DNA of 64,000 nt from Escherichia coli. Lineage in GTDB: Bacteria; Pseudomonadota; Gammaproteobacteria; Enterobacterales; Enterobacteriaceae. The notes under the pieces are model-generated. The model saw nothing but the letters and a program-made list of their open reading frames with translations, had not been told where the DNA came from and did no database searches. Positions 1 through 64,000 of this stretch are shown here, in pieces. How positions within the stretch are numbered: the first letter of the stretch is position 1; each line of letters opens with the position of its first letter. The stretch lies in the NCBI RefSeq assembly GCF_013315695.1, contig NZ_CP054353.1; one strand, written 5' to 3'. A program made the translations under genes and the position numbers.

Positions 1-66
1 ACAGCTGGCAACAGGCAGCGGAAAGGTACGTCAGCTGGCAGTGCTCCTGAACCACAGGAGACGCGT

Positions 67-156
67 ATGAGCCTGGTGGATATCGCCATTCTTATCCTCA
101 AACTCATTGTTGCAGCACTGCAACTGCTTGATGCTGTTCTGAAATACCTGAAGTAA
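67..156 (+). CDS. tisB: TisB type I toxin (29 aa), SOS-induced membrane peptide; window begins inside the tisAB leader
   Basis: ATG at 67, 29 codons translating MSLVDIAILILKLIVAALQLLDAVLKYLK, stop TAA 154-156; near-identical to K-12 TisB as I remember it; followed by a hairpin terminator. Confidence 0.85.
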   Translation: MSLVDIAILILKLIVAALQLLDAVLKYLK

Positions 157-175
157 TTCAGATTCAAGTCGCACT

Positions 176-206
176 AAAGGGGAGCGGGTAACCGCTCCCC
201 TTTCAT
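176..206 (+). terminator. Intrinsic terminator of tisAB
   Basis: GGGGAGCGG / CCGCTCCCC stem with GTAA loop followed by TTT. Confidence 0.7.
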
Positions 207-435
207 ATTTAGCGTGCGGGTTGGTGTCGGATGCAATGCTGATGCATCTTATCCGCCCTACCATCCCTCCCGGCAACATTTATTGCCGCTTTTGTTTACA
301 TATTCTGCCGCTAAACAATTCCCCATTCCTGGCGTATATCTGGCTAACATTTATCAATGTGATAGATTCCTCTCCCGCATTTATGGGAATGCGTAGTGAC
401 TTATTCTAATTATTTTTATAAAAGCATCCGTGATA

Positions 436-1620
436 ATGAAAAGGCATAGAAACGTCAATTTGTTATTGATGTTGGTATTACTCGTGGCCGTCGGTCAGAT
501 GGCGCAAACCATTTATATTCCAGCTATTGCCGATATGGCGCGCGATCTCAACGTCCGTGAAGGGGCGGTGCAGAGCGTAATGGGCGCTTATCTGCTGACT
601 TACGGTGTCTCACAGCTGTTTTATGGCCCGATTTCCGACCGTGTGGGTCGCCGACCGGTGATCCTCGTCGGAATGTCCATTTTTATGCTGGCAACGCTGG
701 TCGCGGTCACGACCTCCAGTTTGACAGTATTGATTGCCGCCAGCGCGATGCAGGGGATGGGCACCGGCGTTGGCGGCGTAATGGCGCGTACTTTGCCGCG
801 TGATTTATATGAACGGACACAGTTGCGCCACGCTAACAGCCTGTTAAACATGGGGATTCTTGTCAGTCCGTTGCTCGCACCGCTAATCGGCGGTCTGCTG
901 GATACGATGTGGAACTGGCGCGCCTGTTATCTCTTTTTGTTGGTACTTTGTGCCGGTGTGACCTTCAGTATGGCCCGCTGGATGCCGGAAACGCGTCCGG
1001 TCGACGCACCGCGCACGCGCCTGCTTACCAGTTATAAAACGCTTTTCGGTAACAGCGGTTTTAACTGTTATTTGCTGATGCTGATTGGCGGTCTGGCCGG
1101 GATTGCCGCCTTTGAAGCCTGCTCCGGCGTGCTGATGGGCGCGGTGTTAGGGCTGAGCAGTATGACGGTCAGTATTTTGTTTATTCTGCCGATTCCGGCA
1201 GCGTTTTTTGGCGCATGGTTTGCCGGACGTCCCAATAAACGCTTCTCCACGTTAATGTGGCAGTCGGTTATCTGCTGCCTGCTGGCTGGCTTGCTAATGT
1301 GGATCCCCGACTGGTTTGGCGTGATGAATGTCTGGACGCTGCTCGTTCCCGCCGCGCTGTTCTTTTTCGGTGCCGGGATGCTGTTTCCGCTGGCGACCAG
1401 CGGCGCGATGGAGCCGTTCCCTTTCCTGGCGGGCACGGCTGGCGCGCTGGTCGGCGGTCTACAAAACATTGGTTCCGGCGTGCTGGCGTCGCTCTCTGCG
1501 ATGTTGCCGCAAACCGGTCAGGGCAGCCTGGGGTTATTGATGACCTTAATGGGATTGTTGATCGTGCTGTGCTGGCTACCGCTGGCGACGCGGATGTCGC
1601 ATCAGGGGCAGCCCGTTTAA
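436..1620 (+). CDS. emrD: MFS multidrug efflux transporter EmrD (394 aa from the ATG at 436; ORF track starts at GTG 430)
   Basis: Translation MKRHRNVNLLLMLVLLVAVGQMAQTIYIPAIADMARDL... matches EmrD as I remember it; 12-TM MFS-like hydrophobic profile. Confidence 0.9.
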   Translation: MKRHRNVNLLLMLVLLVAVGQMAQTIYIPAIADMARDLNVREGAVQSVMGAYLLTYGVSQLFYGPISDRVGRRPVILVGMSIFMLATLVAVTTSSLTVLIAASAMQGMGTGVGGVMARTLPRDLYERTQLRHANSLLNMGILVSPLLAPLIGGLLDTMWNWRACYLFLLVLCAGVTFSMARWMPETRPVDAPRTRLLTSYKTLFGNSGFNCYLLMLIGGLAGIAAFEACSGVLMGAVLGLSSMTVSILFILPIPAAFFGAWFAGRPNKRFSTLMWQSVICCLLAGLLMWIPDWFGVMNVWTLLVPAALFFFGAGMLFPLATSGAMEPFPFLAGTAGALVGGLQNIGSGVLASLSAMLPQTGQGSLGLLMTLMGLLIVLCWLPLATRMSHQGQPV

Positions 1621-1627
1621 GCTCACG

Positions 1628-2125
1628 TCACCGCAGCATCGTCATCAGCTCCATGGGAGAACGATGCTGCTTTATCAGATCACGCATCACCCGCATATGC
1701 GGCGCGGAGTAAGAATAAAACGCCTGATAGCCCGCACAAAGCACGTTGTCTGGCGTCTCCTCCCGAGCGTGCGGGCACAGCCGATGCCAGTCGCACGCCT
1801 GGCAGCCACGGCGCGGTTGCGGGTTTTCGCTGCCACACCATTTTTGTAGGGTGGCGTCAAAAAGCTCAATCGAAATACGACTGATATCTGCCCGTACCCA
1901 ACACTCGAACAGGGCAATTAAAAATTTCCCCCACAGCTCTGCTGTCACCGAAGCGGCCGTCAGATCGCCCCGGTCATCAAATTCAAGATGGGGAATAAGC
2001 TGTACGGAGCGGATACCCCGTTGTTTGAAATTGTGATAAAAATCGGCAGGTTGCAGAGCATCCTTGTACTCTACAACCAGTTTATGCCTGTCCTCTTCAG
2101 CATCAATGACCTGACTTCCTGTCAT
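1628..2125 (-). CDS. yidF: YidF, Cys-rich putative sulfatase-maturating enzyme-like protein (165 aa)
   Basis: 165-aa ORF with a C-terminal cysteine cluster (CxxC..C); position between emrD and yidG as in K-12. Confidence 0.75.
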   Translation of the reverse strand: MTGSQVIDAEEDRHKLVVEYKDALQPADFYHNFKQRGIRSVQLIPHLEFDDRGDLTAASVTAELWGKFLIALFECWVRADISRISIELFDATLQKWCGSENPQPRRGCQACDWHRLCPHAREETPDNVLCAGYQAFYSYSAPHMRVMRDLIKQHRSPMELMTMLR

Positions 2126-2484
2126 GCGACTCTCTCAATAAATACGATAAGTTGATGTATATGCGTTACAGCAAACAGTATTGCGAGAGATAACACCGCG
2201 AGGGAGATCAAAAATTTGTCACGGACTACGTGAAATTGGGAAAAATCGCTATTCGTGACATCCATTAAATTGCGATTACGGGTGTAGTGCCAGAGGATCA
2301 GCGCCACAATGGCGAGAATGCCAATCGAAATCCAGAATAACATGCCCGCCTGGTGCCAGTTGTGTTTGATAGCCAACGCCATCAACGCGCCGTAGCCCAG
2401 CATGGTACGAAACCACGCCAGTGATGTACGCTCCGGCTGCAGCCCTGGGTCGGCAATGCGTCTGGCTTTGCGGCTATCCGGCAT
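2122..2484 (-). CDS. yidG: Inner membrane protein YidG (120 aa)
   Basis: Small hydrophobic ORF overlapping yidF and yidH by a few nt; K-12 synteny. Confidence 0.75.
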   Translation of the reverse strand: MPDSRKARRIADPGLQPERTSLAWFRTMLGYGALMALAIKHNWHQAGMLFWISIGILAIVALILWHYTRNRNLMDVTNSDFSQFHVVRDKFLISLAVLSLAILFAVTHIHQLIVFIERVA

Positions 2485-2821
2485 ACAACACCAGTCCCAT
2501 AACGATCACCGCTACGACCATCAATATTAAGCTGATGATTAATAAGCTGTTGGTGTAGGGCAGGTCCTCTTTCAGACGCATCGCTTTTTCATTGCGTAAC
2601 CAGCGCAGGTAGCCATACATCGCTAACCCGCCGGAAAACAGACACAACAACAACGCCAGCAGTTCGCGAATGACGGGCGTGGCGAAATCTGGCGCAAGTT
2701 GATCAAGCCCAACCCCCGCCGCCAGAAAGCCTAGTGCGGTACGGATCCACGCCAGAAAAGTACGCTCATTAGCCAGCGAGAAGCGATAATCAGGTGCTTC
2801 TCCGAGGCGGGAAATTTTCAT
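2474..2821 (-). CDS. yidH: Inner membrane protein YidH (115 aa)
   Basis: Small membrane ORF, K-12 synteny. Confidence 0.75.
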   Translation of the reverse strand: MKISRLGEAPDYRFSLANERTFLAWIRTALGFLAAGVGLDQLAPDFATPVIRELLALLLCLFSGGLAMYGYLRWLRNEKAMRLKEDLPYTNSLLIISLILMVVAVIVMGLVLYAG

Positions 2822-2928
2822 TGTTGCTCCTTTGCAATTTCACTAACGCTCTACCTTTAGCGGTTTTTTTAAGAATTTCGTCCACCCGTTTCCTGATATG
2901 CTTTTGCCATCCGCTACAAGGAGGTCAG

Positions 2929-3378
2929 ATGGGTATCATAGCGCAAAATAAAATCAGTTCATTGGGCATGCTGTTCGGTGCCATCGCTTTAATAATGGGG
3001 ATTATCCATTTTTCATTCGGCCCTTTTTCCGCACCACCGCCAACGCTTGAAAGCATCGTGGCGGACAAAACGGCTGAAATTAAAAGAGGTCTTCTCGCCG
3101 GAATAAAAGGCGAAAAAATTACCACCGTGGAGAAAAAAGAGGACGTAGATGTCGATAAAATCCTCGATCAAAGCGGTATCGCACTGGCCATTGCTGCGCT
3201 ACTTTGCGCATTTATTGGCGGTATGCGTAAGGAAAATCGCTGGGGCATTCACGGCGCGCTGGTTTTTGGCGGCGGGACGCTGGCTTTCCATACCTTGCTT
3301 TTTGGTATCGGCATCGTGTGCAGCATTTTGCTGATATTCCTTATCTTTTCCTTCCTGACCGGCGGTTCACTGGTTTAA
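2929..3378 (+). CDS. yidI: Inner membrane protein YidI (149 aa from ATG 2929, preceded by GGAGG)
   Basis: SD GGAGG then ATG; hydrophobic 149-aa product; longer ORF-track start at 2794 lacks an SD. Confidence 0.75.
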   Translation: MGIIAQNKISSLGMLFGAIALIMGIIHFSFGPFSAPPPTLESIVADKTAEIKRGLLAGIKGEKITTVEKKEDVDVDKILDQSGIALAIAALLCAFIGGMRKENRWGIHGALVFGGGTLAFHTLLFGIGIVCSILLIFLIFSFLTGGSLV

Positions 3379-3386
3379 GCAGCCTG

Positions 3387-3422
3387 AATAATGCCCGCCG
3401 GGTGTTCATCAGCGGGCATTAT
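3387..3422. terminator. Bidirectional hairpin between convergent yidI and yidJ
   Basis: AATAATGCCCGC ... GCGGGCATTAT inverted repeat with 13-nt loop. Confidence 0.6.
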
Positions 3423-3424
3423 CG

Positions 3425-4910
3425 TCAGAACTTCTGTTTTTTCTCTTCCACCTTCACCCCTTGTGTCGGTAGGCCGGTGTCATAGTCGCGTACCACTGGC
3501 GAATAGCCATCTTGTGGGCGTGGACGAAACGCCCCCATCCAGCGCGGTCGTGCATCTTTACGCCACGGACGCAGACTCCACTGGTAACTGCGGAACGGAT
3601 CGCGAATTTTATCCATGTAATCCAATAAGGCGTCATGCATTTTGCGGCGAACGTCGGCAAAACGGATATCATCTATCAGGTTATGCATTTCATTTGAATC
3701 ATTACGGCGATCGTAAAGTTCATCACTGGTGAAGAGGTTGAGCACCAGTTTAAAGTCATCCGTCACCCAGCAACGCACCGGAATAAAACCGCCAAAGCTG
3801 TCATGCTCAATCTCGTAGCGGTTAAATTCCACCATTACACCGCGTGGCTCTTTCACGGCAAGGATATTTTCCCCCGGCAGAATCTCTGGTTTTTCAATAT
3901 CTGCCAGCGCCATCATTGTCGGCAGTAAATCGATATGACTGACTGGCGTATCGACCTGTCGCCGCTCCCCTTGCGGCGAACGGATGATCAGCGGAATGCG
4001 GGTGATGTCGTCATACATCGCCGCTCCTTTACTGATCAGCTTATGTGCGCCCATCATTTCGCCGTGATCGGAGGTATAAATGACCCACGTATTTTCACGT
4101 TGCTCTGACGTTAAGGCATTGATGACCCGTCCGATTTGGTCATCAACAAAGTCATTGCAGGCAAAATAGAGCGGATGGTGATAAAGCCCGTCATCACCGA
4201 CTGGCGATGGCATCGCCTGCGCCCATAAGCGGTGATGTTCCGGTTTGTTCGCCAGGTCATCCTGTGATTTCTCGCCAAGTTCGTAGTAAAAATCAGCGTA
4301 TTTCTCTAAATACTCCACCGGACAGGTGAACGGGTGATGCGGCTCATCATACGAAACCACCATCAGGAAGGGTTCCTCGGCGCGCGCGGGCTGTTGCAGA
4401 AAATCTACCGCCCGATTGCTGATGCGGTGCGCCCAGGTGAAGGTTTCGTCGATATGGTTCGCCTGTAAATCCTCAACGCTGTTTAGGCCATTGCGCCACA
4501 GGCTGATCTCTTTTTCCGTCAGTTCGCTAAGGTAGTTCGCCCCATCGAACCAGTAATCAGCGTCCCACTCCGGCGGACACTCGCCAGTGCCGAAATAGTC
4601 ATGACCGTCGAGATGCCATTTGCCGATGTAACAGGTGTGATAGCCCGCATCCTTAAAGTAGCGTCCCATAGTGGAGATGTTTTTGCCCGGCGCGACGTTG
4701 TTGGTCCACGGGCCGGACTGGTTAGCGTAGATACCGGTAAACAGCCCGGCGCGCGCTGGTGTACAAACCGGTGAACAGGTGTAGGCGGAATTAAAGCGAA
4801 TACTTTCCACTATCAATATTTTGCGTATTCAGCGGCTTACCGCTATAGCAACCGACCATATTGGTGGCCTGGGTATCGGTCATGATGAACAGAAAATTGG
4901 GGCGTTTCAT
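3425..4910 (-). pseudogene. yidJ: Cys-type sulfatase YidJ, reading frame broken near the N-terminus
   Basis: ATG at 4910-4908 (overlapping the yidK stop) opens a frame encoding MKRPNFLFIMTDTQATNMVGCYSGKPLNTQNID... that stops at 4793-4791; the rest of the sulfatase (CSPVCTPAR active-site motif onward) is in another frame, open only from about 4828 and reported from TTG 4816 to 3425. The two frames overlap within about 4791-4828. Confidence 0.7.
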
Positions 4911-6622
4911 AGGCTATCCTTCGCGTCGGGAGTAAAGGTTACGGCTGGGTCGTGACGATGCCGCCAGCTGTCAAAAATCAGGTAGACAATCACTACGGCA
5001 GCGATGAAATAACTGATCATCGCTAACCAGCGCGTACCGTAGCCGCCGAATTCAGCCAGCCCGGCATAGACGCCAATCATAGCGAACAGGATGCCAATTG
5101 ACGCGATCTTGACGTTTTTCCACGGTTTCATGTCCACCGCAAACGCATCTTTGAAGGTGAACGGCGTGGCGCGCGGTTTGATAAAACCGATCACCAGCAT
5201 CACGACCACGTTGATGCAGAACGTACAGGCCAGCACATAGAGGAAATGGAAGTCGAACTTCACCAGATAGTTGATGGTGATGTAGCTGATTATGCCAATC
5301 CCCATCGCCACTTTTGCCGCCAGCGCTGGAATGCGCGGGAAGAAAAAGCCCATAATGATGATGGTAACCAGCGGCACGTTGTAAATGCCGTTGAGCTGTT
5401 TCATCCAGCTATACAGCCCCTGCGGCGCGTTGGCGATCCACGGCGCTACCAGCACCGAAACGATGGCGATAAAGAAACCAAATTTGCGCCCGACGGTGAC
5501 CAGCTGCTGCGGCTCGGCATTCTGGTTAATGATGCGACGGTAAATACCCATACTGAATAACGTACTGGCGCTATTCAGAAAGCCGTTGAAGGTACTGATC
5601 ACCGCACCAAATAACACCGCGCCGAAGAAACCCACCAGTGGCACTGGCAGAACGTTATTGACCAGCGTCGGGTAGGCCATGTCGGCTTTCGGTAGATCCT
5701 GATACAGATGAAACGCAATCAACCCTGGCAGCACCAGTACCAGCGGGTCGAGCATTTTCAGCACCGCCGTTAACAGCGCCCCCTTTTGCCCTTCCGCCAG
5801 GCTTTTTGACGCCAGCGTGCGTTGCACGATGCCCTGATTTGTACACCAGTAAAAGGTGTTCACCAGAATCAAACCGGTAAATGCCGCGCCAATCGGCAAG
5901 GGATCGGTCGGGCCACCGACTGAGTTTAATTTCTCGGCGTGAACGGTGGTGAGTTGCTCAATGCCCTGCATAAAGCTGCCCTTGCCCATCGCGATCAGGC
6001 CAAATATCGGCACCATCAACCCGCCAATAACCAGCCCAATACCGTTGATGGAGTCCGCCACTGCCATTGCGCGCAGTCCGCCGATCACCGCATACAAAAT
6101 TCCCGCCAGACCAAGCAAAATTACCAATAGCCAGATAGCCGCACCGTGAGAAATCTGTAGCGATTCCCCGACGTGAAACAGGCTGTTGAGCGCCAACGCG
6201 CCGGAGTAGAGAACAATCGGCAGAAAGCAGACGCCGGTGGCAATGAGGAAGCAGAAGTCGATGATAATACGCGTCGTTTTATCATAACGTTCCTCCAGAA
6301 AATCGGGGATGGTGGCAATGCCGCGCTTCAGATAGCGCGGTAAAAAGATTAGCGCGAGGAAGATCAGCGTCACTGCAGAGGTGACTTCCCAGCCCATCAC
6401 CGACATGCCGCTTTTGTAGGCCTGCCCGGAAAGGCCGACCAGTTGTTCCGTGGAAAGGTTGGTTAGCATTAACGAAGCGGCAATAACCGGCGCTTTTAGT
6501 GAACGTCCGGCAAGAAAATAGCCTTGTTGCGATCCGGTATCTGTTTTACGGACCTTCCACCAGGTGATGATCGCCACCAGCAGCGTAAAACCGACAAAAC
6601 TCAAGATTTGTAACGAATTCAT
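4907..6622 (-). CDS. yidK: Sodium:solute symporter family transporter YidK (571 aa)
   Basis: 571-aa polytopic membrane protein; K-12 synteny between yidJ and yidL. Confidence 0.85.
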   Translation of the reverse strand: MNSLQILSFVGFTLLVAIITWWKVRKTDTGSQQGYFLAGRSLKAPVIAASLMLTNLSTEQLVGLSGQAYKSGMSVMGWEVTSAVTLIFLALIFLPRYLKRGIATIPDFLEERYDKTTRIIIDFCFLIATGVCFLPIVLYSGALALNSLFHVGESLQISHGAAIWLLVILLGLAGILYAVIGGLRAMAVADSINGIGLVIGGLMVPIFGLIAMGKGSFMQGIEQLTTVHAEKLNSVGGPTDPLPIGAAFTGLILVNTFYWCTNQGIVQRTLASKSLAEGQKGALLTAVLKMLDPLVLVLPGLIAFHLYQDLPKADMAYPTLVNNVLPVPLVGFFGAVLFGAVISTFNGFLNSASTLFSMGIYRRIINQNAEPQQLVTVGRKFGFFIAIVSVLVAPWIANAPQGLYSWMKQLNGIYNVPLVTIIIMGFFFPRIPALAAKVAMGIGIISYITINYLVKFDFHFLYVLACTFCINVVVMLVIGFIKPRATPFTFKDAFAVDMKPWKNVKIASIGILFAMIGVYAGLAEFGGYGTRWLAMISYFIAAVVIVYLIFDSWRHRHDPAVTFTPDAKDSL

Positions 6623-6788
6623 CTCATAGCCCTTATTTATGTTTATGTCCCGGACGCATGAATATAGGGAGAGGTAAAATGCGTCGGGTCAGGCAGTCAG
6701 ATTCTTAAAATACAAACATCGTATCCCTGAACGGATTGTTTTCTGTTAAGTTCAGGTTGTGAGCATAATTCGCCGGAGGGATATTAAA

Positions 6789-10617
<3,829 letters not shown>

Positions 10618-10912
10618 TTCCACATCCTCTTTTCTCAATTCTGTAAGTAGGAAGCCTGATTGGTTATGCGGCAGGCCTGGAGCGAGGATAGGAAGATGCG
10701 ATCGGCAGAACATGACGACCCAATGGGATTCGTGATCGCTTTCATGCTTTTCGTTGGGCGGTAGAGATCTACGTTTTCGCAAAAAAGTAGACATCTGTGA
10801 GCACTGGTACACAGCAACGAACACATCTTTAAAAAAAAGATGTTTTTTCAATCGATTAAGCAGAACTTGTGGGCGCATTACCCGGGCTTGCAGGCAAAAA
10901 AGAGATCTAGAG

Positions 10913-11200
10913 ATGATCTACAAAAGCATTGCGGAGCGGTTAAGAATTCGACTTAACTCCGCGGATTTCACGCTAAACAGCCTTCTTCCCGGTGAAAAAA
11001 AGCTGGCGGAAGAGTTTGCGGTATCGCGGATGACCATCCGTAAAGACATTGACCTGCTGGTAGCGTGGGGGCTGGTGGTCCGCCGCCACGGTAGCGGCAC
11101 TTACCTGGTGCGCAAAGATGTACTGCATCAAACCGCCAGCCTGACCGGGCTGGTGGAGGTGTTAAAACGCCAGGGAAAAACGGTCACCAGCCAGGTGTAA
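10913..11200 (+). pseudogene. yidP: GntR-family regulator YidP, N-terminal 95 codons only; truncated by IS4, whose terminal TAA supplies the stop
   Basis: Winged-helix GntR motif (LPGEKKLAEEFAVSRMTIRKDIDLLVAWGLV); ORF ends exactly at the IS4 inverted repeat at 11198. Confidence 0.8.
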
Positions 11201-12623
11201 TGCCAGTCAGTTAAGCAACTGACTGGCTCTTTTTCGGGGCTGTGGGGTATTTCCAGGGCCTCTCCTTTACCACTCTCGGGAAGGCCCTTTCCCTTCTTGT
11301 CGGTAATTTCACAAGTTGTCCCATACTTGCAAGATCGCGCATCAGCTCCGGTATACGTCCCGGTGAAGCGCCCTGCAATGTCATCAGCATTCTCATCACC
11401 ATTCCGCATGATTCTGAGAAACTCAGTTGATTCGGCCAGTAACCTTTCAGATGTTCCGCCATTTTAATCATCTGATATCTCACCAGATTATAAGCCAGTA
11501 AGACACCCCACAGCTCTTGCTCCACAAGCTCCGGTTTTTTACTTCTCAGCGTCAGCCTGCTCAGTTGCATCGTCTGTTTTATCTCCCTGTATCCCAGTTC
11601 GATTTCCCAGCGATGACTGTACAGATCCGCCATTTCTCCTCCGGGGAAGCGCATGGCGTCCGTCATCGACGTCAGCAGATGGCAGACTTTTCCTTTGCGC
11701 GTCACGGTCAGCAGGCGGGCTGTCACTTCATTTCCCAGTCCCGGCCACTTTTTTCGTGCCTGCGGGCTGGTTTTCAGCTTCACCAGATGATCGCCTTTAC
11801 CCAGTTTTCTGATCTCTTCATATTGCGCTCCCTTTCTGAGAGGTATCATCCAGTGGCGGTGTTCTCCCGCCAGGCTCCAGGCATTTAACAGTCCCAGTGA
11901 GTAATAACCTTTATCCATTAACGTCAGAGTGTTATCGCCGGTTTGTTCTATAAGTTGCTCAGCAAGCTCATTTTCGCTGTTCTTCATCGTGCCGAAGGCT
12001 GCAGCCGTCAGCAGATGGCTGGTCAGTTCCATCTGGCAGACCATTTTGACCTGCGGGTAGAGCGCCGGGTTCCCGGCATGTGTCTGGCGGGGGAAGGCTG
12101 CATCGTTCTCTGGTGTATCCGGTGTGCGCCAGAACACACCATCGATGGCCAGCAGGGTCAGGCCGCACCAGTGCGGATGCGGCGTGGCGTTATGCCAGAG
12201 CTGCGCTGTTTTCGTGAACACGCGGCGGACAGCCTCACTTCCCAGGCGCTGGCGGGCCTGAATAACGGCACTGGGGGCAACGAAGGGGCGATTGCCCGGC
12301 AGCATGATGTCCAGGCGATTCACAATCTGGTGAAGAGGTTCTTTACGCTCAAGCGCCATGCCAACAATACACCAGACCATCATTTCGAGGGGAAGACGGC
12401 GCTTGCGTAGCGTTACAGTACCTGATTCGGCAAGGCAACGAGAGATGAGTTCGGGGTCGAGGTAATCCCCCAGAGAAGTCAGTGGGTTACGCAGAGAATC
12501 GTAACGGGATACCAGATCAAGAGCCTGTCCAATGTGCATAAAAAAATCCGGAAACAAGTGAGCGTTTCCGGATTCTTACACAGCCACTGGATCGGTCAAC
12601 TGATCCTTAACTGATCGGCATTA
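11198..12623 (-). mobile_element. Complete IS4 insertion sequence (1426 bp) with imperfect 18-bp terminal inverted repeats
   Basis: Ends TAATGCCAGTCAGTTAAG (11198-) and CTTAACTGATCGGCATTA (-12623) match each other at 16 of 18 positions; 1426 bp total; contains an IS4-type transposase. The 12 bp flanking each side are unrelated (no target-site duplication). Confidence 0.9.
11211..12539 (-). CDS. insG: IS4 transposase (442 aa from [10 protein letters not shown]...)
   Basis: Translation matches the IS4 transposase as I remember it; ORF-track start at 12557 is 6 codons upstream. Confidence 0.9.
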
Positions 12624-12712
12624 CCCCCCTTTGAGACTATTTTAGCCACCAGCAAGAAACGTCTATACTCGCAATTTACGCAGAACTTTTGACGAAAGGA
12701 CGCCACTTCATT

Positions 12713-14209
12713 ATGGCTCACCCTCATTTATTAGCGGAAAGAATTTCCCGCCTGAGCAGTTCGTTGGAAAAGGGGCTTTATGAACGTAGCCACGCCATCC
12801 GCTTGTGTTTATTAGCGGCATTAAGTGGTGAAAGTGTGTTCCTCCTTGGCCCGCCAGGTATTGCCAAAAGTTTGATCGCCCGGCGCTTAAAATTCGCCTT
12901 TCAGAATGCCCGCGCGTTTGAATATCTGATGACTCGCTTCTCCACGCCGGAAGAGGTTTTTGGTCCCCTTTCTATTCAGGCGCTAAAAGATGAAGGGCGC
13001 TATGAACGTTTAACCAGCGGTTACCTGCCGGAAGCAGAAATCGTCTTTCTGGATGAGATCTGGAAAGCGGGTCCGGCAATTCTTAATACCCTGCTCACCG
13101 CCATTAACGAGCGCCAGTTCCGCAACGGTGCACACGTAGAAAAAATCCCGATGCGCCTGCTGGTGGCGGCCTCCAACGAGCTGCCGGAAGCAGACAGCAG
13201 TCTGGAAGCGTTATATGACCGCATGCTGATTCGTCTGTGGTTAGATAAAGTGCAGGATAAAGCGAATTTCCGCTCCATGCTGACCAGTAAACAGGATGAA
13301 AACGACAATCCGGTTCCTGCCTCCTTGCAGGTCACAGATGAAGAATATGAACGCTGGCAGAAAGAGATTGGTGAAATTACGCTGCCCGATCATGTATTTG
13401 AGCTGATTTTTATGCTGCGCCAGCAACTGGATAAATTACCGGATGCGCCTTATGTCTCGGATCGTCGCTGGAAAAAAGCGATTCGATTATTGCAGGCCAG
13501 CGCCTTTTTTAGCGGTCGCAGTGCTGTTGCCCCGGTTGATCTCATTTTGCTGAAAGATTGCCTGTGGTATGACGCGCAAAGCCTGAATTTGATACAACAA
13601 CAAATCGATGTATTGATGACCGGTCATGCCTGGCAACAGCAAGGGATGTTGACCCGCCTGGGCGCGATTGTGCAACGTCACCTGCAACTACAGCAGCAAC
13701 AAAGCGATAAAACAGCCTTAACGGTAATTCGTCTGGGCGGCATTTTCAGCCGTCGTCAGCAGTATCAACTCCCTGTTAACGTTACTGCTTCCACTCTGAC
13801 TCTGCTGCTGCAAAAACCGTTAAAACTGCATGATATGGAAGTGGTTCATATCACCTTTGAGCGTAGCGCGCTGGAACAGTGGCTGAGCAAAGGTGGTGAA
13901 ATTCGCGGCAAACTAAACGGTATCGGCTTTGCCCAGAAACTGAATCTGGAAGTTGATAGCACCCAACATCTTGTTGTACGCGATGTAAGTTTACAAGGCA
14001 GTACGCTGGCACTTCCCGGTTCATCGGCTGAAGGTCTGCCAGGTGAAATAAAACAACAACTGGAAGAGCTTGAAAGCGACTGGCGCAAGCAACACGCTTT
14101 ATTCAGCGAACAGCAAAAATGTCTGTTTATCCCTGGCGACTGGTTAGGTCGCATTGAAGCCAGCCTACAGGATGTCGGTGCACAGATTCGCCAGGCGCAA
14201 CAATGCTAA
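12713..14209 (+). CDS. ravA: AAA+ ATPase RavA (498 aa from [11 protein letters not shown]...)
   Basis: Walker A GPPGIAKS, Walker B LDEIW; K-12 synteny with viaA. Confidence 0.9.
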
Positions 14210-15654
14210 CGCTGGATACGCTTAATGTGATGCTGGCCGTCAGCGAAGAGGGATTGATCGAAGAGATGATCATCGCGCTGCTGGCCTCACCGCAGCTGGC
14301 GGTCTTCTTTGAAAAATTCCCACGACTGAAGGCGGCTATCACTGATGATGTTCCCCGCTGGCGTGAGGCGCTGCGCAGTCGGCTGAAAGATGCCCGAGTC
14401 CCGCCGGAACTCACCGAAGAGGTGATGTGCTATCAGCAAAGCCAGCTCCTCTCCACGCCGCAGTTTATTGTGCAGCTACCACAGATCCTGGACTTACTGC
14501 ATCGTCTGAATTCCCCATGGGCAGAACAAGCCCGACAGTTGGTTGATGCTAACAGTACGATCACTTCAGCGTTACACACGCTTTTTCTCCAGCGCTGGCG
14601 TTTAAGCCTGATCGTGCAAGCAACGACGTTAAATCAGCAGCTATTAGAAGAAGAACGCGAACAACTGTTGAGTGAAGTTCAAGAACGCATGACGCTGAGC
14701 GGGCAACTTGAACCGATTCTCGCAGATAACAATACCGCAGCTGGTCGTCTGTGGGATATGAGCGCCGGTCAGCTTAAACGTGGCGACTATCAGTTGATTG
14801 TGAAATACGGTGAATTTCTTAACGAACAGCCGGAACTGAAACGTCTGGCAGAACAGCTGGGGCGTTCCCGGGAAGCCAAATCAATACCGCGCAACGATGC
14901 GCAGATGGAAACCTTCCGCACCCTGGTGCGCGAACCGGCGACGGTTCCTGAGCAGGTTGATGGTCTGCAACAAAGCGATGATATTTTACGTCTCCTGCCG
15001 CCAGAACTGGCGACACTAGGGATAACAGAACTGGAGTATGAGTTTTACCGTCGGCTGGTGGAAAAACAGTTGCTCACCTATCGCCTGCACGGTGAGTCGT
15101 GGCGTGAAAAAGTGATCGAACGCCCGGTGGTGCATAAAGATTACGACGAACAGCCGCGCGGACCGTTTATTGTCTGTGTGGATACTTCCGGCTCAATGGG
15201 CGGCTTTAATGAACAGTGTGCGAAAGCGTTCTGCCTGGCCTTGATGCGCATTGCTCTCGCTGAAAACCGGCGCTGCTATATTATGCTATTTTCCACCGAG
15301 ATCGTCCGTTATGAGCTTTCAGGCCCACAAGGCATCGAACAAGCAATCCGTTTTTTAAGCCAGCAGTTTCGTGGCGGCACCGATCTTGCCAGTTGTTTTC
15401 GCGCCATTATGGAACGCTTGCAAAGCAGGGAATGGTTTGATGCCGATGCGGTGGTGATTTCTGATTTTATCGCCCAGCGGTTGCCTGACGACGTGACGAG
15501 TAAAGTGAAAGAGCTACAGCGGGTACATCAGCATCGCTTTCATGCCGTGGCGATGTCGGCACATGGCAAACCCGGCATCATGCGCATTTTCGATCATATC
15601 TGGCGCTTTGATACCGGGATGCGAAGCCGCCTGCTCAGACGCTGGCGGCGATAA
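14203..15654 (+). CDS. viaA: von Willebrand factor A domain protein ViaA (483 aa)
   Basis: C-terminal VWA-type motif (VCVDTSGSM); overlaps ravA stop by 7 nt. Confidence 0.9.
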
Positions 15655-15658
15655 ACAA

Positions 15659-16651
15659 TTACAGCAGAGAAGGGACGCTCTCGCGAACAGCAGCTGGCCA
15701 TACACCACACTGAACCTGGCCGATATGTGGCAGTTGCAGCAGCAGCATGGTCAAACGAGACTGCCCGATACCGCCGCCGATGGTCTGCGGCATTTCACCG
15801 CGCAGCAGCGCCTGATGCCACTCCAGCTCCAGGCGATCTTCGTCACCGGTCAGCGCCAGCTGATGCTTCAGCGTGTCGGCATCCACGCGGATCCCCATGG
15901 AAGAAAGCTCAAACGCATCTTCCAGTACCGGGTTCCATACCAGAATATCGCCGTTCAGACCCGCATGGCCCAGCTCTGACGGGGTGCTCCAGTCATCATA
16001 ATCCGGTGCGCGCACGTCATGGCGATGACCATCGCTCAGCTTGCCGCCAATCCCGACCAGGAATACCGCGCCAAGATCTTTCGCAATCGCCCGCTCACGC
16101 CCTTTGGCATCGAGCTCCGGATAACGAGACAGTAACTCCTGGCTGTGTACGAAGTGGATCTGATCCGGCAGGAACGGAGCCAGGCCAAACTCTTCGCTAA
16201 CCGCAGCTTCGGTTGCTTTAATTCCCTCCCAGATCGCCTCTACCGTGCTTTTCAGAGTCGAGAATTGACGCTCGCCGTCGCCCATTACGCGTTCCCAGTC
16301 CCACTGGTCAACATAGACCGAGTGCAGCGGGGAAAGACGGTCTTCATCGGGGCGAAGGGCTTTCATGTGCGTGTACAGCCCTTCGCCCGCGCTGAAGTCG
16401 TGTTGCCCTAAGGTCTGACGTTTCCACTTCGCCAGTGAATGAACCACTTCGAACTGGGCATCAGGCAGAGCTTTCACTTTTACCTGCACCGCTTTTTCAC
16501 AGCCCGACAAGTTATCCTGCGTGCCATCCCCCACACGGCTAAGAATCGGCGCCTGGACTTCGATCAGCCCCAGACGTTCTTCCAGTTGACGAGAAAAGTG
16601 AGATTTCACGAAGCTAATTTGGCGTTGTTTGGCAATGTAAGCGGTTTTCAT
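15659..16651 (-). CDS. asnA: Aspartate-ammonia ligase (asparagine synthetase A), 330 aa
   Basis: Translation [38 protein letters not shown]... matches AsnA as I remember it. Confidence 0.95.
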
Positions 16652-16802
16652 TTTTTATACTCCTGCGTCCTGTTGCTTATGATTAAGCAACAAAAACCGA
16701 CACACATGCAATAATCATTCAATAAAAAGCCTCACGTACTTTTGATTCATTAAAAAAGAAGGCTAAAATAGAATGAATCATCAATCCGCATAAGAAAATC
16801 CT

Positions 16803-17261
16803 ATGGAAAATTATCTGATCGACAATCTGGACCGAGGCATCCTGGAAGCATTAATGGGCAATGCGCGCACCGCTTACGCCGAACTGGCGAAACAATTTGG
16901 CGTCAGTCCGGGGACGATTCACGTTCGAGTAGAGAAAATGAAGCAGGCGGGGATCATTACCGGGGCGCGTATTGATGTCAGCCCGAAGCAGCTTGGTTAT
17001 GACGTAGGCTGCTTTATCGGCATTATATTAAAGAGCGCCAAAGACTATCCTTCCGCGCTGGCAAAGCTGGAAAGCCTCGATGAAGTCACTGAAGCCTATT
17101 ACACAACCGGCCACTACAGCATCTTTATAAAAGTGATGTGCCGTTCGATCGATGCTCTCCAGCATGTACTTATCAACAAGATCCAAACAATTGATGAAAT
17201 TCAGTCCACCGAGACACTGATCGTCCTGCAGAACCCGATCATGCGTACCATTAAGCCCTGA
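16803..17261 (+). CDS. asnC: Lrp/AsnC-family regulator AsnC (152 aa)
   Basis: Divergent from asnA; N-terminal HTH, Lrp-family fold. Confidence 0.95.
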   Translation: MENYLIDNLDRGILEALMGNARTAYAELAKQFGVSPGTIHVRVEKMKQAGIITGARIDVSPKQLGYDVGCFIGIILKSAKDYPSALAKLESLDEVTEAYYTTGHYSIFIKVMCRSIDALQHVLINKIQTIDEIQSTETLIVLQNPIMRTIKP

Positions 17262-17350
17262 TCGGCTTTTTTAATCCCATACTTTTCCACAGGTAGATCC
17301 CAACGCGTTCACAGCGTACAATACGCCACTCTTAATAAAGGTGGCGGTTT

Positions 17351-17794
17351 ATGGCAGATATCACTCTTATCAGCGGCAGCACCCTCGGCGGTGCCGAATA
17401 TGTAGCAGAACACCTGGCTGAAAAGCTGGAAGAGGCGGGTTTTACCACCGAAACGCTGCACGGTCCGCTGTTGGAAGATTTATCTGCCTCTGGGATCTGG
17501 CTGGTTATCAGCTCAACCCACGGTGCCGGAGATATTCCGGACAACCTTTCTCCTTTCTATGAAGCATTGCAGAAACAGAAGCCCGATCTTTCTGCGGTCC
17601 GCTTTGGCGCAATCGGTATTGGTAGTCGTGAATATGACACCTTTTGTGGGGCTATTGATAAACTCGAGGCTGAACTCAAAAATTCCGGTGCAAAACAGAC
17701 GGGCGAAACACTGAAGATCAACATTCTTGATCACGACATTCCGGAAGATCCGGCAGAAGAATGGCTGGGATCGTGGATTAATTTACTCAAATAA
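17351..17794 (+). CDS. mioC: Flavodoxin-like FMN protein MioC (147 aa)
   Basis: Flavodoxin motif TLISGSTLGGAEYVAEH; ends 5 bp before oriC. Confidence 0.95.
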   Translation: MADITLISGSTLGGAEYVAEHLAEKLEEAGFTTETLHGPLLEDLSASGIWLVISSTHGAGDIPDNLSPFYEALQKQKPDLSAVRFGAIGIGSREYDTFCGAIDKLEAELKNSGAKQTGETLKINILDHDIPEDPAEEWLGSWINLLK

Positions 17795-17799
17795 GTATA

Positions 17800-18075
17800 C
17801 AGATCGTGCGATCCACTGTGGATAACTCTGTCAGGAAGCTTGGATCAACCGGTAGTTATCCAAAGAACAACGGTTGTTCAGTTTTTGAGTTGTGTATAAC
17901 CCCTCATTCTGATCCCAGCTTATACTGTCCAGGATCACCGATCATTCACAGTTAATGATCCTTTCCAGGTTGTTGATCTTAAAAGCCGGATCCTTGTTAT
18001 CCACAGGGCAGTGCGATCCTAATAAGAGATCACAATAGAACAGATCTCTAAATAAATAGATCTTCTTTTTAACAC
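17800..18075. other. Chromosomal replication origin oriC
   Basis: Matches the canonical E. coli oriC in reverse-complement orientation: DnaA box TGTGGATAA at 17817-17825 (R4), TTATCCACA at 17997-18005 (R1), three AT-rich 13-mers (18019-18031, 18034-18046, 18050-18062) and dense GATC sites. Confidence 0.95.
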
Positions 18076-18172
18076 CCAGGATCCCAGGTCTTTCTCAAGC
18101 CGACAAAGTTGAGTAGAATCCACGGCCCGGGCTTCAATCCATTTTCATACCGCGTTATGCGAGGCAATCACC

Positions 18173-20062
18173 ATGTTTTATCCGGATCCTTTTGACGTCA
18201 TCATCATTGGCGGGGGTCATGCAGGCACCGAGGCCGCGATGGCCGCGGCGCGTATGGGTCAACAGACTCTGCTTTTGACACACAATATCGACACTCTGGG
18301 GCAGATGAGCTGCAACCCGGCGATCGGCGGTATTGGGAAGGGACATCTGGTAAAAGAAGTGGATGCACTCGGCGGTCTGATGGCGAAAGCGATCGATCAG
18401 GCGGGTATCCAGTTTAGGATACTAAACGCAAGCAAAGGACCGGCGGTTCGCGCTACCCGAGCTCAGGCAGATCGTGTGCTCTACCGTCAGGCGGTACGTA
18501 CGGCGCTGGAGAACCAACCGAACCTGATGATCTTCCAGCAGGCGGTTGAAGATCTTATTGTCGAAAACGATCGCGTGGTCGGTGCCGTTACCCAAATGGG
18601 ACTGAAGTTCCGTGCCAAAGCTGTCGTGCTCACCGTTGGAACGTTCCTCGACGGTAAAATTCATATCGGTCTGGATAATTACAGCGGTGGCCGTGCTGGT
18701 GATCCGCCGTCCATTCCGCTTTCTCGCCGTTTGCGTGAACTGCCGCTGCGCGTTGGTCGTCTGAAAACCGGGACACCACCGCGTATTGATGCTCGAACCA
18801 TCGACTTTAGCGTACTGGCGCAACAGCATGGCGATAACCCAATGCCGGTATTCTCGTTTATGGGCAATGCGTCCCAGCATCCCCAGCAGGTGCCGTGTTA
18901 TATCACTCATACCAACGAGAAAACCCATGATGTGATCCGCAGTAACCTCGATCGTAGCCCAATGTACGCAGGGGTGATCGAAGGTGTCGGCCCACGCTAC
19001 TGCCCGTCGATCGAAGACAAAGTCATGCGCTTCGCCGACAGAAATCAGCATCAGATCTTCCTTGAACCGGAAGGGCTGACCTCAAACGAAATTTATCCGA
19101 ACGGTATCTCCACCAGCCTGCCGTTCGATGTGCAGATGCAAATCGTCCGCTCCATGCAGGGGATGGAAAACGCAAAGATCGTGCGTCCGGGTTATGCCAT
19201 TGAGTATGACTTCTTCGATCCACGCGACCTGAAACCGACGCTGGAGAGCAAGTTTATCCAGGGGCTGTTCTTTGCTGGTCAGATTAACGGCACTACCGGT
19301 TACGAAGAAGCCGCTGCGCAAGGTTTGCTGGCTGGTCTTAACGCTGCCCGTCTGTCTGCTGACAAAGAAGGTTGGGCTCCGGCGCGTTCTCAGGCGTATC
19401 TCGGCGTACTGGTTGATGACCTGTGCACTTTAGGAACCAAAGAACCGTATCGTATGTTTACTTCGCGCGCAGAATATCGTCTGATGCTGCGCGAAGATAA
19501 TGCGGATCTGCGTTTGACTGAAATCGGTCGTGAACTGGGCCTGGTGGATGACGAACGTTGGGCGCGCTTTAACGAGAAACTTGAGAATATCGAGCGTGAG
19601 CGTCAGCGTCTGAAATCGACCTGGGTAACCCCGTCGGCGGAAGCTGCAGCCGACGTGAATGCTCACCTGACTGCGCCACTTTCCCGTGAAGCCAGTGGTG
19701 AAGATCTGCTGCGTCGTCCGGAAATGACTTATGAAAAATTAACCACGCTGACGCCGTTTTCCCCTGCGTTGACAGACGAACAGGCGGCGGAACAGGTTGA
19801 GATTCAGGTTAAATACGAAGGTTATATCGCGCGCCAGCAAGATGAGATCGAAAAGCAACTGCGTAACGAGAACACCCTGCTACCAGCAACGCTGGATTAC
19901 CGCCAGGTATCCGGTCTTTCTAACGAAGTGATCGCCAAACTTAACGATCACAAACCGGCCTCTATCGGTCAGGCTTCGCGTATTTCTGGCGTCACGCCTG
20001 CGGCCATCTCCATTCTGCTGGTGTGGCTGAAAAAACAGGGTATGCTGCGTCGTAGCGCATAA
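18173..20062 (+). CDS. mnmG: tRNA uridine 5-carboxymethylaminomethyl modification enzyme MnmG (GidA), 629 aa
   Basis: FAD-binding motif [13 protein letters not shown]; oriC-adjacent as in K-12. Confidence 0.95.
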
Positions 20063-20125
20063 CGCATTAAAAATGCCTGGTAAGCACCCGCTTACCGGGC
20101 AACGCATCAAGAACAGGTAATCACC

Positions 20126-20749
20126 GTGCTCAACAAACTCACCTCTCTGCTGAAAGACGCAGGAATTTCGCTTACCGATCACCAGAAAAACCAGCTAATT
20201 GCCTACGTGAATATGCTGCATAAATGGAATAAAGCGTACAACCTGACTTCGGTCCGCGATCCTAATGAGATGCTGGTACGCCATATTCTCGATAGCATTG
20301 TGGTGGCACCGTATCTGCAAGGTGAACGGTTTATCGATGTCGGCACCGGACCAGGACTGCCTGGCATTCCACTCTCTATCGTGCGTCCTGAAGCCCACTT
20401 CACGTTGTTGGATAGCCTTGGTAAACGCGTGCGTTTCCTTCGTCAGGTGCAACATGAGCTTAAACTGGAGAATATTGAGCCAGTACAGAGCAGGGTAGAA
20501 GAGTTTCCTTCTGAGCCGCCATTTGATGGCGTAATTAGCCGCGCTTTTGCCTCTCTGAACGATATGGTGAGCTGGTGCCACCATCTTCCTGGTGAGCAAG
20601 GTCGTTTCTACGCGCTGAAAGGCCAAATGCCGGAAGATGAAATCGCTTTGTTGCCCGAAGAATATCAGGTCGAATCAGTGGTTAAACTTCACGTTCCGGC
20701 CCTGGATGGCGAACGTCATCTGGTGATGATTAAAGCAAATAAAATTTAA
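20126..20749 (+). CDS. rsmG: 16S rRNA m7G527 methyltransferase RsmG (GidB), 207 aa
   Basis: SAM-methyltransferase motif [13 protein letters not shown]. Confidence 0.95.
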
Positions 20750-20836
20750 TTTTTATCAAAAAAATCATAAAAAATTGACCGGTTAGACTGTTAACAACAA
20801 CCAGGTTTTCTACTGATATAACTGGTTACATTTAAC

Positions 20837-20881
20837 GCCACGTTCACTCTTTTGCATCAACAAAGTAACGTGGCTTTTTTT
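20837..20881 (+). terminator. Intrinsic terminator downstream of rsmG
   Basis: GCCACGTT ... AACGTGGC stem followed by TTTTTTT. Confidence 0.65.
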
Positions 20882-21365
20882 GGTAAGCAGAAAATAAGTC
20901 ATAAGTGAAAATATCAGTCTGCTAAAAATCGGCGCTAAGAATCATCATTGGCTGTTAAAACATTATTAAAAATGTCAATGGGTGGTTTTTGTTGTGTAAA
21001 TGTCATTTATTAAAACAGTATCTGTTTTTAGACTGAAATATCATAAACTTGCAAAGGCATCATTTGCCAAGTAAATAAATATGCTGTGCGCGAACATGCT
21101 CAATATGTGATCTGAAGCACGCTTTATCACCAGTGTTTACGCGTTATTTACAGTTTTTCATGATCGAACAGGGTTTGCAGAAAAGTCGCAATTGTATGCA
21201 CTGGAAAAATATTTAAACATTTATTCACCTTTTGGCTACTTATTGTTTGAAATCACGGGGGCGCACCGTATAATTTGACCGCTTTTTGATGCTTGACTCT
21301 AAGCCTTAAAGAAAGTTTTATACGACACGCGGCATACCTCGAAGGGAGCAGGAGTGAAAAACGTG

Positions 21366-22570
<1,205 letters not shown>

Positions 22571-22598
22571 TTTACCAACACTACTACGTTTTAACTGA

Positions 22599-22873
<275 letters not shown>

Positions 22874-22917
22874 TAAAGAGCAATATCAGAACGTTAACTA
22901 AATAGAGGCATTGTGCT

Positions 22918-23388
22918 GTGAATCTTAACGCAACAATCCTCGGCCAGGCCATCGCGTTTGTCCTGTTCGTTCTGTTCTGCATGAAGTACGTATGGCCGCC
23001 ATTAATGGCAGCCATCGAAAAACGTCAAAAAGAAATTGCTGACGGCCTTGCTTCCGCAGAACGAGCACATAAGGACCTTGACCTTGCAAAGGCCAGCGCG
23101 ACCGACCAGCTGAAAAAAGCGAAAGCGGAAGCCCAGGTAATCATCGAGCAGGCGAACAAACGCCGCTCGCAGATTCTGGACGAAGCTAAAGCTGAAGCAG
23201 AGCAGGAACGTACTAAAATCGTGGCCCAGGCGCAGGCGGAAATTGAAGCCGAGCGTAAACGTGCCCGTGAAGAGCTGCGTAAGCAAGTTGCTATCCTGGC
23301 TGTTGCTGGCGCCGAGAAGATCATCGAACGTTCCGTGGATGAAGCTGCTAACAGCGACATCGTGGATAAACTTGTCGCTGAACTGTAA
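22918..23388 (+). CDS. atpF: F0F1 ATP synthase subunit b (GTG start)
   Basis: 156 aa, N-terminal TM helix then long charged helix. Confidence 0.95.
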
Positions 23389-23402
23389 GGAGGGAGGGGC
23401 TG

Positions 23403-23936
23403 ATGTCTGAATTTATTACGGTAGCTCGCCCCTACGCCAAAGCAGCTTTTGACTTTGCCGTCGAACACCAAAGTGTAGAACGCTGGCAGGACATGCTGGC
23501 GTTTGCCGCCGAGGTAACCAAAAACGAACAAATGGCAGAGCTTCTCTCTGGCGCGCTTGCGCCAGAAACGCTCGCCGAGTCGTTTATCGCAGTTTGTGGT
23601 GAGCAACTGGACGAAAACGGTCAGAACCTGATTCGGGTAATGGCCGAAAATGGTCGTCTTAACGCGCTCCCGGATGTTCTGGAGCAGTTTATTCACCTGC
23701 GTGCTGTGAGTGAGGCTACCGCTGAGGTAGACGTCATTTCCGCTGCCGCACTGAGTGAACAACAGCTCGCGAAAATTTCTGCTGCGATGGAAAAACGTCT
23801 GTCACGCAAAGTTAAGCTGAATTGCAAAATCGATAAGTCTGTAATGGCAGGCGTTATCATCCGAGCGGGTGATATGGTCATTGATGGCAGCGTACGCGGT
23901 CGTCTTGAGCGCCTTGCAGACGTCTTGCAGTCTTAA
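23403..23936 (+). CDS. atpH: F0F1 ATP synthase subunit delta
   Basis: 177 aa, operon position. Confidence 0.95.
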
Positions 23937-23948
23937 GGGGACTGGAGC

Positions 23949-25490
23949 ATGCAACTGAATTCCACCGAAATCAGCGAACTGATCAAGCAGCGCATTGCTC
24001 AGTTCAATGTTGTGAGTGAAGCTCACAACGAAGGTACTATTGTTTCTGTAAGTGACGGTGTTATCCGCATTCACGGCCTGGCCGATTGTATGCAGGGTGA
24101 AATGATCTCCCTGCCGGGTAACCGTTACGCTATCGCACTGAACCTCGAGCGCGACTCTGTAGGTGCGGTTGTTATGGGTCCGTACGCTGACCTTGCCGAA
24201 GGCATGAAAGTTAAGTGTACTGGCCGTATCCTGGAAGTTCCGGTTGGCCGTGGCCTGCTGGGCCGTGTGGTTAACACTCTGGGTGCACCAATCGACGGTA
24301 AAGGTCCGCTGGATCACGACGGCTTCTCTGCTGTAGAAGCAATCGCTCCGGGCGTTATCGAACGTCAGTCCGTAGATCAGCCGGTACAGACCGGTTATAA
24401 AGCCGTTGACTCCATGATCCCAATTGGTCGTGGTCAGCGTGAATTGATCATCGGTGACCGTCAGACCGGTAAAACCGCACTGGCTATCGATGCCATCATC
24501 AACCAGCGCGATTCCGGTATCAAATGTATCTATGTCGCTATCGGCCAGAAAGCGTCCACCATTTCTAACGTGGTACGTAAACTGGAAGAGCACGGCGCAC
24601 TGGCTAACACCATCGTTGTGGTAGCAACCGCGTCTGAATCCGCTGCACTGCAATATCTGGCACCGTACGCTGGTTGCGCAATGGGCGAATACTTCCGTGA
24701 CCGCGGTGAAGATGCGCTGATCATTTACGATGACCTGTCTAAACAGGCTGTTGCTTACCGTCAGATCTCCCTGCTGCTCCGTCGTCCGCCAGGACGTGAA
24801 GCATTCCCGGGCGACGTATTCTACCTCCACTCTCGTCTGCTGGAGCGTGCTGCGCGTGTTAACGCCGAATACGTTGAAGCCTTCACCAAAGGTGAAGTGA
24901 AAGGGAAAACCGGTTCTCTGACCGCGCTGCCGATTATCGAAACTCAGGCGGGTGACGTTTCTGCGTTCGTTCCGACCAACGTAATCTCCATTACCGATGG
25001 TCAGATCTTCCTGGAAACCAACCTGTTCAACGCCGGTATTCGTCCTGCGGTTAACCCGGGTATTTCCGTATCCCGTGTTGGTGGTGCAGCACAGACCAAG
25101 ATCATGAAAAAACTGTCCGGTGGTATCCGTACCGCTCTGGCACAGTATCGTGAACTGGCAGCGTTCTCTCAGTTTGCATCCGACCTTGACGATGCAACAC
25201 GTAAGCAGCTTGACCACGGTCAGAAAGTGACCGAACTGCTGAAACAGAAACAGTATGCGCCGATGTCCGTAGCGCAACAGTCTTTGGTTCTTTTCGCAGC
25301 AGAACGTGGTTACCTGGCGGATGTTGAACTGTCGAAAATCGGCAGCTTCGAAGCCGCTCTGCTGGCTTACGTCGACCGTGATCACGCTCCGTTGATGCAA
25401 GAGATCAACCAGACCGGTGGCTACAACGACGAAATCGAAGGCAAGCTGAAAGGCATCCTCGATTCCTTCAAAGCAACCCAATCCTGGTAA
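23949..25490 (+). CDS. atpA: F0F1 ATP synthase subunit alpha
   Basis: 513 aa, Walker A GDRQTGKT. Confidence 0.97.
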
Positions 25491-25540
25491 CGTCTGGCGG
25501 CTTGCCTTAGGGCAGGCCGCAAGGCATTGAGGAGAAGCTC

Positions 25541-27813
<2,273 letters not shown>

Positions 27814-27833
27814 CGCCTTAATCGGAGGGTGAT

Positions 27834-28253
27834 ATGGCAATGACTTACCACCTGGACGTCGTCAGTGCAGAGCAACAAATGTTCTCTGGTCTGGTCGAGA
27901 AAATCCAGGTAACGGGTAGCGAAGGTGAATTGGGGATCTACCCTGGCCACGCACCGCTGCTCACCGCCATTAAGCCTGGTATGATTCGCATCGTGAAACA
28001 GCACGGTCACGAAGAGTTTATCTATCTGTCTGGCGGCATTCTTGAAGTGCAGCCTGGCAACGTGACCGTTCTGGCCGACACCGCAATTCGCGGCCAGGAT
28101 CTCGACGAAGCGCGAGCCATGGAAGCGAAACGTAAGGCTGAAGAGCACATTAGCAGCTCTCACGGCGACGTAGATTACGCTCAGGCGTCTGCGGAACTGG
28201 CCAAAGCGATCGCGCAGCTGCGCGTTATCGAGTTGACCAAAAAAGCGATGTAA
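27834..28253 (+). CDS. atpC: F0F1 ATP synthase subunit epsilon
   Basis: 139 aa, operon position. Confidence 0.95.
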
Positions 28254-28272
28254 CACCGGCTTGAAAAGCACA

Positions 28273-28304
28273 AAAGCCAGTCTGGAAACAGGCTGGCTTT
28301 TTTT
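28273..28304 (+). terminator. Intrinsic terminator of the atp operon
   Basis: AAAGCCAG ... CTGGCTTT stem followed by a T-run. Confidence 0.75.
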
Positions 28305-28601
28305 ACGCGTGACCCGTCCTGAAGAGCGTTCACATAGATCCTGCTGATATAAAACCCCCTGTTTTCCCGTTTATTCATTGATCGAAATAAGAGCAAAAAC
28401 ATCCACCTGACGCTTAAATGAAGGTATTGCCTTAATTTTCTGCAGACAAAAGGCGTGACGATGGTCGAAAATGGCGCTTTCGTCAGCGGGGATAATCCGT
28501 TATTGAACAATTTATCCTCTGTCCATTTCACGATGAAAAAAATGTAGTTTTTTCAAGGTGAAGCGGTTTAAATTCGTTCTCAAATTACAGTCAGGACGCG
28601 T

Positions 28602-29972
28602 ATGTTGAATAATGCTATGAGCGTAGTGATCCTTGCCGCAGGCAAAGGCACGCGCATGTATTCCGATCTTCCGAAAGTGCTGCATACCCTTGCCGGGAAA
28701 GCGATGGTTCAGCATGTCATTGATGCTGCGAATGAATTAGGCGCAGCGCACGTTCACCTGGTTTACGGTCACGGCGGCGATCTGCTTAAACAGGCGCTGA
28801 AAGACGACAACCTGAACTGGGTGCTTCAGGCAGAACAGCTGGGTACAGGTCATGCGATGCAGCAGGCCGCACCTTTCTTTGCCGATGATGAAGACATTTT
28901 AATGCTCTACGGCGACGTGCCGCTGATCTCTGTCGAAACACTCCAGCGCCTGCGTGATGCTAAACCGCAGGGTGGCATTGGTCTGCTGACGGTAAAACTG
29001 GATGATCCGACCGGTTATGGACGTATCACCCGTGAAAACGGCAAAGTTACCGGCATTGTTGAGCACAAAGACGCCACCGACGAGCAGCGTCAGATTCAGG
29101 AGATCAACACCGGCATTCTGATTGCCAACGGCGCAGATATGAAACGCTGGCTGGCGAAGCTGACCAACAATAACGCGCAGGGTGAATACTACATCACCGA
29201 CATTATTGCGCTGGCGTATCAGGAAGGACGTGAAATCGTCGCCGTTCATCCGCAACGTTTAAGCGAAGTAGAAGGCGTGAATAACCGCCTGCAACTCTCC
29301 CGACTGGAGCGCGTTTACCAGTCCGAACAGGCTGAAAAACTGCTGTTAGCAGGCGTTATGCTGCGCGATCCGGCGCGTTTTGATCTGCGCGGTACGCTTA
29401 CTCACGGGCGCGATGTTGAAATTGATACTAACGTTATCATCGAGGGCAACGTGACTCTCGGTCATCGCGTGAAAATCGGCACCGGTTGTGTGATTAAAAA
29501 CAGCGTGATTGGCGATGATTGCGAAATTAGCCCGTATACCGTTGTGGAAGACGCGAATCTGGCGGCGGCCTGTACCATTGGCCCGTTTGCCCGTCTGCGT
29601 CCTGGTGCTGAGTTGCTGGAAGGTGCACACGTCGGTAACTTCGTTGAGATGAAAAAAGCGCGTCTGGGTAAAGGCTCGAAAGCTGGTCATCTGACTTACC
29701 TGGGCGATGCGGAAATTGGCGATAACGTTAACATCGGCGCGGGAACCATTACCTGCAACTACGATGGTGCGAATAAATTTAAGACCATTATCGGCGACGA
29801 TGTGTTTGTCGGTTCCGATACTCAGCTGGTGGCCCCGGTAACGGTAGGCAAAGGCGCAACCATTGCTGCGGGTACAACTGTGACGCGTAATGTCGGCGAA
29901 AATGCTCTGGCAATCAGCCGTGTGCCGCAGTCGCAAAAAGAAGGCTGGCGTCGTCCGGTAAAGAAAAAGTAA
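28602..29972 (+). CDS. glmU: Bifunctional GlcNAc-1-P uridyltransferase / GlcN-1-P acetyltransferase GlmU (456 aa)
   Basis: N-terminal LAAGKGTRM nucleotidyltransferase motif; C-terminal hexapeptide repeats. Confidence 0.95.
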
Positions 29973-30133
29973 TTCTGGCTGGGAAATCCGGTCATATGGG
30001 ATGAGGAGATAACATAATCTCCCGCCCACAAGCAGTAACTATAAAAATAACCCCACTCTCTACAAGGCTCGGGGCGCCCGAAAAAACGGGCATACAGGTT
30101 GACCGACAACGATATAAATCGGAATCAAAAACT

Positions 30134-55434: not shown

Positions 55435-55464
55435 CAAGAAGCCAGCGAAATGGCTGGCTTCTTG
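55435..55464 (-). terminator. Hairpin terminator downstream of tnaB
   Basis: CAAGAAGCCAGC ... GCTGGCTTCTTG perfect 12-bp inverted repeat. Confidence 0.65.
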
Positions 55465-56268
55465 AAGGGATCAGCCAAATTTAGGTAACACGTTAAAGAC
55501 GTTACCGAACCAGCATAAAATTACGGTTATACCAAAGAGAATGACAATCGCCGGAATAAGATTGCCGCCCCAGACCGTGAACATCTGATTGGGAAACTTC
55601 TTGCGAGCTTTGATTGCCAGCACTGCGGGAATAATGACCGCCCAGATGGTGGCGCACAGTCCGGCACCGCCGATCCCGTAAATGAAGCCGTTCGGGAAGA
55701 TCAGATACAACAAAGCAGGTGGCAGGAAGGTTAACAGCACGGTTTTGAAACGCCCGCCGTGGGAGTTATCAATCTTAAACAGATCCGCCAGATAATCGAA
55801 CAATCCCAGCGTGACACCAAAGAACGAACTGGCAACAGCTAAGTTGGAGAACACCAGCAGGCAAAACTCGATAATCCCATGCTGTTTGGTGCCGAGGAAC
55901 GATTTCACCAGCGAATCAACGTTGCCGCCTGAGGAGATTATCGCCTTAAAGCTTTCGCGCGGAATATTCCCCATCGTGCAATAGAGCCAGAAGAGATAAA
56001 TCACCAGCGCCAGCAGCGAACCAAAGACCACGCTTTTGATTAACTTATCTTTGCGTTTGCCATAGCAAATAATCAGGCTGGGAATATTGCCGTGGAAACC
56101 AAATGACGCCAGACACACCGGCAAAGCCATAAAGATATACGGGAAGTAAGACGTTCCCGCAGTGGTGCTGGTGGCATCGCGCAGAATGGAGTAATCGACC
56201 TGGAAGAAGAAAGGGTGATGCTGCCAACTTACTGATTTAGTGTATGATGGTGTTTTTGAGGTGCTCCA

Positions 56269-56544
56269 GTGGCTTCTGTTTCTATCAGCTGTCCCTCCTG
56301 TTCAGCTACTGACGGGGTGGTGCGTAACGGCAAAAGCACCGCCGGACATCAGCGCTATCTCTGCTCTCACTGCCGTAAAACATGGCAACTGCAGTTCACT
56401 TACACCGCTTCTCAACCCGGTACGCACCAGAAAATCATTGATATGGCCATGAATGGCGTTGGATGCCGGGCAACAGCCCGCATTATGGGCGTTGGCCTCA
56501 ACACGATTTTACGTCACTTAAAAAACTCAGGCCGCAGTCGGTAA
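56269..56544 (+). CDS. insA: IS1 InsA (91 aa)
   Basis: [43 protein letters not shown]... Confidence 0.9.
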
Positions 56545-56966
56545 CCTCGCGCATACAGCCGGGCAGTGACGTCATCGTCTGCGCGGAAATGGACGAACAG
56601 TGGGGCTATGTCGGGGCTAAATCGCGCCAGCGCTGGCTGTTTTACGCGTATGACAGGCTCCGGAAGACGGTTGTTGCGCACGTATTCGGTGAACGCACTA
56701 TGGCGACGCTGGGGCGTCTTATGAGCCTGCTGTCACCCTTTGACGTGGTGATATGGATGACGGATGGCTGGCCGCTGTATGAATCCCGCCTGAAGGGAAA
56801 GCTGCACGTAATCAGCAAGCGATATACGCAGCGAATTGAGCGGCATAACCTGAATCTGAGGCAGCACCTGGCACGGCTGGGACGGAAGTCGCTGTCGTTC
56901 TCAAAATCGGTGGAGCTGCATGACAAAGTCATCGGGCATTATCTGAACATAAAACACTATCAATAA
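56463..56966 (+). CDS. insB: IS1 InsB (167 aa; expressed as an InsAB' fusion by -1 frameshifting)
   Basis: Overlaps insA in the -1 frame, canonical IS1 organisation. Confidence 0.85.
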
Positions 56967-57585
56967 GTTGGAGTCATTACCAGAAGAAAGAACCAAACAC
57001 GATCACAAAGGAGATAATCTTCAGCCCGAGGAACAATGAGGTAATACGACTGGCGGCTAACGAGCTTATCCACAATACGCTGGCAACGAAAATGGCTGTG
57101 CAGATCCCGACAATACGCGGATTAGCGTGATAGCCCAAATTCATTGATATTGTTTCACTAATGATCGCACCATTAGCAGAGATATAGGCATAAGTGAGGA
57201 TATAGAGAACGAAGGCAACGGTAATACCGCTGATAATGTTCCAGGTGTTACCGATTAAATCTTTGGTGATGGTGTTAAAACTGGAGCCGACAGGATAATT
57301 TAAATTTGCTTCTAATAACAATAACCCGGAATGAAGCATTGAAAACCAGGCAATGATAAGGATAAAGGCACCCCAGAAAAACCAGGCACCGGCAAGATCA
57401 ACAGGTAAAGCAAACATACCTCCACCAATTACTGTACCTGCTATAACCATAACACCCCAAAATGCAGAGTGCTTTTTTTCAGCTTGATCAGTCATGATGC
57501 CACCTTTAGAGGAAGGCTATTTTTGTTATTGAGGATGTAGGGTAAGAGAGTGGCTAACATCCTTATAGCCACTCTGTAGTATTAA

Positions 57586-59001
57586 TTAAACTTCTTTCAG
57601 TTTTGCGGTGAAGTGACGCAATACTTTCGGTTCGTAGGTAAAGGTTAACCCTTTAATATTCGCCGCGTTCTCTTTCACATGTTTGAAGGCTTCAATAATG
57701 AAGTCCATATGTGTTTGAGTATATGTTGCGCGCGGAATGGTTAAACGCAGCAGTTCAGCCGGGCATGGCAGTTGTTTACCGGTTTTCGGATCGCGGCCTA
57801 ACAGGAAAGAGCCAATTTCTACCGCACGGATACCGGCGACTTTATACAGCTCGCAGGCCAGCGCCTGTGCCGGGAACTGATCTGCCGGGATATGCGGCAG
57901 CAGTTTACCGGCATCAACGAATGCCGCGTGACCGCCCGCCTGCTGGCAGACAACGCCAATCTCTTCCAGACCATCGACCAGATACTGCACCTGCGCGATA
58001 CGATAAGCCAGCCAGTCCAGATTCATGCCGTCATACAGACCTACCGCCAGACGCTCCATCGCGCCGCCTTCCAGGCCGCCATATGTCGGGAAGCCTTCCT
58101 GTACCACGCAAAGGGTTCTGCACTCGGTGTACACATCAAAGAAGCTGTCGTCTTTCACGCACAGCAGGCCGCCCATCGGCACCATTGCATCTTTCTTGGC
58201 GGACATCGCCAGCATATCGGCATATTTGTAGGTTTCGCGGGTGATCTGCTCGATGGTCCAGTCTTTGTATTCTGCTTCACGCTGCTTGATGAAATAGGCG
58301 TTTTCGGCAAAGCGTGCGGAGTCCATGACCACCGGAATATCGTATTTCTTCGCGATGCTGTACATCGCTTTTAAGTTTGCCAGTGAAACCGGCTGACCAC
58401 CTGCGGAGTTACTGGTGATGGTTGCAACGATATACGGCACGTTATTCGGGCCAACTTCTTCAATACCGCGTTCTAATCCCTCAAGGTCAAAGTTGCCTTT
58501 AAAGTCGTAACGCACGCCAGTATCGAAGGCTTCTTTGATATAGACGTTACGCACGGTACAGCCGTTAATCTGGCTATGGCCCTGCGTGGTATCAAAGAAA
58601 TAGTTAGAGAACGCCACCATTTTGCTGCGATCCAGGCCTTTTTCCTGCTCGCGTTTTTTAATCAGTACCGGAATATAGATTTGTTCTGCGCCACGGCCCT
58701 GGTGAGTCGGAATGGTGTATTGATAACCAAAGATATTTTTCACTGACTCGGCTAACGCATAGTAGCTGCGGCTGCCGCTGTAGGCTTCGTCGCCGCGCAT
58801 CATCGCGGCCTGCATGCTCTGCGTCACCGCCCCGGTGCCGCTGTCGGTCAGTAAATCGATAAACACATCTTCGCTATCCAGCAGGAACGGGTTCATGCCG
58901 GATTTAATAATTGCCTCTTCACGGTAAGCGCGAGTCGTACGTTTTACTGGCTCAATAACACGAATGCGGAATGGTTCAGGGAGATGTTTAAAGTTTTCCA
59001 T
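57586..59001 (-). CDS. tnaA: Tryptophanase (471 aa from [11 protein letters not shown]...), intact
   Basis: Translation matches TnaA as I remember it; ORF-track start at 59016 is 5 codons upstream. Confidence 0.95.
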
Positions 59002-59221
59002 TACATAATCCTTCATTTATTTTAATTACAGTGATCCCTGTGAATATTACATCTGCAATATCCATTAATTCGCCAGATATATATGCAAGCACCATCATTT
59101 ACTAAAACAAGTAAATAAATGAGAGATGAGCTTTGCAAAAGGCAAAATTAAGATATAGCAAACAAATAGATCACATTGAATCTAATCGGTTTGGCTCTGG
59201 TGATGGCTACAGAAGGGCAAA

Positions 59222-59296
59222 TCAAGGGCGGTGATCGACAATCTTGTTGTCAATATTGAACCATTTTGAGGTCACACATATATGTAAGATATTCAT
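59222..59296 (-). CDS. tnaC: tna operon leader peptide TnaC (24 aa)
   Basis: Reverse strand encodes MNILHICVTSKWFNIDNKIVDHRP followed by stop, identical to K-12 TnaC as I remember it. Confidence 0.9.
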   Translation of the reverse strand: MNILHICVTSKWFNIDNKIVDHRP

Positions 59297-59371
59297 AATG
59301 CACTTATCCTCGAAAGACACGAGGCTACAGTATAATACTCAAGAAATTTGTCTATTCTGAAATTGATTAAA

Positions 59372-59387
59372 TGTGAATCGAATCACA
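59372..59387 (-). promoter_or_regulatory. CRP binding site of the tna promoter
   Basis: TGTGAATCGAATCACA, perfect TGTGA-N6-TCACA, about 75 bp upstream of tnaC. Confidence 0.75.
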
Positions 59388-59537
59388 ATCGTTCGGGGAG
59401 CAATATTAAATGCTTTTTTTAAGATTATAAATTACGTAAGAATTTTAATGTTTAAAAAAAGGGTTGAGGCATAACAGGAGTGCTAACAATGAAGCGAAGC
59501 CGCATCTGACAGTCAGAATACGGCTTCGTAAGCGCAG

Positions 59538-60902
59538 TTACTTACCAATACAGAAGCTGGAGAAAATCCGCCCAAGCAGGTCGTCTGAAGTAAACTCCCC
59601 GGTGATTTCGCTTAAGTTCTGCTGCGCCAGGCGCAACTCTTCCGCCAGCAGTTCACCCGCCCAGGCACCCAACAGTTGCGCTTTACCTTGCTGCAAATGC
59701 TCTGCCGCCTGTTCCAGCGCCTGTAGGTGACGACGACGCGCCAGGAAGCCGCCTTCCATATTGGTGTCAAAGCCCATGCTCTGTTTGAGATGGTTACGCA
59801 GCACATCCACGCCTTCGCCAGTCCGCGCCGAAAGACGAATTAACGCATGACCGTTCACTTCGCTCATCCCCAACGTTTCGCCGGTGATATCGGCTTTATT
59901 GCGCACCACGGTGATCGGCAGTTTCGCTGGCAGACGGGCGATAAATTCCGGCCAGATCTCTGCCGGATCAACGGCGTCTGTCGTGGTGCCATCGACCATA
60001 AACAGCACGCGGTCGGCCTGTTCAATTTCCTGCCACGCGCGCTCGATACCAATACGTTCCACTTCGTCACTGGCTTCACGTAGCCCGGCGGTATCGATGA
60101 TATGCAGCGGCATTCCGTCAATGTGGATATGCTCACGCAGCACGTCACGCGTGGTTCCGGCGATATCGGTTACGATTGCCGCTTCACGGCCCGCCAGCGC
60201 GTTTAACAGGCTCGATTTACCGGCGTTAGGACGTCCGGCAATCACCACTTTCATCCCTTCGCGCAACAAACTACCCTGACGTGCTTCAGCACGCACTGCA
60301 TCAAGATCGGCAATAACGTCATTGAGCTGGGCTTCAATTTTGCCGTCGGAGAGGAAATCGATCTCTTCATCCGGGAAATCAATTGCCGCTTCGACGTAAA
60401 TGCGCAAGTGGGTGAGGGCTTCCACCAGATGGTTGACCCGTGCGGAGAATGCGCCTTGCAGCGAGTTTAGCGCCGAACGGGCCGCCTGTTCCGAGCTGGC
60501 GTCGATAAGATCCGCAATCGCCTCGGCCTGGGCTAAGTCGAGTTTATCGTTCAGAAATGCGCGTTCGGAAAACTCACCAGGGCGGGCAATCCGCAGGCCG
60601 GGAATGGTCAGAATGCGTTTTAACAGCAGGTCGAGGATCACCGGACCGCCATGACCTTGCAGTTCCAGCACATCTTCGCCGGTGAACGAGTTCGGGCCAG
60701 GGAACCATAGCGCAATCCCCTGATCGAGCACGCTGCCGTCGGCGTCTTTAAACGGAAGATAATCGGCGTAGCGCGGCTTTGGCAGTTTACCCAGCACGGT
60801 TTCGGCAACCTCACGGGCTTTGAGGCCGGAGATGCGCAGGATGCCAACGCCGCCACGTCCCGGAGGCGTGGCCTGGGCTACGATAGTGTCATTATCGCTC
60901 AT
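59538..60902 (-). CDS. mnmE: tRNA modification GTPase MnmE (454 aa)
   Basis: G-domain motifs [14 protein letters not shown]-terminal CIGK. Confidence 0.95.
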
Positions 60903-61007
60903 GATGTTCCTGTTGCTTTGTGTGGCGGATACGCGGTGCTTATCCGCCCTACGAAAAGAAAAAAGGCGGTCAACTGACCGCCCTTATTTTAGCGAAAACT
61001 CACCGAA

Positions 61008-62654
61008 TCAGGATTTTTTCTTCTCGCGGCTATGCAGGCCACGTTTTTCCAGACCACGGTAAATCAGCTGCTGCTGAATAATGGTTACCAGGTTGCTGAC
61101 GATATAGTACAGCACCAGACCTGACGGGAACCACAGGAAGAACACGGTGAAGATGACCGGCATAAAGGTCATGATCTTCTGCTGCATCGGGTCGGTCACG
61201 GTGGTCGGCGACATCTTCTGAATGAAGAACATCGTTACGCCCATCAGGATCGGCAGGATGTAGTACGGGTCCTGTGCAGACAGGTCGTGGATCCACAGTG
61301 CAAACGGTGCCTGACGCAGTTCAACGGAACCCATCAGCATGTAGTACAACGCCAGGAAGATTGGCATCTGGATCAGCAGCGGGAAGCAGCCGCCCAGCGG
61401 GTTAACCTTCTCAGCTTTGTACAGCGCCATCATTTCCTGACTGATACGCTGTTTGTCATCGCCCAGACGCTCACGCATTGCCTGAATCTTCGGCTGCAGC
61501 ATACGCATCTTCGCCATGGAGGTGTACTGCGCTTTGGTCAGCGGGTACATGATGCCACGAACGATAAAGGTGATGATGATAATGGAGAAGCCCCAGTTAC
61601 CCACAAAGCTATGGATCCATTTCAGCAGTTTGAACAGCGGCTGAGAGATGAACCACAACCAACCGTAATCAACGGTCAGATCCAGGTGCGGAGCAACAGC
61701 TGCCATTTTGTCCTGGATTTCCGGGCCAACCCACAGGGTGCTGTTCATCGCGCCAGTCTGACCTGGCTGAACCAGTACCGGCTGAGATTTATAGCCGATA
61801 GCGGCGATGCCATTACCCAGATTAGCGGTGTAGAAGTTGTTGGTACCGTCGTTATGCGGGATCCACGCCGTCGCGAAATACTGTTGCAGCATCGCCACCC
61901 AACCACCTTTCGAAGAGATGTTCAGGTTTTCGTTATCGGCAATGGTATCGAACTTGTATTTCTCGTACTTCTCGTCAGGCGTGGAGTACGCCGCGCCACG
62001 GAAGGTGTGCAGTGCGAAGTTGCTGCTTCCGGTATCGAGATGCGGTGGCAGAGTGATGGATTGCTTCAACTGACCAAAGGTGGAGATTTCCAGCGGTTTC
62101 TCGCCAGCGTTCTGCACGTTGTAGTTGACGTTGACAGCGTAATCACCACGTTTCAGGACAAACGTTTTGGTAAACGTGTTGCCTGCCGCGTCGGTATACG
62201 TCATCGGCACCTGCAGTTCGTTTTGACCTTCAGCCAGCACATAAGCGTCTTTTTCAACGTTATACAGCGGACGCGGGCCGTTAGCCGGGTTATCCGGGCC
62301 ATCACGACCGGTCAGACCGCTCTGTGCCTGATAAATAAACTGCGGTGAAGTTTCCAGCAGCTGGAACGGCTGGGTAGAGTTCAGCTCTTTCGGGTAAGCA
62401 GGCAGCAGAGCTTGCTCAACATCACCACCACGGGTGTTGATGGTCAGATCAAGCACGTCGGTCTTAACCGAGATCAGTTTCCCCTGGCCACTGGCCGGTA
62501 CGCCCTGGTCGGCGGCGCTACCCGCTGCGGTGGTCGTTGTCTGCGTGGTCTGTTGGGCCTGAGGTTGCGGGTTTTTATCCTGCTCCCAGGCTTGCCAGAT
62601 CATGAAAGACACGAACAGCAAAGCGATGACTAAAAGATTGCGTTGCGAATCCAT
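61008..62654 (-). CDS. yidC: Membrane protein insertase YidC (548 aa)
   Basis: N-terminal TM, large periplasmic domain, conserved C-terminal 5-TM core. Confidence 0.95.
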
Positions 62655-62656
62655 CG

Positions 62657-62914
62657 TTAGTGTTCTCTGGTATCAAATGGTCCGGGCGGGACGGGATCGT
62701 CACCACCAGGGTGTAAAGGGTGGCATTTTAATACGCGTTTCACCGTCAACCAACTGCCTTTTATCACTCCAAACCTGCGCAATGCCTCAATTCCGTAGCT
62801 TGAACAGGTTGGAGTGAAACGACAATGCGGCCCGAGTAGCGGACTAATCAGGCGTTGATAGACCCGAATGAGGGCTATCAGGACCCGCGAGCCAGGCGAC
62901 AGTGGCGGCGCCAT
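62657..62914 (-). CDS. yidD: Membrane protein insertion efficiency factor YidD (85 aa)
   Basis: Conserved small protein between rnpA and yidC. Confidence 0.85.
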
Positions 62915-63237
62915 AATTTTTCCAACGCTTCCGAGAGAGCACGGTTATCGAGGTCGGCAACCCCTTTTTTCGCCACCACCACGAAATCCATAGCCGGGAG
63001 TTCATGTTGGCGCAGACGGAAGCTTTCACGCGTCAGACGTTTAATCCGATTGCGTTCATGGGCGCGTCGAACGTTTTTCTTGGCGACTGTAAGACCGATA
63101 CGGGGATGCCCCAGCGAATTCAGGCGGCCGAGAATGGTAATTTGCGGCGTGCCAGCCCGTTGTGGCTGCTGGAAGACGAATGTGAATTGACTGGGAGTTA
63201 ACAAGCGTAACTCCCTGGGAAATGCGAGCTTAACCAC
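62878..63237 (-). CDS. rnpA: RNase P protein component RnpA (119 aa)
   Basis: Basic 119-aa protein ([29 protein letters not shown]...). Confidence 0.95.
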
Positions 63238-63253
63238 TCAGGGGTTAGCTTTA

Positions 63254-63406
<153 letters not shown>

Positions 63407-63639
63407 CTAAACTTGAATAAATTCAATGGCTTTATTGGATATCCGCCGAAAAATGAAACGATGGACACCGAAGCCATGGGTGATTAAAGAGGCCGGATTG
63501 TAATAATTGTACACTCCGGAGTCAATTCTCTTTCCTTATTTACCGCGCTTTTCCGCACCTTTTCGCGGGGAAAACGTACGGCCTCACACCAGTGAAAACC
63601 AGCATGGCGCGCCGGGTGGAGGATTATACGGGCTGACGG

Positions 63640-64000
63640 GTAAAGCGCAAGGATCGTCCTGGATCTTTATTAGATCGATTAAGCCAATTTTTGTCTATGG
63701 TCATTAAATTTTCCAATATGCGGCGTAAATCGTGCCCGGCCCGCGGCAGGATCGTTTACACTTAGCGAGTTCTGGAAAGTCCTGTGGATAAATCGGGAAA
63801 ATCTGTGAGAAACAGAAGATCTCTTGCGCAGTTTAGGCTATGATCCGCGGTCCCGATCGTTTTGCAGGATCTTGATCGGGCATATAACCGCAGACAGCGG
63901 TTCGTGCGTCACCCTCATGCAGGGTCTTTTCGACGTACGTCAACAATCATGAATGTTTCAGCCTTAGTCATTATCGACTTTTGTTCGAGTGGAGTCCGCC
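63640..64000 (+). promoter_or_regulatory. dnaA promoter region (dnaA CDS begins just beyond the window end)
   Basis: DnaA box TGTGGATAA at 63783-63791 and at least 8 GATC sites in about 240 bp; the window ends with GTTCGAGTGGAGTCCGCC, which I recall as the bases immediately preceding the dnaA GTG start. Confidence 0.75.

Follow-up and report, generated by a model that had tools for sequence, protein, structure and literature searches.

An 8-bp deletion that very probably inactivated the putative sulfatase gene yidJ in one lineage of human-gut Escherichia coli

The closest described counterpart of the locus analyzed here is yidJ of E. coli K-12 (b3678), which, together with its 497-aa orthologues (such as WP_000828518.1 of isolate AF3), lies in the neighbour order emrD-yidFGH-yidI-yidJ-yidK-yidL-glv and begins at an ATG that overlaps the end of the symporter gene yidK. 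YidJ is a putative S1 sulfatase of the formylglycine type, and as it carries no signal peptide it is presumably cytoplasmic. In NCBIfam searches it matches the arylsulfatase and choline-sulfatase models, in both cases with scores well below the cut-offs. No functional characterization was found in the literature on yidJ, yidF, aslB and ydeM, which yielded only a citation of Benjdia et al. 2007 and a mention in a comparative-genomics context.

The yidJ gene of the window (the whole stretch of 64,000 nucleotides analyzed here, taken from E. coli assembly GCF_013315695.1, contig NZ_CP054353.1) shares its locus, neighbour order and yidK-overlapping start codon with K-12 and other E. coli, but differs from all of these orthologues in lacking the eight bases CTGGCGGC, which leaves a 39-codon stub and a remainder in the +1 frame. 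We consider it very probable that a genuine 8-bp deletion inactivated yidJ recently in one gut E. coli lineage, in which it has been inherited, and that the resulting allele is null, as predicted from its sequence. The result is an ordinary lineage-specific pseudogene, which adds one more case to a very well-known type of gene loss.

The positions of the two parts of yidJ and of the neighbouring genes are listed in Table 1. The yidJ start codon (ATG, 4910-4908) shares bases with the yidK stop codon (TGA, 4909-4907) in the tetranucleotide ATGA. From this ATG, the first frame (frame A) reads MKRPNFLFIMTDTQATNMVGCYSGKPLNTQNIDSGKYSL and is ended after 39 codons by a TAA at 4793-4791; residues 1-34 of this product are those of native YidJ, while the final five (GKYSL) come from the wrong reading frame. 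In the +1 frame, a stop at 4831-4829 is followed by an open stretch that begins at 4828, includes IVESIRFNSAYTCSPVCTPAR and ends at the stop at 3427-3425. Its possible starts are TTG 4816 and GTG 4810, the first of which opens the mechanical ORF (TTG 4816 to 3425, 463 aa). This +1-frame part encodes CSPVCTPAR, in which C-T-P-A-R provides the C/S-x-P-x-R formylglycine motif, together with the remaining sulfatase and SGSH_C domains. A sequence-only reading of the same DNA had placed the start of yidJ at the ATG overlapping the yidK stop, the end of that frame at 4793-4791 and the rest of the gene, including CSPVCTPAR, in another frame open from 4828, and every one of these coordinates was reproduced when the frames were read. 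Its assignment of the N-terminus is also right, as intact orthologues consist of one 497-aa ORF from the same ATG.

Table 1. Positions of the yidJ lesion, the two parts of yidJ and neighbouring genes in the window
Feature	Position	Strand	Basis or context
Deletion junction	4808..4809	-	Alignment; 8 bases missing between 4809 and 4808
5' yidJ fragment	4791..4910	-	Frame reading and Pfam Sulfatase profile 1-31
3' yidJ part, +1 frame	3425..4808	-	ORF list, Pfam profile 35-301, public-contig gene calls
yidF, 165 aa	1628..2125	-	ORF list; Pfam, NCBIfam and PDB sequence searches
yidG and yidH, intact DUF202 membrane proteins	2122..2821	-	Co-oriented with yidF, overlapping yidF
yidK, intact sodium:solute symporter	4907..6622	-	Upstream of yidJ, same operon
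yidL, intact AraC-family regulator	6789..7682	+	Divergent from yidKJ

When compared with the Pfam Sulfatase profile (PF00884), the 39-aa peptide matches positions 1-31 (scoring 18.7 bits against a cut-off of 25), the 463-aa ORF matches positions 35-301 and the intact AF3 orthologue matches positions 1-301. Because the two ORFs of the window match consecutive parts of a single profile, they represent one frame-split gene and not two chance ORFs; no single polypeptide encoded in the window spans the whole sulfatase domain. We regard this yidJ as a type I (S1) sulfatase gene by descent and a predicted pseudogene as encoded, and it should be annotated in the deletion lineage as a frameshifted pseudogene rather than as two "genes".

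The check that the sequence-only reading had proposed, alignment to intact yidJ, was carried out with the allele of FDAARGOS_497 and that of a K-12-like strain. On the coding strand, CTGGCGGC is missing between GATAGT and GGAAAG, placing the junction at 4809|4808, and these eight bases are present in every E. coli compared. Outside of the gap, the 176 bp aligned show no difference between the window and the FDAARGOS_497 allele. The codons affected are 35-37: Leu35, Ala36 and part of Ala37 are gone and the downstream frame is shifted by +1. The lesion had been predicted to be a single-base indel within 4791-4828; the interval was correct, but the alignment rules out a change of one base and shows a deletion of 8 bp in its place. 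When a flanking direct repeat or microhomology was sought by eye at the junction, none was found. A phase-variable contingency locus, operating by slippage in a repeat tract, was considered and rejected, as the local GGC unit does not go into CTGGCGGC a whole number of times and no microhomology is present at the junction.

Window positions 4600-5000 were compared by megablast with 5,426 complete RefSeq E. coli genomes. The locus was found in 5,114 of these, and the deletion allele was absent from all 5,426; in the best match, 401 query bases aligned with 409 subject bases at 98.0% identity, corresponding to the 8-base gap. This absence from complete genomes, together with the position of the missing bases in a G+C-rich stretch (CTGGCGGCGG), is what might be expected if the eight bases were present in the organism and had been dropped from the record through a sequencing or assembly error. 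The evidence on this point comes from raw public assemblies, in which the exact 39-aa frameshift peptide was looked up. In 26 blocks of public assemblies, this product, which can arise only from the 8-bp lesion, was encoded by 24 or more contigs. Ten contigs were read, each from a separate sample among ENA human-gut metagenomes and Logan assemblies. The exact 33-base junction AAAATATTGATAGTGGAAAGTATTCGCTTTAAT, which in its intact form is a 41-mer, is present in 10/10, and the contigs match the window at 99.95-100% identity across 2-6 kb when a run of N in one of them (L014) is set aside. That run, which is due to scaffolding, is also the source of an apparent 10-base gap in L014 that was considered as a second yidJ lesion and rejected as a sign of decay. 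Private SNPs were found in four of the ten contigs (at window positions 7849, 6291, 7375/7311 and 3779), while the window agrees with AF3 at each of these positions; these four are thus distinct genomes that inherited the deletion. A junction assembled independently and identically in ten different samples, four of them with private SNPs, argues strongly against an error in the record, and the loss of eight bases is atypical of homopolymer or compression errors. We consider a sequencing or assembly error to be exceedingly improbable.

Between the two outcomes that the sequence-only reading had put forward, sequencing error is therefore refuted by these ten assemblies, whereas gene decay is supported, intact orthologues having a single 497-aa ORF. 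In public metagenome assemblies, gene callers split the deletion allele into ORFs of 39 aa and 461 aa. The 461-aa call, with a GTG start, is present in the protein collection; a search of the same collection for the 463-aa product with the TTG start found no such entry.

The nearest complete genomes to the window are those of AF3 (NZ_OZ547117.1, from a UK blood culture) and MSB1_4I, in a lineage that carries many IS4 and IS1 copies and has IAI39 and CE10 among its relatives. Over window positions 1-12,624, the window and AF3 differ in two places only, at the 8-bp gap and by a substitution within an IS4 (position 12,290), and the remaining comparable 32.8 kb contain eight substitutions and one 2-base gap. 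As AF3 carries an intact yidJ, this near-identity implies that the loss of the gene is recent. When the 3' part of yidJ was compared with the K-12-like allele, pS was 0.128 and pN was 0.0055, and the resulting pN/pS of 0.043 suggests that yidJ has been under purifying selection and was functional until recently. These results indicate that the 3' remainder of yidJ has not decayed and that the loss occurred recently, in a shallow clade. We propose that the deletion arose in a shallow clade of phylogroup-F-like, IS4/IS1-rich human-gut E. coli and has been inherited there. As such, it would be a clean marker by which to recognize a clonal sublineage of gut-associated E. coli, and AF3-like intact strains could be set against deletion strains, as a natural near-isogenic pair, in the search for what the YidK/YidJ transporter-sulfatase system acts on.

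In S1 sulfatases, the conserved N-terminal Asp is a ligand of the catalytic metal. Intact YidJ opens with the first strand of the sulfatase fold: from residue 2 onward it aligns to the N-terminal strand of the solved S1 sulfatases 9IHK and 7OZ8, and Asp12 (in FIMTDTQ) falls on the conserved Asp of these structures. In the window, Asp12 is encoded only on the 39-aa stub, and neither this residue nor the N-terminal strand is joined to the catalytic domain. The yidJ gene is predicted to be translationally coupled to yidK, and ribosomes starting at the native, yidK-coupled ATG would reach a stop after 39 codons. The other 461-463 codons lie in the +1 frame and lack a dedicated ribosome-binding site; a product translated from them would in any case be without the first beta-strand and Asp12. 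Because the 34 N-terminal residues that are lost hold both of these features, the deletion allele of yidJ is most likely null.

It might be argued from the 461-aa ORF placed here by gene callers, which has a strong Sulfatase match, that translation from GTG 4810 or TTG 4816 yields a sulfatase that has lost its N-terminus but is still active. Three observations make this very improbable. First, neither GTG 4810 (AATATTGATA-GTG) nor TTG 4816 is preceded by a Shine-Dalgarno sequence. Second, profile positions 1-34, and with them the first core strand and Asp12, would be absent from the product. Third, all intact orthologues begin at the yidK-coupled ATG.

The frames of the yidJ deletion allele may also be compared with those of prfB (RF2), in which a CUU UGA C site is used for +1 frameshifting. 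At the prfB site, CUU precedes the stop, a Shine-Dalgarno-like stimulator is located approximately 3 nt upstream and the stop context is weak; UAA-U, in contrast, is a strong termination context. The yidJ allele resembles prfB in that CUU stands directly before the in-frame stop (CTT TAA, 4796-4791) and the downstream ORF is in the +1 frame, and the +1 frame entered from UUU/AAU is the native YidJ frame. Slippage at this position would produce a near-full-length sulfatase (MKRP...NIDSGKYSL-NSAYTCSPVC...) and, if true, would constitute a naturally arisen, unselected, stop-adjacent +1 frameshift that rescues a fresh pseudogene. The site differs from that of prfB, however, in that it has no proper Shine-Dalgarno stimulator or spacing, has the strong stop UAA U, is not conserved and is the product of a recent deletion. 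Specifically, the upstream sequence GGAAAG-TATTCG-CTT is a weak Shine-Dalgarno mimic with a spacer of 6 nt and not 3 nt, and the stop is followed by T (TAA-T), as in strong terminators. CTTTAA itself consists of the native Arg-Phe-Asn codons (CGC TTT AAT) read out of frame, as found in every intact allele. With respect to conservation, 5,114/5,114 locus-bearing complete genomes carry the eight bases and hence have a single ORF, while the split arrangement is confined to one shallow, young clade that differs from AF3 by approximately 1 SNP per 12 kb. Furthermore, the product would be three residues shorter than YidJ, with GKYSL in place of the conserved LAAESIRF segment, which aligns to 'idrLAkeG' and 'lDaLAseGtlF' in solved homologues.

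A programmed +1 frameshift of the prfB type was accordingly rejected: the slippery site is present, but the stimulator, the stop context and the conservation of such a site are not. Expression of yidJ as a near-full-length sulfatase through prfB-like slippage has very little probability in our view, and it is just as doubtful that slippage at CUU UAA yields a low but useful level of shortened YidJ (with GKYSL for LAAESIRF). A trace readthrough product may arise at this position.

A different natural lesion of yidJ is found in another human gut isolate, E. coli MS 198-1 (NZ_CP146687.1; L015, 3425-6356), in which an IS4 is inserted approximately 255 nt into the gene and the interrupted gene is annotated as two partial pseudogene pieces. 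This case is similar to that of the window in being a natural inactivation in a gut strain, but it is an IS4 insertion in a different lineage (98.5% identity) and thus an independent event. Other truncated YidJ N-termini in public E. coli data (P0002, P0011, P0013) have the ends ...NTQKY (stop), ...NTAKY (stop) and ...NIDTWFQPITS. The first of these is present on 23 contigs and could result from the gain of one A in the CAAAAT run, while the second is that of SQD00493.1. Several other YidJ N-terminal fragments are contig-end partials that break near the site of the 8-bp indel. Based on the megablast results, the region is missing in approximately 6% of complete genomes and kept in approximately 94%.

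Recent inactivation of yidJ in one lineage would be compatible with an adaptive and recurrent loss of the gene, in which the enzyme is costly in some gut niches and which would explain why the allele persists. The independent lesions (IS4 in MS 198-1, ...NTQKY and ...NTAKY), the genomes without the region and the spread of the deletion clade to several human cohorts are in keeping with this explanation. However, the great majority of complete genomes retain the region, a pN/pS of 0.04 points to long-term purifying selection, the lesions are rare and dispersed, a pattern that neutral turnover of an accessory catabolic gene would produce, and some of the short sequences in the fragment cluster only reflect the ends of contigs. 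Adaptive loss is for these reasons unlikely, and the pattern fits the sporadic loss of an accessory catabolic gene.

The sequence-only reading had contrasted the frameshifted sulfatase gene with an intact gene for its putative maturase, yidF. This contrast is misleading: the yidF ORF is as long as its counterparts in the four other E. coli genomes compared, but it does not encode an intact maturase. YidF is annotated as a 'radical SAM protein', yet its matches to anaerobic sulfatase maturases are limited to their distal third. It has no match in Pfam, Radical_SAM included. In NCBIfam, it matches TIGR03942 only at positions ~160-245 and in a C-terminal stretch, with a score of 75.9 bits that is far below the family cut-off of 349.45, and in a PDB sequence search it aligns to residues 175-246 and 314-370 of anSMEcpe (4K36). 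YidF retains the CxxCxxxxxC...C motif of the C-terminal auxiliary cluster found in the AslB, AtsB and anSMEcpe maturases. In contrast to these anaerobic sulfatase-maturating enzymes, it begins at profile position ~160 and is therefore without the N-terminal ~160 residues, which hold the CxxxCxxC radical-SAM domain, and approximately 65 internal residues are also missing. As the overlapping yidG takes up the DNA upstream of yidF, a missed annotation does not account for the absent half. The pN/pS of YidF is 0.18, a figure with few changes behind it. YidF is an old remnant of an anaerobic sulfatase maturase that has the same 165-aa form in all E. coli examined, and its intactness says little about the sulfatase. 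Consequently, "YidF, putative YidJ maturase" should not be counted as a functional radical-SAM maturase.

The genes surrounding yidJ (yidK, yidL and yidFGH) are untouched in the window, and the deletion is not expected to be polar, given that yidJ comes last in the yidKJ pair. The adjacent glv genes, which include those for a 440-aa 6-phospho-alpha-glucosidase and a PTS IIBC protein, are intact in the window (7679-10878, minus strand). In a K-12-like genome, the glv genes bear a frameshift and an internal stop in the annotation, which treats them as pseudogenes. In one of the deletion-bearing contigs (L005, from the HAYD20 sample; positions 1-232), the private SNP at window position 7849 is C>T and lies at the place where glvA, which encodes the 6-phospho-alpha-glucosidase, is called as two pieces of 384 aa and 54 aa.

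Beyond glv, an IS4 is located in yidP (window positions 11197-12624), as in AF3. To the right of this element, the gene order as far as position 64000 is ravA-viaA-asnA-asnC-mioC-gidAB-atp-glmUS-lpf-pst...tnaA-mnmE-yidC, from which it follows that a segment of approximately 72 kb between two inverted IS4 copies, containing oriC and dnaA, is inverted with respect to AF3. The target-site duplications of the window IS4 are mismatched: the left one (ACCAGCCAGGT) is that of the AF3 yidP copy, while the right one (CCCCCTTTGA) is that of the AF3 kup/ravA copy. Such a mismatch reads as the signature of recombination between two IS4 copies. None of the best-matching complete genomes spans the yidP-IS4-ravA junction, and the IS4-flanked inversion may be either a real event or an assembly choice made across the repeat. 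An IS1 at window positions 56212-56981 interrupts tnaB, the tryptophan permease gene beside tnaA, as it does in AF3. AF3 also has an IS1 in dgoD and 18 IS4-containing places, and many IS1 and IS4 copies are present in the lineage.

Follow-up and report, generated by a model that had tools for sequence, protein, structure and literature searches.

An IS4 copy joining yidP to ravA marks a probable inversion of the oriC-dnaA segment in an Escherichia coli clone

In the 64-kb stretch of Escherichia coli DNA analysed here (the window), a single complete IS4 element joins the 5' part of yidP to the upstream region of ravA. We find it likely that this element is the product of reciprocal recombination between two inverted IS4 copies and that it marks a real inversion. 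Three lines of evidence carry this reading: near-identical uninverted genomes that retain both parental insertions with their target duplications, an inverted relative in which the halves of those duplications are swapped, and a subclade in which the same rearrangement is inherited. The rearrangement as such is real and heritable in the clone; in the window genome it probably arose as an event of its own.

Organization of the yidP-IS4-ravA junction

Coordinates are those of the window, and MSB1_4I is an uninverted relative described in the next section. The features that bear on the junction are as follows.

1-11197, unstranded: left block, not inverted, with the tisB/emrD side, yidF-yidL, glv-like PTS and 6-phospho-alpha-glucosidase genes and the yidP 5' part; collinear with MSB1_4I minus strand 32868-21664
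10913-11197, plus strand: 5' fragment of yidP, encoding a GntR/HutC-family regulator, 95 codons from the ATG at 10913 (from the translation, the annotation 'missing C-terminus' and the end of K-12 homology at 11197)
11185-11197, plus strand: CACCAGCCAGGTG, the 13-bp target duplication of yidP, here as a single copy with no partner on the far side of IS4; MSB1_4I and contigs L004, L006 and L007 carry both copies
11198-12623, minus strand: IS4, likely a recombinant copy that combines the left junction of yidP::IS4 with the right junction of the kup-ravA IS4 (from the comparison with MSB1_4I)
12624-12635, plus strand: single copy of the 12-bp kup-ravA spacer target duplication CCCCCCTTTGAG; MSB1_4I and IAI39 carry both copies
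12624-12712, plus strand: the 89 bp that remain upstream of ravA, between IS4 and the ravA ATG at 12713; same context in 36 complete genomes with an IS4 at this place
12624-64000, unstranded: visible part of the putatively inverted segment, beginning with ravA, viaA, asnA, asnC, mioC, oriC, mnmG, rsmG, atpIBEFHAGDC and glmUS; on the opposite strand relative to the left block on MSB1_4I
12624-64000, unstranded: remainder of the same segment, with lpf-O113, pstSCAB-phoU, an AT-rich island, yieH through mdtL, tnaB::IS1, tnaAC, mnmE, yidC, yidD, rnpA and rpmH (from the annotation)
17831-18062, minus strand: oriC, 5.2 kb from the IS4 junction; K-12 oriC aligned over 232/232 positions at 99.1% identity, in reverse orientation

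Homology to K-12 stops exactly at 11197 and restarts at 12624 on the opposite strand, and K-12 itself has empty sites, with one copy each of the CACCAGCCAGGTG and CCCCCCTTTGAG targets. The original prediction had placed a complete IS4 at 11198-12623, cutting yidP after 95 codons, and had put the ravA promoter region right behind it. Coordinates, translation and the K-12 comparison bear out the first statement, with the TAA stop of the truncated yidP (11198-11200) supplied by the IS4 terminus, and the 89 bp left between the IS4 end and the ravA start codon agree with the second. The same prediction held that the ravA block lies in opposite relative orientation to the yidP block, which is what the strand switch against both K-12 and MSB1_4I demonstrates. 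As to how far apart the two genes lie in K-12, it was correct that oriC falls between them (yidP at 3,863,899-3,864,615, plus strand; oriC at 3,925,744-3,925,975; ravA at 3,929,597-3,931,093, minus strand), but the distance given, about 60 kb, has to be corrected to about 67 kb.

The element at the junction is a complete IS4 of 1,426 bp and the only IS4 copy in the window. Its termini, at 11198-11215 (TAATGCCAGTCAGTTAAG) and 12606-12623 (TAATGCCGATCAGTTAAG), form imperfect 18-bp inverted repeats that match at 16/18 positions, and it differs from the annotated IS4 of K-12 MG1655 at 4 of 1,426 bases (99.7% identity). A single transposase ORF occupies 11211-12557 on the minus strand, and its product differs from K-12 InsG by 2 amino acids; the domains PF13006 (Nterm_IS4) and PF01609 (DDE_Tnp_1) are recorded for the product of an identical IS4 copy (L005, GCA_964055605.1). 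By length, near identity to the reference, terminal repeats and DDE transposase ORF, the element belongs to the IS4 subgroup of the IS4 family. A promoter and terminator scan of the junction detected one promoter-like site, inside IS4, and one hairpin, at its left end, and no new hybrid promoter.

Around the window IS4 there is no direct target-site duplication of 11-13 bp. The sequence to its left, CACCAGCCAGGTG, and that to its right, CCCCCCTTTGAG, bear no relation to each other, and the window contains one copy of each, in keeping with the earlier observation that the flanks of this copy do not match. We attribute the missing duplication to the element being a recombinant of two copies, which makes it a property of the rearrangement rather than of the element.

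Uninverted genomes retain both parental insertions

A junction-specific search of 5,426 complete RefSeq E. coli genomes recovered the two sides of the window join separately. The yidP-IS4 junction is present in two of them, MSB1_4I (NZ_LR898874.1) and AF3 (NZ_OZ547117.1), and the IS4-ravA junction is contiguous in 36, including IAI39 and CE10. The yidP-IS4-ravA join, with both junctions on one IS4, was found in none of the 5,426.

Closer examination of MSB1_4I revealed two mutually identical IS4 copies in opposite orientation, 71,613 bp apart. One interrupts yidP (yidP5'-IS4-yidP3') with the 13-bp CACCAGCCAGGTG on both sides, and the other lies in the kup-ravA spacer with the 12-bp CCCCCCTTTGAG on both sides. 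AF3 likewise has an IS4 in yidP, and by annotation its gene layout matches that of MSB1_4I and is otherwise uninverted; an intact direct CACCAGCCAGGTG duplication at yidP::IS4 also occurs in the uninverted contigs L004, L006 and L007. The window IS4 is bordered by one half of each of these parental duplications, its left flank being that of the yidP copy and its right flank that of the kup-ravA copy.

Outside the rearrangement the window and MSB1_4I are nearly the same sequence. Window positions 1-12627 align to the MSB1_4I minus strand at 32868-20234 with 1 mismatch and 1 gap, such that the left 12.6 kb differs by one 8-bp deletion and by no substitution outside the junction, and positions 12624-62624 align to the plus strand at 5226758-5276757 with 3 mismatches and 1 gap. 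Over about 62.6 kb the differences total 3 synonymous SNPs, the 8-bp deletion and one homopolymer (poly-A) indel. AF3 is somewhat further removed, with 10 single-base substitutions in the blocks bordering the IS4, 1 more inside its own yidP::IS4, the same 8-bp deletion difference and a 2-base homopolymer indel. The window IS4 shows 0 differences from either MSB1_4I copy, and since the parental copies and the window copy are all identical, the crossover point within IS4 cannot be mapped and the element bears no internal signature of recombination.

Related genomes carry the reciprocal junction

The 95-residue truncated YidP occurs in 1,431 blocks in the index of a large assembly collection, and the clone is therefore a widely sampled one. 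We tallied the arrangement at IS4 over the 24 longest contigs with the truncated YidP. The parental order, yidP5'-IS4-yidP3', is present in 13 of these, and the order of the window, yidP5'-IS4-ravA-viaA-asnA-asnC-mioC-mnmG, in 4, including L005 from GCA_964055605.1; a further 3 join yidP5'-IS4 to a gene fragment adjoining uvrD, and the other 4 stop at the IS4.

A look-up of the YidP 3' fragment then identified the counterpart of the window junction, kup-IS4-yidP3'-yidE (L015), on the same 5.18-Mb contig of GCA_964055605.1 as L005. Its flanks are exactly reciprocal, running from kup through CCCCCCTTTGAG-IS4-CACCAGCCAGGTG into the yidP 3' part, and the two junction IS4 copies of this genome are 71,612 bp apart. 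A second, inverted IS4 carrying the reciprocal duplication halves had been anticipated for the window genome, and it is in this relative that such a copy was located.

The rearrangement also follows descent. A marker SNP, 8998C, which gives Thr2Ala in the 6-phospho-alpha-glucosidase, defines a subclade represented by 214 blocks, and all six of its IS4-spanning contigs are inverted, including CP164765.1 from an unrelated accession series; the other 8998C contigs are short-read and end at IS4. The inversion is thus a real, heritable rearrangement in the clone. Together with the parental genomes, the swapped duplication halves and the reciprocal junction, this inheritance supports the proposal, made originally from the window alone, of recombination between two inverted IS4 copies. 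Literature searches found no paper describing this inversion.

Exchange between IS4 copies in the clone extends beyond this pair. In OZ039802.1, yidP::IS4 has recombined with a third IS4 adjoining corA/uvrD, in a 144.8-kb origin-spanning exchange that again left reciprocal duplication halves (CAGCAGAAGGTG), and IS4-IS4 recombination is therefore active in the clone. GCA_964044285.1 was considered as a source of a third recombination partner; its match covers IS4 positions 259-1426 only, at 97.5% identity with 14 gaps, and is not relied on.

One inversion or several

The window does not carry the 8998C marker and so falls outside the subclade that inherits the inversion. It does carry a C at position 18073, 11 bp outside the minimal oriC, an allele that it has in common only with the uninverted MSB1_4I; by comparison with K-12, IAI39, AF3 and the inverted relatives, this C is the derived state. 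This is the one parsimony-informative site in the 20 kb common to the window and an inverted relative, and what it says of descent is suggestive only. Taken at face value, 18073C places the window with an uninverted genome and therefore requires two changes of orientation, explicable by another, independent inversion, by MSB1_4I having reverted, or by a mis-join made in assembling the window. From these two markers we consider that the inversion in the window probably arose independently of that in the 8998C subclade.

A broader and more tentative reading, possible but on balance doubtful, is that the oriC-dnaA segment is a recurrently flipping block in an IS4-rich clone, with at least two origins (one basal to the 8998C subclade, one in the window lineage) and with yidP::IS4 as the hub. 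The hub would then have exchanged with the kup-ravA copy over 71.6 kb, with the corA/uvrD copy over 144.8 kb and possibly with a third copy. If the segment does flip recurrently, the position of the origin and its local context would be polymorphic within one clone, which would offer a natural experiment on how far relocation of the origin is tolerated.

An assembly artefact as the main alternative

The mis-join named above deserves separate consideration, given that it would remove the window inversion altogether. The source genome would be parental, like MSB1_4I, and the assembler would have crossed from one copy to another within the 1,426-bp IS4 repeat, producing a spurious inversion or one spurious join. 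Such an error would leave no internal trace because the parental IS4 copies are 100% identical; MSB1_4I has up to 18 IS4-matching places. The placement of the window fits as well: across the compared sequence its closest relative is the uninverted MSB1_4I, with 18073C in both, and the window lies apart from the lineage known to inherit the inversion.

Against this stand several features of the assembly and of the clone. Neither the IS4 nor an IS1 copy at about 56.2-57.0 kb interrupts the window, a continuity that implies long reads or bridging, and to reach a consistent circular chromosome an assembler would have had to make two mis-joins that complement each other, in a genome with many copies of IS4. 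The sequence is of high quality: the only indels against MSB1_4I are the 8-bp deletion and the one poly-A length difference; the deletion, which lies in yidJ and leaves a 39-aa YidJ fragment, recurs in 26 independent sets of short-read or metagenome contigs. Furthermore, the same rearrangement with both reciprocal junctions is present in related assemblies from unrelated accession series, and exchange between IS4 copies is demonstrably active in the clone. Misassembly across the repeat had been named as the main alternative when the junction was originally described; the relatives with the same rearrangement make it less likely, and we judge it an unlikely explanation of the window.

Mechanism and consequences of the inversion

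Under the preferred reading, recombination between inverted copies, identical IS4 elements would first have inserted into yidP, generating the 13-bp CACCAGCCAGGTG duplication, and into the kup-ravA spacer, generating the 12-bp CCCCCCTTTGAG duplication. Reciprocal homologous recombination between these oppositely oriented copies, presumably dependent on RecA, would then have flipped the 71.6-kb segment between them, with each junction IS4 ending up between one half of each duplication. The inverted segment would comprise ravA-viaA, asnA/C, mioC, oriC, mnmG, atp, glmUS, pst, tna, rpmH, dnaA-dnaN-recF-gyrB, dgo, ibpAB and yidE. Past the window end it would run on from rpmH through the dnaA-dnaN-recF-gyrB, dgo, ibpAB and yidE genes to the yidP 3' part, and the window genome itself should carry the reciprocal junction there, predicted near coordinate 84,200, about 20 kb past the end of the window.

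Intramolecular transposition of some IS elements can also give inversions bounded by inverted IS copies, and a single IS4 between unrelated flanks, all that the visible junction shows, would be compatible with a single element (e.g. the kup-ravA copy) having attacked yidP in one step without homologous recombination; we consider this extremely improbable, since uninverted near-identical genomes hold both IS4 copies with normal 12- and 13-bp direct duplications, such that both insertions are older than the inversion, since a one-step event would leave no direct yidP target duplication in uninverted relatives, and since the duplication halves of the inverted relative are swapped exactly as a reciprocal crossover predicts. 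Nor would the intact direct yidP duplication of MSB1_4I and of contigs L004, L006 and L007 fit a view of the uninverted genomes as later revertants of such a one-step inversion. The age of the insertions and the reciprocal swap are thus what lead us to homologous recombination.

An inversion by homologous recombination of this segment would have limited consequences for the chromosome. Because oriC flips within the segment, every gene switches replichore and strand at once, and GC skew is preserved along with the direction of genes with respect to replication; as an origin-containing inversion keeps the skew, GC skew is uninformative for detecting or dating the event; in the window its sign changes at about 18-20 kb, at oriC, and nowhere else near the junction. 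The two arms are unequal, 5.2 kb against about 66 kb, and oriC is therefore shifted by about 61 kb, which in a genome of 5.2-5.3 Mb alters replichore balance only slightly. In addition, ravA, kup and both halves of yidP face the same IS4 ends before and after the inversion. With co-orientation to the replication fork kept and the junction genes facing unchanged IS4 ends, the inversion may well be nearly neutral.

Significance and comparison with known systems

Recombination between inverted IS copies is a textbook, well-documented mechanism, and current understanding of it is unchanged by these findings. What they add concerns the clone and its genomics. Inheritance across a subclade is possible for a 72-kb inversion in which oriC is displaced by about 61 kb and the whole oriC-dnaA-atp neighbourhood is turned round, in agreement with the rule that genes keep their direction relative to replication in origin-spanning inversions. 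Part of a widely sequenced clone has a changed gene order near oriC and dnaA, a structural marker that short-read surveillance misses and an arrangement that could pass for misassembly or confuse reference-based scaffolding. Moreover, a single copy of IS4 can be the starting point of several different inversions.

Inversion of an intervening segment by recombination between inverted IS copies, with a copy left at each end, is established and is invisible to short reads; rearrangements in the long-term evolution experiment and IS recombination in mutation-accumulation lines serve as examples (PMC5009759). The inversion described here resembles such IS-mediated inversions in E. coli and Shigella in its inverted, identical IS boundaries, in the copy kept at each end, in the exchange of duplication halves and in the absence of any gain or loss. 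Inversions arising in parallel and hotspots of rearrangement are reported for IS-rich Shigella (PMC8072062), and the reuse of the yidP::IS4 copy parallels those hotspots. For IS4 in K-12, 1 copy and 0 recombinations are listed (Table 1, PMC5009759). Unlike K-12, where IS4 is single-copy and rarely active, the clone includes a member, MSB1_4I, with up to 18 IS4-matching places. The K-12 copy (insG, NC_000913.3 4,502,090-4,503,515) has the same 1,426 bp and terminal repeats as the window copy, but it is flanked by a 12-bp duplication whereas the window copy has none.

A further close analogue is the rrnD-rrnE inversion that distinguishes W3110 from MG1655, which reportedly spans oriC. The two are alike in that each is origin-spanning, arises by recombination between inverted repeats, is well tolerated and leaves the direction of genes with respect to replication unchanged. 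They differ in scale and symmetry: the W3110 inversion involves rRNA operon repeats of roughly 5 kb and several hundred kb placed roughly symmetrically about oriC, whereas the present one involves 1.4-kb IS4 repeats and very unequal arms of 5.2 kb and about 66 kb. Relative to other IS-mediated inversions, the present one stands apart in that its small 71.6-kb segment holds both oriC and dnaA.

IS4 copies and a second origin-spanning inversion

The element in the spacer between kup and ravA, one of the two IS4 copies proposed to have recombined to invert the 71.6-kb segment containing oriC, carries the same 12-bp duplication in IAI39 (5990-7439 of region L001) and in MSB1_4I, a near-identical, uninverted complete genome; in the window, the copy of this duplication lies at 12624-12635. 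IS4 and ravA are joined without a break in 36 complete genomes of diverse host origin, CE10 included. Either the insertion is old and shared, or IS4 prefers this target.

The IS4 copy inserted in yidP has also recombined with a third IS4, in OZ039802.1. The gene into which this third element inserted, between corA and uvrD, is phosphodiester-glycosidase-like, and the duplication at the insertion is 12 bp long (CAGCAGAAGGTG). Exchange between the yidP copy and the third copy has produced a reciprocal origin-spanning inversion of 144.8 kb in this other member of the clone (IS4 at 10286-11711 of L009 and 8547-9972 of L019, two regions of OZ039802.1), and the join of corA, IS4 and the 3' part of yidP is also found in a scaffold from 2013 (L021; GCA_000408405.1). 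On the strand from which yidP is read, a perfect 11-bp hairpin followed by a run of T lies just inside the left end of IS4 (window 11202-11227); judging from its terminator-like form, it would be predicted to stop the truncated yidP transcript.

Markers within the clone

On the question of whether the inversion has recurred, a single site is parsimony-informative. At window position 18073, on the mnmG side of the minimal oriC and 11 bp outside it, a T-to-C substitution is common, among the sequences compared, to the window and MSB1_4I only, the C allele being derived with respect to K-12 and IAI39.

A separate observation concerns the following gene:

3425-4910, minus strand: yidJ, sulfatase-like gene

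Compared with MSB1_4I, AF3 (also near-identical, complete and uninverted) and all other long relatives, yidJ lacks 8 bp (GCCGCCAG) at window position 4808, and the resulting frameshift breaks the gene into an N-terminal fragment of 39 aa and an ORF of 463 aa. Because 26 contig sets, from short reads or metagenomes, share the deletion, it is not a sequencing error and marks a real sublineage.

Accessory loci in the probably inverted segment

32271-37253: lpf-O113-type long polar fimbria operon between glmS and pstS, comprising lpfA, lpfB, lpfC and one more fimbrial protein gene
About 42500-49400: strongly AT-rich island between phoU and yieH, whose three large ORFs encode 794, 395 and 808 aa
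About 56212-56981: IS1 within tnaB (low-affinity tryptophan permease)

The IS1 in tnaB is shared with MSB1_4I and AF3, and a second IS1 in the relatives lies in dgoD, beyond the window. With a GC content of 0.31-0.35, against about 0.51 nearby, the AT-rich island was probably acquired horizontally. A poly-A tract (about 42578-42586) at the 5' end of a large AT-rich ORF at 42504-45010, for which the MSB1_4I annotation gives a 'type III effector protein' with a frameshift, comprises nine residues in the window, eight in MSB1_4I and seven in AF3; these differences could represent phase variation or long-read homopolymer error. In K-12, the corresponding place between phoU and yieH is presumably occupied by the bgl operon and neighbouring genes.

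Follow-up and report, generated by a model that had tools for sequence, protein, structure and literature searches.

The dnaA promoter region of Escherichia coli at a window edge: Dam sites, DnaA boxes and a likely conserved structure in the dnaA leader

The promoter region of dnaA in Escherichia coli K-12, with its two promoters dnaAp1 and dnaAp2, was reportedly described by Hansen et al. in 1982. E. coli carries dam and seqA, and neither gene lies within the DNA analysed here, a stretch of 64,000 nucleotides from this species that is referred to below as the window. The dnaA promoter holds "9 GATC sites within 225 bp" (PMC5835720, Hansen and Atlung 2018); one GATC lies in the -10 and one in the -35 element of p2, the CCGCGG "Travers box" discriminator is found immediately 5' of the p2 +1 position, and methylation doubles the activity of p2 (PMC5835720). 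A DnaA box located between p1 and p2 is needed for autoregulation (PMC5835720; PMC8203912), further low-affinity boxes have been reported between this box 1 and p2 (PMC5835720; PMC4585315), and AGATCT is a box specific for DnaA-ATP and required for full repression (PMC8203912). DnaA binds and represses both promoters, full repression being dependent on DnaA-ATP (PMC5835720; PMC4585315; PMC8203912). SeqA binds closely spaced hemimethylated GATCs situated on about the same helical face (PMC2691817; PMC5835720), and the dnaA region is hemimethylated, with SeqA sequestering it, for about one-fifth of a generation (PMC5835720); according to the same review, the delayed remethylation of the dnaA promoter and its SeqA dependence go back to Campbell and Kleckner (1990) and Lu et al. 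(1994). Fis, IciA/ArgP, ppGpp, SeqA and methylation have been listed among the other inputs (Menikpurage et al., PMC8203912). Translation of the dnaA mRNA starts at GUG from a weak ribosome-binding site (GGAG) and yields about one protein per transcript, and the mRNA belongs to the 1% with the shortest half-lives (PMC5835720).

The region between rpmH and dnaA

Towards its end the window carries a run of minus-strand genes, which the ORF listing gives as tnaA (57586-59016), mnmE (59538-60902), yidC (61008-62654), yidD (62657-62914), rnpA (62878-63237) and rpmH (63254-63394). The last of these is the divergent neighbour of dnaA and forms the upstream bound of the intergenic region, and the stretch between rpmH and the end of the window, 606 bp in length, is non-coding. 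Segment 63200-64000 was matched in 5,424 of the 5,426 complete E. coli genomes, in many of them at 100% identity. In one such genome, that of strain SMS-3-5 (NC_010498.1, 100% identical over 63200-64000), dnaA starts at the equivalent of window position 64001 and is followed by dnaN and recF. The sequence at this junction reads ...GAGTGGAGTCCGCC up to the last base of the window and GTGTCACTTTCG directly beyond it, and the 467-codon translation that opens with the GTG at 64001 is DnaA. The preliminary description of this DNA, which had placed the dnaA coding sequence just outside the window and proposed to extend the sequence in order to confirm it, was thus correct to the base in the 100%-identical genomes: the extension, made by way of the identical genome, runs into the GTG-initiated dnaA and on through dnaN and recF, and dnaA is not missing from the genome. 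In many RefSeq records the match stops at the last base of the record. Probably, then, the window is the end portion of a chromosome record that had been rotated to put dnaA first, which would explain why the gene lies just beyond the edge. In the O103 strain WL1467 the match breaks inside the region and dnaA is annotated as a pseudogene across the record origin; this case was set aside as most likely an assembly junction artefact.

Comparison with K-12 MG1655 leaves little room for difference. The locus and its neighbours are the same, 598 of the 606 intergenic bases are identical, and all nine GATCs, box 1, AGATCT, TATGAT and CCGCGG are unchanged. Only eight strain-level SNPs separate the two sequences (63567, 63575, 63581, 63595, 63637, 63739, 63741 and 63918), and they leave every GATC, the box and the promoter hexamers untouched; one alters codon 23 of the small ORF ysdD (His to Arg) and another sits in the loop of the predicted leader hairpin H2. 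The published elements (nine GATCs, the box, the GATCs of p2, CCGCGG and AGATCT) all map onto the window one-to-one, and nothing contradicting the identification as the dnaA promoter was found. The flagged feature is the E. coli dnaA promoter itself, which is already known, and every feature that defines it at the sequence level is present. We hold it as almost certain that 63640-64000 is the regulatory region of the dnaA-dnaN-recF operon of E. coli, between the divergent rpmH and dnaA genes. The elements of the intergenic region upstream of the leader hairpins, together with its two borders, are as follows.

63254-63394, minus strand: rpmH (ribosomal protein L34), an ORF of 46 aa, annotated rpmH in identical records
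63623-63650, minus strand: TTGCGC (63650-63645), a 16-bp spacer and TATAAT (63628-63623), directed toward rpmH, with the -35 abutting GATC 1
63624-63704, minus strand: ysdD small ORF (26 aa, MTIDKNWLNRSNKDPGRSLRFTRQPV), overlapping GATC 1-3; ysdD/b4757 in K-12
63652-63676, no strand: upstream GATC sub-cluster of three sites (63652, 63662, 63673), at intervals of 10 and 11 bp (roughly a helical turn)
63701-63720, no strand: conserved block TCATTAAATTTTCCAATATG, 20 bp, with a column identity of 0.91-0.95 vs a regional mean of 0.77
63750-63762, plus strand: GATC 4 (63750-63753), then the -10-like TACACT (63757-63762), the putative dnaA p1, upstream of the DnaA box
63783-63791, minus strand: DnaA box 1, a perfect match to the consensus TTATCCACA, reading TGTGGATAA on the plus strand
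63804-63812, minus strand: candidate weak DnaA box TTTCTCACA, reading TGTGAGAAA on the plus strand, with three mismatches, 21 bp past box 1
63817-63822, no strand: AGATCT, the ATP-DnaA box motif, which holds GATC 5 (63818) at the p2 -35 position, 17 bp before TATGAT
63839-63850, plus strand: dnaA p2 core, with the -10 TATGAT (63839-63844), the overlapping GATC 6 (63842-63845) and CCGCGG (63845-63850)
63855-63877, no strand: GATC sites 7-9 (63855, 63868, 63874), within the first 26 nt of the predicted p2 transcript
63991-64000, plus strand: Shine-Dalgarno GGAG (63991-63994) and spacer, with the dnaA GTG next, at 64001

Promoters, DnaA boxes and the GATC cluster

The transcription starts were deduced from the hexamers and from the wording of the review. 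On this basis p2 transcription would start at about 63852, giving a leader of about 149 nt. TACACT is read as the -10 of p1 because it lies upstream of the DnaA box, as PMC5835720 requires for p1; a -35 of p1 is not recognisable in the sequence. Box 1 is thus flanked by TACACT 21 bp upstream and TATGAT 48 bp downstream, if these hexamers are the promoter elements that they appear to be. A cloning primer designated for 'dnaA including dnaA1p and dnaA2p' maps to 63681-63700, in agreement with a location of both promoters downstream of it. The 9-mer at 63804-63812 may be one of the named weak boxes of the literature. In the whole window TTATNCACA occurs seven times, vs 2.2 +/- 1.5 expected.

The GATC sites start at 63652, 63662, 63673, 63750, 63818, 63842, 63855, 63868 and 63874, i.e. 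nine sites in 226 bp (63652-63877) where about 1.2 are expected per 240 bp, which makes the initial count of at least eight in about 240 bp slightly conservative; the DnaA box named alongside it is indeed present, in perfect form. The Poisson probability of at least nine GATCs in 240 bp is 4.9e-6, or about 1.3e-3 after correction for the number of windows, and in the 64 kb this cluster is second in density only to oriC. Successive sites are 10, 11, 77, 68, 24, 13, 13 and 6 bp apart, close enough, judged by sequence, for cooperative binding of SeqA; the intervals of 10, 11, 24, 13, 13 and 6 bp would suit cooperative binding of SeqA dimers on one helical face.

Species-representative genomes were scanned for the DnaA motif ELPATEFSMW by means of a degenerate DNA pattern, which yielded 120 loci. 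In the Enterobacterales (76 loci) the median is nine GATCs per 400 bp upstream of dnaA vs 1.7 in the flanks, and the upstream count is the higher one in 75 of 75 loci (Wilcoxon p = 5e-14, a value that overstates independence given the shared ancestry). In the Vibrionaceae (32 loci) the corresponding medians are 7.5 and 1.8, the upstream count exceeding the flanks in 30 of 30 loci (Wilcoxon p = 2e-9, again overstating the independence of related species). Across these 76 and 32 species the GATC density upstream of dnaA is four to five times that of the flanks, and no other 4-bp palindrome is enriched there (mean 8.4 for GATC vs at most 2.5 for the others). Nearly all of the 76 Enterobacterales loci have TGTGGATAA in the same orientation ahead of the gene, and TATGATC also occurs upstream of dnaA in these 76 loci. 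Two genomes of the Agarivorans group have two inverted boxes and 0-1 GATC, and two insect endosymbionts have lost most GATCs, one of them the box as well.

The positions of the individual sites are conserved too. The window was aligned with 22 Enterobacteriaceae-type loci, including two from Escherichia and three from Citrobacter (mean column identity 0.77). GATC sites 1 to 9 are conserved in 21, 20, 22, 22, 22, 22, 19, 19 and 5 of these loci, respectively, so that eight of the nine are kept in position in at least 19 of 22, the exception being 63874. Box 1, AGATCT, TATGAT and TACACT are each identical in 22/22 loci and CCGCGG in 20/22, and the stretch 63781-63822, which includes the candidate weak box, is almost invariant. 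The individual sites are under purifying selection.

The rpmH side of the region holds further elements, and neither ysdD nor the two leader hairpins (63886-63939) were mentioned in the preliminary description. In identical records the ysdD ORF is annotated as a hypothetical protein. Only E. albertii, Citrobacter and a few others retain the frame; a premature stop, a lost ATG or a frameshift has removed it in 13 of the 22 other loci. No experimental basis for ysdD was found in the main text of one ribosome-profiling preprint, and the other literature matches were irrelevant. TTGCGC and TATAAT are kept across the 22 loci with a variable spacer and probably form a distal rpmH promoter; a consensus promoter scan did not call this pair, the -35 of which matches the consensus at three of six positions. 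The conserved block at 63701-63720 might be a regulator site, or might serve p1 as an UP-like element.

What maintains the GATCs deserves closer consideration. They may be kept as parts of other elements (ysdD, AGATCT at the p2 -35, the p2 -10 and a hairpin at the 5' end of the leader) and not for sequestration by SeqA. Sites 1-3 do lie in ysdD, site 5 in AGATCT and site 6 in TATGATC; the E. coli sites 7-9 can pair as a 5' hairpin, CCCGAUCG..CGAUCGGG, and sites 7 and 9 are paired with each other in the MFE fold. A direct effect of methylation on p2 (PMC5835720) and the binding of DnaA-ATP at AGATCT (PMC8203912) have been described as well. However, coding constraint on ysdD was rejected as the cause of the conservation of GATC 1-3, because these sites are kept in 20-22 of 22 loci although 13 have lost the frame. 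The Vibrionaceae, with a differently organised promoter, still have 6-10 GATCs, and motif overlap accounts for at most two or three sites and not for the density. The SeqA-dependent delay in remethylation, known to us through the review cited above, also speaks against this reading, and dual roles of GATCs are compatible with sequestration, not exclusive of it. We consider it improbable that other elements explain the cluster, and maintenance for SeqA sequestration is preferred. The idea that the cluster is a chance or compositional accident without its own function can be given practically no credence: GATC is indeed over-represented window-wide (320 vs 248 +/- 13 expected, one per 200 bp) and clusters have many opportunities to arise in 64 kb, but at least nine sites per 240 bp arose in only 19 of 2,000 random placements of 320 sites, a conservative test in that this total is inflated by both real clusters, local composition predicts 1.4 GATCs in the 361 bp of 63640-64000, where every other 4-bp palindrome has at most two copies, upstream enrichment is seen in 105/105 testable loci of Enterobacterales and Vibrionaceae, and the positional conservation of eight of nine sites refutes it.

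The preliminary description had taken the region for the known architecture of SeqA sequestration and DnaA autoregulation, and the window does match the published E. coli elements (PMC5835720; PMC8203912) of what is the characterised K-12 dnaA promoter region. The binding of DnaA and SeqA, the methylation kinetics, the start sites and the promoter strengths are taken here from the literature, and the anatomy, identity and conservation from the sequence. According to this scheme, p1 and the stronger p2 would flank box 1, with weaker DnaA sites following, among them AGATCT at the p2 -35; DnaA, chiefly as DnaA-ATP, would occupy these sites and repress both promoters, and the initiator would limit its own synthesis. 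A fork would reach dnaA about 1 minute after initiation, oriC being about 46 kb away, and would leave the GATCs hemimethylated. SeqA bound to them would then keep both Dam and RNA polymerase away during a part of the cell cycle; new DnaA synthesis would be off just after initiation, and both promoters would be silent until remethylation by Dam. Full methylation would restore p2, about twice as active when methylated, and the CCGCGG discriminator would make p2 responsive to ppGpp and growth rate.

Paired elements in the dnaA leader

Downstream of the last GATC, at 63886-63939 (3,883,791-3,883,844 in K-12), the leader contains two predicted hairpins, for which the figures below refer to the cells of the alignment described next.

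63886-63902, plus strand: H1, AACCGC-AGACA-GCGGUU, present in MFE folds; 87% of cells paired; five of six pairs changed on both sides
63903-63939, plus strand: H2, with the outer stem CGUGCGUC/GACGUACG; 84.6% of cells paired; seven of eight pairs changed on both sides

The interior of H2 in E. coli is ACCCU-CAUGC-AGGGU with a U-rich internal loop. The pairs of the E. coli structure were projected on a MAFFT alignment of 73 leaders built without structural input. Standard pairs fill 85.7% of the cells vs 22-48% when the partners are slid by 1-3 columns. Twelve of the 14 pairs are changed on both sides, which was reached in 2 of 500 shuffles; there are 80 doubly changed cells vs 23.6 +/- 5.4 in shuffles (0/500), and the covariation score is 0.319 vs 0.218 in shuffles (0/500) and at most 0.128 in the slid controls. 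Seven fully paired variants of H1 occur, including AAUUGC/GCAAUU, AACUGU/ACAGUU and CGCCAC/GUGGUG, and 17 distinct fully paired variants of the H2 stem. Single-sequence folds recover the H1+H2 architecture in most genera of four families, with stem sequences that differ. A covariance model derived from 36 leaders gives a single significant match in the 64-kb window, at 63883-63942 on the plus strand (63.7 bits), and also finds non-seed genera, namely Pantoea (eight loci), Rahnella, Trabulsiella, Pseudocitrobacter, Yersinia and Pectobacterium; it has no match in the Vibrionaceae, the Morganellaceae, Edwardsiella or the endosymbionts. RNAalifold returns the same 14 pairs on a compact alignment, which had been pre-selected for pairing, and no hairpins on the full, gappy 73-sequence alignment of 426 columns, where nothing beyond a trivial start-codon helix appears. 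The MFE of the leader as a whole is unexceptional (z = -0.53).

The symmetry at 63886-63939 might instead reside in the DNA (as a cruciform, or as dyads recognised by a dimeric regulator) or in an antisense transcript, and not in the dnaA mRNA. H1 is a perfect palindrome save for its loop, and IciA/ArgP and Fis have been reported on the dnaA promoter region (PMC8203912). Yet the arms change together as the sequence drifts, as seen in the sets of H1 and H2 variants, which is the signature of base pairing. Moreover, G.U combinations outnumber A.C in the stems by 128 to 29; G.U would be a mismatch on the opposite strand or in a cruciform, and the structure is therefore assigned to the dnaA sense RNA. 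The interior of H2 also differs in length between genera, about 9 nt being the shortest and about 70 nt the longest, with the outer stem retained, which does not favour a DNA-level dyad. We give little weight to a DNA-level or antisense origin, and it is likely that 63886-63939 forms a real conserved structure in the dnaA leader RNA.

Other kinds of leader element were looked for. No intrinsic terminator or attenuator was called on the plus strand of 63200-64000, and this function was ruled out for the leader, no G+C-rich stem-loop followed by a T run being present on that strand; the U-rich run after the inner stem of H2 is enclosed by the larger H2 helix, and genera with a short H2 lack it. 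An upstream ORF from the leader ATG at 63949, out of frame and overlapping the dnaA start, was likewise rejected, as Salmonella and six other loci have ATT in place of this ATG. A search of 63100-64000 against Rfam 15 at a permissive threshold returned no family and only one chance match, to a plant-virus element on the wrong strand (16.7 bits vs a gathering score of 100). Further downstream, 63981-64000 is nearly invariant across genera.

One might guess that H1 and H2, in combination with a conserved AU-rich single-stranded stretch just downstream, set the decay of the dnaA mRNA, which is very unstable, or its low translation. No structured E. coli dnaA leader was found in the literature within our reach, which did not extend to the older primary comparisons of enterobacterial upstream regions, and the 2018 review covers dnaA translation and mRNA stability with no hairpin mentioned (PMC5835720). 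It is conceivable, although we remain doubtful, that H1 and H2 constitute an undescribed cis-regulatory RNA element, covarying in the Enterobacteriaceae, Erwiniaceae, Yersiniaceae and Pectobacteriaceae, which sets the half-life or translation of the dnaA mRNA; both its novelty and its regulatory role are far less secure than the structure itself. If true, a post-transcriptional layer would be added to the control of the initiator in E. coli. The post-transcriptional tuning of DnaA synthesis is poorly understood in this species, and an RNA element that can be mutated would make it testable. The leader structure is the only possibly undescribed element here, the remainder of the region being ordinary.

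Comparison with other dnaA leaders, oriC and the Vibrionaceae

Leader-based control of dnaA was found in the literature only for Caulobacter, Sinorhizobium and Bacillus. In Caulobacter the 5' UTR and the nascent peptide take part in post-transcriptional control (PMC8443254), in Sinorhizobium the sRNA EcpR1 acts on the dnaA 5' region (PMC4414408), and in Bacillus an antisense RNA spans the dnaA 5' UTR (PMC12112137). In these bacteria the dnaA leader holds information beyond the promoter, which offers a possible analogy for H1 and H2; the analogy would be one of principle only, with no sequence or structural relationship to the E. coli hairpins.

For the Dam sites the obvious counterpart is oriC, which is found in the same window at about 17.7-18.1 kb, between mnmG and mioC and about 46 kb from the dnaA promoter; both SeqA-sequestered loci are thus present and correctly placed. 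Both combine dense GATCs with interleaved DnaA boxes, and for both a long-lasting, SeqA-dependent hemimethylation after passage of the fork has been reported (PMC5835720). In contrast to the dnaA region, oriC is denser (12 GATCs per 240 bp), has several consensus boxes (three copies of TTATNCACA) and unwinds to start replication, whereas the dnaA region, a promoter, undergoes sequestration over about 1/5 as against 1/3 of a generation (PMC5835720), with transcriptional silencing as the outcome.

Autoregulation by DnaA has also been reported for Vibrio harveyi, as cited in PMC8203912. The dnaA promoter of the Vibrionaceae is similar to that of E. coli in having a DnaA box, the 6-10 GATCs in 400 bp and AGATCT directly upstream of the gene. 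However, its layout differs: an inverted pair of boxes flanks AGATCT at about -115, with a series of GATCs after it, the 1.5 kb upstream yielded no rpmH, and nothing corresponding to H1/H2 was found. A GATC cluster with one or more DnaA boxes upstream of dnaA is thus common to the Enterobacterales and the Vibrionaceae, and the survey presented here puts numbers on it. Because the Vibrionaceae have both components in a different arrangement, the association of DnaA boxes with a cluster of Dam sites is older than the enterobacterial layout.

Conserved elements of the dnaA promoter and leader

Upstream of the inferred p1 promoter of dnaA, the intergenic region contains a 20-bp block, TCATTAAATTTTCCAATATG (63701-63720), whose conservation among Enterobacteriaceae genera reaches 91-95%; possible roles for this block are those of a regulator site or of a p1 UP-like element. 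At 63886-63955 (+ strand), the dnaA leader carries two covarying hairpins, H1 and H2, and, 3' of them, a strongly conserved AU-rich single-stranded stretch, GUCAACAAUCAUGAAU. The hairpins have no Rfam family and we found no description of them in the literature. The leader also includes an ATG at 63949 (+) that starts an out-of-frame ORF running over the dnaA start codon. Because ATT replaces this codon in Salmonella and six other loci, it is probably not a functional ORF start.

ysdD and elements of the rpmH strand

The opposite strand of the promoter region, that of rpmH, carries a small ORF and several promoter- or terminator-like elements:

63624-63704 (-), ysdD, small ORF of 26 aa (K-12 b4757), within the dnaA promoter region
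63650..63623 (-), promoter-like TTGCGC-16-TATAAT, conserved, within the 3' part of ysdD
63615..63599 (-), terminator-like hairpin, immediately downstream of TTGCGC-16-TATAAT
63525..63497 (-), promoter-like TTGACT-17-TACAAT

Both promoter-like elements (within 63497-63650) are directed at rpmH. The ysdD allele, annotated here as 'hypothetical protein', has Arg23 in place of His23, and the frame is broken in 13 of the 22 other Enterobacteriaceae-type loci examined; no experimental basis for ysdD was found in the literature.

oriC and its distance from dnaA

The densest GATC cluster of the window (17716-18083; 12 sites per 240 bp) contains three DnaA boxes:

17817 (-), DnaA box
17891 (-), DnaA box
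17997 (+), DnaA box

The cluster is flanked by mnmG and mioC and is therefore oriC. It lies ~46 kb from the dnaA start, as against ~42 kb in K-12; thus, this strain may have ~4 kb of additional DNA between the two. Another perfect TTATCCACA is found downstream of tnaA (57066-57074, +), probably within tnaB.

The dnaA upstream region in other genomes

In the complete genome of E. coli O103 WL1467 (L123, NZ_CP193491.1), the intergenic-region match breaks off 91 bp in, and the annotation lists dnaA as a pseudogene, truncated at the N terminus, that spans the record origin; both probably reflect an artefact introduced when this assembly was circularised. When considering 400 bp upstream of dnaA in L054, L100, L031 and L096 (Aliagarivorans, Agarivorans and two endosymbionts), the first two genera have two inverted DnaA boxes and only 0-1 GATC. 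Among the endosymbionts, Pantoea sp. Nvir has 2 GATCs and Ca. Steffania 4, the latter with no consensus DnaA box in these 400 bp. In Vibrionaceae (e.g. L004 and L119, among the compared loci L003-L122), an inverted DnaA-box pair surrounds AGATCT (TGTGAATAAcTTAGATCTTATTCAC) between roughly -125 and -90 relative to the dnaA start and is followed by several GATCs. The Vibrionaceae and E. coli dnaA regions thus share the same two ingredients, DnaA boxes and GATCs, but in a different arrangement.
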